From Nitrosopumilus sp. (GTDB lineage Archaea > Thermoproteota > Nitrososphaeria > Nitrososphaerales > Nitrosopumilaceae), in assembly GCA_965238275.1 (NCBI GenBank), contig OZ250186.1, positions 1,280,001 to 1,344,000 on the forward strand: a stretch of DNA of 64,000 bases. The letters run 5' to 3'. This document shows, piece by piece, positions 1 to 64,000 of this stretch. Numbering within the stretch: the first letter of the stretch is position 1; every line of letters begins with the position of its first letter. The notes beneath the pieces are model-generated. The model was not told where the DNA came from and did not search any database. It saw only the letters and a program-made list of their open reading frames with translations. The position numbers and the translations under genes were made by a program.

Positions 1-1869
1 TTTGAGAGGGACGGCAGCACCTACGCGATCGTCACGGCGCTCTACGACGACGGCGTCCATGTGATAAACGTCACCGACCCTGCCAACCCGACCGCAGAGG
101 GGCGCAAGACCTACGACCCCAGTTACCTTGACGGCCTATATGGCGTTACCGTCTTCTGGGACGGCGACAGCACCTACGCGATCATCATGCAAGGCTTGCT
201 CGACGGTGTTCGAATAGTGGACATCACCGATCCATCCAAGCTGGTTAACAAGAAGGTCATCTACGACAACGCAATTCTCAGGCTTGACGGCGCGAATGAC
301 GCTGCCACCTTCAAGATAGACGGCATCACCTACGCGATAGTCACGGCCAGGGATGATGACGGGGCCCTGATAATGCCCGTGGCCGCGTCTGCCGCCGCGC
401 GCGCACCGCCGGTCATAGCGCTCAACGGGACGTCTCCCGTCCAGGTACCTGCGGGCTCCGCCTACGTCGACGCGGGTGCCACCTGCACCGACGAGACAGA
501 AGGCGACCTCACCGACCTGATGCAGGTCATCCCAACTGTCGACACAGCTGTTTCTGGCAACTACGCCGTTACGTACATGTGCACCGACTCGATGGGCAAC
601 GAGGCGACCGCCGTCCGGGAGGTTCGTGTAGTGGATGCCCAACAGCCTGCCTTCACCGCCCCCGCCTTGAACGTCCCCGTCGAGGATTCGCCGCCCCCGC
701 CGCCGCCCAACACCGTAGTCTTGGAGCCGCGCGGCTCCCGCGACATAGGCAGGATCACCCTGACCAGCTCGGTGCCCGGGACCATCCACGCTTCCTGGGA
801 GGAACCCAGCGAGGATCCCGCCAACTACAGGATATCATGGGCCAAGGTGGGTGATGACTTCCTGGCCTGGATCGACCAGACCGGCAACGCCTTCCCGACA
901 GAACCACGTCATACCATTACGGGCCTGGAGGGTGGCGAGGAGTACAAGGTGATGGTGCGCGCCTCCTACGACGGCACCGCCGGCGACTGGAGCGGCGAGG
1001 TAACCATCACCGTTGCGGAGCCGCCTGGCAACAGCCAGTCCGTCGAGGATCCGCCGCCCCCGCCGCCGCCCAACACCGTAGTCTTGGAGCCGACCGGGCC
1101 GCTCGGCCCCCGCGACATAGGCAGGATCACCCTGACCAGCTCGGTGCCCGGGACCATCCACGCTTCCTGGGAGGAACCCAGCGAGGATCCCGCCAACTAC
1201 AGGATATCATGGGCCAAGGTGGGTGATGACTTCCTGGCCTGGATCGACCAGACCGGCAACGCCTTCCCGACAGAACCACGTCATACCATTACGGGCCTGG
1301 AGGGTGGCGAGGAGTACAAGGTGATGGTGCGCGCCTCCTACGACGGCACCGCCGGCGACTGGAGCGGCGAGGTAACCATCACCGTTGCGGAGCCGCCTGG
1401 CAACAGCCAGTCCGTCGAGGATCCGCCGCCCCCGCCGCCGTCCAACACCGTAGTCTTGGAGCCGACCGGGCCGCTCGGCCCCCGCGACATAGGCAGGATC
1501 ACCCTGACCAGCTCGGTGCCCGGGACCATCCACGCTTCCTGGGAGGAACCCAGCGAGGATCCCGCCAACTACAGGATATCATGGGCCAAGGTGGGTGATG
1601 ACTTCCTGACCTGGATCGACCAGACCGGCAACGCCTTCCCGACAGAACCACGTCATACCATTACGGGCCTGGAGGGTGGCGAGGAGTACAAGGTGATGGT
1701 GCGCGCCTCCTACGACGGCACCGCCGGCGACTGGAGCGGCGAGGTAACCATCACCGTTGCGGAGCCGCCTGGCAACAGCCAGTCCGTCGAGGATCCGCCG
1801 CCCCCGCCGCCGCCCAACACCGTAGTCTTGGAGCCGACCGGGCCGCTCGGCCCCCGCGACATATACTGA
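1..1869 (+). pseudogene. Large surface protein, 5' part (open at the window edge): LVIVD-like propeller repeats, Ig-like DUF5011/HYR-type domain and fibronectin type III repeats; interrupted by IS630
   Basis: Frame is open from position 1. Motifs GVRIVDITDPS (propeller repeat), PPVIALNG..YVDAGATC.D (DUF5011-like) and ASWEEP..NYRISW..TITGLEGGEEYKVMVRA (FN3). The stop at 1867-1869 lies inside the IS end. Confidence 0.8.
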
Positions 1870-2963
1870 CGCGCAAAAGTCTTTGAACAAATGCCCTAGC
1901 CAACCGCAAAGTTTCTAGATCAGACCCATTTCAGGGAATACATGGACAACACCAAACTGGAAGAACTCGAAAAGGCGTACAAAAAGGAAAAGGACCACAA
2001 GGTCCGAACCAGAATGGTTGTGGTGCGCATGGTGCGCGTGCGCAACATGACCGTGGAGGATACTGCCGACATCCAAGGACGTAGTCCAAACTGGGTCCGT
2101 AACTAGTTGCGCCGCTTCGACGACGGGGGCCTGCAAGGCCTCCGTGATCTTCCACGATGCGGACGGCCCAGAAAGATTTCACGAGACGTCATGGACAGAA
2201 TAATCGTAAGGGCATCCTGCTGTAGAATCACGCCCTCGGAGTTGCAGCAGAAGATACGCAAGGACGCGGGCGTAAAACTTCACATCACGTACGTCAGGAA
2301 AATCATGCACCAGCACAACCTGTCCCAAAGGCACCGCGAAAGGTCCACGTCAATAGGGCCAACAAGAAGGCCGTGCAGAACTGGAAATATCGCTTCAACA
2401 AGCGCGTTTCACGCCTAGAAAAGGATGGTTTCACCGTATTAATGGAGGACGAGGCAATTTTCATACACGACGTGATAGTCGGCCGCAAATACTGGTCCCC
2501 GGTGGGCCGTTCCATAAGCGTGCCGTATACTGGCAGCCACAAGAGGATCGCAGCGTACGGCTCAATTACCCGGGACGGCAGGCAGTTCTTCCGGACGTAT
2601 GAGAAATTCGACGGGCCCACGTTTGTCAAATACCTCAAGGATCTGCACAGGCACTTTGGCAAGGTGGCAGTGACCGCAGACAGGGCACCGCAGCACCGCT
2701 CAAAACTGGTAAAGGAATTTCTGCGAAATAACAAGGACGTCAAGATGATCTATTTGCCAAAGGGCTCGCCGTATCTCAACGCGATGGAAGAGTGCTGGCA
2801 CCAGGGAAAGCGCGTCCTGCTTGTCTCTGAATATTACAGGACATTCCAAGACATGCACCGGGCAGTTTCGCTGTATTATCGAACTGTCAGATTCAAGCTT
2901 GACCTTCTCAAATTTACCAGCCGAAAATATGAGATGCTGTGCAAGGACTTTTGATCGTCAGTA
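1864..2963 (+). mobile_element. IS630-family insertion sequence, 1100 bp
   Basis: TIRs tactgacgcgcaaaagtctttg (left) and tactgacgatcaaaagtccttg (reverse complement of right end), 19/22 identical. TA is duplicated at 1862-1863 and 2964-2965. Removing the element restores the repeat sequence gacaTAggcagg. Confidence 0.93.
1942..2954 (+). pseudogene. IS630 DDE transposase, inactivated
   Basis: ATG at 1942 (MDNTKLEELEKAY...). In-frame TAG at 2104-2106, probably from TGG. Frame change near 2325. HTH region (GLQGLRDLPRCGRPRK) and DDE motifs EDEA, ADRAPQH and YLPKGSPYLNAMEECW are present. Confidence 0.88.
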
Positions 2964-2965
2964 TA

Positions 2966-3529
2966 GGCAGGATCACCCTGACCAGCTCGGTGCCCGGGAC
3001 CATCCACGCTTCCTGGGAGGAACCCAGCGAGGATCCCGCCAACTACAGGATATCATGGGCCAAGGTGGGTGATGACTTCCTGGCCTGGATCGACCAGACC
3101 GGCAACGCCTTCCCGACAGAACCACGTCATACCATTACGGGCCTGGAGGGTGGCGAGGAGTACAAGGTGATGGTGCGCGCCTCCTACGACGGCACCGCCG
3201 GCGACTGGAGCGGCGAGGTAACCATCACCGTTGCGGAGCCGCCTGGCAACAGCCAGTCCGTCGAGGATCCGCCGCCCCCGCCGCCGTCCAACACCGTAGT
3301 CTTGGAGCCGACCGGGCCGCTCGGCCCCCGCGACATAGGCAGGATCACCCTGACCAGCTCGGTGCCCGGGACCATCCACGCTTCCTGGGAGGAACCCAGC
3401 GAGGATCCCGCCAACTACAGGATATCATGGGCCAAGGTGGGTGATGACTTCCTGGCCTGGATCGACCAGACCGGCAACGCCTTCCCGACAGAACCACGTC
3501 ATACCATTACGGGCTTGGAGGGTGGCGAG
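2966..3529 (+). pseudogene. 3' remnant of the FN3-repeat surface protein
   Basis: Continues the interrupted repeat and breaks mid-FN3 (TITGLEGGE) into unrelated sequence. Confidence 0.8.
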
Positions 3530-3961
3530 ATGCTGTCCGATGCGGGCCGATCAGGGTGGAAAGCCGGCATGCGGGACTTCTCTGGATTGGGGGCTGTCAA
3601 TCTGGGATTTTGCATGACGAATCTGGAAAGCTGCCCACCAGCGTCCCGATCCTAGCTGATGAGTCCCCTTGCCTTGAGTTTAGCCATTGTTCCGGCTACC
3701 TCATGCAACACAGATTACCTGGAGCGTAGAATTTTTCTAGCGATCAGTTTCTTCTTGGGATTGACCTTGACCTTACACACTATCGTATAGTTGGTGCTTG
3801 GCACATCGTTTCGCAAAATCATTTCATGAACAGAAATGCCAGCTTTTTCCAAATACGTATACCGACAATGAAAAATTCATATCAAAATTTTCCATAAATG
3901 CCTGATACGGCAACTGCATCTGGAAATCATGACACATGATAACCCCTTCCGGCTCGACGTG

Positions 3962-4359
3962 GGCCCTCTCCAGGGCCTCCTCCCTTGATATGCGAAGCTT
4001 GTCCTTGAGATGGACGTCTGAGATTCCAAGATATGCAGCGCACCACTTTGCATCGCACCCCAGCGAGGCGTCGATATCGCCCCTCCGTGGGATACGATGT
4101 CTGCCTTGAGTCCCTGTTTTATGATGGTCCTTGTAGCCTCCCTGTGATCCTCTGAGACGACAGGCGATATCTCAATCTGGTTCACCCCGAAATAATCCAG
4201 CATCCGGGCAATCTGGATCCTGTGCTTGTTTGTAAAGGAGACCCCCGGATGCTGCTCTCCCTCCCTGAGGGTGCTGTCAAGTATCCTGATCTTCTTCTGG
4301 TTCTTGTCGTATGCGTTGTACATGTCTGCATAGTGGTTCGGTTCCACCATCATCATCAC
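3962..4359 (-). pseudogene. Homocitrate synthase / LeuA-family synthase, N-terminal fragment
   Basis: KIRILDSTLREGEQHPGVSF motif. Frameshift near 4080; the alternative frame continues DIDASLGCDAKWCAAYLGISDVHLKDKLRISREEALERA and similarity then ends. Confidence 0.85.
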
Positions 4360-4361
4360 CG

Positions 4362-4472
4362 AAATCGTTGGGGTTTACTGTCGATATAAACATATTCGTA
4401 CCAAAATCGTTGAAAACAGCCTGAATTGATCCTGAATCCGTCTTAAACCGTTGTCATGTTGCGAAAATCGTC
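4362..4472 (-). promoter_or_regulatory. TATA box and four AAAYCGTY repeats upstream of the synthase gene (candidate Lrp operator array)
   Basis: aaatcgttg at 4362 and 4404, aaaccgttg at 4445, aaatcgtc at 4465. TTTATATC on the minus strand at 4383-4390. Confidence 0.45.
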
Positions 4473-4473
4473 C

Positions 4474-4893
4474 TCATGCAATCTTCCGCAGGATGATCAC
4501 CGTGTTTGTATCCATGACGCCGCTTATCTTTCGCAGCGCGTCAATGGTGGCATTTATCCCTGCAATGCTTGAGGAGCTGATTATTGTGGCAATGTCGTAC
4601 TGCCCGGTAATCTCGTAGACTGTCCTGACCCCCTCCAGCCCTGCAAGGTTCACAGATACCTTGGACGTGTCTGTTGCAGATTCCACTGAGACCAGAACTA
4701 TTGCGCTTGTGGCCTCCTCGTGGCCCATCTCCAGCGTGAACCTTTTGATGATCCCGCCGTCGACCATCCTCTTTACGCGTCTTCTGACTGCGGACTCGGA
4801 AAGCCCTATGCTCCTGCCGATCTCCCCCGATGACGTCCTGGAGTCGACTTTGAGGCGCTCTATGATCCTGTCGTCTGTGCTATCCCTGTACAC
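4474..4893 (-). CDS. Lrp/AsnC-family regulator (LysM-like)
   Basis: HTH GLSESAVRRRVKRM and RAM domain YEITGQYD. GTG start overlaps the end of lysJ. Confidence 0.9.
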   Translation of the reverse strand: MYRDSTDDRIIERLKVDSRTSSGEIGRSIGLSESAVRRRVKRMVDGGIIKRFTLEMGHEEATSAIVLVSVESATDTSKVSVNLAGLEGVRTVYEITGQYDIATIISSSSIAGINATIDALRKISGVMDTNTVIILRKIA

Positions 4894-6067
4894 TGCGCCT
4901 CTTCTCCTCCTCCTCCTGGCCAAGTACGACATCAAGTGCGTTCAGGGTATGCGCCACGTCCCGTTCTGATATCACCAACGGGGGAAGCATCCTCAGCACG
5001 TTTCTTCCCGAGTACAGCATCAGTACGCCCTCTCTTATCAGACCCATCAGGATCTCCCTGACATCGAACCTCAACTCGACTCCTATCATGAGACCCTTTC
5101 CGCGAATCTCCCTAATAATGGGATGCCTCCTTTTGAGCTCCTCCAGTCCGTCCCTGAACATGGCGCCCATCCTCTCGGAGTTTTTTACAAGTCCGTCCTG
5201 CGTTATTGCCTCGAGGGCGGCGGTTCCTGCCGCACACGACAGGGGGTTTCCGCCAAATGTGGAAGAGTGCTCGCCTCTGCTCATGGATGCAAGAATGTCC
5301 GGCCTTGTCAGCGTCGCCCCCATGGGAACCCCCCCTGCAATACCCTTTGCCAGGCACAGTATGTCCGGGGCAGTGTCCCAGTGCTGGCATGCCCACAGCC
5401 GTCCCGTCCTTCCAAGGCCGGCCTGTATCTCGTCAAATATCAGCAGGATTCCCTTCTCGTCGCAGAGCCTCCTTGCATCCTGCAGGAATCCGTCCGGGGC
5501 CACATTGATTCCGCTCTCGCCCTGAATCGGCTCCATGATGATGCATGCCGTGTCCTCGTCAACTACCGAGCGCAGGGACTCGGCATCGCCAAACGGCGTA
5601 AACGAGACCCTTTCGACAAGCGGCGCAAACGCCTTTCTGTACTTTGGATGGAATGTAAGCGAGAGGGCGCCAAACGACTTGCCGTGGTATGATCCCTTCA
5701 TTGCGACCATTCCCTTCTTTTTGGTAAACTTTCTTGCAAACTTCATGGCCGCCTCGACTGATTCGGCCCCGCTGTTGTTCAGGTGCACCTGCGTCAGGCC
5801 GTCGGGGGCAAGGCCCGTGAGCGTTTCCAGAAATTTTTCCCTTGTCTTGTTGTACAGGGAGCTGTGCACCGTGATTATCCTGTCCAACTGCTCCCTTATT
5901 GCGCCGTTGACCCTTGGATTCTGGTGTCCGACCAGCGCCACTCCGTACCCGCCCATGCAGTCAACGTACTCCTTTCCGTCAGTATCCCACACCCGGGCTC
6001 CGATCCCCCTCTCTACTGTTACTGGAAACCTCTGGTACAGGTTTCCCATGAATGTGTCTTCACCCAC
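4880..6067 (-). CDS. lysJ: [LysW]-aminoadipate semialdehyde/glutamate semialdehyde transaminase
   Basis: Class III aminotransferase motifs FDEIQAGLGRTG and LAKGIAGG; operon context. Confidence 0.92.
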   Translation of the reverse strand: MGEDTFMGNLYQRFPVTVERGIGARVWDTDGKEYVDCMGGYGVALVGHQNPRVNGAIREQLDRIITVHSSLYNKTREKFLETLTGLAPDGLTQVHLNNSGAESVEAAMKFARKFTKKKGMVAMKGSYHGKSFGALSLTFHPKYRKAFAPLVERVSFTPFGDAESLRSVVDEDTACIIMEPIQGESGINVAPDGFLQDARRLCDEKGILLIFDEIQAGLGRTGRLWACQHWDTAPDILCLAKGIAGGVPMGATLTRPDILASMSRGEHSSTFGGNPLSCAAGTAALEAITQDGLVKNSERMGAMFRDGLEELKRRHPIIREIRGKGLMIGVELRFDVREILMGLIREGVLMLYSGRNVLRMLPPLVISERDVAHTLNALDVVLGQEEEEKRRSVQG

Positions 6068-6863
6068 GCTCGATCACCGTACAGCCGCTCCGTGAAATGG
6101 CAGATGATATGGGGTTCTCCCTCTGGCCGTTTGCAATCAGTGCGGTGCCGACTCCCATGTCTAGCGCCTCAGTCGATGCCAAAATCTTCTTCTCCATACC
6201 AGGTCCTATCTTGGGTCTTATCTTTTTTGCCTCTTCCAGCGTCAGCTTTGGCACCAATGTGTCATCCATTAGCAGTCCGTCCACGTTTGTAATGAACAGT
6301 ACCATCCTGCTGCCTACGCTGCCTGCGACAAATGCTGCAGCCCTGTCCCCGTCGACGTTGAGAAACTCCGACTCCTCGCTGATCGCTATGGGTGATATGA
6401 CCGGCGTCATGCCCATCTCCAAAAGGCTTCTGATGAACTTGGAGTTTACCTTGCTTATCTTTCCCGTGTATCCGCCGTCGATTGCCTGCTTTCTGCCCTT
6501 CTCGTTGACTATTATCAGCCTCTTCTTTCTGTCTGCCTGTATGACCCTGGCATCAACGCCTGATATGCCTACTGCATTGATGCCGTTCTCTTGAAGCATT
6601 CTGACTATGGCCTTGTTTATCCTGCCTGACATTACCATGGTAAATATCTCTGCAGTCCTGGCATCCGTATACCTGCTCCTGATTCCGCTTGGCGATGTAA
6701 CGAATCTTGGCTCCACCCCAAGCTGGCTGCAGACCTTTGTTACCTCCTTTCCGCCGCCGTGAACTAGAATCACGCCCTCTGACTCTGCAACCCTCTTTAT
6801 GTCCGAGATTGCCGACGGATGCAGATCGTCTACGACGCTTCCGCCGATCTTGATTGTAATCAT
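6060..6863 (-). CDS. lysZ: [LysW]-aminoadipate/glutamate kinase
   Basis: IKIGGS, VHGGG and NVDGD motifs. Confidence 0.93.
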   Translation of the reverse strand: MITIKIGGSVVDDLHPSAISDIKRVAESEGVILVHGGGKEVTKVCSQLGVEPRFVTSPSGIRSRYTDARTAEIFTMVMSGRINKAIVRMLQENGINAVGISGVDARVIQADRKKRLIIVNEKGRKQAIDGGYTGKISKVNSKFIRSLLEMGMTPVISPIAISEESEFLNVDGDRAAAFVAGSVGSRMVLFITNVDGLLMDDTLVPKLTLEEAKKIRPKIGPGMEKKILASTEALDMGVGTALIANGQRENPISSAISRSGCTVIERG

Positions 6864-6882
6864 GCCGCCGCCGCCGCCGTCC

Positions 6883-7929
6883 CTAAACCGGGGTCAGCGG
6901 GGTGTATCTGAGCCCATCCATCTCGTCAAAGCCGCACATTACGTTCATGTTCTGGATGGCCGAGCCTGCGGCACCCTTCATCAGATTGTCCGATGCAGAA
7001 AGTGCTATCAGCCTGTTGTTGTCCTCGTCTATGTCAAACCCGACATCGCAAAAGTTCGAGCCCACCACAAACTTGGGATCCGGAAACTTGTACGCCCCCT
7101 TCTTGTCCCGTATCAGCCTGACAAACCTTTCCTCGCCATAGGCCTTGCGGTATATCCTCCACAACTCCTTTTCGCTAATCTCCCTGTTCAGGAATGTGTG
7201 GTTTGTACACAGGATTCCGCGTACCACGTCGACTGCGTGCGGACTCATCGATACGTTGATCTTTCTTCCTGCAATCTCGCTTAGTTCCTGTTCAATCTCG
7301 CCTGTATGCCTGTGCCTTGCCGGTTTGTACGGCCTGATTACGCCTGCCCTCATTGCGTGATCCGTTCCTATGCCGGAGCCGGCACCCGACGATCCGATCT
7401 TAGAGTCCACGATGATGTGATCCGTATTTATTACATCTTCCCTGATAAGCGGGGCTAGCGCAAGTATGGATGTGACTGCCATGCATCCAGGACATGAGAC
7501 CAGCTGTGCGTTTCGAATCTCCTCCCTGTGAAGCTCTGGTATGCCAAAGACTGACTTGGGGAGGTAGTCCGGATGCGGATGGGTCCAGCCATACCACTTG
7601 TCATAACCGTCCTTGTCATGCAGCCTGTAGTCTGCGCTCAAATCAATTATCTTCAGTCCCCTGTCGTACAGGGATGTTACCATCTCGCTTGCCGTTCCGT
7701 GAGGGACTGCAGTGAATACGAGATCACACTTGTCGGCAAGCCTTTCATAGTCCTGTTCTGAAAAGACGAGATCCGTGAATCCCTTCAGGCTTGGCTGAAC
7801 CCTGTGGAGGTACTCCCCCACATGCTTTCTTGATGTAATCTGGGTGATCTCTATCTTTGGATGGTTTATGAGAAGACGGACCGTCTCGCCTCCGACATAG
7901 CCTGATGCGCCTACGATTCCCACCCTCAT
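6883..7929 (-). CDS. lysY: [LysW]-aminoadipate/glutamate phosphate reductase (ArgC family)
   Basis: GASGYVG, SCPGC and DNLMKGAAG motifs. Confidence 0.93.
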   Translation of the reverse strand: MRVGIVGASGYVGGETVRLLINHPKIEITQITSRKHVGEYLHRVQPSLKGFTDLVFSEQDYERLADKCDLVFTAVPHGTASEMVTSLYDRGLKIIDLSADYRLHDKDGYDKWYGWTHPHPDYLPKSVFGIPELHREEIRNAQLVSCPGCMAVTSILALAPLIREDVINTDHIIVDSKIGSSGAGSGIGTDHAMRAGVIRPYKPARHRHTGEIEQELSEIAGRKINVSMSPHAVDVVRGILCTNHTFLNREISEKELWRIYRKAYGEERFVRLIRDKKGAYKFPDPKFVVGSNFCDVGFDIDEDNNRLIALSASDNLMKGAAGSAIQNMNVMCGFDEMDGLRYTPLTPV

Positions 7930-8440
7930 GATTATCTAACAGATTGTGGAGCATATTTAGAGTTTGTCAAAACCGATCAGTTGGATGCCGTGTATTGTAA
8001 TCGTACATGTCTGCTGCGAGCCTTCGGTTCCCTCATGTCAAAGCCCCTGCCGGTTCTGGCAATCTGAGCACCCGGCTGCTGCCAGAAGCCATAACACCAG
8101 CGGCCTGCAGTCTCTCTTTCATTCAAAACCGGAATATTTTTGGACGCATCGGCACGTTTGCGCTCCTAGACGGAATGGACAGGGACGCACATTTTATGCG
8201 GCATGTAATGCTGCCTGTGCCTTTCCCGGTTAATCATCGACTGCCGGCATCGGTCTGCAAATTGATGAAGACGTGATGCGTCAATATTGGCGCCTTTTAT
8301 TGCGGTTCCGGGAGAATCCGAAAGCATCCGATAATTAACGGCGTCCCAGTTTTTTTCGAATACCTTGTGGTCCTTCCTCAAGACATTATGGATAAAATGA
8401 CGGTAAATCCTGACATGAACAGCGGCGGTAGTAATAATCC

Positions 8441-8686
8441 CTACAAATGTTTCTTGGAATATGTTTTGGAACGTATTTTGGAATATATTTTGAAACCTAT
8501 GGATAGTAATATTACGATGCCCGTCACAAATAAAATCAACGTAATTGGGTTTTCCATGACGTGAGAGGGCCCAAACGATGTTAAATCCAAACGGATTTGT
8601 TGTGCCAGCAGTATCGAGCCGGCTCCAAGTATTGCCATTCCACAAAAACCCAACAATAACCTGGGATAAGCAAACCTGGACGGCAT
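8441..8686 (-). CDS. Small hypothetical membrane protein, possibly a pseudogene fragment
   Basis: Two hydrophobic segments. The same frame stays hydrophobic past the stop. AT-rich, with a 12-bp tandem repeat at ~8452-8496. Confidence 0.3.
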   Translation of the reverse strand: MPSRFAYPRLLLGFCGMAILGAGSILLAQQIRLDLTSFGPSHVMENPITLILFVTGIVILLSIGFKIYSKIRSKTYSKKHL

Positions 8687-8728
8687 GGATTGTAATATCC
8701 GGCATATCCAATAAATCTTTTCTCGTAC

Positions 8729-8810
8729 GTAGTTTGTTGCATAATCGTGCCTAGATCGTGTTTTATTGGTGAGAATTTACGCACGAGATTGGAGTTATGC
8801 AACAAACTAC
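8729..8810. repeat. Perfect 16-bp inverted repeat with an inner stem
   Basis: gtagtttgttgcataa (8729-8744) pairs with ttatgcaacaaactac (8795-8810). Inner tcgtgc (8745) pairs with gcacga (8781). Confidence 0.85.
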
Positions 8811-9194
8811 TCGTACGCGTCATTTAATTAATTTAATCCGTATCAAATCCATTGATGCTTATTTCATGATTTTTTAGGCAATAAATCAGGGACTGGATTT
8901 TAGCTTCAAGGCACCGTCCAGTTACCGTTTTTATCCACTGCTGTACTGTGCCATACTGTGCCATGCTATAGATCCAATGCAGAATGTGCCTTTGCTGACG
9001 ATCAAAAGACTCCATGTGTTGCCGTTATGGCGGTGATCATGGCATTTACCCTGTTGGACCTGAGAGTCGGCACGAACTTGCCACTTGTGATGGCGTTCAA
9101 AAGGGTGACTCAAGGTATGCGGATGGTCAAATGCCGCTTTGACGGTGAATGGGAGTTTTCCGCTGGTCGGGCCCGACATGCTGCAAAGGAGGTG

Positions 9195-9800
9195 ATGACA
9201 CGTATTACATTGGAATGGACGTTCACAAAAAAATGCGTTTCAACCATCAAGGGCAAAACCAACAAGATGCTAAGGCAGGCCGAATCTGGCAACAATGTCC
9301 GGGGAATAACCGGATTCGTCAAGATGATCCGCAAGGAAGGATGCGTGCCGGCCACGGCCGTCTGCGAATCCACCGCCAACTACTGGATAGCCGTGCACGA
9401 TATTCTCGAGGATGCAGGTATCAACGCCCTGCTGGCCCACCCGCACAACACGAGGATCATAACCGAAACCGTCTACAAAGACGACAAGGCGGACTCGGCA
9501 AGGCTGGCAGACCTGTGCAGGCTGGGCATGATCCCCGAATCGTTCGTGGCCGACAAGCCCGCGCGGGACATGCGCGAACTGACCCGCACCCGCCTGGGCA
9601 TGAAGATGCACGCCGCCGGCCCCGAGAACCGCATCCACGCGATCCTGGCCAAATACCCGGCACGGGCAGCCCAAGGGAGGACTGTTTACGGGACCGGGAC
9701 TCGAGTGGTTGCAGGCAGTGCCCCTGAGGGAGGTTGGCCGCATGGCGCCGGATCAGGCGCATTGCCAACACACAACATCAACGGGTTTGGATGCCCGTAA
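9195..9800 (+). pseudogene. IS110-family recombinase fragment (DEDD domain only)
   Basis: YYIGMDVHKK (shifted frame), VCESTANYW, KDDKADSARLA and RELTRTR motifs. SD aaggaggtg precedes ATG 9195. No C-terminal Tnp domain. Confidence 0.85.
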
Positions 9801-10038
9801 CACATGGGGATTCGTGCACAGCGCCTCATATTTTCGGCTGGTAAATTTGAGAAGGTCAAGCTTGAACCGGGCGGTTCGATAATACAACGAAACGGCCCGG
9901 TGCATGTCTTGGAATGTCTTATAGTATTCTGAAACCAGCAGGATGCGCTTTCCCTTATGCTTTTGGCTATGGGTCTCGAGGATTACACAGAGCCCCCGAT
10001 CGCGTAACTTAAGTAATGCTTAGAATTTATCCAAAAAT

Positions 10039-11364
10039 ATGAAAGCGACGGCTTCTGTGATGTTGGCAGCAGTACTCTTGTTTTCTGTCGTTCCACCATA
10101 CAATGCCAGCGCCCAAGAAGATTCTGTAAGGATTGATGGGGCAGGTGCATCGTTTGCATTCCCGCTGATGGATTTATGGGGGGTAGAATATGCCAAGATA
10201 CACCCAGACGTCCAGCTGAACTACCAGTCAATCGGCAGCGGCGGCGGCATCAAGCAACACATAGAAAAGGCGATAAACTTTGCAGCATCTGACGCACCGC
10301 TCCGGGAATCCGAGTACGAACATGCGCCTGGAACTATCACCATTCCCGGAATGATCGGCGCCATATCCATGGTGTACAACATCCCGGGCGTGGATTCTGG
10401 AATTAAGATCACATCCGAGGCACTGTGCCAGATGCACTTGGGAAATATCGAATCTTGGAACGATCCCCTGATTGTCGATGCCAACCCCGATCTGGAAATA
10501 CCCGATCAGGATATCGTCATAGTGCACAGGTCCGACGGCTCGGGCACGACGTTTGCCTTTACCAGTTATCTTGCCAAGGTGTGTCCGGAATGGAACGAGA
10601 GAGTGGGCGCAGGCAAGAGCGTCCCATGGCCGGTAGGACTCGGGGCAGCAGGCAACGGGGGCGTCGCAGGAGTCGTATCCACAACACCTAGCTCAATAGG
10701 ATATGTCACGCTTGCCTATGCATTCCAGAACGATCTTACCGTCGCGGCGATAGAGAACGGCGACGGCACAAACTTTGTGCTGCCGACATTGGAGAGCGCG
10801 TCTGATGCATCCCGGGGAACCGCATGTAGCCATACCTCTGGAGATCTGCTAGTCGAGTGCTTGGAGGACATGTCTGATCCATGGAATATAGTCCACGACC
10901 ACTTTTCACACGCAGGCCTGCCTCACGCATCAGACAGCTGGACAGGCGTTGACCTGCTGGCAGCATCTGGAGAAAACTCGTACCCGATCACCAGCTTCTC
11001 ATACATCCTGCTGCATCCCGATCTGAAGGGTTCAGTGGACGACTATGACCATGCCGTGGAGATTGTCAATCTCATCGCTTGGATAATCACAGACGGACAG
11101 GAGTACAACGATGATCTGCTTTATGTGCCAATCCCTGCACCCGTAGTCAATCTCGGGCTGGAAGGACTGGCGTCTATTACCTATGACGGGCAGCCTGTCT
11201 TTATGATTTCAGACGATCATGAAGACGATCATGACGATAAAATTCCTGCATGGGTGCAGAGCGTGTTCAAATTTTATGGGGACGGGTTGATATCCGAAGA
11301 CGAACTGATCAACGCAATCAAGTTTCTGGTAGAACAGGGCGTCATCAAACTGGACCCGCACTAA
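10039..11364 (+). CDS. pstS: Phosphate ABC transporter substrate-binding protein with a thaumarchaeal C-terminal IPAWV domain
   Basis: Signal peptide; GAGASF, YQSIGSGGG, FAASDAPL, RSDGSGTT and YPITSFSY motifs. Confidence 0.92.
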   Translation: MKATASVMLAAVLLFSVVPPYNASAQEDSVRIDGAGASFAFPLMDLWGVEYAKIHPDVQLNYQSIGSGGGIKQHIEKAINFAASDAPLRESEYEHAPGTITIPGMIGAISMVYNIPGVDSGIKITSEALCQMHLGNIESWNDPLIVDANPDLEIPDQDIVIVHRSDGSGTTFAFTSYLAKVCPEWNERVGAGKSVPWPVGLGAAGNGGVAGVVSTTPSSIGYVTLAYAFQNDLTVAAIENGDGTNFVLPTLESASDASRGTACSHTSGDLLVECLEDMSDPWNIVHDHFSHAGLPHASDSWTGVDLLAASGENSYPITSFSYILLHPDLKGSVDDYDHAVEIVNLIAWIITDGQEYNDDLLYVPIPAPVVNLGLEGLASITYDGQPVFMISDDHEDDHDDKIPAWVQSVFKFYGDGLISEDELINAIKFLVEQGVIKLDPH

Positions 11365-11835
11365 GATCCTATCAATGCATACCTGCATGTGGCAAACCCA
11401 AAAGCATGGTCTCAAAAAGCAAAACACTTACAATTAAATGGGCATTTACTGCCGAAAACGTAGCTCGGTTGGTAATTAATCGGGGTAAATCAGGCATGGA
11501 ATCGCTTCGCAAAGGCGACCTCTTACGCGTACAGTCGGATCTAGCCTGAGTTTGTTTTACCATGTGCCTGCCTGCAACAAAACCGCTCGTACAGATGCAG
11601 GTACTGCAGAACAGGGCAGTTGCGTAGTATGTGCCGGAATGTTCTGAGCGTTTCCCCCTGGCCAGGGCTCCCTGATCCGCGACATGGCAGATGGCGCCTG
11701 AATGCAAAGACGCGTTACGGGGTCGAATAATATTCTGTATCAGTGACTCTGGCCACTACGGCGTGTGGGTTGGCTGGCCTTTACAAGGGCATGCTGCATG
11801 CGATGGGACACCTGCAGTGTCCTGATAATGGCATC

Positions 11836-12693
11836 CTACCTCTTGGCGTACTCGAGGGCAAATTTTACCATCTCCCTTGGTATGTTCTTTTGTGCAACAG
11901 TTGCCAGCCCCTTGAACTCTACTGTGTTGTTTACCTCGTGTACCACCAGGCCCCTCTCCTCGTCTTCCATCATGTCAATTCCAAGTATTCCGCCGCCCAT
12001 GGCCTCAGAAGCTGCCGCTGCCAGCTCCCCAATCTGGCCTGTCGTCTCGCAGGGTTCGGGATGCGACGCCTCGAGGGCAAGGTTTGTCTTGAACCCCCCG
12101 GACTTTCTGTACATGGCTGCAACCGGGGCGTGGTTTACGGTGATCACCCTGATGTCCCTTGGCGGCCTCTTGACGAGTTCCTGCAGGTAGTAAATCCTGT
12201 CATGCGGGCTGTCTGTAATGTCCCTTATCTCAAAGATGGCATCCTTGGTATCCCTGTCCTTTACCTGCATCACTCCTCTTCCCCAGCTTCCAATGACTGG
12301 CTTGATTACAAGCGGGTATCCGACCTTCTCGATGTTCTCTGATGCGCTCTGGCTTGAGAATGAAAAGTACGTCTTTGGCGTCGGAATGCTGCCTTTTTTG
12401 AGGCGCAGGGTCATGAACATCTTGTTGCCGCAGGTGTTTGCCACTTCAAACCTGTTGATTACTGGAATTCCCAGAAACTCCAGACCTGCCGTAAAGTGAA
12501 GTCCCCTAAAATAACTGACGCATCTCTCCAGGACCACATCTCCCAGGTCCATATCGTCCCTTCTGCTGTCAGTATCGAGCTGGGCCGTCTTTGCATCCAG
12601 CATGGTAACATCACATCCAAGCCCAGATGCCTCCTTTTGGAGCATCTTCTCTTCGGCTCTCAGGCGGTCAAACACAATACATACTTTTGACAT
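11836..12693 (-). CDS. lysX: LysW ligase, ATP-grasp (LysX/ArgX)
   Basis: IKPVIGSWGRG and EVNNTVEFKG motifs; adjacent to lysW. Confidence 0.92.
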   Translation of the reverse strand: MSKVCIVFDRLRAEEKMLQKEASGLGCDVTMLDAKTAQLDTDSRRDDMDLGDVVLERCVSYFRGLHFTAGLEFLGIPVINRFEVANTCGNKMFMTLRLKKGSIPTPKTYFSFSSQSASENIEKVGYPLVIKPVIGSWGRGVMQVKDRDTKDAIFEIRDITDSPHDRIYYLQELVKRPPRDIRVITVNHAPVAAMYRKSGGFKTNLALEASHPEPCETTGQIGELAAAASEAMGGGILGIDMMEDEERGLVVHEVNNTVEFKGLATVAQKNIPREMVKFALEYAKR

Positions 12694-12860
12694 TACTCTC
12701 CCCAGTCTTCACCAATACTCTCTGCCTGCTTGAGCTCGACATTTGATCCATCATTCTTTGATATCTCAAAGTCGGCGCCGCAATCAGGACATGAGACTAT
12801 CTCTCCGACTGAGGCATCATCGGGGATGTTTAACGTAGCGTCGCATTCGTGGCAGTTCAT
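12693..12860 (-). CDS. lysW: Amino-group carrier protein LysW (absent from the ORF track)
   Basis: MNCHECDATL...CPDCGADF...EDWGE*: zinc ribbon and the diagnostic C-terminal EDWGE. Confidence 0.96.
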   Translation of the reverse strand: MNCHECDATLNIPDDASVGEIVSCPDCGADFEISKNDGSNVELKQAESIGEDWGE

Positions 12861-14056
12861 GTTTTTGTTGACCTTTTCCTTTGTAATTTATTAGCTTCTG
12901 TTGACTGCATCCCCCACAGCTCTGCAAACCCTGTGGCAAGCCTTTGGTCGAATGTGGATTCGGTCCCATACGTGGCAACCTCCTGGCTGTACAGCGAGTT
13001 TTTGGACTTTCTTCCCACCACCTTGAGGCTACCCTTGTACATCTTGAGCCTGACTGTCCCCGAGACCGGCATCTGGGACGCCTCTATGAATCCGTCCAGA
13101 TCCGTCCTGAGCGGATCCTGCCAGAGTCCCGAATACGCCAGATACGTCCACTGCTCATCAACAATTCCCTTGAACCTGTTCTGGTGCTTGGTGTGGACCA
13201 TCTTCTCCAGATCCGTGTGTGCCTCAATAAGGCATATTGCCGCCGGCGTCTCGTAGACCTCCCGCGACTTGATTCCGACCACCCTGTCCTCGATATGGTC
13301 CGTTATCCCTACGCCTGCCTCCCCGGCTGCCGCATTGATGTGACTGATAAGTTTCTGGCCCCCCATTCTGGTCCCGTCCACTGCAATCGGGACTCCCTTC
13401 TCAAACCTGATCTCCATGTACCTTGGCTCGTCTGGCAGGTCCTTTGTCCTGACCCAGATGAAGGCATCATCAGGCGGCTCTGCATACGGGTCTTCAAGCA
13501 CGCCCCCCTCGATTGCACGCCCCCACAGGTTCTGGTCGATACTGAATTTTTTGGCAACCGAGTCTATCTGGATTCCGTGCCGCCTGGCAAAGTCCAGTTC
13601 TGTCACCCTGTCCAGATTCTTGTCCCTGATGGGCGCAATTATTGGAAGATTCGAGCCTGAACGAAGCGTAATGTCAAACCGTACCTGGTCGTTTCCCTTG
13701 CCGGAGCATCCGTGGGCAAGCGCAGAGACCTTCTCCTTTTGTGCCACCTCCAGCACCTTCTGTGCAATCAGCGGCCGTGCAAGGGCCGTTGCAAGGCAGT
13801 ACTTTCCCTGGTATAGCGCATTTGCCTTGATGGACGGGAATATGTAGTCCCTGACAAACTCCCTCCTCGCATCGATGTTGTAGTGTTTTATCACCCCGAG
13901 CCTCTTTGCCTTGGCTGCAATCTCCCTGCCACTCTCGCCATGTCCCACGTTTACCGTGACTGTGATGACATCCAAGTCGTGCTCCTCCTGCAGGTATTTT
14001 ACAACAACTGACGTGTCAAGTCCGCCGGAGAATGCAAGTATTCCTTTCTTGGCCAT
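12857..14056 (-). CDS. argG: Argininosuccinate synthase
   Basis: LAFSGGLDTS, HGCSGKGNDQVRF and SIDQNLWG motifs. Start set at MAKKG. Confidence 0.96.
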   Translation of the reverse strand: MAKKGILAFSGGLDTSVVVKYLQEEHDLDVITVTVNVGHGESGREIAAKAKRLGVIKHYNIDARREFVRDYIFPSIKANALYQGKYCLATALARPLIAQKVLEVAQKEKVSALAHGCSGKGNDQVRFDITLRSGSNLPIIAPIRDKNLDRVTELDFARRHGIQIDSVAKKFSIDQNLWGRAIEGGVLEDPYAEPPDDAFIWVRTKDLPDEPRYMEIRFEKGVPIAVDGTRMGGQKLISHINAAAGEAGVGITDHIEDRVVGIKSREVYETPAAICLIEAHTDLEKMVHTKHQNRFKGIVDEQWTYLAYSGLWQDPLRTDLDGFIEASQMPVSGTVRLKMYKGSLKVVGRKSKNSLYSQEVATYGTESTFDQRLATGFAELWGMQSTEANKLQRKRSTKT

Positions 14057-14189
14057 AAAACACCTTTTTAGATTCGGGCTTGAAATATTATCTTTTTGAT
14101 GGGAATCTGCCTGATCTGCGGTACCGTGGTGCCATATAGCTTGAGCTAAAATCCGATGATTATTTAACCGCCGAACATAACGCTGTTTT

Positions 14190-15203
14190 ATGAAAACCCG
14201 TCTTCTTGCAGGAGCGGCCGGGGTGACAGCCCTGATTGCGTTGGGGATTGGACTCGGCTCCGGCAATACCGTACACGAGGAGAGAATTCGAATTGCATAC
14301 TTTCCCAATATTGGGCATGCCGTTCCAATAGTGGGGGTGGAGAACGGACTCTTTGAGGGTGCAATAGGAAATATGACTAAGATCGAGACACGCGTCTTTG
14401 ACAGCGGCCCGCAGGCAGTAGAATCTCTGTTTGCCGGCTCAGTCGATGTGGCGTATGTGGGACCGGGCCCTGCCATCAACGGGTTCCTCAACTCTGAGAA
14501 CGGGAACGTAAAGATTCTTGCCGGTGCTGCAAGCGGCGGGGCAAGCTTTGTCGTACACCCGGACTCCGAGATTGGCCTGGCATCAGACTTTGCAGGAAAA
14601 AGGATTGCAGCGCCGCCCATCGGAAACACGCAGGACGTGTCCCTGCGCCATTATCTGTCTGAGAACGGTCTGAAGCCGGCAGATAAGGGGGGCTCTGTGA
14701 TCGTCTACAACATTCCCAATCCTGACATCTATACGCTGTTTGTAAAGGGCGACGTGGACGGTGCCTGGGTGGCAGAACCATGGGCCACAATACTGGAGAC
14801 TGAGCTTGGCGGCAAGAGACTCTTCCAAGAGGAGACACTCTGGCCCGGAAACGAGTTTGCATCCGTCCTCCTTATAGGAAACACGGATTACATTGCACAG
14901 AATCCAGAGACTGCGGCAGGACTTTTGCAGGCGCACCATGAGGCGGTGGAATGGATCAATGCAAACCCCGTCCAGACCAGAACCACATTCAACGGATTTC
15001 TTGACTCGTATCTGGGAGAGCCGCTGCCTGACGACGTAGTCGATACTGCACTCTCCAACCTTCTGATTACCTCCGATCCGAAACGGGACTCCGTGCTATC
15101 CTTTGCCCAGAAGGCAGACTCCCTGGGATATCTGGGAAGGAGCGGATACGACCTGTCTGGAATCTTTTACGGCGACGGACAATTTGTGGAGGATGATACA
15201 TAG
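14190..15203 (+). CDS. ABC transporter substrate-binding protein (SsuA/NitT-like)
   Basis: N-terminal anchor; GNTQDVSLR and AWVAEPW motifs; operon with ATPase and permease. Confidence 0.85.
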   Translation: MKTRLLAGAAGVTALIALGIGLGSGNTVHEERIRIAYFPNIGHAVPIVGVENGLFEGAIGNMTKIETRVFDSGPQAVESLFAGSVDVAYVGPGPAINGFLNSENGNVKILAGAASGGASFVVHPDSEIGLASDFAGKRIAAPPIGNTQDVSLRHYLSENGLKPADKGGSVIVYNIPNPDIYTLFVKGDVDGAWVAEPWATILETELGGKRLFQEETLWPGNEFASVLLIGNTDYIAQNPETAAGLLQAHHEAVEWINANPVQTRTTFNGFLDSYLGEPLPDDVVDTALSNLLITSDPKRDSVLSFAQKADSLGYLGRSGYDLSGIFYGDGQFVEDDT

Positions 15204-15968
15204 TTGGCCAAGCTTGAAGCACGGGAAATTGTCAAGTATTTCAGCCACGACTCCCACAGGCTCAAGGCCCTTGGCGGAATCAACCTGAGTGTCGATGCCG
15301 GCGACTTTGTATGTCTGGTGGGGCCGTCCGGATGCGGCAAGTCCACATTCCTGCGAATAGTAGCCGGACTTGAGGATCCTGACGGCGGACAGATAATCTT
15401 TGACGGCCGTCCCGTCACCGGCACCGGGCCTGAAAGGATCATAGTGTTCCAGGAGGGCGCGCTGTTTCCATGGCTCAAGGTTCAAGACAACGTGGAGTTC
15501 GGACTGAAGATGGCAGGAATTCCCTCCGAAGAGAGGGCAAAGATATCCCACAGGTACCTGGACATGATGCAGCTGACCAAATTTGCAGACTCGTACACGT
15601 ACCAGCTCTCGACTGGAATGAAGCAGCGTGTCGCAATTGCCAGGGCGCTTGTAATGGATCCGGACGTGTTGCTGATGGACGAGCCGTTTGCCGCCCTTGA
15701 TGCGCAGACGCGCGACCTTCTGCTAGTCGAGATGCAGCTAATCTGGGAGAAGACAAAGAAGACAATTCTGTTTGTCACGCACAATGTGGCAGAGGCCACA
15801 GTCCTTGGTACAAAAGTGGCCGTATTCAGCAACCGTCCGTCTGTAATCAAAAAGGAGTTCCGCAACGACTTTCCACGGCCGCGTGTCACAGAGGACGAGT
15901 CGCTGCTCCAGTTCCAGCAGGACATCCTGGCAGAACTCCGGCCGGAGGTCAAGAAGAGCATCAGGTGA
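15204..15968 (+). CDS. ABC transporter ATP-binding protein (NitT/TauT family)
   Basis: GPSGCGKS, LSTGMKQR and LLMDEPF motifs. Confidence 0.92.
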   Translation: MAKLEAREIVKYFSHDSHRLKALGGINLSVDAGDFVCLVGPSGCGKSTFLRIVAGLEDPDGGQIIFDGRPVTGTGPERIIVFQEGALFPWLKVQDNVEFGLKMAGIPSEERAKISHRYLDMMQLTKFADSYTYQLSTGMKQRVAIARALVMDPDVLLMDEPFAALDAQTRDLLLVEMQLIWEKTKKTILFVTHNVAEATVLGTKVAVFSNRPSVIKKEFRNDFPRPRVTEDESLLQFQQDILAELRPEVKKSIR

Positions 15969-15975
15969 GTGTGTG

Positions 15976-16734
15976 GTGGGCAAAAACTTTGTACCTCACA
16001 GGGTGGCATTCTATGTCGGAATCATTGTGGTGTGGCAGGTCACTGCAATGGCAGGCGTCTGGCCCGAGAACATCTTTCCGTCTCCGTATCAGGTGGCCGA
16101 GGATCTTGCGTATGGTGCAGCCGACGGCAGCCTGTTTTACGGAATCGCGACCAGCATGTGGCGGCTGATGGTGGGACTTGGACTTGCAATCGCCGGCGGT
16201 ATCATCCTGGGAGTATTCATGGCACGTGTCGAGGCAGTCAATCAGACCATAGGATCCTTGGTCCTGGGACTTCAGTCGATCCCGTCAGTTGCCTGGGTTC
16301 CTCTTGCAATACTGTGGTTCGGGCTAAACGATGCGGGGATCATATTTGTCACTGCAATCGGGGCAGTCTTTGCCGTAACCATCAACACATACACCGGCGT
16401 CAAGAACATAGATCCGCACTTTATCGAGGCTGCAAGAAACATGGGCGCAAAGGGAAGCCAGCTGATTACTGCCGTCCTGATCCCGGCCGCATTCCCCTAC
16501 ATGATATCCGGATTCAAGCAGGGATGGGCCTTTGCGTGGAGGGGGGTGATTGGCGCAGAGCTGCTGTTCTCGTACCTGGGACTGGGATTCCTGCTCAATG
16601 CGGGCCGTTCCCTCAACGACGTATCCCAGGTGATTGCAATAATGCTGGTGATAATGGGAATCGGCCTTGCAGTGGACGGCGTCGTCTTCAAGAGGCTTGA
16701 ACACAAGGTCATGTCAAGGTGGGGCCTGCGCTGA
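15976..16734 (+). CDS. ABC transporter permease (SsuC-like)
   Basis: Multiple TM segments and EAARNMGA loop. Start approximate. Confidence 0.9.
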   Translation: MGKNFVPHRVAFYVGIIVVWQVTAMAGVWPENIFPSPYQVAEDLAYGAADGSLFYGIATSMWRLMVGLGLAIAGGIILGVFMARVEAVNQTIGSLVLGLQSIPSVAWVPLAILWFGLNDAGIIFVTAIGAVFAVTINTYTGVKNIDPHFIEAARNMGAKGSQLITAVLIPAAFPYMISGFKQGWAFAWRGVIGAELLFSYLGLGFLLNAGRSLNDVSQVIAIMLVIMGIGLAVDGVVFKRLEHKVMSRWGLR

Positions 16735-16935
16735 TTCGGACTCTGAATCATGCCATGCCGGATCCAATGACGCAGCAGGCGTCAAACTCTGGCGGAGCAG
16801 TGTGGCCAGTCGATGCCTGCTCAATGCAGAAAGATGCGTGCCTGCGCATCAATTTAGCACATTGCGCATGTTGTCCTGAATTAAGAAGCCATTCTTGAAA
16901 AGAGTTAAACCGTACAGGGGAATCCTGAGATCAGA

Positions 16936-17898
16936 TTGACACAGAAGGAACCATTCCTGGACGCACTGCGTGACAGGATACTGCTCTTTGACGGCGCGAT
17001 GGGAACCGAGATCCAGGGGTATGATCCAAAACCCGAGGACTTTCCGGACTGCAAGGACGGCTTCAACGACGGCCTGATACTGACGCATCCTGAATGGATA
17101 CGGCAGATTCACAAAAGCTACCTGGATGCCGGCGCCGACTGCATCGAGACAAACTCCTTTGGCTCAAACAGGATAAAGCTTGACGAGTACGGGTTCGGCG
17201 ATCAGACGGTGGAATTTAACAAAAGGATCGCACGGCTGGCATCTGACGTGTGCCTGGAGTACCGTGACCGGCCGCGGTATGTGATAGGCTCCATGGGACC
17301 GTCCGGATTTCTTCCAAGCTCAAATGATCCCGATCTGGGATGCAGGCCGCTTGACGAGATAGAGGAGGCGTTCTCCTCCCAGGCAGAGGGGCTGATCCTC
17401 GGGGGCGCAGACGCGCTGTTAATTGAGACCAGCCAGGACATTTTGGAGGTAAAGCTTGCAATTGACGGATGCCACGGGGCAATGAAACGCATTGGCGGCA
17501 GCAGGGTTCCAATCATCGCAAACGTCACCCTGGACCAGTATGGAAAGATGCTGCTTGGCACAACCATACAGGCCGCATACACGACTGTCTCTGACATGGG
17601 AATCGACGTGTTTGGGATGAACTGCTCCACGGGACCCGTCGAGATGACTCCGAGCGTGCGGTGGCTTGACGAGCAGGAGGGCGGGCATGATCTCCTGGTG
17701 GTGCCAAACGCCGGAATGCCCGAAAACGAGGGGGGAATGGCAGTATACAAGATGACTCCTGAGGGAATGGGCCGTGCACTGGGCGACATTCTTGGCAGAA
17801 ACAAAAGGGTGCGAATCATCGGCGGCTGCTGCGGGACAAACCCCGAGCACATCAGGATCCTCCGAGGGGTAATCGATCAAGGCGCCTTCAAGGGTTAA
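16936..17898 (+). CDS. metH: Methionine synthase, homocysteine-binding module (split MetH)
   Basis: FDGAMGT, GMNCSTGP and IGGCCGT motifs. Confidence 0.9.
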   Translation: MTQKEPFLDALRDRILLFDGAMGTEIQGYDPKPEDFPDCKDGFNDGLILTHPEWIRQIHKSYLDAGADCIETNSFGSNRIKLDEYGFGDQTVEFNKRIARLASDVCLEYRDRPRYVIGSMGPSGFLPSSNDPDLGCRPLDEIEEAFSSQAEGLILGGADALLIETSQDILEVKLAIDGCHGAMKRIGGSRVPIIANVTLDQYGKMLLGTTIQAAYTTVSDMGIDVFGMNCSTGPVEMTPSVRWLDEQEGGHDLLVVPNAGMPENEGGMAVYKMTPEGMGRALGDILGRNKRVRIIGGCCGTNPEHIRILRGVIDQGAFKG

Positions 17899-17932
17899 GT
17901 ATTTAGAAAAACCCCGATGACATAATACCGTA

Positions 17933-20437
17933 TTGACCGTTCCAAGAGTAAGCTCCGCACTGAAGGCAGTAGACCTGAGACAGGTTCCGCCCCCCATGAT
18001 AATCGGGGAGCGAATCAACACGCAGGGTTCGCGCAAGGCAAAACGCCTCGTACTTGAAGACGACTATGACGGGCTGGTTGACCTGGGCAGGATCCAGGCC
18101 GAGGATGGCGCCCACTGCCTTGACGTGTGCGTTGCAACGACTGAGCGGGCCGACGAACGCCAGTTCATGCTTAACCTTGTCAAGCGGCTGAGCCTGGAGG
18201 TAGACGCCCCGCTCGTGATTGACTCCACCGATCCCGACGTAATCGAGGCATCTGTCCGACAGGTTCCCGGACGGCCGATAATCAATTCAATAAACCTAGA
18301 GGGGGACGGCAGCCGGTTTGCAAGGCTGGCGCCAATAATGGCAAGATACGGGCTGCCTGCAATCGCCCTGTGCATAGGGCCCGAGGGAATGGCAAAGACC
18401 CCGCAGCAGAAGGTGGACACTGCAGGGCTCCTCTACGAGACTGGAAAGGAATACGGACTGGAAATAGGGCAGTTTATCTTTGACGTGCTGACATTCACCC
18501 TGGCCACCGGGCAGGACGAGTTTCTTGACGCGGGGAAAAACACGCTGGAGGGCATACGTCTTGTAAAGGAGAGGTTCCCGGGCTCCTTTACCACGCTTGG
18601 CCTTAGCAATATCAGCTTCGGCCTGTCACCGAATGCCAGAAGGATTCTCAACTCCGTGTTCCTGTACCATGCGGTACGGGCAGGACTTGACAGTGCCATT
18701 GTCAATGCAAGGGAGATACTGCCGTATGCCGAGATTGGCATGAAGGAAAGGGAGATTGCCGAGAACCTCATCTACAACACCCACCCAAACGCCCTCTCTG
18801 ATCTCATATCCCACTTTGAGAATAGGGGGGAGGATGCGCAGAACCGGCAGGGCACGGGAGTGAAAGTCGATCCGTCGTGGCCCCCGGGAAAGCGGGTCAA
18901 CTTCCGGGTAGTCAACAGGCTCAAGGACGGAATCCAAAACGACGTGGTGTCTGCCATTGCCGCAAGAATAGGGCAGGATGCGACGGTGCAGGATGACGGC
19001 CGGACGCTGTCCCTGGATGCGCCGCCTGCAGTCACGCATGAAGGCGCGCTCGGGACGCTCAACGAGGATCTCCTCCCCGCAATGAAGGAGGTCGGGGACA
19101 AATTCGGCGCAGGCGAACTGATCCTGCCGTTTGTCCTCAAGTCTGCCGAATGCATGAAGGCAGCCGTAGGCGAGCTTGAAAAATACCTGGTAAGAAAGGA
19201 GGGGGCAAGCAAGGGCAAGCTGGTCCTGGGGACAGTCTATGGGGACGTTCATGACATTGGAAAGAACCTCGTCAAGACTATATTTCAAAACAACGGCTAT
19301 ACCGTGTATGACCTGGGAAAACAGGTTCCACTGCAAAGATTCCTCGAAGAGATTGACAGGGTCAAGCCTGATGCGATAGGGCTCTCCGCCCTGCTGGTAT
19401 CCACATCAAAGCAGATGAGCCTGTTTGTAGAGCATGCAAGGAATACTGCCATGGCCATTCCCGTCCTGTGCGGGGGCGCTGCAATCAACAGCAACTACAT
19501 CAACAGGATAGCAAAACAGGACGGCATATACGAGCCCGGGGTATTCTACTGCAACACCATGTTTGAGGGGCTCAAGACAATGGACATGCTGGTATCTGAG
19601 AAGAGGCCGGGACTCATGGCAGACTGGAGGGCAAGGCTGGATGCGTGGAGGGAGAGGCCCGTCAAAACAGTCGATCCTGCAAGCATTCCAAGAAGCACCG
19701 TCAGGCCCGTGCCGGCACCTGCCCCAAACAGCATCGGAGAACCGTTCCGGCTCAAGCCCGGCGATATTCCAATGGACGAGGTCTGGAACCTGCTCAACAA
19801 AAAATCCCTCTTCAAGATGTCGTGGGGACTCAGGGGAAAGAAAGGCGCCCTCTCTGAGGTGGACCCGGAACAGCTGCTGGAGCAGTGGAAGGCTAGGATA
19901 TCCGGAGAGAACCTGTTTGAGCCTGAGGCAGTCTATGGATACTTTAGGTGCCACAGCAAGGGAGAGACCCTTACAGTCGACGGCCCGTCAGGAGAAGTGG
20001 AGTTTGTATTTCCACGATCCACGCAGCCCCAGCACCTGTGCCTGGCCGACTATTTTGGGGATGACGACGACGTGGTCGCATTCCAGTCTGTGACTGTCGG
20101 AAACAGGGTATCTGAGGTGATTGACTTGTGGAACAGGCAGGACATGTACACTGATGCATACTATCTGCACGGACTGGCAGTGGAGACTGCAGAGGCGCTT
20201 GCCGACTGGATCAACCAGAAGATAATATCCGAACTCGGCCTGCAGCAGGGCGGCGGCCTCAGATACAGCTGGGGATATCCCAGCTGCCCTGACGTGTCAC
20301 AGCACAATCTGGTGTGGAGTCTGCTGCATCCAGAAGAGTCCGGCATGACGCTCACCGAGTCCGGACAGATAGTCCCGGAGCAGTCCACTGCCGCGATAGT
20401 GGTTTATCATCCCCAGGCACAGTACTTTGTGCTCTAG
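17933..20437 (+). CDS. metH: Methionine synthase, pterin-binding, cobalamin-binding and activation modules
   Basis: IGERIN, GDVHDIGKNLV and RYSWGYPSCP motifs. Confidence 0.92.
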   Translation: MTVPRVSSALKAVDLRQVPPPMIIGERINTQGSRKAKRLVLEDDYDGLVDLGRIQAEDGAHCLDVCVATTERADERQFMLNLVKRLSLEVDAPLVIDSTDPDVIEASVRQVPGRPIINSINLEGDGSRFARLAPIMARYGLPAIALCIGPEGMAKTPQQKVDTAGLLYETGKEYGLEIGQFIFDVLTFTLATGQDEFLDAGKNTLEGIRLVKERFPGSFTTLGLSNISFGLSPNARRILNSVFLYHAVRAGLDSAIVNAREILPYAEIGMKEREIAENLIYNTHPNALSDLISHFENRGEDAQNRQGTGVKVDPSWPPGKRVNFRVVNRLKDGIQNDVVSAIAARIGQDATVQDDGRTLSLDAPPAVTHEGALGTLNEDLLPAMKEVGDKFGAGELILPFVLKSAECMKAAVGELEKYLVRKEGASKGKLVLGTVYGDVHDIGKNLVKTIFQNNGYTVYDLGKQVPLQRFLEEIDRVKPDAIGLSALLVSTSKQMSLFVEHARNTAMAIPVLCGGAAINSNYINRIAKQDGIYEPGVFYCNTMFEGLKTMDMLVSEKRPGLMADWRARLDAWRERPVKTVDPASIPRSTVRPVPAPAPNSIGEPFRLKPGDIPMDEVWNLLNKKSLFKMSWGLRGKKGALSEVDPEQLLEQWKARISGENLFEPEAVYGYFRCHSKGETLTVDGPSGEVEFVFPRSTQPQHLCLADYFGDDDDVVAFQSVTVGNRVSEVIDLWNRQDMYTDAYYLHGLAVETAEALADWINQKIISELGLQQGGGLRYSWGYPSCPDVSQHNLVWSLLHPEESGMTLTESGQIVPEQSTAAIVVYHPQAQYFVL

Positions 20438-21171
20438 ATCTGGAATTCTTTTAGAAATCCATTGAGGCCTGCAAAATCGTTTGGTGATGTAATCAGGACG
20501 TCCCCTGTAATGTCATGCACCTTGCTTACAAACTCCTCAAACCTTCTGCCGTATGACTCCAGATCCAGATTCAAAAATTCTGCAGACTTTGCATTCTTGG
20601 ATGACGGGTACAGCACTATCGGTATGACCGAGAACCCGTCGAGTATCTTGACAAGATCTTGAACCTGCCCTAGATTATGAACCACCTGCGTCATGAATCC
20701 TTTTGGACGTGCCTTGATCTTCTTGCCAATCTTTGAGGGATCAGGCCTGTTTGGAACCGAAAGATACAGGTCAATCTTATCATCAATACCCTGCTCCCCG
20801 AGTCTCCTTACAGTGTCACTTGGAATCTGTCCCGAGTCGCCTACGCCTGTCTGTGAAGGATCCCCCATCAGAACCAGCACTCCTGTAAATCCCACCGAGA
20901 CATACTCGCCTACGCACTCTGAAATCCTGTCCTGGCTCTTGTCCCTGACCCTCAGGCTGGCAGTTATGGGCATATCCGGAACATCCCTCCTGATCATCCT
21001 CCCTGCATCTATTGGAGGTACCCTGTGATGGCCAAGAACGTCCTCGGTAAGATGTATCGCATCACATCTCTGCGAGATCTCCCTCATCCTGTCCAAAAAT
21101 ACTGCAATCGTATCATCCATGCGGGTCCCGGGAATTATCTTGGGCGGGTTGGCCTCGTATCTGATAGTCAT
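20434..21171 (-). CDS. Methylenetetrahydrofolate reductase-like protein (divergent)
   Basis: YEANPPK, LRVRD, VLVLMGDP and FMTQ motifs; convergent with metH. Confidence 0.7.
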   Translation of the reverse strand: MTIRYEANPPKIIPGTRMDDTIAVFLDRMREISQRCDAIHLTEDVLGHHRVPPIDAGRMIRRDVPDMPITASLRVRDKSQDRISECVGEYVSVGFTGVLVLMGDPSQTGVGDSGQIPSDTVRRLGEQGIDDKIDLYLSVPNRPDPSKIGKKIKARPKGFMTQVVHNLGQVQDLVKILDGFSVIPIVLYPSSKNAKSAEFLNLDLESYGRRFEEFVSKVHDITGDVLITSPNDFAGLNGFLKEFQI

Positions 21172-21356
21172 GTTGTCCCTCCTTTCAATCTTGATTAAAA
21201 CCTTTGAGAGGAATCATGTCAAGGTACCGAACCGGGTGCAAACGATGCAATGATGCCTGACTCCGTTTTTGAGTCGGCCGGCTAGCCGATGTCTGTCCAA
21301 TGCCGGATGGAGAGAATACATTCACCCTATTAAGCAGAGTCTTCTGAAGATGAGAT

Positions 21357-21920
21357 ATGATGTTGGATGACATACGATCTGCCCTTTCCAGTCCGATCAC
21401 TCCGAACATAAAGGATGCTGCGGGATGCCGGCTGGCGTCGGTGCTTGTTGTGGTGTATGGACAAGACCCCTCCATAATAATGACCAAAAAGTCCAAACAC
21501 ATGAGGATTCATGCAGGCGAAGTCTCGTTTCCGGGCGGAAAGATGGATGGCGACTCTGATCTTCTGCAGACTGCGCTTCGTGAAACCGGCGAGGAGATCG
21601 GCCTGACCCTTTCAAAGGCTCAGGTGACTGGCCAGCTGGAACCCGTCGTCACCCTAAACTCCGGCTTTTTGATTCTGCCATTCGTATCCGTGGTTGATAA
21701 TATTCCCGCACTCTTGGCAAACTGCGAGGTGGAAGAAATCTTTCACATACCATTGGAGCCATTACTGCAGACTGTCGCAGTCGACCCGGATCCGTCCCAC
21801 AACATCACTGAGACGATGTACACGTTTCAGTATCAAGACCATGTCGTGTGGGGCGCCTCGGCCCGAATACTCAAACAGATTCAAACCCAAATCTTAGCTT
21901 CATTTAAAAAGAGCTCATAG
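21357..21920 (+). CDS. Nudix hydrolase (CoA pyrophosphatase type)
   Basis: HAGEVSFPGG and ALRETGEEIG motifs. Confidence 0.9.
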   Translation: MMLDDIRSALSSPITPNIKDAAGCRLASVLVVVYGQDPSIIMTKKSKHMRIHAGEVSFPGGKMDGDSDLLQTALRETGEEIGLTLSKAQVTGQLEPVVTLNSGFLILPFVSVVDNIPALLANCEVEEIFHIPLEPLLQTVAVDPDPSHNITETMYTFQYQDHVVWGASARILKQIQTQILASFKKSS

Positions 21921-21932
21921 TGGTAATTTTTC

Positions 21933-22091
21933 ATGGCTGCACGCAAGTCTTCCCCAAGAAAGATACGTCTTTTAAAAAAGACCAAGCAGACATCTCCTGT
22001 GCCGGCTTGGATAATCCTCAAGACAAAAAGAGGCGTCAGAACAAACCCAAAGCGCAGGGCTTGGAGATCGACTGATGTCGAGGTGGGATAG
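21933..22091 (+). CDS. rpl39e: 50S ribosomal protein L39e (absent from the ORF track)
   Basis: MAARKSSPRKIRLLKKTKQTSPVPAWIILKTKRGVRTNPKRRAWR; directly precedes rpl31e. Confidence 0.95.
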   Translation: MAARKSSPRKIRLLKKTKQTSPVPAWIILKTKRGVRTNPKRRAWRSTDVEVG

Positions 22092-22535
22092 ATGTCCGAG
22101 GAGTCAGAAAGAGTATACACAATTAACCTAGGCAAGGTACTGCTCTCACAGTCACAACACAGGGCCGTCAGGGCAATCAACATGATCAGGGAGTTTGCAC
22201 GTCACCACATGAAAGTGCAGGAGATTAAAATCGAGGAGGAACTGGCCCAATTGATCTGGGCGAGGGGTGTTCGAAGACCGCCAAGAAAGGTAAGGGTCAG
22301 AATGAGTACAACTGATGATGGCTACATACTTGTCTCTGCATATGATGAGGAACTTGAAGCCAGGCTGTCCCCGGAAAAGCAGGATTCAAAGAAATCGCCA
22401 GAACCTGCAGACGAGCCACCTGCCACCACGGAACCTGCCAACACCGAGCCGTCTGATGCAACAAATCCTACTACTACTACTACTACTGACAAGTCCGAGA
22501 CCCTTGATGGGCTACATACTTGTCTCTGCATATGA
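22092..22535 (+). CDS. rpl31e: 50S ribosomal protein L31e with low-complexity C-terminal tail
   Basis: ERVYTINL, RAVRAINMIREF and IWARGVRRPPRKVRV motifs. Confidence 0.93.
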   Translation: MSEESERVYTINLGKVLLSQSQHRAVRAINMIREFARHHMKVQEIKIEEELAQLIWARGVRRPPRKVRVRMSTTDDGYILVSAYDEELEARLSPEKQDSKKSPEPADEPPATTEPANTEPSDATNPTTTTTTDKSETLDGLHTCLCI

Positions 22536-22552
22536 TGAGGAACTTGAAGCCA
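22321..22552 (+). repeat. 42-bp exact direct repeat, 190 bp apart
   Basis: gctacatacttgtctctgcatatgatgaggaacttgaagcca at 22321-22362 and 22511-22552. Confidence 0.92.
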
Positions 22553-22745
22553 AATCGCCATGCGTGAATACCGGCCAGAACGCCGTGCAGGTGCTCAGGC
22601 AGGCCGTCCCTGATAAAAAGTCATGATAAAAAGTCATAACCTGCATCCCTACACGCGACCAATCCTGGGATGAATTTGATACAACACAGTCAGTGAGAAA
22701 TCACGCACGTTGTAAATATGGCAAAGACCTGTTGGGGGTGAAAAC

Positions 22746-23696
22746 CTACTCCAGTTGGTACAGATCCAGTTTGCAGTCTATGCTGCAATCCGGCATGTCC
22801 CAGTCAAGCGTATCCTCCTGTGGAATAACTCCCAGCGGATCATACTTGTCAAATTTTGTCATGCCCTGCACCGAGGACAGCATGACTACCCTGGATTCAT
22901 CAGTAGACGACATTACCTCTATTTGGGAGTCATCCTCGTTTACAATCCCGCCTGCCAGGCTTGTAATTGATCCCAACACGCCTACGGGGATGTTCTCCCC
23001 CCCTACGACATACAGCATGGAGCGTTTGACTGCGCTTGGTGACGTGTTTCCATAAAGCATCTTCAGCGAATCCCTGAGGGATTCCTCAATGTCCTGTCCG
23101 TGCCTGCCGGTCGTAAGGATGCTTGTCTCTGATGGCATCTCGGTGGATCTGAGTGATCTTATCACGTGCCTGATTGCCGAGTTTGCAATTTCATAGCATG
23201 ACTTGGGGCTCAGATCCGGATTGCTTTCAAGCAAGGAATCGTTGTCAAGGACAATCGTGCACTGGGAATTCTTCCTGACCCTCTTCAGGGACACCCCCGA
23301 ATCAAAAATCCTGTCCTTTTCATACTTGAACGGCATGACTGCAAAAGAGATCAGTTCCTTGCCTGACTCTTTGCATATCTGGGATACGACAGGTGCCATG
23401 GCAGCACCCGCCTTTCCAGCCATGTTGCTCATCATAACGACTGTGGAATAGCCTGCAATTTCGGATCTTATCTGGTCTGCCATCTTGTATGCCGATCCCC
23501 TGATCAGCCTGACAGACGGATTGATTACTGAATCTGTCGAAACATGAATGGACTGGCCGTCCTGGGCAAAGTCCCTGACATCGTTGCTGATTATCAGACA
23601 GTCTGAACCCAGCGTATCTCCTGCGTCCGTGGCTAGTTTTGATCCCACCCCGCCTATTCCAATGACCAGAGTCGGTTTTCTCATCTGCAGGCTCAT
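22746..23696 (-). CDS. ftsZ: Divergent thaumarchaeal FtsZ/tubulin-family protein
   Basis: VIGIGGVG, AVMPFKYE and IVLDNDSL motifs; degenerate tubulin signature (MAGKAGAA). Confidence 0.78.
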   Translation of the reverse strand: MSLQMRKPTLVIGIGGVGSKLATDAGDTLGSDCLIISNDVRDFAQDGQSIHVSTDSVINPSVRLIRGSAYKMADQIRSEIAGYSTVVMMSNMAGKAGAAMAPVVSQICKESGKELISFAVMPFKYEKDRIFDSGVSLKRVRKNSQCTIVLDNDSLLESNPDLSPKSCYEIANSAIRHVIRSLRSTEMPSETSILTTGRHGQDIEESLRDSLKMLYGNTSPSAVKRSMLYVVGGENIPVGVLGSITSLAGGIVNEDDSQIEVMSSTDESRVVMLSSVQGMTKFDKYDPLGVIPQEDTLDWDMPDCSIDCKLDLYQLE

Positions 23697-23771
23697 CTGG
23701 TTTCTATTTGCAGGTTAGATAAAAAACCTTCTTACATTTTTTTGGTTAGATTTTGAATCTAAAAAATTTAG

Positions 23772-25037
23772 CTAAACGATCTTTCCTCGAAGGGATTTCG
23801 TGCCCGAGCCTGTAATCTCTACTGTGTGTGATTGGCCGATCTCCACTGCATCCCGGACAAATACGGGCTTGTATGCCATGTTTCTGCCCTTGACACCGTC
23901 GTCTGTCTTCTCATCAAACAGGACTCTCCCCCTCCAGCCTATCCACTCCCTGTTGTTCTCTGCTGATATCCTGCTGATCTGCTCGAATACTGCCTTGCTT
24001 CGTCGCTTCACCTCTGCAACATCCACCTGTTTCATCCCTGCCGCGTCCGTGCCGGGCCTTGCGCTGTATCTGGACAGGTTTACAACATCCGGCCTGGCAT
24101 CCTCAAGCAGGTTGACTGTCATCTCAAAGTCCTCTTCAGTCTCCGAGGGGAATCCCACGATGATGTCTGTGGATATGGTCATTCTTTCGAATCTCTCCCT
24201 TGCCTCCCTTGCCACCCTCCTGAACGTTTCGGCAGTATGGCCCCTCTTCATGTCGTGGAGCACCCTGTCACTCCCGCTCTGTACCGGAACGTGAAGAAAC
24301 TTGAAGACCCTGTCGCTGTCCAATGACCCCATCAGCCTCCTCCTGATTCTTGGCATGTACATGGGGTTCATCATGCCGACCCTTATCATGAATTCCTTGG
24401 GAATTGAGGACACCGCATTTACGAGTTCCGGCAGATCCGTTCCGATGTCCAAACCGTAGCATCCGTTGTCAGTCGATGTAAGCCATATCTCCCTGCATCC
24501 GTCGTCAATCTCGGCCTTTACCTGCCTTACAATGTCGCCCGTCCTGTAGCTGGAAAGGCCGCCCTTTGCCAGCTTGGTCTGGCAGAACGTGCATTCGCTC
24601 ATGCACCCGCTGGCAATCTCTACGATCCCTACAGTCTGGTTCAATCTGACCTTTGGAAGTCCCACCTTTGAGACATCCGTATCCTCAAGGGCGATCTGCT
24701 GTCTCCCTTCAAGTGTCGAATCCACCACCTGCAGCGTCCTGCCCAGGGAGTTTGGTCCAAGCATGCTTGCGTTTTCTGCAAACCTGCTGACCGTGCCCAT
24801 CTCCGCCTTTGGAAGGCACCCTGCCACAATCAGAGGCCTTGATTCCAGCGACTTTATCCTGTGAATCATCTTGTTTGCCGTGGCGTCCTTGACAGAACAT
24901 GTGACTATGACGTTCAGATCCGACTCTGAGGTATCATCCACTAGCGTGTGGCCGCCGTTCTGGATTAGCCCTGAGATCATCTCCGAGTCTGCAAAGCTTG
25001 CAGAACACCCATACGCCTCCACAAAGATTCTTGCCAT
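23772..25037 (-). CDS. tRNA methylthiotransferase (MtaB/MiaB family radical SAM, TRAM domain)
   Basis: AYGCSAS, GCMSECTFC and DIIVGFPSETEEDF motifs. Confidence 0.9.
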   Translation of the reverse strand: MARIFVEAYGCSASFADSEMISGLIQNGGHTLVDDTSESDLNVIVTCSVKDATANKMIHRIKSLESRPLIVAGCLPKAEMGTVSRFAENASMLGPNSLGRTLQVVDSTLEGRQQIALEDTDVSKVGLPKVRLNQTVGIVEIASGCMSECTFCQTKLAKGGLSSYRTGDIVRQVKAEIDDGCREIWLTSTDNGCYGLDIGTDLPELVNAVSSIPKEFMIRVGMMNPMYMPRIRRRLMGSLDSDRVFKFLHVPVQSGSDRVLHDMKRGHTAETFRRVAREARERFERMTISTDIIVGFPSETEEDFEMTVNLLEDARPDVVNLSRYSARPGTDAAGMKQVDVAEVKRRSKAVFEQISRISAENNREWIGWRGRVLFDEKTDDGVKGRNMAYKPVFVRDAVEIGQSHTVEITGSGTKSLRGKIV

Positions 25038-25040
25038 GTC

Positions 25041-26402
25041 CTATCCGAACAGGGCGTCTACTTCCTTGTCAGTCATCATCTTCTTTGAGACGACCAGCTC
25101 CCTGATTGTTTTTCCCGTCTTTAGCGATTCCTTGAAGAGTTCTGCGGATCTCAGGTAGCCGATCCTTGGCGTCAGCAATGTCACGATTACGGGACTCTTT
25201 TCAATGCCTGCACGGAGGCTGTCGCTGTTTGCCTCAAGCCCGTCTATCAGATTGGCAGAGAATATCGGCAGAAAGTTCTTGATCATGTCTGTCGATTCGA
25301 GCATACACTTGAGCATTCCTGGCAGCATTACATTGAGTTCGAACTGGCCGCTTTGTGCGGCACACGCGACTGCCGTGTCGTTTCCAATCATGTTAAAACA
25401 GATCATGTTCATGCATTCTGCAAGGGAGGGGTTCACCTTGCCTGGCATGATCGACGAGCCGGCATGCACCGCGGGTATTCCGAGCTCGGCCAGTCCTGCA
25501 ACGGGGCCCGAAGCCATTAGCCTGATGTCATTTGCAAGCTTGCCGATCTCCAGCGCCAGGTTTCTTAATGCCGCTGACGTGTTTGCCACTGCAAACCTGC
25601 TCTGCAGGCCGTGTTGCATGTCTCTTTCAGGCCTCAGGGAGATTCCGGAGATCCTTGCAAGTTCCCCGATTGCTATTCTTCTGTACCCCCTTGGCGTATT
25701 TGCGCCAGAGCCTACGGCGGTTCCCCCCAGGGGAATCTTCTGCAGCTCCCTTTGTGACGATACAATCTGATCTCTTGCCTTGGTGATTGATGTGGCCATT
25801 GCGGCAAACTCGCTGCCCAGCGTGACTGGCAGCGCATCCATGAGATGGGTCCTGCCAATCTTCTTGAATCCGGAAAAATATCCTGCCTTCTCTGAGAGTG
25901 ATTTTATCAGGATGTCTACTGCGGGAACCGCCTCCTCCAGGTTCATCAGGATTGAGACGTGCATTGCAGTGGGGTATGTGTCGTTGCTTGACTGTGACAT
26001 GTTTACATGATCGTTTGGATGCAGAAACTCGTACTGCCCCTTCTTTTTGTGCAGTATCTCAAGTGCCACGTTTGCTATCACCTCGTTGGCATTCATGTTG
26101 AATGCCGTGCCTGCACCGGAGTTTATCATATCAACTACAAACTGATCAGCATGTTTTCCTGCCAAGATTCTGTCACATGCCGAGACTATCGCGCCTCCGC
26201 GCTCTGCATCGATCGTCTTTGTCTCCATGTTTGCAACTGCAGCTGATCGTTTGATCATCACAAACGCCCTGATCAGGTTCCCGTGGGCCGTGTTGCCTGT
26301 GACATGGTACTGCTGGATTGCCCTGCCGGTGAATGCCCCATAGTACGCCTCGGCCGGAATCTTGATCTTTCCAAGGGAGTCCTGATCCAGCCTAAATTTC
26401 AT
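25041..26402 (-). CDS. Class II fumarase / aspartate ammonia-lyase family protein
   Basis: HPNDHVNMSQSSND, KIGRTHLMDA and GSSIMPGKVNP motifs. Confidence 0.9.
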   Translation of the reverse strand: MKFRLDQDSLGKIKIPAEAYYGAFTGRAIQQYHVTGNTAHGNLIRAFVMIKRSAAVANMETKTIDAERGGAIVSACDRILAGKHADQFVVDMINSGAGTAFNMNANEVIANVALEILHKKKGQYEFLHPNDHVNMSQSSNDTYPTAMHVSILMNLEEAVPAVDILIKSLSEKAGYFSGFKKIGRTHLMDALPVTLGSEFAAMATSITKARDQIVSSQRELQKIPLGGTAVGSGANTPRGYRRIAIGELARISGISLRPERDMQHGLQSRFAVANTSAALRNLALEIGKLANDIRLMASGPVAGLAELGIPAVHAGSSIMPGKVNPSLAECMNMICFNMIGNDTAVACAAQSGQFELNVMLPGMLKCMLESTDMIKNFLPIFSANLIDGLEANSDSLRAGIEKSPVIVTLLTPRIGYLRSAELFKESLKTGKTIRELVVSKKMMTDKEVDALFG

Positions 26403-26695
26403 ATCTGCCCTATATGATCATGACCTATTATTCATTCCTTTTTTTAAATTGCAACCAGACACGCATCCTGACAAATCCCAAACCGGCAGGTATGTCGGTT
26501 CACGAGAGTTGGAACCACTCTTCCAGGAAAGCAGCCGTGTCGGCACTGACATTCATGACCATGCTGTATCGCCCATGCGTTGGGGTGCCTGGGAGTGAAG
26601 AGGAAGGGAGGAGGAGGGAGGGGACGTGGACGCTTATCTACAGATACTGGTACTTGATAGGAATTATTATATAGTGACTGCACATCAACATTCCC

Positions 26696-28105
26696 ATGAA
26701 TAAGCGTGTAAGTATGCTCTTTACAGTCGCAGCAGTGACTATAATGGGCGCAACCTTATTCGGAAGCACATACACACAAACCCAGATTTCTGGCCAAACA
26801 ATCGACATCAGTCAAATGAATGCCGATGCACTTGACCAGATTCATCAGATGGGCGGCTTGCAGCTTGTAATGCCTGAGGCATTTGCAGAAACCGATTGTT
26901 CCGTACTGGAATCAACCGGGCGTAACATGGTCGAGTTCGATCTGACTGCTGAGAGCGTCGAACTTCCAATCATGGGAGGAAAGACATTCAACGCCATGAC
27001 CTTTGATGGCCAGGTCCCCGGACCAACCCTGAGGGTAACCCAAGGCGACGTAGTCAAGATGACTCTGACCATTCCTGCAGATGAGCCTGTAGCACACGGC
27101 AACGACATGCACGCATCACAGATCTCATCTAGCGCGTTTGAGTCTGTCCTCCCCGGCGAAGTATCCCAGTACTGTTACATTGCTGAGGCTGCTGGTACCT
27201 TCAAGTACCACTGCTCTGGCATCAAACTGGTTGCCATGGATGAACACGTCTTTTCCGGCATGTACGGAATCGCAATAGTTGATCCTGCCAACGGATACAA
27301 GAAGCTGATGGTTGAGAAGACAAGCGGTAGCGGTGAGATAGACAGGGTGTTCTATGACGCTGATGCACTAGAGTTCCAACTCCAGTACAATCAGCTGTAC
27401 CTGACTGACGAGGGCGGATACGACGTAGCAGCAATGCACAAGCATCACAACACTGGAACAGTCGTTAACGGAATGCAGTTTGGATATGTTCCAAACATGG
27501 CACACAACCTGCTTGTCAAGGGAGATGTAAACTCTAACATCTTCGTTGCACAGCCATGGAACGGCCTAGAACATAAGCAGTACCAGTCACAGCTCCTGTT
27601 TGTGGAACTCGATCAGCACGTGAGACTCTTTATAGAGAATCAAGGCAACGAGCCAGTATTCTTCCACATAGTGGGAGAGATTCTGGATCGAGTCGTACAG
27701 GGCAACCGTGTACAATCTGCAGCAACCGAGACATGGCTACTTGGTGGCTCACAGGGAATGACTGTTGATCTCGTATTTGACGAGCCAGGCGCATATGCAG
27801 CCGTCAACCACGATTACGCAGCACTCTACAGCGGAGCAGCAACAGTCTTTGTCGCAGGTGACCCATTCGGCCTGAACCCACTTCTGGTTGAAAAGGGAGT
27901 CATCCCAGAGCCTGTACCATCGTATGCGTATGCACTTGGTAACCCAAGCGATGCAGTTCCACCAATGGGCATGAACAGTATTGCACATCCTGCAATAAAC
28001 ATTCACGGCCTCTACACTGACGAAGTAGCTTCTGAAATGCAAGAAAGCGGTAAGATTGCACTGTGGGAAGTAATTCCTGTAGTTGCAGAAATTCTGACTT
28101 CTTAA
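26696..28105 (+). CDS. nirK: Copper nitrite reductase, thaumarchaeal type
   Basis: GQVPGPTLRVTQGD, HGNDMH, YHCSG..H..GM, FFHIVGE and AVNHD motifs. Confidence 0.92.
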   Translation: MNKRVSMLFTVAAVTIMGATLFGSTYTQTQISGQTIDISQMNADALDQIHQMGGLQLVMPEAFAETDCSVLESTGRNMVEFDLTAESVELPIMGGKTFNAMTFDGQVPGPTLRVTQGDVVKMTLTIPADEPVAHGNDMHASQISSSAFESVLPGEVSQYCYIAEAAGTFKYHCSGIKLVAMDEHVFSGMYGIAIVDPANGYKKLMVEKTSGSGEIDRVFYDADALEFQLQYNQLYLTDEGGYDVAAMHKHHNTGTVVNGMQFGYVPNMAHNLLVKGDVNSNIFVAQPWNGLEHKQYQSQLLFVELDQHVRLFIENQGNEPVFFHIVGEILDRVVQGNRVQSAATETWLLGGSQGMTVDLVFDEPGAYAAVNHDYAALYSGAATVFVAGDPFGLNPLLVEKGVIPEPVPSYAYALGNPSDAVPPMGMNSIAHPAINIHGLYTDEVASEMQESGKIALWEVIPVVAEILTS

Positions 28106-28113
28106 TAATCACA

Positions 28114-28129
28114 CTTTTTACTTTTTTTG
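28114..28129 (+). terminator. Oligo-T terminator after nirK
   Basis: ctttttacttttttt directly after the stop codon. Confidence 0.55.
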
Positions 28130-28273
28130 TCCTTCAGCCCCGCCTTATGCACAGATCGTTCTGGCAGGTGCCCCTGCCTTGAATTGAACCGCAATCCGAT
28201 TTCCCTGTCTCTGCCTGGCTGTTCCGGTTATCCCAAACACATACTTATATTCAGTATCTTATTTGGCTAGTCC

Positions 28274-29206
28274 ATGGGATTTGATGAGTCCGTACTGATA
28301 TGCGACGAGGTGGACCCGATTCTTAAAAAGATTCTTGAGGATAACGGTCTGAAGGTCACATACAATCCTGAGATCACTCCTGAGGAGATTCTAAAAACTA
28401 TTGCCGGTTTCCATATAGTCATCGTCAGAAGCAGAACCTCCATCACAAAGGAGATGATCCAAAAGGCCGAGTGTTGCAGGATTATTGCCAGGGTCGGTGT
28501 CGGTCTTGACAATGTGGATCAGGCCGCTGCCAAGGAGAGAAACATACGTGTAATCAATGCCGTAGAGGGTGCAATGAATGCAGTTGCAGAACTGGTCTTG
28601 GGACTGATGCTGGCCCTTGCAAGGCAGACTGTCCGGGGCGACAGGGGAATTCGAAACGGCCGGTGGCTCAAAAAAGAGCTAAAGGGGACGGAACTGAGGG
28701 GAAAGTATCTTGGAATAATCGGACTGGGCAACATTGGAAAGAGGCTGGGAAGGCTTGCACGCGCGCTTAACATGAACATCATCGGGTACGATGTAATTCC
28801 GATTGATCCCGAATTTTCCAAGGAGGTGGGCCTGATGAAGGCCGATCTGGATACCCTGTTGCAGAGCTCCGACTATGTATCAATCCATGTCCCGTTACTG
28901 GATTCGACATACCATCTTTTGAATGCACAAAAGATCTCCATCATGAAGAATACTGCCAAGGTCATCAACACCTCGAGAGGCGGCGTGGTTGATGAGGATG
29001 CGCTGTACGACGCACTCAGGAATGGCACTCTGGGCGGGGCCGCACTGGATGTATTTGAGACAGAACCCGCCCTTGGAACCAGACTGGCCGAGCTTGACAA
29101 TGTAATACTTACCCCGCACATAGGCGCACAGACAAAGGAGGCCCAGTCGCTTGCAGCCAATGTGATTGGCGAGAAGATCATACAGATACTGCGTGGCGTG
29201 ATCTGA
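28274..29206 (+). CDS. serA: D-isomer 2-hydroxyacid dehydrogenase (phosphoglycerate dehydrogenase-like)
   Basis: RVGVGLDNVD, GLGNIG, NTSRGG and TPHIGA motifs. Confidence 0.82.
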   Translation: MGFDESVLICDEVDPILKKILEDNGLKVTYNPEITPEEILKTIAGFHIVIVRSRTSITKEMIQKAECCRIIARVGVGLDNVDQAAAKERNIRVINAVEGAMNAVAELVLGLMLALARQTVRGDRGIRNGRWLKKELKGTELRGKYLGIIGLGNIGKRLGRLARALNMNIIGYDVIPIDPEFSKEVGLMKADLDTLLQSSDYVSIHVPLLDSTYHLLNAQKISIMKNTAKVINTSRGGVVDEDALYDALRNGTLGGAALDVFETEPALGTRLAELDNVILTPHIGAQTKEAQSLAANVIGEKIIQILRGVI

Positions 29207-29369
29207 TCTACCTGCAGGGGATTCTCTGCATGGAATGTGCGGTTTGGGTTATGGCTCTGAGTAAAAAACCTTGACTTTTTCGTGATTAATTATCTGCTCA
29301 CTCTTTTTAACATCCGCCTGCGAGCTAACAATCGTGTCAAGCAGAAATAACGTATTCGGGTCTGAAAGG

Positions 29370-30146
29370 ATGCCGGGAGCAGGCATGCTGTCCGGCATTG
29401 TCATCGGCATGGTTCTGTTTACGATGACATTTTCCGCCCTGGCACACGCAGAGACCATACCCGTAGAGATTGATGGTGAATCATACGATGTTGTTTACGA
29501 TGCAGCAGGCATGACCGTATCTGGCGTGGCCGCTGATCTGGATTTGATCTCGCTGATACTGGCTGTTGATGTTCCAGAACCCCAAGCTACTCTGGACATT
29601 ACCTTTGATCGCATGTTCTTTGACTCTGTTATTGACGGCCAGGATTATGGATTCCTTGTTCTTTCTGACGGCGATAATGCAAATTTTGTTGAATCCCAGG
29701 CCGATTCTACAAGTCGGACTCTCAGCATCAGTCTGCCAATAGGAACCGAGGAGGTAGAGATTGTCGGTTCCATGTTTGGTCCATCGCCTGTGGATGTTGC
29801 TGTACCTGATCCTGTATCCGGCCAGACACCGGTTCAGACTATTGAACCCGATCCGACATCAGAATTGCCAGAAGATCCGGATCCGGCATTGGAGACTCCC
29901 GTCGTACCTGACACATCCATGGTAAAATGCGGAGACGGCACCGTTCTGGAGGACGGCATATGTGTTCTGGATGAGAGGTGCGGAGACGGCACCGTTCTGG
30001 AGGACGGCATATGTGTTCTGGCACCGCCTGCCCAACGCGGACTAGGCGGGGATCTGGCTGCCGGATCCGTTGGGGGCTTTATAGCTGCCGGAATCATTGC
30101 AGTACTTGCCATAATCGTAGTAAAGATGAGCAGGCGCAAGAACTAG
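29370..30146 (+). CDS. Membrane-anchored secreted protein with two CGDGTVLEDGICVL repeats
   Basis: Signal peptide, C-terminal TM segment and basic tail. 43-bp direct repeat at 29928 and 29979. Confidence 0.8.
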   Translation: MPGAGMLSGIVIGMVLFTMTFSALAHAETIPVEIDGESYDVVYDAAGMTVSGVAADLDLISLILAVDVPEPQATLDITFDRMFFDSVIDGQDYGFLVLSDGDNANFVESQADSTSRTLSISLPIGTEEVEIVGSMFGPSPVDVAVPDPVSGQTPVQTIEPDPTSELPEDPDPALETPVVPDTSMVKCGDGTVLEDGICVLDERCGDGTVLEDGICVLAPPAQRGLGGDLAAGSVGGFIAAGIIAVLAIIVVKMSRRKN

Positions 30147-30658
30147 GAGCAGGACAGCTCGTCCTGGCTCATGTATTGTTCAAACTCGAATCCTGGAATA
30201 AATGTTGTAGTCGAGTATGGTATAAACCCCATGATGGGCGTGCTTATCTGGACTGCCACTACAAACTGATTGGGATCCAGCCTCGCCTCCCCACCATTAA
30301 ACTGAAAATCAAAAGTCAGAAAGACCTGCTGGGTCGCTGAGTAGTTCTCGGTTCTGAACGTTCCCTGCTGTACTTCTGAGGATGACGGGTTCAGGGTCAT
30401 CTGTTCGACAGTATACGTGCCCATGTGGCTTTCTGCATAGAATGGCGCAATCTCAAATTTTTGAAGACTGATCCAAAACGGTATTGTGTTGCAAAATTCC
30501 ACCTCTCCGTGGTTTGAGAGCGCAAAGAATGAAAATTCGCCAGGCGAATTCCACCTGTACTCCAGCTGCTGTGCTCCCAGAATACTCAGTCCGGAGAATG
30601 CAAACGGACTGACAATAACCACAATTGCCACTGCCGTAATCACCGAGTACCTGTTCAT
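30143..30658 (-). CDS. Hypothetical membrane-anchored protein
   Basis: N-terminal TM segment; overlaps both neighbours by 4 bp. Confidence 0.75.
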   Translation of the reverse strand: MNRYSVITAVAIVVIVSPFAFSGLSILGAQQLEYRWNSPGEFSFFALSNHGEVEFCNTIPFWISLQKFEIAPFYAESHMGTYTVEQMTLNPSSSEVQQGTFRTENYSATQQVFLTFDFQFNGGEARLDPNQFVVAVQISTPIMGFIPYSTTTFIPGFEFEQYMSQDELSCS

Positions 30659-31302
30659 GTTCCGGTTCGTGGTCCTATGATGCCGTTACTTACCAGATAA
30701 TTGATTGCCTGGGCAAACTCTTCGTCTGACACGGCATCACTAATCCACCAGTACCCGAGACTCTTTACCCATTCTGGAATGCCAATGTCATGTATGCTGT
30801 CCCCGTTGATCTCAAACGGGATGTTGATTATGTCACTGTCAACATATCTCTGAAACGCATCCACCAGAAATCCATCAGAGATGATTCCTGTCAGCCAGTT
30901 GGCCATGAATTCCCTGGCTACCTGTGGAATGCAGTCGACGTCAGTATCAATCAGAACAAACTCTGCAGTGGCTTGCGTACCAGAATACGCTACATCAATC
31001 GAGTATGTTCCGGGAGAAAATATCTCCCTTTCAAAGGCAAACGGGGCAGGAACCGGGGTCTGAAGGCCTGTTACCGGAATGGGGATTGCGCTGCTACTTT
31101 TTCCATTCCCGTCTATGATGTGGATTATTGCAAGATCATCTTCTGTAACCTCTGAGACTGTAATTGTATAGAACAACTTTTCACAGTACGTGTACGTGTC
31201 CTTTTCCATTACTATGGATACTGATGGCTCTGCGTGTGCAGGCAGAATGAAGACTGCCCCGATTAGCAGGAGCATGACTGGCAATGCCCTCATTGCATTC
31301 AT
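30655..31302 (-). CDS. Secreted protein with C-terminal IPEWVK..WW domain
   Basis: Signal peptide; IPEWVKSLGYWW...AINYLV motif typical of thaumarchaeal surface proteins. Confidence 0.8.
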   Translation of the reverse strand: MNAMRALPVMLLLIGAVFILPAHAEPSVSIVMEKDTYTYCEKLFYTITVSEVTEDDLAIIHIIDGNGKSSSAIPIPVTGLQTPVPAPFAFEREIFSPGTYSIDVAYSGTQATAEFVLIDTDVDCIPQVAREFMANWLTGIISDGFLVDAFQRYVDSDIINIPFEINGDSIHDIGIPEWVKSLGYWWISDAVSDEEFAQAINYLVSNGIIGPRTGT

Positions 31303-31533
31303 CCCTTCATTGCACTCCCGCTGCCTTAATAATTGCTGTTCTGTAGAACGAATCCTGGTGATTGGAATGCCGGGTGTCTGTCGGCGTGACCACGTTTGGG
31401 CATCGCCCTGTATTGTTGATTGCAGAAACTTTTGACTTTTGCTTGGCTATGGGCACGATTCGTGTCTGGGCGGATCCGGGATCCGGCAATGCCATGGAGA
31501 TCAATTATTAAAGGGTGTTTCATCATGCACTCT

Positions 31534-31989
31534 ATGCCCAGTTATCAGGATCAGACGTGGATAAGACTCTGGAAGGAGAATGCCCCGGAGCTGCGTGAGC
31601 GCATAGTCAAATGGCGTAAGCAAAACGCAATTATCCGCATTGAAAAACCAAGCAGGATTCAAAGGGCCAGACGACTGGGATACAAGGCAAAGCAGGGCAT
31701 AATCGTTGTCCGCATGAGGGTGGGAACCGGCGGTATGAGAAAGCAGAGACCCACCGGAGGCAGGAGACCGAAACATCTTGGAGTTAACCGAATCAAGGCA
31801 GACGACAACATGAAGACTGTTGCAGAGAGAAGGGCCATGGAGAGGTACCCAAACATGACTATGCTAGGCTCCTACTTTATCTACAAGGACGGAAAGCACT
31901 ACTGGTTTGAAGTCATCATGGCAGATCCCAGCCATCCCAGGATTGCCCGGGATAAGGAATTAAACAAGCGGGTACCGCAAACCGCATAG
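31534..31989 (+). CDS. rpl15e: 50S ribosomal protein L15e
   Basis: ARRLGYKAKQG, GRRPKHLG and YWFEVIMADP motifs. Confidence 0.96.
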   Translation: MPSYQDQTWIRLWKENAPELRERIVKWRKQNAIIRIEKPSRIQRARRLGYKAKQGIIVVRMRVGTGGMRKQRPTGGRRPKHLGVNRIKADDNMKTVAERRAMERYPNMTMLGSYFIYKDGKHYWFEVIMADPSHPRIARDKELNKRVPQTA

Positions 31990-32062
31990 GGGTTCATACT
32001 GATTACACGGAATGTCAACAACATTTTAAAAATCCTTTTTAGATGATTAGTTACACGTTCAA

Positions 32063-32260
32063 ATGATGGACTGTAAAAGGTGCCATGATGAAGCCAAATG
32101 CGTGTGTGACAGCTGCAACGTGGATCTCTGCCACCATTGCCACGAGACTTGCGCAATCTGCGAGAAGCCCGTGTGTGGTAAATGCTGGTTCTCCAAACAC
32201 AGGCATACGGCAGCTGAGATATCGGTAGCGCCGCCATACATGGCCGTACCGTACAAATAA
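32063..32260 (+). CDS. Small Cys/His-rich zinc-finger protein
   Basis: Five CxxC pairs in 65 aa; AT-rich TATA-like upstream region. Confidence 0.6.
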   Translation: MMDCKRCHDEAKCVCDSCNVDLCHHCHETCAICEKPVCGKCWFSKHRHTAAEISVAPPYMAVPYK

Positions 32261-32474
32261 GATCAATTCGGGTGGGTCCCCCAAGAAAGGGTTGTTGGAG
32301 AGCGAACGCTCACCGGAGCACTGTGGGCTGGTAAGCGCCTCCTGGAAAATACAGCCATAAAGACTCTTTTTACCCAGTACACGTGATGCACCATGGATAA
32401 CCCAAAGGTTGCCCTGATAGGGGGGTTTGTCATAGTGGTTGTGCTGTCTGTGGCAGTTATCCTGATTCGATAAA

Positions 32475-33140
32475 TCAGTTCTCGTCAAGAAGCCTCTGAA
32501 TCATTCCGTCGATGTGCCCTGACTGGCCAAACGACACGTCCCTGAGAATTCCCCTTCTGTCGACTAGGATTGTCGAAGGCGTGCCCCGCAACGCAAACTT
32601 CTCAAAGGTCTCTGCCGAATACTCCTTTGATCTCATGTAGTCCCTTACCCTTTCAATGACCTGGTTTCTGTAATCCTCCGGATGCGAGTCAAACTCCGGA
32701 ATCTGCGGATAGATAAACTCCATGATCTTCTCCATGCTGACCTCCCCTCCGGTCTTTGTAAGGCTGTCCATCCCGAGCGGAAACGGAATGCTGTATGCAA
32801 GCTTGTCGCCATCCTTGAGCTGCCCGTACGTGGCAAGCGCCTTTTTTGTCTCTCCTACCACCGTGCCTTTCTCTGCAAGCAGCCTTAGGTTCTCCAGCGT
32901 ATTCTTGTCAAAATCCTCAAAGGCAGTGGCCATGCCCAGTACGCGTACCCCCTCATCCTTGTATTTGTTGTAGACGCTGATTGCCTCGGGAATCGCATGC
33001 ATAAAGCAGCCCGGGCAGTTGACCTGAAACACCTCCAACATCACGATGTGATCCTTTTCCCGGTCAAAATTTGTAGGAGCCCCCTGTACCCATTCTGAGA
33101 CCTTAAAGTTTGGCACCATGCTGCCTATCACTGCGCTCAT
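32475..33140 (-). CDS. Thioredoxin-fold redoxin (AhpC/TSA/TlpA-like)
   Basis: FQVNCPGC and GTPSTILVD motifs. Confidence 0.88.
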   Translation of the reverse strand: MSAVIGSMVPNFKVSEWVQGAPTNFDREKDHIVMLEVFQVNCPGCFMHAIPEAISVYNKYKDEGVRVLGMATAFEDFDKNTLENLRLLAEKGTVVGETKKALATYGQLKDGDKLAYSIPFPLGMDSLTKTGGEVSMEKIMEFIYPQIPEFDSHPEDYRNQVIERVRDYMRSKEYSAETFEKFALRGTPSTILVDRRGILRDVSFGQSGHIDGMIQRLLDEN

Positions 33141-33299
33141 AGATCTGCTGTATAGTTTTTACATTAAATATATACCTCCTCTCTATGGGGGCATGACCTG
33201 CATGTCTGGTAGGGTGCTATCCTGAGTGGCATCCGGAACGGCGTATCCCTACCTGCCTTCAAGTAGCCTAATATATGCCACTGAAAATCTCAAAATAAA

Positions 33300-33788
33300 T
33301 TGCAGGTTGTAACTGACGAGCGGATGAAGGTATTTGCCGAGATGGAGTCAAGGTACGAGCAAAAGGACACCCAGTATTTTGTAAACCTCCTGAACCATTC
33401 TGACTATGTGGTCAGGACGCGGGCAACATGCATTCTGGTGGATTTTGGCGGGGAGGACAAGATTCCGTATATCGCGCAGGTTCTCAAGCATGATGAAAAC
33501 GAACTTGTCCGGCACGAGGCCGCGTTCTCGCTGGGCCAGATGTGCTATTCCGGTTCCATACCCCCGTTGAGTGATGCAACCCTCAACGATCCAAGCATGT
33601 TTGTACGGCACGAGGCTGCAATTGCCTTGGGCGTGGTAGGCTCAAGGGAGGCAAAGGATACTCTTGAAAAGGCCCTTGGTGATTCTGATGCGCCGGTGGT
33701 AGAGTCGGCAGTGGTTGCCTTGTCCAACATACGGTTCATGGAAACGTTAAGTAAGAACGAAAAGTTTGCAAAACTAACAGGTGGTTAA
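33300..33788 (+). CDS. HEAT / PBS-lyase repeat protein
   Basis: VRHEAAFSLG and VRHEAAIALG repeats. Confidence 0.9.
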   Translation: MQVVTDERMKVFAEMESRYEQKDTQYFVNLLNHSDYVVRTRATCILVDFGGEDKIPYIAQVLKHDENELVRHEAAFSLGQMCYSGSIPPLSDATLNDPSMFVRHEAAIALGVVGSREAKDTLEKALGDSDAPVVESAVVALSNIRFMETLSKNEKFAKLTGG

Positions 33789-33789
33789 G

Positions 33790-34311
33790 ATGAATTTCTC
33801 CTATGGTATAATTGCTGCAGTCGGAATTCTTGTTGCCATCTCTCTGGGGTTCATTGCCATCTCGCCAGACGATGTCATTGAACCGCGCATAGTCAGCGAA
33901 CCCACATTCTGCCCTGCAGAACTGGATCCCGTATGCGGCCTTGATGACCAGACCTATGACAACATGTGCATGATGGGTGAGGCCGGCGCCAGGCTGGATC
34001 ATAAGGGCCGGTGCGTTCCCATCGTGATCATCCCGGCAGGGACATCTCTACCCGGATGTGAAGCAACCGACGAGTGCTTTGTGCCTTCTGCCATTACCAT
34101 CTCTGCCGGCGAGGCTCTTGTATGGGAGAGCGAGGACAACGCTGCACATACTGTAACGTACGGTGATCCGCAGACGTTTCCCGAGCCAATATTTGACTCC
34201 GGACTGCTCCCACCAGGTGGCTCGTACGAATTTACATTTGCCGATGCAGGAACCTATGACTACTTTTGCATAGTTCATCCATGGATGCTTGGAGTGGTCA
34301 CCGTAGAGTGA
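33790..34311 (+). CDS. Membrane-anchored Kazal domain plus blue copper (plastocyanin-like) protein
   Basis: CPAELDPVCGLDDQTYDNMC (Kazal); HTVT...YFCIVHPWM (type 1 Cu site). Confidence 0.88.
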   Translation: MNFSYGIIAAVGILVAISLGFIAISPDDVIEPRIVSEPTFCPAELDPVCGLDDQTYDNMCMMGEAGARLDHKGRCVPIVIIPAGTSLPGCEATDECFVPSAITISAGEALVWESEDNAAHTVTYGDPQTFPEPIFDSGLLPPGGSYEFTFADAGTYDYFCIVHPWMLGVVTVE

Positions 34312-34445
34312 GATCCGGCCTCGACGGAATTGGCCTTGTCCTCCCGTAGTACTGCTGCCGCCGCATTCTGAACTGCGACAGCCGGACGTTCGGTTCATCA
34401 GTTATCCAAAGATTCATAAACTGAAATTTAGGAAAACAGCACACA

Positions 34446-35033
34446 GTGTTTTCAATATCCACCCTAGTTGATGTTGTACGAATTCCGCCCAACCTCTTTG
34501 AGACTACACTCAAGAAGGCGGCAATGAACATACTGAAGGAAAAGTACGAGAGCATGATTAATGCAGAGCTTGGATACATCATCATGATTCTGGATGCCAA
34601 GGTGGATGACATGGGCAAGATGATTGCAGGGGATGGCGGAACATTCCACAAGGTCCAGTTCGAAGCGCTTACGTTTTATCCAAAACTGCAGGAGATCGTC
34701 CAGGGCGAGATCGTCGACATTACCGACTTTGGCGCGTTTGTCCGAATCGGCCCAACAGATGCACTGCTCCATCTCTCACAGGTAATGGACGACTACCTGA
34801 AGAGCGACGTAAAGTCCGGAATGATTCTGGCCAACCAGAGCGGAAGAACACTCAAGGTGGGCTCAACAATCCGCGCAAGAATAACTGCCGTATCGCTAGG
34901 CAAGGCTGCAACGATGGGCAAGATTGGCATCACGTGCAGGCAGCCGTTCCTGGGGGCGGACAGCTGGATTGCAGAAGAGATCCAAAAGTCGGATGCAGAG
35001 GCGGACAGGTCTGCAAATGCCGAGGTAAGCTGA
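34446..35033 (+). CDS. rpo7: RNA polymerase subunit Rpo7 (E')
   Basis: S1 domain FGAFVRIGPTDALLHLSQ and ITCRQPFLG. Confidence 0.95.
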   Translation: MFSISTLVDVVRIPPNLFETTLKKAAMNILKEKYESMINAELGYIIMILDAKVDDMGKMIAGDGGTFHKVQFEALTFYPKLQEIVQGEIVDITDFGAFVRIGPTDALLHLSQVMDDYLKSDVKSGMILANQSGRTLKVGSTIRARITAVSLGKAATMGKIGITCRQPFLGADSWIAEEIQKSDAEADRSANAEVS

Positions 35034-35034
35034 G

Positions 35035-35223
35035 ATGGCACGTGAAATGGCATGCAGAAAGTGCAAGTTTGTCACAATCGGAAGGGTATGCCCTGTCTGC
35101 AAGTCCTCTGATCTGACGCCTGACTGGAACGGGATAGTCTTCGTAGTGGATCCTACAAACTCTGAGATTTCAAAGACCCTTGGCATTACCAAGAAGGGCA
35201 AGTACGCCATAAAGGTGACATAG
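35035..35223 (+). CDS. spt4: Transcription elongation factor Spt4 (RpoE'')
   Basis: ACRKC..CPVC..GKYAIKV; follows rpo7. Confidence 0.95.
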   Translation: MAREMACRKCKFVTIGRVCPVCKSSDLTPDWNGIVFVVDPTNSEISKTLGITKKGKYAIKVT

Positions 35224-35261
35224 CGGGAACTCAAATATTTAAAATCCTCCAAGAACTCATA

Positions 35262-36083
35262 ATGACATTGTCGTCTGATACCAAAAGACAGCTGGCGCAG
35301 TTTCTTGCAGAGGATGTCGGAACCGGTGACATTACAGGTGCGCTTCTGCCCAAAAAGCAGATTCGTGCCAGAATAATATCCCGGGAGGATGCAGTGCTTG
35401 CAGGCACGGTGCATGCAAGGGACCTGTTTGGGATGGCAGGGTGCAGGGCAAGAATCCTTGTAAAGGACGGCTCGCCAATCCGGACCAATCAGACTGTGAT
35501 GACTGTTGCCGGTGATGCTGCAGACGTTTTGGCATGCGAGAGGACCGCCCTGAACCTGCTTGCAAGAATGAGCGGGATTGCAACCCAGACTGACCAGATG
35601 GTTCGGAGGATTCCAGACGGGACGCTTTTGTATGCAACAAGAAAGACTGCTCCCGGGCTGCGATACTTTGACAAGGAGGCAGTCCAGGCAGGCGGCGGCC
35701 GGCCGCACCGGCTCCGGCTTGACGAGATGGTCATGATAAAGGACAACCACATCGCTGCCGGCGGCTCCCTTTTGTCACTGATCAGGGAGGCAAGAAAGAC
35801 GCATGATACATTCGAAGTCGAGGTGGAAAATGCCGATGATGCCGTTCTTGCCGCAAGGGAGGGGGCCGCAATCGTAATGCTGGACAACTTTACCCCGGCG
35901 CAGATCAAAAGAACCATCCGGATTCTCAAGGATCAGGGACTCCGGGACGGCGTACGGCTGGAGGCGTCCGGCGGAATCACGCCGGGCAACATCTCAAGGT
36001 ATGCCGGTACCGGAGTCGATATCATCTCTGCCGGTTCCATTACAAACTCTGTCAGGTGCATCGACATGAGTCTAGAGATCTGA
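35262..36083 (+). CDS. nadC: Nicotinate-nucleotide diphosphorylase
   Basis: TRKTAPG, IKDNH, MLDNF and EASGGI motifs. Confidence 0.96.
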   Translation: MTLSSDTKRQLAQFLAEDVGTGDITGALLPKKQIRARIISREDAVLAGTVHARDLFGMAGCRARILVKDGSPIRTNQTVMTVAGDAADVLACERTALNLLARMSGIATQTDQMVRRIPDGTLLYATRKTAPGLRYFDKEAVQAGGGRPHRLRLDEMVMIKDNHIAAGGSLLSLIREARKTHDTFEVEVENADDAVLAAREGAAIVMLDNFTPAQIKRTIRILKDQGLRDGVRLEASGGITPGNISRYAGTGVDIISAGSITNSVRCIDMSLEI

Positions 36084-36467
36084 TTCTGCCTGTCGCAGCA
36101 GTTCTGCCACTGCCTTGTTCTTTGGATCAACCTCCTGAATCTTCTTACAACACAGGACTGCCTGCTTCATCTGGCCCAGCCTGTGGTGGGAGTGCGCCTT
36201 GAGCAGCAGCGCCTCTGTGTCATACGAGCCAATCTCAAGGGCCCTGTCAAGATACGTTATGGCCGTCTTGTACCTCTTTTTCATGTAGTATATTCCGCCG
36301 ATGGTAAACAGGACGTCCTGGTTTCCCGGCACCCTTTTTAGATATTCCGTGCCTGACCTGACTGCCTCGTCGTATTTTTCATCCCTGACAAGCTTTTTGA
36401 ACTCCTTTATCCTCCTTATATTCTCCTTCCTGTGGGGATCTGCAGGCCTGCCAAACAATCCTGTCAT
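36072..36467 (-). CDS. Tetratricopeptide repeat protein
   Basis: TPR-like helical repeats ending VDPKN. Confidence 0.85.
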   Translation of the reverse strand: MTGLFGRPADPHRKENIRRIKEFKKLVRDEKYDEAVRSGTEYLKRVPGNQDVLFTIGGIYYMKKRYKTAITYLDRALEIGSYDTEALLLKAHSHHRLGQMKQAVLCCKKIQEVDPKNKAVAELLRQAESDL

Positions 36468-36483
36468 GGCCACATACACGGTC

Positions 36484-37440
36484 CTAGCTTATCTCAAGCA
36501 TCCTGTTGATTGCCCGGCGTGCCTTCCTGGCAATGTCTGCAGGTACGGTAACGGCATATCTTTCGTTGACCAGTGCATCGTGCACCTTTTCAAGCGTGAT
36601 CATCTTCATGTACTGGCATTCGGCCTTTTCTGATGCGGGAACAAAGGTCTTGCCAGGATTCTGCTGTCTCATCCTGTACAGTATGCCTGTCTCGGTGGCG
36701 ACTACGAACCTGCTTGCCTTTGATCTGCTGACATGATTAAGCATGCCCTCTGTGGACAGGATGGACACGTTCCTGTCCCCGAAGCCGCCTGTTGCCGCAT
36801 CATACATCATGGGCGTGGTGCAGCTGCATTCTGGATGTATGACAAACTCTGCATCCCTCATCGAGTCCAGCTTTCTGGTGATGTCCTGCGGGGTGATTCC
36901 GGCGTGGACGTGGCACTCCCCTGCCCATATCTTCATGTTCTTCCTGCCCGTCATCCTTGCAACGTAGGAGCCAAGGAACATGTCTGGCAGGAACAGGATC
37001 TCCCTGTCCTCTGGAATAGCCCTGATAACGTTTACCGCGTTTGACGAGGTACAGCAGTAGTCAAGCTCTGCCTTGATCTCCGCAGTAGTGTTGACATACC
37101 CTACAGATATGGCTCCGGGATGCTGCCTCTTCCAGTCCCTCAACTCCTTGACTGTGATGGAGTCTGACAGGGAACACCCTGCCTCCGGATCCGGAATCAG
37201 CACCCGCTTTTCGGGGCTGATGATTGCCGCAGTCTCTGCCATAAAGTTCACGCCGCAGAACAGGATGGTCTTTTGTGGAACGGTTGCAGCCTGCCTTGAG
37301 AGGCCAAGCGAATCGCCTGTAAAGTCTGCCACATCCTGGACATCGGGAATCTGGTAGTTGTGTGCAAGGATCACGACGTCCTTTTCCCTCTTGAGTCTTT
37401 GAATTTCGTCTTTCAATTGTGAAGACTGCTGTACGAGCAT
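36484..37440 (-). CDS. nadA: Quinolinate synthase
   Basis: LAHNYQ, FCGVNFMAE, HPEC and CQYMK motifs. Confidence 0.96.
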   Translation of the reverse strand: MLVQQSSQLKDEIQRLKREKDVVILAHNYQIPDVQDVADFTGDSLGLSRQAATVPQKTILFCGVNFMAETAAIISPEKRVLIPDPEAGCSLSDSITVKELRDWKRQHPGAISVGYVNTTAEIKAELDYCCTSSNAVNVIRAIPEDREILFLPDMFLGSYVARMTGRKNMKIWAGECHVHAGITPQDITRKLDSMRDAEFVIHPECSCTTPMMYDAATGGFGDRNVSILSTEGMLNHVSRSKASRFVVATETGILYRMRQQNPGKTFVPASEKAECQYMKMITLEKVHDALVNERYAVTVPADIARKARRAINRMLEIS

Positions 37441-37531
37441 GCCTTATCCATTTGAATCCGAGGGGATTTAAAGAGTGGGAAATAGTCAATTATTCTCAAA
37501 AAACCCCTCCAGTGTGGCAATAATTGCCATA

Positions 37532-38350
37532 TCATGTGCCTATCCGGATTTCGTCTGAGCAGTACTCCCTCAGGGTCTCGATTGCAGACAGGGTTGCCAG
37601 CCTGCTTGTCTTGGGGTTCTGCGGATCCGGAACGTTGCGTATCGTAAATGACATGCTCCCGAATTTTCCGACGGCCTCTATGTGGTGGGTGTTCCTGTCA
37701 GTGTTGGGGTCTGCAATTATTCTTACCGTGGTCCTGTCGCTGCCTATCCCTGACAGCGACAGCAGGGCTGCAACGTTGATGTTTGCAGGAAACATGCGTA
37801 CTGCCTGTCCTGCGGTTCCCTCAAATATCGCAGTTGCAGAGTCGATACCGTCAGGATCAATCCCGGACTCCTCAAAGAACCTTGCCCCCTTCAAAGATGA
37901 CGGGTGCTTTGTGGTGGTAATGCAAACGCTGTCCAGCTCGTCCCGGACCGCCCTTATTGCGTCCAGCCCCGCAATCGCGCCTGACGGCAGAAGGATGGTC
38001 CGCGAAAAGTCCCCGCATGCCTCTGAGAGCACCTCGTGGATCGACTCGTCAAGCAGCGCACCCACGCTCATTACCATCAGGTCCCTCCTGTTCTGCAGGA
38101 CGCTCAGGGCCACATCCCTGACTGCATCCTGGGATGCAGCCTCCACCACGATGTCTACCGGATGCGATGAGAGGAGGTGGGGGTTTTCAACTATTACGGG
38201 CCTGCTCTTGAGTCGTCCTGCCAGCCGGGCAGAAGCCTCCCTTGATTCATCATACACGTGTGTAAGGGTCGCAGGAATCCTTCCCGAATCTATTGCCAGC
38301 GCGATTCGGGTTCCTATTGCACCGCAGCCCAGCAGGCCGATTCTCTTCAA
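37532..38350 (-). CDS. nadX: Aspartate dehydrogenase
   Basis: GCGAIG, VVEAAS, FPANINVAA and NPKTS motifs; nad gene context. Confidence 0.92.
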   Translation of the reverse strand: MKRIGLLGCGAIGTRIALAIDSGRIPATLTHVYDESREASARLAGRLKSRPVIVENPHLLSSHPVDIVVEAASQDAVRDVALSVLQNRRDLMVMSVGALLDESIHEVLSEACGDFSRTILLPSGAIAGLDAIRAVRDELDSVCITTTKHPSSLKGARFFEESGIDPDGIDSATAIFEGTAGQAVRMFPANINVAALLSLSGIGSDRTTVRIIADPNTDRNTHHIEAVGKFGSMSFTIRNVPDPQNPKTSRLATLSAIETLREYCSDEIRIGT

Positions 38351-38499
38351 ACACCGGGATTGGGGACTGCTGTCTAATTAACCCTAGCTGGGATGCGGCA
38401 CCCGTTGATGGCGAATGCCTGGCCCAATCTCTGTTCAGTCCCTCCTGGCGGTGACATCCTTGGGCAAATGTTATACAACCTGAACACGGCTGACTCGTT

Positions 38500-39588
38500 A
38501 TGAGTGAAAACCCCCTGGAAAACTTGGTTGCAGATCTTGGCACCTGCCTGTCAGGTAGGAAGCATTCGGACGTCATACTGGGCAAGGATGATGCCGGACA
38601 GACCTATCCACTCATACCATCAGAATTCTCAGAGATAAGACCCGCTGAGACATCACGCAAGATGGCATTTGTCGACGGCGGCAACGGACTGCTGGCAGAG
38701 TCGGCAAACCATCTGATTACGGTTAACCGTGTGTATTTTTCCCTGTTTCAGGGAAGTAGGAGAGTCGCGCCGGTCTGTGGCCCGCGCATCCAGTTCTTCT
38801 CCTATGTGGTGTTGGATACGCCTGATACGGGCATCACATACAGCACAAGGCTGTTTCCGTACACAGACAACGACAGGAGGTTTCTTCCTGACGAGTCTGC
38901 CCTGTCCTCAAAGATCGAAGGAAACTCCGTACTTGACAGTTCAAGGTTCAGCTCCCTGAGCAGGAGGTTTGCCGAATGGCAGATGGCAATCCGCGTAGTA
39001 GAGTCCGAGCTGGAGGCAGGAGACATGCTGGTCATGGACGGCTCCCTGCAGACCAGTTTTGAAAACGAGGCGCAATACGCAGACAGGCTGTACCGGGCGG
39101 CGCAGGACAAGGGCGTAATAGTGTGCGGACTGGCAAAGACAAGCCGGCTGGTTACCAAGTCCGGCCACCCGCTCCTTGCAAGGGTTGCAGAGATTGCAAG
39201 GGACGTTCCGTATGGCAGCTGGTACGTGAAGGTGGCCGACAGGATCTCGCCTGACGGCAAAGAGTTCATGCTTGCAGTTAAATTCCACAATGAATCCAGA
39301 TTCGTCTTCAGGTTTGAGATACTCCGGGATCAATTCCACAGCATGACCCCTGATGATCTGGACTCGGTACTTGGCAGCCTGGCTGAAAACTCCCGGGATG
39401 TCTCCATGATTGGCTATCCATACGGCGCACTGGATGCAGACAGGTTTGCCCAGATACGCACAAACGAATTAAGCATGTACCGCAGACATGCCAAGATAGA
39501 GATGCTCAAGCGGCCCGAGTGGAAAATGATGCAAATGTATGATACCAGCCTGATGGCACATGACGTTTTGAATGGTGCAACCGTATGA
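38500..39588 (+). CDS. nurA: NurA nuclease
   Basis: FVDGG, MDGSL, LAKTS and GYPY motifs; first gene of the repair operon. Confidence 0.88.
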
Positions 39589-41150
39589 ATGACGAAATAG
39601 TAGGGCAGGTGGTAGGCGGGGATTTTGGACGCATAATACTCCGGGAAAAGGACGGGGCAGGCATTGAGATTGGCAGCCTGCTGGTATCCCAGGAAGAGGA
39701 CTCGTTTCTAATCATGCAGGTATTTGACATGGAGTACGGCTCGCAGATACAGGAGGGGATGCGCCAGATGATGTCCGGCGTGAGCATGGAGCAGATAATT
39801 GATGCCAAGTTTTATGAGCCGGAATTTGTCAACTACGTCCTGGCCAAACTCAAGCCGCTTGCCCGGGTGGACAGGAATGACAAGGTCAGGATTCCAAAAT
39901 CACTTCCCACGTTCTTTAGCAGGCTGCGCCTGATCTCCTCTGACGACCTGAAGTTCCTGCAAAGGAACCGCGATTCAATCTTTGTAGGCAATATCCGGAG
40001 CGGAAGCACGTCCCTGGATGCCAAGGTCTGGCTGCCTGCACAGGATGTATTTTCACACCATGTGCTGATTCCTGCGGCCACGGGCAGGGGGAAGTCAAAC
40101 CTGATAAAGTGCATCCTGTGGAACGTACTTGACACAAACAATGTCGGCGTGCTGGTTCTTGATGCACACGATGAATATTATGGGCGGGGAAGGAAAGGCC
40201 TGAAGGATCATCTGAGGGCCACAGAAAATCTTGCATACTATACGCCGTCTGATCCGCCGCCGGGCGCCAGGCAGCTGACGATCAACTTGCAGTCAGTCGA
40301 ACCCGAACACTTTGAGGGGATTGTTGATTTTTCAGACGCGCAGCTTCAGGCAATCCGGACCGCATTTAGAAAGCACAAAAGGGACTGGATCAAGAAACTG
40401 ATGCAGGCGGATCCGTCCTCTGGCAGCATTGACGGGTCAGACTCCAGCCAGGGCGAGTTCAAGTCATCGACCCTGATGGTGGTTCAGAGGCGGCTACGCA
40501 TGCTTTTAAACCTGCACGTGGATGAGTCTGACACAGTCTCCTCCAGACATGAGGTGTTTGACGCTGACACGAGGGGCATGACGACTGTCAATGATATCGT
40601 AGACGAGATAGAGCAGGGCAGGGTGGTGGTTCTGGACACCTCTAGACTGGGAGACGAGGCAGAACTGATCGTCGGGAACATCATTGCAGACAGGCTGCTA
40701 CACCGGTACAAGGATGCAAAGGCAAGAGGCCAGCTGGACCACAAGCCGGTCGCCACCATAGTCATTGAGGAGGCGCCACGCGTCATAGGCAGCGACGTGC
40801 TGGCATCAAACGACAATGTCTATTCCACGATCGCCAAGGAGGGGCGCAAGTTCAAGGTGGGGCTTACGGCCATCACGCAGCTCTCCAGCGTAATACCCAA
40901 GACCATCCTTGCAAACATGAACACAAAGATAATTCTGGGCAACGAGATGAAGCAGGAGAGGGATGCGATAATCGCCTCTGCCTCGCAGGATCTGTCCGGC
41001 GATGACAAGAATATCGCAAGCCTGGACAAGGGGGAGGCAATAATTACAAGCATCTTTGTGCCGTTTGCCATGCCGATCAAGATTCCGCTCTTTGATGATC
41101 TGGTAAAAAGCCAGCAGCGCCCAAAACCTGAAAAGATTAAGGTGTTCTAG
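39585..41150 (+). CDS. herA: HerA DNA helicase/ATPase
   Basis: HAS barrel; ATGRGKS, IEEA and KEGRKF motifs. Confidence 0.9.
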
Positions 41151-41151
41151 T

Positions 41152-42411
41152 TTGAGATTTGCACACATGTCTGACATTCATCTGGGATTTCAAAAAGAGT
41201 CCGCACTGCAGGACGTGGAACGGCGTGTCTTTGAGGACGCGCTTGACAGATGCATGTCCATGAATGTCGACTTTATCCTGATGCCCGGCGACATATTCCA
41301 TGTAAACATTCCCGAGATGCGCGTTCAAAAATACGCATTCACAAAGTTCCGGGAGGTATACGAGGCCGGAATCCCCGTCTATGTCGTGTATGGGAGCCAC
41401 GACTTTTCCCCGGTGTCAAACTCGGTAATCGACCTGCTGGCTGCTGCAGGCTACATAATCAAGGTTGCAAATGCCACGAGTAATGATGACGGGACGATAT
41501 CCCTTGGCTTCATATCCGATGAAAAGACAGGCGCCAGGATCACCGGCCTGTCCGGGCTCAAGGCCGGAAACGACAGGGAACACTACCAAAAACTTGACAG
41601 GGTTCCCCTAGAGTCGGAACCCGGATTCAAGATATTTCTGTTTCATGCAGGGATTGCAGAGATGAAGGGAGACAATACCAACGAGGGAGACCAGATGCCA
41701 CTGTCGCTGCTTCCAAGGGGATTCTCCTACTATGCCGGAGGCCACATGCACAAGAGCAGCCATCAGACATTTGAGAGATACCCGCATGTCGTCTACTCTG
41801 GAACCCCGTTTGCAGGCTACCACTCGGATCTGGAGCATAATGCCCGGGGGACGGAACGGGGATTTTACACAGTCGAGTTTGAAGACGATGTAAAGTCAGT
41901 CGAGTTTGTCACCCTGGAAAACACCCGGTGTGAACTGATAGAAATCGACGCAGATGACAAGCCCGTAGAGTCAGTAAACCAGAAATTGCGCCGGAGCATA
42001 GATGAAATTGATCCCACAGACAAGGTCGTGATAGTCAAGATTGCAGGCGAGATGACCAGTGGAAAGACTGCCGATGTGGACATCTCTGCTGCAAGAAGCA
42101 GCCTTGCACAAAGGGGATCGCTTGTATCACTGGTCAACAAGAACCAGCTAAAATCAAAGGAGTACGCCATCACGCAGGCAAACGGTACTGACCGCACGGA
42201 GATCGAGACCAACATATTTTCTGAAAACATAGGACAGCTCCGTCTTGATCAAAAGGATCTGCTAGGAGAGCAGGGCGTCGATCTTGCGCGAAGACTGCTT
42301 CGAAAGCTGGGAGAAGAACCGCTGGCCAATGAAAAGAAAAACACATACGCTGCAAGGATCCAAAACGACGCACTGGCGATTCTGGGACTGGACGGGAATG
42401 ATGATTCTTAA
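41152..42411 (+). CDS. mre11: Mre11 nuclease
   Basis: SDIHLG, GDIFH, GSHD and GGHMH motifs. Confidence 0.92.
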   Translation: MRFAHMSDIHLGFQKESALQDVERRVFEDALDRCMSMNVDFILMPGDIFHVNIPEMRVQKYAFTKFREVYEAGIPVYVVYGSHDFSPVSNSVIDLLAAAGYIIKVANATSNDDGTISLGFISDEKTGARITGLSGLKAGNDREHYQKLDRVPLESEPGFKIFLFHAGIAEMKGDNTNEGDQMPLSLLPRGFSYYAGGHMHKSSHQTFERYPHVVYSGTPFAGYHSDLEHNARGTERGFYTVEFEDDVKSVEFVTLENTRCELIEIDADDKPVESVNQKLRRSIDEIDPTDKVVIVKIAGEMTSGKTADVDISAARSSLAQRGSLVSLVNKNQLKSKEYAITQANGTDRTEIETNIFSENIGQLRLDQKDLLGEQGVDLARRLLRKLGEEPLANEKKNTYAARIQNDALAILGLDGNDDS

Positions 42412-44821
42412 CTCCCTTGTAATCGAGAACATTCGAAGCTATGTCCATCAGGAGATAGAATTCCAACACGGGGTGTCCCTGTTTGAAGGCGATATCGGTT
42501 CGGGAAAATCCACCATACTGATGGCAATCGAGTTTGCGCTGTTTGGTCTGGGCTCCCAAAAGCCTGAAGCACTGCTGGCCAAAAAAGAAAGTACAGGCTA
42601 TGCCATATTGGAGTTTTCAGTGGACGGATGCAGATACGAGATTAAAAGGACGCTGAAAAGAACAGACCAGGGCATAAACCAGAACCCCAAGGAGACCTGG
42701 ATAAAGACTGAAGGAACAAAGGAGCCTCTCTCCCCATCGGACCTAAAGCAGCGAATTCTGCAGATTCTCAGGTTCAACGAATCCCCGAATCCCAGGGCAG
42801 AGAGCAGAATATTCCGATATGCCATCTTTACACCGCAGGAAGCAATGAAGAACGTGCTTGATGATGCCGGCAGGCGTCTTGAGACCATAAGAAAGGCATT
42901 TCAAATAGAAGAGTACAGCACTGCCGAATCCAATGCCCGGGTTCTGCTGTCCTACATCAGAACCGAGGCTAGGGTAATGCAAGACCGGTTTGGTAATATT
43001 CCCGAGATGGAGTCGCAGATGGAAAAATCCAAAACCCTGATTGATACTATCTGTGACCAGGTTTCAAAGGAAGAGGCGCAGATGAGGGCTCTTGCAGACA
43101 ATATTGAATCCGCCCAAGCAGCTTTACGTAAACTGCAGAATAAAAAAAATGACAAGATACGCCTAGAGTCTGACATTGACAGTCTGAAGGACAAAATTAG
43201 TCACAACACGGTGCGAATCGGACAGCTGAGGCAGGAAGTTGCCAGATCCAATACCGATCTGGACAGTGCCACCCGGGAATATGAGACTCTCTCCAAGACT
43301 GAAAGGCCAGATACTACAAAGAGCGTGACTGAACTTGCGTCTGAGATAAAAAAATTCCAAAGGATTCGCGAGGATCGCATACGGCTGGAGTCTGAAAAAG
43401 ACATCATTACCGGTGAAATATCCAAAATACAAGACGGGCTTGGAAGTATGGATTCGAGTCTTGAATCCAGTAACAGTCTGCTAGATTCCCTGCAAAAGAA
43501 GAAACGATCATGTGATGATGCCGAGCAGGAGATCAGAGGCAGTCTTGATGATGTGCGCAGCCAGAAAACCCGGACACAGACTGGCAAAAATGCGTTGAAG
43601 GTCGAGATTGGCAAGTTTGTCAAGCTGGGGAACAAGTGCCCTACATGTGATCAGACCATTGACGAGCAGCACAGCCATCAGATGATCGATGACAAGCAAA
43701 AAAAAGTACTGGAACTGGATGGAGAACTTGCATCCATTACAGATGTGTTGTCCGAACTAAACTCCAGACTGAATAACACTCTGGAAATGCGGAGTTCGTA
43801 TGAACAGGAGATCATCCGGATTCAGGATGTGATCCGAATGATCAAGATTCGTGATGAAAAGATGGCAAAAATACCGTCGATTGATGCCGGCATCCGGATG
43901 TTTAATCTGCAGTATTCTGAATTTCAAGGTGGGAATCCCGTTGATGTTCTGACTGACCTCAAGGATGCACTGATTCGGCATTATAACGCAACAGAGACAA
44001 TCCAACGCATTGATACTGCAAGACAAAAGACAGAGATGTTCATCACAAGATGCCGCGAGGAGATCGAGTCTGCAACGTCACAGAACTTGGACTGGGAGTC
44101 AGAACTAAATCAGAAGAGATCAGATCTTGAATCCTTTGAGGATGTGGATGATGCCATATTACAAAAAGAGACAGATCTGGACAAGCTCCGAAGAAACTAC
44201 AACACAGTCTCTAACGACATTACGGCAGGACAGACAAGGATACAAAATGAAAAAGCAAAACTGGAACAGGATACAACCCGTCTTGCAGAGTCCAAAATGT
44301 GGAAATCAAAACACCAAAAATTCTCACAGTTTCAGGAATGGTTAGAAGAGTTCTTCATTCCAACAACTGCGTATATTGAAAAACAGGTAATGCTGTCCAT
44401 CCTGCAGCGATTCAACGAGACATACCATGACTGGTACTCTGTTCTGGTGGATGATCCTACTAAGGAATCCCGGATTGACGAGAATTTTACACCCATTATA
44501 GACCAGGATGGAATAGACCAGGATGTTGCATTCCTGTCGGGAGGAGAAAAGACCAGCATCGCACTGGCATACCGGCTTACCCTGAACTCCCTGGTACGGG
44601 AGGAAGGCTCGATAAAGTCCAACCTGCTGATTCTAGATGAGCCCACAGACGGCTTTTCCAAGAATCAACTGTACAAGGTCCGTCAGATACTCGATGATCT
44701 CGAATCCGAACAGATCATCCTTGTCTCTCATGACCCGGAGCTTGAGACTTGCGCCGACCACGTATTCCGGATCTCAAAACAAGACGGAATATCACGTGTC
44801 CAAAGCATGAACCCTGGATAG
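42398..44821 (+). CDS. rad50: Rad50 ATPase
   Basis: GDIGSGKST, coiled coil with CPTC zinc hook, LSGGE and LDEPT. Confidence 0.93.
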   Translation: MMILNSLVIENIRSYVHQEIEFQHGVSLFEGDIGSGKSTILMAIEFALFGLGSQKPEALLAKKESTGYAILEFSVDGCRYEIKRTLKRTDQGINQNPKETWIKTEGTKEPLSPSDLKQRILQILRFNESPNPRAESRIFRYAIFTPQEAMKNVLDDAGRRLETIRKAFQIEEYSTAESNARVLLSYIRTEARVMQDRFGNIPEMESQMEKSKTLIDTICDQVSKEEAQMRALADNIESAQAALRKLQNKKNDKIRLESDIDSLKDKISHNTVRIGQLRQEVARSNTDLDSATREYETLSKTERPDTTKSVTELASEIKKFQRIREDRIRLESEKDIITGEISKIQDGLGSMDSSLESSNSLLDSLQKKKRSCDDAEQEIRGSLDDVRSQKTRTQTGKNALKVEIGKFVKLGNKCPTCDQTIDEQHSHQMIDDKQKKVLELDGELASITDVLSELNSRLNNTLEMRSSYEQEIIRIQDVIRMIKIRDEKMAKIPSIDAGIRMFNLQYSEFQGGNPVDVLTDLKDALIRHYNATETIQRIDTARQKTEMFITRCREEIESATSQNLDWESELNQKRSDLESFEDVDDAILQKETDLDKLRRNYNTVSNDITAGQTRIQNEKAKLEQDTTRLAESKMWKSKHQKFSQFQEWLEEFFIPTTAYIEKQVMLSILQRFNETYHDWYSVLVDDPTKESRIDENFTPIIDQDGIDQDVAFLSGGEKTSIALAYRLTLNSLVREEGSIKSNLLILDEPTDGFSKNQLYKVRQILDDLESEQIILVSHDPELETCADHVFRISKQDGISRVQSMNPG

Positions 44822-44858
44822 GAATTGGGAATACGCGCAGGAAGCCGGCCTGAACTCA

Positions 44859-44915
44859 CTCCTCCTCCTCCTCCTCCTCCTCCTCCTCCTCCTCCTCCTC
44901 CTCCCACTCCTCCTC
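44859..44915. repeat. (CTC)n microsatellite, about 15 perfect units
   Basis: Intergenic ctc run after rad50. Confidence 0.95.
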
Positions 44916-45067
44916 ATGGCATGCTTGTCCAGATTATGCCATCTGGTTGGATACAGGCCAGCATCACAACCTGATTCCAACATGCTTCTGGAATGTGGCA
45001 TACCCGAAACATTCCTGCTGCAGCGTCCGACTTATGTTTAAATAATGTCGGCAAACTTTTTGACGCA

Positions 45068-46165
45068 ATGGTTGGAATCGATCAGGTACTTGAGAAGCTC
45101 AGCACCGTAATTGATCCCGACCTGAAGAAGGATATCGTCTCCATGGGCATGATAAAGGATCTGGAGCTTGCAGACGGCAACCTAAAGTTCACGCTTGAAC
45201 TGACTACTCCTGCATGTCCCTTCAATGTTGAGATTGAAGATGACGTCAGGCGCGTGGTAGGCGAGCTTTCCGAGTTGAAGAATTTTGATCTGAACGTGAC
45301 TGCAAAGGTGATGGAGGGACGCTCCCTTGATGCTGACACCGGAATGGCAACTGTCAAGAACATCATCGGCGTTGCAAGCGGAAAGGGCGGCGTAGGAAAA
45401 TCCACAGTCTCCCTGAACCTGGCACTTGCGCTGTTCCAGACGGGGGCCAAGGTGGGGCTGCTTGATGCAGACATCTACGGCCCCAGCATCCCGCTCATGC
45501 TTGGAATGAAGGACGGCTGCATGGAAGTCGAGGACAACAAGCTTCAGCCTGCAGACTCCAACGGGCTCAAGGTGGTATCCTTTGGATTCTTTGCCGAGCA
45601 GTCGCACCAGGCTGCAATATACCGCGGCCCGATAATATCCGGAATACTCAAGCAGTTTCTTGTTGACACCAACTGGTCTGATCTGGACTACCTGATAGTG
45701 GATCTTCCGCCGGGCACCGGCGACATACCGCTGACCCTTGCACAGACTATCCCCATTACGGGCATTCTGGTGGTAACCACGCCGCAGGATGTTGCCAGCA
45801 ATGTCGCAGTAAAGGCAATCGGCATGTTTGAAAAGCTCAACGTTCCGATAATCGGCGTCGTTGAGAATATGAGCCACTTTATCTGCCCAAACTGTGACGA
45901 GAGGCACTACATCTTTGGCGAAGGCGGCGCCAGGAAGATAAGCGAACAGTTCAATATGCCGTTTCTGGGAGAGGTTCCGCTAAACTCCGGCATCATGTCC
46001 GGATCCGATCTGGGAAAGCCCATCATGATTACAAACACCGATTCTCCAAGCGCCGTAGCCTTCAGGGTGGCTGCCAAGAATATTGCCGCCCAGTGCAGCA
46101 TTCTTGCAGCAAAACTGCGGCAGGAGATGGAGTCTGAGGGATCAGAGGCAAGCGCTTCAAACTAG
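45068..46165 (+). CDS. Mrp/NBP35 Fe-S cluster carrier ATPase
   Basis: N-terminal DUF59-like region; SGKGGVGKS, DLPPGTGD and ENMS..CPNC motifs. Confidence 0.94.
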   Translation: MVGIDQVLEKLSTVIDPDLKKDIVSMGMIKDLELADGNLKFTLELTTPACPFNVEIEDDVRRVVGELSELKNFDLNVTAKVMEGRSLDADTGMATVKNIIGVASGKGGVGKSTVSLNLALALFQTGAKVGLLDADIYGPSIPLMLGMKDGCMEVEDNKLQPADSNGLKVVSFGFFAEQSHQAAIYRGPIISGILKQFLVDTNWSDLDYLIVDLPPGTGDIPLTLAQTIPITGILVVTTPQDVASNVAVKAIGMFEKLNVPIIGVVENMSHFICPNCDERHYIFGEGGARKISEQFNMPFLGEVPLNSGIMSGSDLGKPIMITNTDSPSAVAFRVAAKNIAAQCSILAAKLRQEMESEGSEASASN

Positions 46166-46675
46166 ATGCGAACCCCCGTGAAACTGCCAGATTCCCTAAG
46201 AGATCACATGAAGGCCCCGCTGGGCGTGTTGCTTCCGGAAGGCAGTACCGGCACGGATGAGATTCAAAGCCATCTGCCAAAGGACGCCTACGTCATAACC
46301 GTGGGCGACAGGACCACTGAGAGGATGATCGGCCTTGGCATTGTTCCGTCCCTCCAGATAGTCGACGGCCTGGAGAAGCGAAAGAAGCGAAGGCCTCCCG
46401 CACTGTGTGGCGCAACCGAGATTACCACTGACAATCCTGCAGCAGAGATCACCACCCAGAGCATTCGGGCAATCCAAACCGCCCTTGCAATGCCGCCTCC
46501 CGTGAGGCTGCACGTCAACGGCGAAGAAGACCTGCTGGTGATTCCTGCCTGCATTCACGCACCTGCCAATGCCGTAGTCCTGTATGGCCAGCCAGACGAG
46601 GGACTTGTGGTGGTACGCGTCTCGCCTGAGATTAAAAACCGGATGCAGGCGCTGCTTGACATGATGATGGAATAG
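46166..46675 (+). CDS. GTP-dependent dephospho-CoA kinase (DUF359)
   Basis: TVGD, NPAAEI, GEEDL and YGQP motifs. Confidence 0.88.
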   Translation: MRTPVKLPDSLRDHMKAPLGVLLPEGSTGTDEIQSHLPKDAYVITVGDRTTERMIGLGIVPSLQIVDGLEKRKKRRPPALCGATEITTDNPAAEITTQSIRAIQTALAMPPPVRLHVNGEEDLLVIPACIHAPANAVVLYGQPDEGLVVVRVSPEIKNRMQALLDMMME

Positions 46676-46725
46676 GCATGCAGAACAGCCTGTACCCCCG
46701 ACAGAACCAGAATAGACCAAATCTT

Positions 46726-48174
46726 TTATAGCGGCGAGCGAAAGTTCGTACAAACAGATTTCTCTGTAGCATGTCCTGGTGCTCTTTCCGGCGCTCTGTT
46801 AGACCTTCCAATATTGTCGTCGTCGTCGTCATCGGGTCCAAGCCGACCTGTCGAATTGTTCATTCCAGAACTATCCGATCCGTGATCCTCGCGCCTTGTG
46901 ACGACCTCGACACCTGCAATGGTGTCTCCACAATTCCCGTGGGCTTGGCCGCCAGTCTCCTCCGTATGGGGACAGTCATTATCCAAAATGTTTTTTGCCG
47001 CGTTCTTGTCGGCATGGTGGCACCATCCGCATGAGGTGCAGACAAATGATTCGCCGTTCCTGGACTTCTTGTCCACTACCCCGCAGGCAGCGCATCTCTG
47101 ACTTGTATATGCGTGTTCCACGCGTTTTGTAATTCCGCCTTTCTTTTTCATCTGCCATTCAACTTGGCTCCGAAACTCGCCCATTCTGGAATAGGCCATC
47201 TCGCGGTTCAACCCCGTCTTTGAAGCCGTCCCGCAGGATCGCCTCATCTTGGTCAAATCCAGGTCTTCCAAGAACAATACGGACAGTCCTTTTGTTATCC
47301 GCCTGGCAATGTCGGCCTCGTTGTGTTTTTGCATGTTTGATGTCTTTTTCAACTCACGCGTTATCCTGCGGCCGATCTCTTTCCATCTTCTGGAGCCTGC
47401 CTGGCATCTTGATCTAAATGATTTCAGCTGATCAATCCTGTCGCCGTCATGCCTCTTGCAGCATCCGGGGACATTGTACAGTTTTTCGTTCCCATGCTCG
47501 TCTGCGACTGCCGCAAGGTGCCTGACTCCAAGATCCAGCCCTGCCTTGCATTTGTCGCCGCTGCCTGTCGCGTGTTCGGGGTCTGGGACTTCTATCTGCA
47601 AATGCAGTTTGAATTCGCGATCACCATCCCCGGTCTTACGCGTGACCTTGCCTGTGATATCAACCATCTGGAACGACACGAGCCTGCCTTCTGGAACCTT
47701 CGTGCGTGGCCTTGCTTCCCCGAGTCCTGGCAGAAATACGTCTCCGTCGTCGCGCAGTTTTGGTTTTCCGCGTGAATTCAGCGAGCGCAGCCTGGTTGTT
47801 TTCCTGCCGCGCCTCATCAGGCTGGACGGCTCGGTCCACCTGTTGTGCTTGTACGTTTTCTTTTTCCCCAGCTTGATCTGCTTCTTGCGCCAGATGCGCT
47901 TGTTGTGCTTGAGCCGGTTTGCCTTGCGGAATTTGACTGCCGCCTGGAAAGCCTGTTTTGAGGCGGCCTCACGCATGCGGACGCTGCAGGTCAGGCCGAA
48001 TTCCCTGCGCCATCCTGTTGTCAGGTTGTTGATGTCAAACTGCGTGATTCTGGGATGTGCAAGTTTCATCATGATTGTTATGTCGTAAATGATGTCAGTT
48101 TCCCGGGAGCATTTCACGATCTTGCGTGATAGTTCCCGAGATTGTGTTATTTTGATGATTTTGCTGACAATCAT
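46726..48174 (-). CDS. tnpB: TnpB RNA-guided endonuclease
   Basis: RuvC-I GLDLGVRHLA, RuvC-II LEDL, zinc finger TSQRCAACG..CTSCG and RuvC-III HADKNAAKNIL. Confidence 0.93.
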   Translation of the reverse strand: MIVSKIIKITQSRELSRKIVKCSRETDIIYDITIMMKLAHPRITQFDINNLTTGWRREFGLTCSVRMREAASKQAFQAAVKFRKANRLKHNKRIWRKKQIKLGKKKTYKHNRWTEPSSLMRRGRKTTRLRSLNSRGKPKLRDDGDVFLPGLGEARPRTKVPEGRLVSFQMVDITGKVTRKTGDGDREFKLHLQIEVPDPEHATGSGDKCKAGLDLGVRHLAAVADEHGNEKLYNVPGCCKRHDGDRIDQLKSFRSRCQAGSRRWKEIGRRITRELKKTSNMQKHNEADIARRITKGLSVLFLEDLDLTKMRRSCGTASKTGLNREMAYSRMGEFRSQVEWQMKKKGGITKRVEHAYTSQRCAACGVVDKKSRNGESFVCTSCGWCHHADKNAAKNILDNDCPHTEETGGQAHGNCGDTIAGVEVVTRREDHGSDSSGMNNSTGRLGPDDDDDDNIGRSNRAPERAPGHATEKSVCTNFRSPL

Positions 48175-48258
48175 GGGAGGGTTAACATAGATGCCTGTAA
48201 TTGGGATTTATTTTCTTAAAAAGGATCTCAAAATTGTACGAACTTTCGCTTTTCACTA
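46729..48258 (-). mobile_element. 1530-bp non-autonomous TIR element with TA duplication, carrying only tnpB
   Basis: TIRs tagcggcgagcgaaagttcgtacaa (46729-46753) and tagtgaaaagcgaaagttcgtacaa (reverse complement of 48234-48258): 21/25 identical with a 17-bp perfect core. TA at 46727-46728 and 48259-48260. Confidence 0.85.
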
Positions 48259-48307
48259 TAGAACAATTGACACGGCATGATAAACGCAAATTGCATTACA
48301 CCATGTT

Positions 48308-48670
48308 GTGAAGCTTGACAGTGATCTCAGGCTGGCAATACTTGAAAAAGTCGGAATCTACTCTGACAGGTTCTCCATTGCCGAGCCCAGGGTGCTTCTG
48401 ACCACCAGGGAGGTGTTTGAGGCTCCCCGGGAGATGACCCATGGCCGAAGGACGTCTGCATACAAGTATTACGGAGTCTCCTATCTTCGATATGGCACCA
48501 TATTCGTCAACGTCCGAAAGATCCCAAACGAGAAGATCCTTGAAAACACGATAGTCCACGAACTAATCCACATGAGATTCCCGTATCTTGCACACGGAAA
48601 GAGATTCAACGGGCTGGTAAGGCAGGGACTCTTGGGCGGAACATTTGGCCCGTACCAGAAGAGAAAGTAG
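48308..48670 (+). CDS. Small zincin-like protein (HExxH)
   Basis: TIVHELIHMRFPYLAHGKRF motif. Confidence 0.78.
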   Translation: MKLDSDLRLAILEKVGIYSDRFSIAEPRVLLTTREVFEAPREMTHGRRTSAYKYYGVSYLRYGTIFVNVRKIPNEKILENTIVHELIHMRFPYLAHGKRFNGLVRQGLLGGTFGPYQKRK

Positions 48671-48793
48671 CCATTCGGCTGCGGCGGCTGCGGCGGCTGC
48701 TCGTGCCTGATCCATATCGTGCCGGGCCGGCACCGCCGCCACCTGTACTCTATTTGATTTATATTTCCAAAGATAAGGCAAGCAGGGTATAGC

Positions 48794-50833
48794 ATGGCTG
48801 TCCAGGAGATTCTGCCGTTTGGGGCGGGAATTGCATCATTTATCGTTGCCGGGCTGCTTGTGGCATGGATAACAAAACAACCCGCCGGAACAAAGGAGAT
48901 GATGGAGATCTCAGATGCCGTGCGCGTAGGTGCCACGGCATTCCTCAAGCGTGAGATGAAGATAATCATTCCAGTCGCCATCGCGCTGTCTGTCATTATA
49001 GGGGCGTTCCTGCAACCCTCCAACGGAATTGCCTTTGCAGTGGGCGCAACGCTGTCTGCCGTCGCAGGACTGATATCCCTCAAGATAACTGTCAAGGCCG
49101 CAGTGAGGGCCGCGCATCTAAGCAGCAGCGGCCTGGGAAAGACGTTTGCCATGGCGTTCCGGGGCGGGGCCACAGTCGGGCTTGCAGTTCCTGCAATGGC
49201 CCTTATGGCAATTACCGGACTTTACCTCATCTACCCTGATCCAATCACAATTGCCGGCGTCGGAATCGGCGCCAGCCTCATCGCACTGTTCATACGAATC
49301 GGGGGCGGCATATTTACCAAGGCTGCCGACATGGGCGCCGACCTGGTTGGAAAGATCGAGGCAAACATTCCCGAGGATGACCCAAGAAACCCTGCCACGA
49401 TTGCAGACAATGTGGGGGACAACGTAGGGGACGCGGCCGGAATGGGCTCTGATGTCTATGAATCCTACATCGTCACAATACTTGCAGCGCTCCTCATTGC
49501 AGCGCTGATTGGCGCACCTGACCTGTTTCTGTATCCTATCCTGATTGGCGCATCCGGCATGATTGCGTCCATTATTGGCGTTGTAATAGTCGGCTCCAAG
49601 GGCGTCACAGATGTGATGAAACCCCTCAACCGCTCCTTTTACGTCTCGGCTGCAATTGCCATAGCACTGAACTTTGTATTCACCACGCAGTTTATCGGAG
49701 ATTCTGCAATCGCATACGCCCTGTTTGGAACCACCGTAATCGGCGTAATCCTGGTACCCGTGATCCAAAAGATCACCGACCATTACACCAACTACAAGTA
49801 CGGCCCCGTACAGGAGATTGCAGAATCTGCAAAATGGGGCTATGCCTCCCTGATATTAATGGGAATCATCAAGGGACTCCAGTCCACCGGCCCGTTCATG
49901 ATAGCCCTGGTTGTTGCAATCATCGTATCCTTTAGCATCGCATCCAATGCGGCACCCCCGGGAACCGATCCTGTCCTGTACGGCATCTATGGAACGTCCC
50001 TGACTGCCATGGCGATGCTGAGCCTTGCAGGAATCGTCCTGAGCATTGATGCCTTTGGCCCAATCGCCGACAATGCGGGGGGAATCGTGGAGATGACCGG
50101 AATGGGCGAGGAGAACCGCAAGGTCACAGACGAGATTGATGCCGTTGGAAACACAACCAAGGCAGTCACCAAGGGCTTTGCGATTGCAAGTGCCGCTCTT
50201 GCCGCGCTGGCCATGATCCAGGCGTTCCAGTTTGAGGCAGCCCATGTCTTTGAGGGAATACTGGACCTCAACTACAGCCTGACCAACCCTGCAGTGATTG
50301 TGGGGCTGCTGGTGGGCGGACTGATTCCATTTATCATCACAGGACAGCTCATCAGCGGGGTCTCAAGGGCTGCAATGAAGATGGTAGACGAGGTTCGAAG
50401 GCAGTTCAAGGCTGATCCGAAGATTCTTACCGGGGAGTCCAAGCCCGACTATGCCAGGTGTGTCGACATTGCCACTGTTGCATCCATCAGGGAGCTGTGG
50501 AAGCCCGCACTCATTGCAATCATTTCCCCGATAATTCTGGGAATCCTGCTCGGACCCACCGCAGTGGCAGGACTGCTGATGGGCTCTGTCGTGACCGGAA
50601 TATTCCTGGCATACCATCTGACAAACACCGGCGGCGCGTGGGACAATGCAAAAAAGCTAGTCGAGATGAGGGGAGAAAAAGGCACAGAAGTGCACAAGGT
50701 TGCAGTCGTCGGCGACATCATCGGCGATCCCTACAAGGACACTGCCGGACCCGCACTGAACACTGTAATCAAGCTGCTCAACACCATTGCCATAGTCTTT
50801 GTGTCTGCCTTTGTGGCAGTAATTGCAATCTAG
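48794..50833 (+). CDS. hppA: Membrane-bound H+-translocating pyrophosphatase, K+-independent signature
   Basis: TKAADMGADLVGK, DNVGDNVGD and GNTTKA (Lys at the K+-dependence site). Confidence 0.94.
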   Translation: MAVQEILPFGAGIASFIVAGLLVAWITKQPAGTKEMMEISDAVRVGATAFLKREMKIIIPVAIALSVIIGAFLQPSNGIAFAVGATLSAVAGLISLKITVKAAVRAAHLSSSGLGKTFAMAFRGGATVGLAVPAMALMAITGLYLIYPDPITIAGVGIGASLIALFIRIGGGIFTKAADMGADLVGKIEANIPEDDPRNPATIADNVGDNVGDAAGMGSDVYESYIVTILAALLIAALIGAPDLFLYPILIGASGMIASIIGVVIVGSKGVTDVMKPLNRSFYVSAAIAIALNFVFTTQFIGDSAIAYALFGTTVIGVILVPVIQKITDHYTNYKYGPVQEIAESAKWGYASLILMGIIKGLQSTGPFMIALVVAIIVSFSIASNAAPPGTDPVLYGIYGTSLTAMAMLSLAGIVLSIDAFGPIADNAGGIVEMTGMGEENRKVTDEIDAVGNTTKAVTKGFAIASAALAALAMIQAFQFEAAHVFEGILDLNYSLTNPAVIVGLLVGGLIPFIITGQLISGVSRAAMKMVDEVRRQFKADPKILTGESKPDYARCVDIATVASIRELWKPALIAIISPIILGILLGPTAVAGLLMGSVVTGIFLAYHLTNTGGAWDNAKKLVEMRGEKGTEVHKVAVVGDIIGDPYKDTAGPALNTVIKLLNTIAIVFVSAFVAVIAI

Positions 50834-50934
50834 TCCAGAATCCAGCTGTCCTTGGGATTCGAAAAAACACGTGCCTGAATCTTCCATGATGCAGGCCATT
50901 GCAGATTATCCCCGCCGGCCATGTATCTGCATTG

Positions 50935-50984
50935 CCTGGCAGGAGACTGTGCATCCTGGCAGGAGACTGTGCATCCTGGCAGGA
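50935..50984. repeat. 20-bp tandem repeat, 2.5 copies
   Basis: cctggcaggagactgtgcat twice plus cctggcagga. Confidence 0.9.
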
Positions 50985-51013
50985 TCCCAGTTTGACAAAA
51001 AAGGAAAAAATGT

Positions 51014-51271
51014 TTAGGAGCAGCCTTCCATCTTTTGGATGAAGTAGCCTCTCTCCCTGATTGACTGTTCTACAGGCGCCGGGGCACCCTGGGAATGGCA
51101 GAATTGGCACTCGTTTTGAGTCATTACTGCGTTCCCCTCGCCGACGGATTCAAGCCACTCCTTGCCATACGTGATGGCCTTGGTGTGATCCTTCTCGCCG
51201 GTGATTACGTCAAAGTGCATGGTGTGACCGTCTGCAGCCTTGACGTAGGTGTCGTATACGTGAATCTCCAT
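51014..51271 (-). CDS. DUF2024-family protein
   Basis: HVYDTYV..MHFDV..CQFCHS motif. Confidence 0.85.
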   Translation of the reverse strand: MEIHVYDTYVKAADGHTMHFDVITGEKDHTKAITYGKEWLESVGEGNAVMTQNECQFCHSQGAPAPVEQSIRERGYFIQKMEGCS

Positions 51272-51411
51272 GATACCGATGAAAAAAAGCCATATTTAAT
51301 TTAGAATGAATACTCTATGGGGATAGAATGGATTTGATGCCTGCAGTCATCCTGTACCGGAACGACGCTCATGCAGTCTTCTGCATGTGGGGGCACGAGG
51401 CCCATAGCAGC

Positions 51412-51825
51412 CTAGGGCTCTGAATCCTGGCAGACTATCCGGATCTCCCTTGCACTGCCGTCCTGCTCCAGCACGTACCCCCTGAGATCCCTGTTTGCCC
51501 CTGAATAGATGATCCATGCCACCGGATTGACCTGCATGAACCTCCTGTCGGTTTCTGACGGGTATGCCTCCGAGACAGGATGGGAGTGGAATATTCCTAC
51601 CACCTCAAGTCCCGCAGCATCTGCTGCCATGTATGCCTCAAGGAGCTGCTCTGGCGATACTGTAAACCTTGCAGACGGCGACATGTCTGTATTTTCAGTC
51701 AGAAACAGCCGCCTGACACAGTCATCCCTCCCAAGCAGCATTGCGCATGCCTCGTTGGGCATCCGGTCCTCTGCATGCCTAGTAAGCGTATCAATATCTG
51801 GGCGTGACAGGATTATCCTGTTCAA
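51412..51825 (-). CDS. JAB/MPN (M67) metalloprotease
   Basis: PNEACA and FHSHP...PSETD motifs. TTG start assumed. Confidence 0.9.
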   Translation of the reverse strand: MNRIILSRPDIDTLTRHAEDRMPNEACAMLLGRDDCVRRLFLTENTDMSPSARFTVSPEQLLEAYMAADAAGLEVVGIFHSHPVSEAYPSETDRRFMQVNPVAWIIYSGANRDLRGYVLEQDGSAREIRIVCQDSEP

Positions 51826-51830
51826 GTCTG

Positions 51831-52919
51831 CTATCCGACGGTGACTGTGCCGACCATCCATGGGTGGACCAGGCAGTAATAGTCATAGGTTCCTGCTTCG
51901 GTAAATCTAAACTCGTATGCAACCCCTCCATCAAACAGTCCAGAGTCAAACAGGTCTGTGAAGCCGCCATCCGGCGTACCTGAATTTACAGTATGCGCCA
52001 CATCGTCCTGGTTGTCCCATGATACGGTGGTGCCTACAGGCACATCGATGTTCTCCGGATCGTAGTAGATCTCATCGTCCTTGACGAATCCTGAACCTGG
52101 CGGAATCACAACCGTGACCGGCTCTTTTGGCTCCTCAATTATCAATACCGAGTCCATCCACGGATGCACCAGACAAAAGTAATCGTACTCTCCTATCTCC
52201 AGATCCGCCGTGTCCAGCGTGTACACCAGACCCGCACCCAGCAGGCTTGAGTCAAAGGTCTCGCCCACGTCATCTGTGGAAGTTACAGTGTGGATGACTG
52301 CGTCTGCGTTTGTCCATTCTATCAGGTAGCCCTGCGGCACTACTGCAACATCCGGAGCATAGTCCGGATTCCCGTCAACGTCTGAGCCCTCCAGAATCTC
52401 GATTGCAAAGACCGGGGCATTGGAGGCCTCCTCTTCAGGCTCCTCGATTAATATCTCCTGGGGAATCAGATATGTGTCCGGACTGACAAACCCGAAGGCA
52501 ACCCATACGATGATTCCCGTGGCTGCGGCAAGCCCCATTATCGTGCCCACCGGCTTTAGATACACCGGATACTTTGCTGCAATGTATGCTATGGCAATTG
52601 CCGGAAACGCGACTCCCATGAGGACTCCTGCCAACGTGGCAGTGTATACAGAGGTATTGAAGGTAAATGCGAATGTTCCAAACCCAAACATGATCGACAG
52701 GACTACCAGGGTAGTTGCCTTGGCCTTGTTGCTAGTCGATATTCCCCCGTCCAGGATCCCCACTGCAAGGAAGATCAGCCCCACAAACATGGTAAGGCCG
52801 GTAAGCGCATGCATGCCGTCGATGAACGTATGTGCTATGCCTGCATATGATATGGTAAGGCCTGCAATGCCTATGGCAGTCAGACCCATTCCTGGCATCA
52901 TCAGATCCCAATTACTCAT
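51831..52919 (-). CDS. Multi-TM protein with two C-terminal cupredoxin domains
   Basis: About five TM segments followed by two HTV...CLVHPWM type 1 Cu sites. Confidence 0.9.
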   Translation of the reverse strand: MSNWDLMMPGMGLTAIGIAGLTISYAGIAHTFIDGMHALTGLTMFVGLIFLAVGILDGGISTSNKAKATTLVVLSIMFGFGTFAFTFNTSVYTATLAGVLMGVAFPAIAIAYIAAKYPVYLKPVGTIMGLAAATGIIVWVAFGFVSPDTYLIPQEILIEEPEEEASNAPVFAIEILEGSDVDGNPDYAPDVAVVPQGYLIEWTNADAVIHTVTSTDDVGETFDSSLLGAGLVYTLDTADLEIGEYDYFCLVHPWMDSVLIIEEPKEPVTVVIPPGSGFVKDDEIYYDPENIDVPVGTTVSWDNQDDVAHTVNSGTPDGGFTDLFDSGLFDGGVAYEFRFTEAGTYDYYCLVHPWMVGTVTVG

Positions 52920-52965
52920 TTAGAATAGCTGGAATGGCTGATATACTTATTCGTTTTGAAATATA

Positions 52966-53823
52966 GGCGCTGCTAAGACACAGGTACCTAATTCTCGGTG
53001 TTAAACCGGGTACATGGGGGGGGAAAGTTATAACATCTTTGGCCCGAAATCGAGCGCATCGGCGTCCGTCAGTACAAGCCACGAGACGAGCACTGGAAAC
53101 GACACGATCGGCGCCAGTGGCGTGGTTTCCAATTCACGCGATCCAGGACGTGATGTGGGAGAACTCCCCCTCGTATTCGAGGTAGAGGGACGGTTTCAGG
53201 TTGTCATAGATCCATTCGCCGTACTTTTCCGCTTCCAATGGGGGCAAGTCAATCCGGACGTGAAGGTCGCCGCTTGTCGAGTCGCTATACAGCCAATAGC
53301 GGTTCAGCGCACCGTCCCAGACTGCAAAGCCGCTCTCACGCAGAGGAAAGTCCTGTTCCAGTGCCACGTCGATCATCTGCCTGATTTTCGGAACATCTGC
53401 CAGGTCCGTGTCGGTGACGCGCGTCACGGAACCTACAACGGATTCGGCTGCCGCGTCGGGGTCGATGAAGCGCGTCAGGACGATGCCCTCGGGGTTGGCA
53501 AAGAGCCCTCCTGAAACAGGAAAAACAAATACCAATACCGCCACGAAGGCAGTTGTTGCCAGGACGGCCAGTTTAACCTTCATGGTACCGTCCATTTCGC
53601 ACGGGGCGCGTGTGAAGTCGGAACGTGACTGCCTGTTGATGGCATGAAAAGCGGAAGATCCCTGAGATACAAATACTTGCCGCCCCTGATGCCGGCAAAT
53701 CTGCAAGTTCTGTCCAATCAAGTAACCAATAATGCAATCAGTTTTTGGTTATGGGGGACGTCATAACCTCCTCTGGTACCAGGTTTAACGCCGAGAATTA
53801 GGTACCTGTGTCTTAACAGAGCC
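52966..53823. mobile_element. 858-bp non-autonomous IS1595-like cassette with a passenger gene
   Basis: 48-bp TIRs at 52966-53013 and 53776-53823 (44/48 identical), starting GGCnnTG. Target duplication gaaatata (52958-52965) / gaaatatg (53824-53831). No transposase. Confidence 0.88.
53134..53583 (-). CDS. Hypothetical secreted or membrane-anchored passenger protein (149 aa)
   Basis: MKVKLAVLATTAFVAVLVFVFP signal/anchor followed by an acidic globular region; wholly inside the TIR cassette. Confidence 0.7.
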   Translation of the reverse strand: MKVKLAVLATTAFVAVLVFVFPVSGGLFANPEGIVLTRFIDPDAAAESVVGSVTRVTDTDLADVPKIRQMIDVALEQDFPLRESGFAVWDGALNRYWLYSDSTSGDLHVRIDLPPLEAEKYGEWIYDNLKPSLYLEYEGEFSHITSWIA

Positions 53824-53995
53824 GAAATATGCACAGCAGCAGCATTGCCGGCAGGGAACCACAGTTTCGTATGCCGTGCCGCCGGCCAGGCCCCTCGCGA
53901 ACTGGCACATGCATGTGTCATATGGCCGGAATGGTTCCCAAAACCCCCTGCACCCGACGAATAAATTAAATGGCTAGGAGTGGGACAGAGTAGGA

Positions 53996-54883
53996 TTGGG
54001 CCTTAATGAGATAGTGGAGATCTCCAAACCTCGAATTGTCGTTCTTTTGGTTATTACCGCCGTTACATCGATGTATGCTGCAAGCAGGCTGGTTGACGGC
54101 GTCCCTGAACTTGGCCCCTGGATGTACCTGCATATCATACTTGCAGGCGCCCTTGCATCTGCAGGCTCCAGCGCCCTGAACCACTACTATGACCGGGACA
54201 TTGATCCCATGATGAAGAGAACCAGCACAAGGCCCATCCCGTCAGGCCGGATGGCCCCGTCGCACGTACTGGCGTACGGCCTGGCCGTGAGCTGCGTGTC
54301 TGTGGTGTACGGGTATTTTGCACTGAATCCCGTGTCTGCATTCTTTATTGCAGTTGGGATATTCTCGTACGTGGTAGTGTACACGGTGTGGCTCAAGCGG
54401 CTAAACACGTCAAACATTGTAATCGGGGGCATTGCCGGCAGCGCCGCCTCCTGGGCCGGTTGGTCTGCAGCCACCGGAAGCCTGGATCTGCTGGGATTCC
54501 TGATCGGGTTCCTGGTGTTTGTCTGGACTCCGTCCCACTTTTGGTGCCTTGCAATGAAGATCAAAGACGAGTATGCCCAGGCAAACGTTCCGATGCTGCC
54601 TGTAGTGATTGGAATGCAAAAGACGTCCAAGTACATCCTGGGAAACACCATGATACTGCTGCCATTCTCCATGATACCCTCGCTCATTCCCGACGGGATG
54701 GGCCTGGTCTACACCGTAATTGCAGCAGTCTCAGGCGGCCTGATGCTTGCATACCACTACAAACTTACAAAAACCCCCACATCCGAGTTTGCATGGAAGG
54801 CATACAAGGTGACTGCCCCGTACCTTACGGTGATATTTGCAGCAGTCGCCCTTGATGCGGCGTTTCACATTCCGCTGATATAG
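53996..54883 (+). CDS. ctaB: Protoheme IX farnesyltransferase
   Basis: SKPRIV, DRDIDPMMKRTSTRP and WTPSHFW motifs. Confidence 0.94.
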   Translation: MGLNEIVEISKPRIVVLLVITAVTSMYAASRLVDGVPELGPWMYLHIILAGALASAGSSALNHYYDRDIDPMMKRTSTRPIPSGRMAPSHVLAYGLAVSCVSVVYGYFALNPVSAFFIAVGIFSYVVVYTVWLKRLNTSNIVIGGIAGSAASWAGWSAATGSLDLLGFLIGFLVFVWTPSHFWCLAMKIKDEYAQANVPMLPVVIGMQKTSKYILGNTMILLPFSMIPSLIPDGMGLVYTVIAAVSGGLMLAYHYKLTKTPTSEFAWKAYKVTAPYLTVIFAAVALDAAFHIPLI

Positions 54884-54959
54884 TAGCCCTCTTGCAGGAA
54901 CTGCATGCCTTTGGCAGACAGGCAGGAATCACGCCATCTGATGCTGTTGCGTGTGTTGG

Positions 54960-55259
54960 CTACTTTTTAAAACCTGGAAAGCTGGCCTCGTAGTCCTTCT
55001 CTACTGCGATCCTGTTCTGCTCTGCAACCTCATCGACTTCGGCTTCTGCTGCTGCGTACCTTTCTATCCTGCGCTCGCCCTTTGTAATCCACGAGACCTT
55101 GATCAGCCCCATAATCTCAAGATCCAAAAGCAGCTTGTTGAATCTGTCTTCTGCCACCGCGTGGCCCCCCTTTGCCAGACTCTTGTAGAGTTCAGCATCG
55201 GTCATGGAGCCTGCCTCTACTATCTTGTCATTTACTATGTTTCGGAGCGGAATTGTCAT
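54960..55259 (-). CDS. Conserved hypothetical protein (winged-helix-like)
   Basis: FNKLLLDLEIMGLIKV; directly downstream of cdc48. Confidence 0.75.
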   Translation of the reverse strand: MTIPLRNIVNDKIVEAGSMTDAELYKSLAKGGHAVAEDRFNKLLLDLEIMGLIKVSWITKGERRIERYAAAEAEVDEVAEQNRIAVEKDYEASFPGFKK

Positions 55260-55261
55260 TT

Positions 55262-57430
55262 TTATCCATAAAATGCCTTATCCCCTGACTTGGGAACCAC
55301 ATTAGATATACCTTCCTTTACCGTGTTGTACCACCGGTCTACCTCCTTGGTGATTGACGGCCTGATGCGCTTGAGGCTGTTTGCAAAGTCCTGGCTGGTA
55401 ATCCTTGCAGAGTTGTTCTTCATTGCAGTGACTGCCGCCTCCCTGCACAGTGCTGCAAGATCCGCGCCCGTATAGTTCTGCGTGGCCACTGCTATCTCTG
55501 TGAGCTTTACGTCTGCTGCAAGCGGCATCTTTCCAGTGAGGATTTTGATGATCTCAAGCCGCCCCTTCTCGTCGGGCGGGGCCACGTACAGGGCAAGATC
55601 CAGCCTTCCGGTTCTCAGCAGCGAGTTGTCCAGCACGTCTGGCCTGTTTGTGATGCCAATCACGATCACCCTTGAGGTGACTCCCTCCTCGATCTCCGTG
55701 AGCAGCTGGCTTAAAACGGTCTCGCCTACCCCGCCCTCGCCTGATTTGTAGCGCGCCAGGGAGTCAAGCTCGTCAAACACCACAACGCACGGCGAGGACA
55801 TCCTTGCCTTTCTGAATATTCCCCTTATGGCCTTCTCAGACTCTCCTATCCATTTTGAGAGTATCTCAGGACCCCTTACCAGGATCATGTTTGCCCCGCT
55901 TTCAGTGGCAAACGCCCTTGCAATGAGCGTCTTTCCGCACCCGGGCGGTCCGTAGATCAGGGCGCCTCTTGGAGGCCTGATGCCGATTCTTGTAAACTTG
56001 CCCGGATCCTTCATGGCCACTGCCAGGTTGTCTGTCAGGGAGTCCTTGATGGCATCAAGCCCCCCGATATCCTGCCACATGACCTTTGATCTCTCGACGT
56101 AAAACTCCCTCATTGCAGTGGGAATGACCTCCTGCATTGCGTCATAAAAGTCGGCAATCTGTATCTGCATAGACTGGAGCACCTCTGATGAGATCCTGTC
56201 CGTCTCCAAGTCGATCTCCGGCAGATACCTCCTGATGGACTTCATTGCAGCCTCCCTGCACAGCGACTTGATGTCTGCGCCCGTGTACCCGTGCAGCTCT
56301 GCTGCCAGATTCTTCAAGTCGACATCCTCGCCTATGGGCATCCCCCTCGTGTGAATCAGGATGATCTCAAGCCTGCCGTCCTCGTTTGGTACGGATATCT
56401 CAAACTCCCTGTCAAACCTGCCGGGCCTTCTCAGGGCCGGATCCACGCTGTCGGGCCTGTTTGTGGCGCCAAGCACGATTACATTGCCCCTGTCGTTGAG
56501 GCCGTCCATCAGGGCAAGCAGCTGGGCCACAACCCGCTTTTCTACATCCCCGTAGGCCTCCTCCCTCTTTGGCGCAATCGCGTCTATCTCATCGATAAAG
56601 ATGATGCTCGGAGAGCCGTCCTTGGCCTCCTTGAAGATGTCCCGCAGCCTGGCTTCTGTCTCCCCGTAGTACTTGTTCATTATCTCCGGGCCGTTTATCA
56701 GGAACATGTTGGCCTCTGACTCGCTTGCAAGAACCTTTGCAAGAAGGGTCTTTCCGCATCCGGGGGGTCCGTACAGAAGAATCCCGCTGTGCGGCTCGAC
56801 TCCAAGCCTCGAGAACAGCTCCGGATGCCTCAGGGGCAGCTCCACTATCTCCCTCATTGCCTTGACCTTGTGCCGCAGTCCTCCCACCTCCTCGTATGTC
56901 ACCCTGACCTTCCTGTCGACTGCCGACTCTGTTGAGATGGACAGGCCGGTGGCGCGGTCTATCCTTACAACCCCCTTCGGGGTGGTCTTGGCAATCTTAA
57001 AGTCCATGGAGTTGCCCAGAATCATAACCGATATCTCATCCCCCTGTGTTATGGGAAGTCCCTTGAGCCTGTTCTTTACAAAGTCTGTAAACTCCTTGTC
57101 CACCGTAACTGTATCGTTTACCGGCGTCAGGGATACTGTCTTTGCAGTCTTTGCCACAGACTTTTTAATCCCTACAAAATCGTTTAGCGCGGCCCCCACG
57201 TTCTTTCTTGTCTGGCCGTCCATCCTGATGATGTCCTGAAACTTTTCATCCTCGTCGACAGGCCAGACCACCACGCAGCTGGACTTTGAGCCTATAATCT
57301 CCATGATGTCTCCCGGTGTAACGTGGAGATGATCCATTGCCTGCGGGCCTATCCTTGCCCGTTTCTTGCCCACGTCCCTCTGCTTGGCCTCTCCGACTCT
57401 CATCTGCAAAGGTTCATCCTCGCGCACCAA
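55262..57430 (-). CDS. cdc48: CDC48/VCP AAA+ ATPase
   Basis: N-domain plus two GPPGCGKT AAA modules. Confidence 0.96.
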   Translation of the reverse strand: MVREDEPLQMRVGEAKQRDVGKKRARIGPQAMDHLHVTPGDIMEIIGSKSSCVVVWPVDEDEKFQDIIRMDGQTRKNVGAALNDFVGIKKSVAKTAKTVSLTPVNDTVTVDKEFTDFVKNRLKGLPITQGDEISVMILGNSMDFKIAKTTPKGVVRIDRATGLSISTESAVDRKVRVTYEEVGGLRHKVKAMREIVELPLRHPELFSRLGVEPHSGILLYGPPGCGKTLLAKVLASESEANMFLINGPEIMNKYYGETEARLRDIFKEAKDGSPSIIFIDEIDAIAPKREEAYGDVEKRVVAQLLALMDGLNDRGNVIVLGATNRPDSVDPALRRPGRFDREFEISVPNEDGRLEIILIHTRGMPIGEDVDLKNLAAELHGYTGADIKSLCREAAMKSIRRYLPEIDLETDRISSEVLQSMQIQIADFYDAMQEVIPTAMREFYVERSKVMWQDIGGLDAIKDSLTDNLAVAMKDPGKFTRIGIRPPRGALIYGPPGCGKTLIARAFATESGANMILVRGPEILSKWIGESEKAIRGIFRKARMSSPCVVVFDELDSLARYKSGEGGVGETVLSQLLTEIEEGVTSRVIVIGITNRPDVLDNSLLRTGRLDLALYVAPPDEKGRLEIIKILTGKMPLAADVKLTEIAVATQNYTGADLAALCREAAVTAMKNNSARITSQDFANSLKRIRPSITKEVDRWYNTVKEGISNVVPKSGDKAFYG

Positions 57431-57438
57431 GAAATCAC

Positions 57439-57720
57439 CTATTTCATGTCGACTGACATCCGACTCATGTTGAGCACCTCAAACTCGCTCACACCCTCAG
57501 ACGCCCTCACTGCATTCTCCAACAAGTCCATCTGACCTTCGCTGTCATCTAGGATAAATTCTGCCTTAAGAAACTCCAGCCCGAATGCCAAGGGCTCCTT
57601 TTGATACCTCCTCATGGTAATCTTTTCGCTGAGCGAGGACTTGATTGACTCTGCCATCCTGTCAAGATCTACGTCCGTTCCGGTGGGAAGAACCTTTGTA
57701 ACAAGCAGCAGACTTGCCAT
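57439..57720 (-). CDS. ef1b: Translation elongation factor 1-beta
   Basis: KVLP..EPLAFGL motif; follows the zinc-ribbon gene. Confidence 0.9.
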
Positions 57721-57724
57721 GTCT

Positions 57725-57907
57725 TCACGGCCCCTGGAAGCTGCACGCGGTACAAGAGTACCCCCTTGCAGCATCTCTGCAGCTTTGGCACCTCCAAATT
57801 AGATCCGACCCGCAGTCCGGGCAGTTGAACTTGACGCACTTGTCATTGGGCATGATGTGCCTCAGACAACAACTGCATCTTGGAAGGGATATGGTAGACG
57901 ACGACAT
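57725..57907 (-). CDS. Zinc-ribbon protein (DUF1610 / HVO_2753-like)
   Basis: [30 protein letters not shown]. Confidence 0.9.
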
Positions 57908-57929
57908 GTTATGAAAAAATCCCCAAACT

Positions 57930-59087
57930 TCATTTATACCTTCCTTGCATCTCCCGAATGCCGCTTCTGAACCTGCTGCCGGCTATGGCACCGACTGCCT
58001 TGGCAGTGCCCCTTGCACCAAGCAGCCTTGCAATCGAGACTGCATGAAAGTCAAAGCCGTCGCTGCCTGAGATCTCGCTGATGACTTTTGGCGTGACTGC
58101 CTCGAAGAGTTTGTTGATGGTCTTGTTGTCAAGTCCCTCCAGCATGTTTCTTGCAAGAACCTGCCTTTGAAACTCGTCTCCAAACCTCCCGGTCCACTCC
58201 TTCTGGTACCGGGCAAGCTTGTCCCTCTGGCCCGTGGCCAGAAACCCTGACACGGCCCTGCCTGCAAGAATTCCTCCCATTCCCCCGGTAAATATTCCGC
58301 CTGCAGTCGTGGGCTTTGCCTGCCCTGCAGCATCCCCGACAATCACAGTATTGCCCTCTACAAAGTTGCCGATGGGGCCCCTTACCCATATCGGGGCAAA
58401 GATCTTCCTGACAGTCGAGGAGCATCCGCCCTTCTCACTGACGAGATCGTCTAGTACCCTGCCTGCATTGATGCCCCTTCCTGCAACGCCAATCTTTCCC
58501 CTTCCGTTCTCGGATGGAATCACCCATGAAAAGAATCCCGGGAACCTCATCTGGTCAAAGAACACCTGAACCTCCCCCTTTCTTATCCAGTCTGCGTACA
58601 CCTCGTACTGTGCAGATGCAAGCACCCCTGTCTTGTCCCTGTGGATTGCCGAGGATATTCCCCTGGCATCCACCAGAATCCTGCACCCTATCTCCTCTTC
58701 CTTGGTCCTCACCCCGGCCTCTGTAACCTCCTGGAGGCTCGTCCTGACGCGGATCTCGGCCCCGCTTCTCCGGGCCTGCAGCGCTACCTGCTTGTCAAGT
58801 TCCCTCCTGCTTATCTCAAGCACGTTCTGCCTGCCAGAATCCACCGTGAAGCTCCGGCCGTTTGGAGCCGTGAATTTTGCCGTCGTTATGGCATGACCCA
58901 GTACCCTCCTAAACGGAATTATTCCCAGCTCCTCCAGTCCTGCACTGCTCACCAGGCCGCCACAGTGCTCCGGCGTTCCAACCTCGTAGTCCTCCTCTAT
59001 TACAAGCACGTCGAATCCTGCAGAGGCTATCTCCCTTGCGCACAGCAGTCCTGCAATGCTTCCGCCTGCCACCACTACATCATACAT
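57930..59087 (-). CDS. Geranylgeranyl reductase-family flavoprotein
   Basis: FAD-binding N-terminus; FPGFFSWVIP and VGDAAGQAKPTTAGGI motifs. Confidence 0.88.
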   Translation of the reverse strand: MYDVVVAGGSIAGLLCAREIASAGFDVLVIEEDYEVGTPEHCGGLVSSAGLEELGIIPFRRVLGHAITTAKFTAPNGRSFTVDSGRQNVLEISRRELDKQVALQARRSGAEIRVRTSLQEVTEAGVRTKEEEIGCRILVDARGISSAIHRDKTGVLASAQYEVYADWIRKGEVQVFFDQMRFPGFFSWVIPSENGRGKIGVAGRGINAGRVLDDLVSEKGGCSSTVRKIFAPIWVRGPIGNFVEGNTVIVGDAAGQAKPTTAGGIFTGGMGGILAGRAVSGFLATGQRDKLARYQKEWTGRFGDEFQRQVLARNMLEGLDNKTINKLFEAVTPKVISEISGSDGFDFHAVSIARLLGARGTAKAVGAIAGSRFRSGIREMQGRYK

Positions 59088-59154
59088 GGGTCTGCTATAC
59101 CTGCCAATTATTTAATTCAAAAGTTTTTCAACAGGCGCAATGTCTCATTACCGT

Positions 59155-59508
59155 ATGGGGGAAGTCAAACAGGTAATAGTGGTGCGGACTGATCTTGACA
59201 TGGGGCGCGGAAAGATAGCAGCACAGGTGGGACATGCGTGCGTCATGGGCGCAGAGCACGTCAGGCGGTCGCACCCCGACTGGCATGCCGCCTGGTGGGG
59301 GTCGCAGGCAAAGGTGGTCCTCAAGGTGTCAAGCCTCAAGGAACTGCACCAGATAAGGATGCATGCAGTTGATGCGAATCTGCCCTGGTCCGAGGTGAGC
59401 GATGCCGGACACACCCAGCTGGCACCTGGCACGACTACCTGCATCTCGATAGGGCCCGCCCCCGAGGACATGATAGACAGGGTTACTGGGAATCTCAAAC
59501 TCCTCTGA
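59155..59508 (+). CDS. pth2: Peptidyl-tRNA hydrolase Pth2
   Basis: KQVIVVRTDLDMGRGKIAAQVGHA and DAGHTQ motifs. Confidence 0.96.
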   Translation: MGEVKQVIVVRTDLDMGRGKIAAQVGHACVMGAEHVRRSHPDWHAAWWGSQAKVVLKVSSLKELHQIRMHAVDANLPWSEVSDAGHTQLAPGTTTCISIGPAPEDMIDRVTGNLKLL

Positions 59509-59619
59509 CCACACCCTCTCATGCAGTACGAATCCCTCCGTGGCGTGCCCGGGCAAATCCCGAATCTGGGTGCCCTGCTGCTGCTGTCGTCGTCGTCCTC
59601 TTGAAGAAATATTAACAGT

Positions 59620-61458
59620 ATGAACCCAGTTGGTTCTGTGAAGAGAAGAACCAAGGGAATACTTGCATTTCTATTTTTGGGCGGGCTCATGGTGACCTCC
59701 GGTGTGACAATTGCCATACAGGGAATCGATCCGCTAGACGAGAAGCGGACATTTATCCAGAGCCTCACCCCTTGGGAGATAGAAAAATACCTGTACCGCG
59801 TCTGGCTCCAGGAACAGGCAGATATCGAAAGCCTTACCACCTCGGACAGATATACCGAGTACGGCATCTGGCGGAGTTCGGAAAGTATTGAGGACTCCCT
59901 CCCCTGCACACCTGACTCCCCGGAGGATATCTGCGACCTGAAACAAATAACCCCCGATGATCTTACCCCCGCATACTATTACACAAATGAGCAGCGTCCG
60001 CAGTTTTGCGGATCCTCGATTGCAAGATCGACAGACTATGTCCAAGAGTTCTCCATTCCGACTGCCTGCACGAATCCCCTGGGAATCGTCACCGACTATG
60101 ATGGAAACGTCTGGTTTGCCCAGACCAACACGGGCCGCATGGCAATGTTTGATCCCATTACAGAGACGTTTACCGAGTATGACAACCCGGTGTGGCCGCC
60201 GGGCACGCGCTCCATGATGTGGGGGGCAGACTATTCCCCTGACGGCTATGTCTGGTATACCGATGATGCCTCTGACTCCATATGGAGGTTCTCGCCTGCA
60301 AGCGGGCAGTATGAGAGGCTGGGATATCCGTCCGAGACAGACTCCCTTCCGCAGCGGCTCGTCGTTGACGGCTCCCAGATAATAATAAACGACTTTACAG
60401 GCAACAAGCTCACGCTGCTGACCACGTCTCCGGACATTGGGGAGATAAGATACGTCAACGTCCCGTCACCCTTCGACAACTCCCAGACTGCAGACTTTGC
60501 AGTTGCTCCGGACAACAGCGTGTGGTTTACAACCTGGTCCCTGCAGTCAGGCGGGGTGCTGACAAAGTTTGATCAGGACAGCTATGCCGAGTCCACTGCA
60601 AACCCTGACAACATACCACTCCCGACGTCCTACTTTATGGAGATATTTGCATTTCCAGAAAACATGCTTACGCCAAACGGGGCTGCCTTTACCGCCGATG
60701 GAACCCTGTGGCTTGCAGACACCACGTCCTCGTCATTTTACAGCTTTGATCCCTCCACGGAACGGTTCACCCAGTATGTCACTGCCGACCCGCTTCCCGG
60801 CACATACGGGAACCACACCGGCATTGTCAAGTCCCCGATATCCCGCCCGTACTGGATCCAAGCCGACGAGACGGGAAACCTCGTCTTCAACTCCCAAAAC
60901 TCAAACAACCTCTCGGTGATGAATCCCGCACTCCAGACGCTTGTGGAGTACCACGTCCCCTCAAAGAATCCCCACTGGGCCGACTGTTCCCCTGGGAACG
61001 GCACCCTGATAGCCGACTGCGGACTTGCACAGATCTTTGATTTTACCGTACACGGCAAGAATATCTGGTTTACAGAATGGGTGGAAAACAACATCGGAGT
61101 GGTGGACACCTCCGTCCCGCTGCCGTTTGACATACAGACAGACAAGCAGACAGTGATTCTCCCCCCGGGAGAGGCTGCCACTGTTAACTTGCAGGTGACC
61201 ACCAGCAGCAGCAGCAGCAGCAGCATGTCAGAGGATGCCGTCGACGGTTCCCTGGTCCTGTCAGGCACGCACGACTTTATCACCGTCGGGCATGAGGCAG
61301 GCTCCGATACACTCAAACTCTTCCCCGGGGGAGAGGTCTCAATTGTTGTCGATATCACCGCCTCTGATGATGCCGTACCGGGCACATACAAGGTGCTGCT
61401 TGGAGTGCAGTCCCCTGATGTTGCCGTGGGCAAGTTTGTTACAGTGACTGTCCAGTGA
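59620..61458 (+). CDS. Secreted Vgb (virginiamycin B lyase)-like beta-propeller protein
   Basis: Signal/anchor; repeated GNVWF, GYVWY and NIWFTE blades; C-terminal Ig-like domain. Confidence 0.82.
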   Translation: MNPVGSVKRRTKGILAFLFLGGLMVTSGVTIAIQGIDPLDEKRTFIQSLTPWEIEKYLYRVWLQEQADIESLTTSDRYTEYGIWRSSESIEDSLPCTPDSPEDICDLKQITPDDLTPAYYYTNEQRPQFCGSSIARSTDYVQEFSIPTACTNPLGIVTDYDGNVWFAQTNTGRMAMFDPITETFTEYDNPVWPPGTRSMMWGADYSPDGYVWYTDDASDSIWRFSPASGQYERLGYPSETDSLPQRLVVDGSQIIINDFTGNKLTLLTTSPDIGEIRYVNVPSPFDNSQTADFAVAPDNSVWFTTWSLQSGGVLTKFDQDSYAESTANPDNIPLPTSYFMEIFAFPENMLTPNGAAFTADGTLWLADTTSSSFYSFDPSTERFTQYVTADPLPGTYGNHTGIVKSPISRPYWIQADETGNLVFNSQNSNNLSVMNPALQTLVEYHVPSKNPHWADCSPGNGTLIADCGLAQIFDFTVHGKNIWFTEWVENNIGVVDTSVPLPFDIQTDKQTVILPPGEAATVNLQVTTSSSSSSSMSEDAVDGSLVLSGTHDFITVGHEAGSDTLKLFPGGEVSIVVDITASDDAVPGTYKVLLGVQSPDVAVGKFVTVTVQ

Positions 61459-62654
61459 TTCCGGCCATCGACTCTGATATAGGAATATCCGTCTACAGCA
61501 CCGGGTTTGGCGGAATCGGGGGAAGAATTCGTGCCAAACCCGAGGATTTTGCAGTCTCCGAGGTGATATCTGCAAGGGCGCAGGAATCAATCCTGGATAC
61601 AGGAGCCTATGCCGTATACCTGCTGAAAAAGAGCAGGATGGATACCCGCCATGCCCTCTCTGACATCCTCAGGAGAAAGGGGATCCGTCTAAAGTCGCTG
61701 GGACTCAAGGACGCGTCTGCGGTGACTGAGCAGACAGTATGCTCCACGAGAAGGGGAACGGCAATTGCAGACTTTGCAACTGACAGATACTCCCTCAAGG
61801 CGGCAGGCTACTCCCCAAGGCCGCTTTCAAGCAGGGACATGACATCAAACCGCTTTACGATAAGGATCACCGGTTGTGCAGACGGGCTGCCCATGTTTGA
61901 CGGGCATGACCGGGTTCTGAATTTTTACGGGTACCAGCGCTTTGGCTCCAGCCGGCCGGTGACCCATCTGATAGGAAAGGCGATCCTGCAGAGGGACTTT
62001 GGCAAGGCCGTCAGGCTGGTACTGGCATTTGTATCCCCGTACGAGTCCAAGAAGGATGATGCCAGGATCCGATGCGAGCTTGCAGACGAGGCAAACTACG
62101 AGAGGATGCTCAGGGAGATTCCGTCCTGGATGGATGTGGAGGGGGCGGTCCTTCGGGAGATGATCCGGCACGGGGATGCCCGCCGCGCAGTACGGGCCAT
62201 TCCGCTGTCCCTGCGCAGGCTCTACGTCCGGGCATACCAGTCATTCATCTTCAACAAGTCCCTGAGCATGGCATGTCTGGACGGGCAGGACCTCTTTGAG
62301 GCGCGGGACGGCGACATATGCTATGATGCAGGCGGAACGATACGGAGGCATGACGGGGGGCAGGGCATGCGCCTGGCCATGCCGTTTGTGGGATATTCCT
62401 ACTACAAAAAGACGAGGTTCGACCCCCAGATATTCATGGTGCTTGACTCCGAGGGGGTTGCCCCCAAGGACTTCTTCATAAAAGAGATGCAGGAGGTAAG
62501 CGACCAGGGAGGGTTCAGGCAGGCGGCCATATGCTGCTCGGACTATCATGCAGATGCCTCCACGGTGGGCTTTTCGCTCTCGCGTGGATCCTTTGCCACG
62601 ATACTGCTGCGCGAGATAATGAAGCCCGAGGATCCGATTGCAGCCGGGTTCTAG
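61455..62654 (+). CDS. truD: tRNA pseudouridine(13) synthase
   Basis: PEDFAVSE, GLKDASAVT, NFYGYQRFG and LSRGSFATILLRE motifs. Confidence 0.95.
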   Translation: MIPAIDSDIGISVYSTGFGGIGGRIRAKPEDFAVSEVISARAQESILDTGAYAVYLLKKSRMDTRHALSDILRRKGIRLKSLGLKDASAVTEQTVCSTRRGTAIADFATDRYSLKAAGYSPRPLSSRDMTSNRFTIRITGCADGLPMFDGHDRVLNFYGYQRFGSSRPVTHLIGKAILQRDFGKAVRLVLAFVSPYESKKDDARIRCELADEANYERMLREIPSWMDVEGAVLREMIRHGDARRAVRAIPLSLRRLYVRAYQSFIFNKSLSMACLDGQDLFEARDGDICYDAGGTIRRHDGGQGMRLAMPFVGYSYYKKTRFDPQIFMVLDSEGVAPKDFFIKEMQEVSDQGGFRQAAICCSDYHADASTVGFSLSRGSFATILLREIMKPEDPIAAGF

Positions 62655-62763
62655 GCAAGCCAACACCAACACCAACACCAACACCATCTCCTGCATGTGC
62701 AACCTGCCTGCACATGTCTGCCATCCTTTAAGTTACCGTACCGTCCTATTAGTAATGATTCCA

Positions 62764-62994
62764 ATGGAAAAGGCATACGTGCTTATCAGCTGTGAGGCAG
62801 GCGAGGAGCATTCCCTGTCATCCCATCTCAGTGAGATTCCGGAGATCCAAAAATGCCTGATAACGTATGGAAGCTACGACCTGGTGGCCGAGATTGTGGC
62901 ACCTGATGCGCTGCAGATGAACTCTGTCATATCCTCGCAGATTCGAATACTCCAGAACATCAAAAGCACCATCACGCTGCGCGTTACAATCTAG
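62764..62994 (+). CDS. Stand-alone Lrp/AsnC ligand-binding domain protein
   Basis: AYVLISCE...TYGSYDLVAEI...IKSTITL. Confidence 0.85.
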   Translation: MEKAYVLISCEAGEEHSLSSHLSEIPEIQKCLITYGSYDLVAEIVAPDALQMNSVISSQIRILQNIKSTITLRVTI

Positions 62995-63190
62995 GATCTG
63001 CCCAAAGGTATCCTGCACCTGCCATGACCGCCCCTGCTATCATGATTCCGATCCCATACCCCACCCACTCCGAACTTGCATACATGAACGACGTCTCCGG
63101 GCCTACAACGGCCATGCCCTGAAGGTGAAAGAGCAGTCCGAATACGACTCCTGCGGCACCTGCAGCCATCAGCATACTTTTCGCACGCAT
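62984..63190 (-). CDS. Small two-TM membrane protein
   Basis: FHLQG..VGPETSFMY motif between two TM segments. Confidence 0.7.
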   Translation of the reverse strand: MRAKSMLMAAGAAGVVFGLLFHLQGMAVVGPETSFMYASSEWVGYGIGIMIAGAVMAGAGYLWADPRL

Positions 63191-63286
63191 AATGCACCGT
63201 TGCACGGCATCCGCTAAAAAGAATTGATAAACTGGGCAAATGATTTTTCGGTTCCCTGTTTAATGACTTTCCTGCAAACATATGAA

Positions 63287-63982
63287 ATGTACAACTGGGA
63301 GAGCCAATCCAGTCACGGCGGCGGCGGCAGTTCTGTGTTTGTGGGACCTGTTCTGTTTGTATCTGCTGCATCCATTGCCATACTGTCGTTTCTGGTATTC
63401 TACCCCCAGATAGAGGCCATCAGCAGGGAGTCCCCGATACTGATCAATCTCATGTTTGTCCCTGCCGTTGCAGTGGGGTTCCTTTACGGGTACAGGATTA
63501 CCGCCCGGGCAGTCAGGCCTTCCGAGTTCCGCAGCCCCCTGAGAAGATCATTTACAAAAATATTCCTGTTCTTTTTTGTAATTGGGGGAATGTTCAGTTC
63601 GGTAAGCTTTGCAATCAACGGGGGCAGCATACTGCCTAACTTTTCAATACTGGAGGAAGGACTCCTGCCGTGGATAAACGAGTTTATCATGGCAAACGGC
63701 GGGGCAACCTTTCTGATTGTCAGCAGCGTTGCCCTGATGGCAGCTGCCAGCAGGCGCATAGTCGGGATGAACCACGGCGTGATGAACAGGTTGGCCACCT
63801 TTGGCGGGACGTTTGTATTCTTTACGATGCTTGCGCTGAGCTTTACAAAGTCTGATCCCACGGCATCTGGCGTATTCCTGTACACGTTTTATCAGGCCGG
63901 AATAGTGGGCGGGGCCCTGTATGAGATGAACAAGCTTACCAAGAACCAGAACATGTTTGAGGACTATTCAAACGGGTTCTGA
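63287..63982 (+). CDS. Hypothetical multi-pass membrane protein
   Basis: About six hydrophobic segments. Confidence 0.75.
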   Translation: MYNWESQSSHGGGGSSVFVGPVLFVSAASIAILSFLVFYPQIEAISRESPILINLMFVPAVAVGFLYGYRITARAVRPSEFRSPLRRSFTKIFLFFFVIGGMFSSVSFAINGGSILPNFSILEEGLLPWINEFIMANGGATFLIVSSVALMAAASRRIVGMNHGVMNRLATFGGTFVFFTMLALSFTKSDPTASGVFLYTFYQAGIVGGALYEMNKLTKNQNMFEDYSNGF

Positions 63983-64000
63983 GGCATCATCATCTGTCAA

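Follow-up and report, generated by a model that had tools for sequence, protein, structure and literature searches.

Fanzor1 was reportedly described by Bao and Jurka in 2013 in Tc1/mariner and further DDE transposons of eukaryotes. Among prokaryotes, the IS630-derived MITEs such as RUP of the pneumococcus are short, non-coding elements with IS630-type terminal inverted repeats (TIRs), which insert at TA and depend on a resident IS630 transposase. According to a 2026 review (PMC13565253), most prokaryotic TnpBs are found in IS200/IS605 or IS607 elements; IS200/IS605 elements are described there as having asymmetric hairpin ends, neither TIRs nor a target duplication, and a Y1 TnpA, and for Fanzor the review assigns the 5' duplication to the TAM and places the 3' duplication in the scaffold. 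TnpBs linked to IS630 transposases, designated 'DDE-6', have been reported in elements with symmetrical inverted ends (Altae-Tran, PNAS 2023, PMC10691335), and the same survey reports solo TnpBs inside ends like those of transposase-bearing elements, for which mobilisation in trans was proposed. The novelty implied in the original prediction was overstated: elements of this kind are already in print in that survey.

The locus studied here, at 46727-48260 of the window (the whole stretch of 64,000 nucleotides of Nitrosopumilus DNA that was analysed), is a 1.53-kb unit whose sole gene, located on the minus strand, is an intact tnpB. Its resemblance to DDE-6 as described in PMC10691335 lies in the TnpB within IS630-type symmetrical ends, with its 3' end near a transposon end. 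The DDE-6 TnpB is described there as sharing its element with both an IS630 DDE transposase and a distinct HTH protein, and was noted in giant viruses, whereas the copies found here contain no transposase, the host is an archaeon and the candidate helper is a separate 1.1-kb IS. We class the element as a new member of the IS630-linked TnpBs, archaeal and strictly non-autonomous; the supplements of PMC10691335 may already include this lineage. Like Fanzor1, it is a TIR transposon that has a TnpB-family nuclease as cargo, and its TA flanks are a presumed target duplication; a guide RNA running through the 3' TIR, and the duplications divided between TAM and scaffold, are predicted in the same geometry as described for Fanzor (PMC13565253). 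It differs from Fanzor in its prokaryotic host, in the TnpB-like size of its protein (482 aa) and in the canonical order of the acidic residues, and the sequence of Fanzor2 L79 is no closer to this TnpB than are other TnpBs. With the IS1341 group (ISDra2 relatives) it shares a solo tnpB, a 3' omega-RNA, many copies and a transposase from elsewhere. Unlike IS200/IS605 elements, it has TIRs and a 2-bp duplication and resides in a genome without Y1, and unlike the MITEs, which it resembles in being non-autonomous, in its IS630-type TIRs and presumably in its insertion at TA and its dependence on a resident IS630 transposase, it has as cargo a nuclease gene of 1.45 kb together with a structured RNA under selection.

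Architecture, protein and copies of the tnpB element

The features of the locus are listed in Table 1. The element proper extends from 46729 to 48258. As had been predicted, it is bordered by TA on both sides and tnpB is the only long ORF and the only gene of the 1530-bp unit. For the TIRs, a length of 25 bp with 21 matching positions had been proposed; the inverted repeat and its perfect core, which measures 17 nt, were recovered, but the repeat extends over approximately 28 bp, the two ends agreeing at 23 of 28 positions counted inward from the TA. A repeat search returned inverted arms of 36 nt with 81% complementarity (46718-46753 and 48234-48269), the outermost bases of which are chance matches in the flanks. 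The stop codon of tnpB, TAA, consists of the TA duplication and one flanking base.

Table 1. Coordinates of the features of the tnpB element and of the IS630-D2 copy in the window
Feature	Position	Strand	Basis or remark
tnpB ORF, 482 aa, intact	46726..48174	-	ORF list, Pfam, NCBIfam, alignment
Right-end TIR (3' of tnpB)	46729..46754	.	Kept in all copies
Left-end TIR (5' of tnpB)	48233..48258	.	Repeat search and copy comparison
TA target-site duplication, tnpB 3' side	46727..46728	.	Part of the tnpB stop
TA target-site duplication, tnpB 5' side	48259..48260	.	Sequence and copy comparison
5' non-coding region, left TIR to tnpB start	48175..48232	-	Putative promoter site
Structured RNA scaffold (predicted omega-RNA)	46732..46985	-	Overlaps tnpB 3' tail, enters TIR
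Predicted omega-RNA guide portion	46707..46726	-	Flank directly 3' of scaffold and 3' TA
Target-derived C, candidate TAM 5'-C-T-A with the TA	48261..48261	-	Flank conservation
IS630-D2 copy including TA duplications	1862..2965	+	Transposase split: 2107-2418, 2373-2954

The protein scored above the cut-offs (in brackets) of the Pfam families OrfB_IS605 (PF01385, 47.1 bits (30.5)) and Cas12f1-like_TNB (PF07282, 63.6 bits (26.3)) and of the NCBIfam model guided_TnpB (NF040570, 121.6 bits versus 100). The acidic residues (D, E and D, respectively) of the motifs AGLDLG (AGxDxG), FLED and HHADKN, which we take to be RuvC I, II and III, and the four cysteines of a CxxC...CxxC motif, presumably the zinc finger, are invariant in eight family members and in alignment A2. 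The dN/dS ratio over codons 1-395 of 12 tnpB copies is 0.22, and tnpB is under purifying selection. In a comparison with solved structures the best matches were TnpB or Cas12f-like proteins, Fanzor2 L79 (E 1.8e-10) being merely one among them.

When the unit was compared by BLAST with the whole genome, 34 matching segments were found. The 2.2-Mb genome contains about 22 copies of the element, all with the same ends. The full-length copies invariably start and finish with the same bases (TATAG...CTATAG), which indicates that the boundaries are real. The TIRs are present in all copies. Both sides of every copy are flanked by TA, with the exception of one diverged copy that has TG on both sides, as would be expected of a 2-bp duplication. 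An ORF of at least 477 aa is present in 14 of the 22 copies. The two most similar copies are 98.8% identical, a difference of 1.2% that gives no indication of very recent movement. A transposase was found inside the TIRs of none of the 22 copies in this genome and of none of the approximately 20 seen in the related genome G017. One copy, at genome position 951041, was considered as a nested insertion that would provide some 20 paralogous empty sites, and was rejected because the sequence on its 5' side is no continuation of the host copy.

The same architecture recurs in L060 and G017, where the protein identity of the families is 72%, 54-57% and 46-48%; in all, two related genomes contain these three or four further tnpB families with the same TIR type, and such diverged families with common TIRs argue against a one-off nested insertion. 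The refuting condition named with the original prediction, hairpin ends of IS605 type inside the TIRs or copies that never share them, did not come about. Among 201 genomes of the order, matches to the tnpB of this lineage (E<=1e-30) were present in two, this genome and G017. The proteins with 44% identity or more make up a tight group from a few genomes, and the next most similar ones (P0024, 623 aa; P0025, 552 aa) are 27-29% identical; the solved structures matched by P0024 are Cas12f or TnpB-like and not Fanzor. Viral contigs scanned with a profile contained only 12 matches, all weak and C-terminal.

An ordinary IS200/IS605 (IS1341-type) or IS607 element that contains only tnpB and is mobilised by a TnpA of the Y1 or serine type, its TIRs and TA being incidental, would place this TnpB in the setting that the review cited above gives for most prokaryotic TnpBs (PMC13565253), and the protein does score on the IS607_TnpB and IS200_TnpB models, though far below their cut-offs (99 versus 350 and 65 versus 425, respectively). 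The absence of a Y1 or serine TnpA, predicted for the vicinity of the element, extends however to the whole genome, which is 99.9% complete and has no match to Y1_Tnp (PF01797) or to the serine recombinase family Resolvase (PF00239), the control searches being positive in 6 of 14 and 12 of 14 genomes, respectively. The 5' end of the element contains no IS605-type or other subterminal hairpin and folds like shuffled sequences (z-scores 0.87 and 0.18). As the TIRs are in addition symmetrical and homologous to those of an IS630 family of the same genome, and the empty sites fit a 2-bp duplication (see below), this explanation appears extremely improbable.

IS630-D as candidate helper

The genome contains 34 IS630-type DDE_3 matches. 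One of the families, IS630-D, has two intact transposases with DDE_3 and HTH domains, IS630-D1 (354 aa) and IS630-D2 (337 aa), which reach 175 and 172 bits on the NCBIfam model transpos_IS630 (cut-off 100), and several intact IS630-D transposase genes are present in the closest relative. Transposases at least 63% identical to that of IS630-D2 were found only in this genome, G017 and G056. IS630-D makes a TA duplication: IS630-D2 shows it cleanly against four empty paralogous sites that the same tandem-repeat gene contains (...GACA-TA-GGCAGG, at 737, 1109, 1481 and 3327 of the window).

The search for an IS630 transposase with matching TIRs, proposed together with the original prediction, thus led to IS630-D. 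The right TIR of IS630-D1 agrees with the right TIR of the tnpB element at 24 of 28 positions, the 28-nt string including the TA. All comparisons between TIRs of the tnpB element and of IS630-D gave 17-24 of 28, for comparison with 20-22 of 28 between the left and right TIRs of IS630-D and only 9-16 of 28 between the tnpB element and three other co-resident IS630 families. Sequences matching the right TIR of IS630-D1 with up to five mismatches were, apart from itself, all located exactly at ends of tnpB elements and in register. The transposase and TnpB ORFs also share one reading frame across the 3' TIR, terminating in ...CKNF and ...CTNFRSPL, respectively. In G017, the TIRs of the tnpB elements are likewise homologous to those of an IS630 family. 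Judged from these alignments, the TIRs of the tnpB element are homologous to those of IS630-D. With the 17-nt core and up to three mismatches, 42 matches were obtained, of which 40 correspond to copies or fragments of the element, one to a solo end and one to an apparently unrelated sequence. The notion that no IS630 shares the TIR, which arose from the too strict search with the 17-nt core, was overturned by the looser search starting from the TIRs of IS630-D.

The TIR homology, the intact IS630-D transposases and the TA duplication of IS630-D support the predicted capture of tnpB by an IS630-type element and its mobilisation in trans. As the identity of the TIRs to those of the helper (17-24 of 28) falls below near-identity, cross-recognition by the IS630-D transposase is plausible and unproven.

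Empty sites, the RNA scaffold and the C at the 5' flank

Three empty sites, represented by five sequences, were found, and each consists of the C plus exactly 2 nt, which fits a 2-bp duplication. Read on the tnpB strand, the insertion points are C-CA, C-TG and C-AA. None of the three contains TA and each is one base off it; for the tnpB element, we therefore infer insertion at TA from the sites that it occupies and from IS630-D. The empty site predicted for the copy in the window, atcttt-TA-gaacaa, has the same length as its orthologue in the closest relative, which reads TG in place of TA. For two further copies (L006 and L003), no clean empty site was found in five relatives, in which the flanks are rearranged, and the flanks of the G017 elements gave no clean empty site in this genome. 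In contigs of three DNA sequencing runs from three studies, both junctions of the occupied site are present, and no contig joins across the element.

A conserved RNA structure is formed by the ~255 nt at the 3' end of the element, and its last helix draws on bases of the TIR. An RNAalifold analysis of 10 sequences from four to five families gave 55 pairs, 19 of them with compensatory changes; 95.5% of the cells are paired, versus 32.5-46.6% when the partners are slid, and the covariation score was equalled in none of 500 shuffles. The synonymous divergence is also lower in the 3' tail of tnpB (dS 0.09) than in the gene body (0.27). No Rfam family matches the scaffold region. The final helix pairs with bases of the TIR and these pairs covary, as would be expected of an omega-RNA scaffold. 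A metatranscriptome contig covers 46784-48101 at ~94.5% identity, which is no proof of expression and gives no RNA ends. The length of the predicted guide, about 16-20 nt, was assumed from known TnpBs, and a search with 18 nt of it, allowing up to three mismatches, gave a single other match in the genome, with three mismatches.

A one-off accident, the insertion of an IS605-type tnpB element in an IS630 MITE followed by amplification of the composite without any functional association, would account for the non-autonomous, MITE-like nature of the element, and the capture must have begun with some such event. It is less easily reconciled with families down to 46% identity in three genomes that have tnpB in the same place within the same TIR type, with the mere ~45-60 nt between the 5' TIR and the start codon, or with the last helix of the scaffold, in which TIR bases pair and covary. 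The dN/dS ratio of tnpB given above and the C found in all of the 40 5' flanks (see below) also argue against it, and we regard it as quite improbable.

Position 48261 of the window is a G (C on the tnpB strand), which belongs to the target DNA and is kept in every copy. A C precedes the TA at 40 of 40 5' ends, namely 21/21 in this genome, 18/18 in G017, where the left ends were classified by hand, and 1/1 in L060. At the other end, C is found in 17 of 44 cases (39%; Fisher p about 1e-10 versus the left ends), and genome-wide it precedes 16.7% of TA. From this flank conservation, C-TA is likely to be the TAM. All near-matches to the predicted guides of the copies lack C-TA; they comprise two paralogs each for two copies and about 24 element-internal sites for a third copy.

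IS630 itself is known to favour CTAG as its target. The C preference may come in part from the transposase, C being enriched at the other end as well, and the architecture could be as described here with a TnpB that does not home but has a regulatory or defence function or no role, the C reflecting such a CTAG-like preference or a need of the 5' end. The enrichment at the other end (17/44 versus 16.7% genome-wide) fits this explanation, as does the break that DDE excision is described as leaving regardless (PMC13565253). The asymmetry between 40/40 and 17/44 is, however, unexpected for a palindromic preference, and the transposase-bearing IS630-D copies have no constant C, four of their left flanks being a, t, c and g. 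Moreover, the catalytic residues of TnpB are intact and under selection, and the C-TA lies exactly at the position required of a TAM relative to the guide. A TnpB without homing is thus considered unlikely.

Proposed mechanism and significance

Taken together, it is probable that the unit belongs to the IS630-D lineage as a non-autonomous derivative in which tnpB and an omega-RNA replace the DDE transposase, and which is moved in trans and maintained by homing of TnpB. The IS630-D transposase supplied from elsewhere would bind the TIRs and insert the element by cut-and-paste into TA. A transcript running through the 3' TIR and the TA would give rise to an omega-RNA guided by the adjoining flank. 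Excision and resealing would leave the donor site as C-TA followed by the flank that matches the guide, TnpB would read this C-TA as TAM and cut, and recombination with the copy on the sister chromosome would restore the element. Copies that had landed behind a C would be kept preferentially, which would explain the constant C at the 5' flank. Because DDE excision leaves a break anyway, the benefit of homing is, according to the review, less obvious than for IS605 (PMC13565253).

It is conceivable, albeit doubtful, that TnpB acts as an active 'site guardian', whose RNA-guided self-targeting, with escape through the TAM, has left its footprint in a natural archaeal population. The lack of C-TA at all near-matches to the guides and the single-base deviation of each of the three empty sites from TA would then be that footprint.

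The question of what a guide-RNA nuclease brings to a DDE transposon has mostly been posed for the Fanzors of eukaryotes, which are difficult to work with. The element described here offers a compact prokaryotic case, with two candidate helpers, about 22 copies of the cargo, a scaffold that shares bases with the TIR and a simple predicted TAM, C-TA, which takes in the target duplication; as all parts are identified, the homing idea is directly testable. It also adds an archaeal lineage to what has been a survey-level report of IS630-linked TnpBs. If the site-guardian role were true, the element would be a working prokaryotic counterpart of the Fanzor1-type alliances between TnpB and DDE transposons, possibly near their origin.

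The tnpB unit and its copies

A repeat search placed inverted-repeat arms of 36 nt and 81% complementarity around tnpB; read inward from the TA, the two ends of the unit coincide at 23 of 28 positions and share a 17-nt core without mismatches. The original description of a tnpB unit bounded by terminal inverted repeats (TIRs) and flanked by TA is thus borne out by the arms, by the boundaries shared among copies and by the single long ORF inside. The tnpB product matches the Pfam profiles OrfB_IS605 and Cas12f1-like_TNB, lies above the NCBIfam guided_TnpB cut-off and scores far under the IS607- and IS200-specific cut-offs. Eight family members all keep the acidic residues of AGLDLG, FLED and HHADKN, and also four cysteines.

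Features of the window and of the genome holding it (coordinates refer to the window unless marked "genome")
Feature	Coordinates	Strand	Remark
Surface-protein-like gene	61-3655		large; 372-bp tandem repeats (TRF: 3.2 copies, 98% matches); split by IS630-D2
IS630-D2 copy	1862-2965		transposase broken into two frames
Rad50-like gene	42284-44821
(TCC)n microsatellite	44859-44906		about 16 units; in Rad50-like/Mrp/NBP35-like spacer
Mrp/NBP35-like gene	44993-46165
tnpB unit	46727-48260
Inverted-repeat arms	46718-46753 / 48234-48269
tnpB ORF	46726-48174	minus	482 aa; sole long ORF in unit
tnpB copies, 5' TIR lost	genome 828605-830106; 2146754-2148252
Broken tnpB copy	genome 883618-891004		DDE_3 match at 889457-889867
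Variant right-end TIR	genome 950960-951040		outside the window
IS630-D1	genome 1873253-1874348
Diverged tnpB copy	genome 2157228-2158722		TG on both sides

The genome (G000; one contig, 2,216,668 bp, 99.9% complete) contains 36 matches to the unit (34 BLAST segments). The full-length copies all have identical first and last bases, so that the further copies with common ends and flanks that had been sought are present. Written on the tnpB strand, each copy has the form flank-C-TA-TAGTG...(tnpB)...GCCGCTA-TA-flank, with TG replacing both TAs in the diverged copy, as a 2-bp target duplication predicts. An ORF of at least 477 aa is kept in 14 of the 22 copies examined, dN/dS is 0.22 (codons 1-395, 12 copies), and identity among 12 copies goes from 98.8% for the nearest pair to ~81% for the farthest.

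In two copies the 5' TIR is lost from one common position outward, where the same foreign sequence takes over; this points to a segmental duplication or to an insertion at this end that both have in common. Another is broken by ~5.9 kb including an IS630 family-A element. Elsewhere, a variant right-end TIR with ~55 nt of element tail lies directly before another full tnpB copy; two readings fit it, a tandem or rearranged junction and a nested insertion that was partly deleted.

IS630-D as presumed helper

The absence of Y1 and serine TnpA, first noted near the unit, holds genome-wide: searches for Y1 transposases and serine recombinases gave no match in G000 and found their targets in 6 and 12, respectively, of the 14 genomes used as controls. 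The same genome has 34 DDE_3 (IS630-type) matches in 2.2 Mb, from at least four or five IS630 families, several with copies >99% identical to each other; with the roughly 22 tnpB elements added, the genome carries a heavy load of transposons.

The TIRs of one such family, IS630-D, start with TA-TAG or TA-TAC, followed by ...GACG..CAAAAGT.... For its member D1, the right TIR and that of the tnpB element are identical at 24 of 28 positions. Over all pairs, tnpB and IS630-D TIRs agree at 17-24 positions, the same range as between left and right IS630-D TIRs (20-22), against 9-16 for three other IS630 families. In a genome-wide fuzzy search with IS630-D seeds, every match to the D1 right TIR with at most 5 mismatches, besides itself, was a tnpB-element end in exact register. 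Intact transposases of D1 (354 aa) and of one D2 copy (337 aa) carry DDE_3 and HTH domains and score above the cut-off of the NCBIfam IS630 equivalog. An IS630 transposase with matching TIRs thus exists in the same genome, and this TIR homology supports the proposal that tnpB was captured by an IS630-type element and would be moved in trans. The transposase and tnpB ORFs share one reading frame through the 3' TIR, suggesting that tnpB took over the position and orientation of the transposase.

The IS630-D2 copy in the window lies within the gene of 372-bp tandem repeats, and the four other repeats are clean empty sites reading ...GACA-TA-GGCAGG, which demonstrates TA duplication by IS630-D2.

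Flanking C and the structured 3' tail

On the tnpB strand, the empty site is C-CA in the ortholog from G017, the closest relative, C-TG in two paralogs for the copy at 708708, and C-AA in two paralogs for the copy at 883618. Their length always fits flank-C-NN-flank, hence a 2-bp duplication with the C belonging to target DNA; TA was present at the insertion point in none of the three. The predicted TA-bearing empty site therefore stood as to length and failed in the G017 ortholog as to TA.

C precedes TA at all 40 left ends (5' of tnpB), namely 21 in G000, 18 in G017 (classified by hand; 16 distinct flanks) and one in L060, a further relative, versus 17 of 44 right ends (Fisher p about 1e-10). 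In the genome as a whole, a C precedes only 16.7% of TAs, and the flanking C is not constant at transposase-bearing IS630-D copies. Because C-TA sits immediately 5' of what the predicted guide, the flank directly 3' of the element, would match after excision, we read it as a candidate TAM, the motif TnpB needs beside its target, probably kept by survivorship. Near-matches to predicted guides in the genome all lack C-TA, which, in few independent cases, fits avoidance of self-targeting.

Nucleotide conservation of the tnpB 3' tail is well above that expected from protein divergence, and the tail has a synonymous divergence of 0.09, against 0.27 for the body of the gene. RNAalifold (10 sequences) predicted 55 pairs, 19 with compensatory changes. 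When partners were slid by 1-3 columns, paired cells dropped from 95.5% to 32.5-46.6% and pairs changed on both sides from 19 to 2-4; none of 500 shuffles reached the observed covariation score. In the final predicted helix an internal GAGC pairs with GCTC within the TIR. The ORF ends ~30 nt short of the element end in G017 and runs up to the TA in G000, which argues that the tail is constrained as RNA and not as protein. No Rfam family matches the region.

Relatives and earlier descriptions

Three or four further tnpB families occur in G017 (54-57% and 46-48% protein identity; flanks about 86% identical to those of G000) and one in L060 (72%). Each of these is enclosed by TIRs of the IS630-D type and likewise has C-TA on the 5' side; tnpB within such TIRs is not a one-off, and these diverged families speak against a single nested insertion. 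Intact IS630-D transposases occur several times in G017 as well, with TIRs matching those of the tnpB elements there. Among 201 genomes sampled from the order, hits to this tnpB lineage at E<=1e-30 came from G000 and G017 alone. Transposases sharing 63% identity or more with IS630-D2 were confined to these two and a further genome, G056. In a large protein database the tnpB lineage forms a tight cluster contributed by few genomes, the next proteins being only 27-29% identical.

As a kind, the arrangement is not novel: Altae-Tran et al. 2023 (PMC10691335) include a TnpB branch linked to IS630 DDE transposases and an HTH protein, with symmetrical ends, propose it as a possible link to Fanzors, and mention solo TnpBs that lie inside the same ends and are moved in trans. 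Both IS630-linked and trans-mobilised solo TnpBs are taken up again in a 2026 review (PMC13565253), which for Fanzor assigns the 5' duplication to the TAM and the 3' one to the scaffold. In Yoon et al. 2023 (PMC10711439), TIR-bounded Fanzor2 is described from eukaryotes only. Literature searches combining TnpB or Fanzor with IS630 or DDE transposases brought up no description of a lineage like this one, archaeal and strictly non-autonomous, which supplements may list. Trans-mobilisation, RNA production and cleavage by TnpB are what we infer for this lineage. Since IS630-linked TnpBs are already described, it adds a new example and not a new kind, with useful detail in a defined helper, an RNA that would share bases with the TIR and a putative C-TA TAM.
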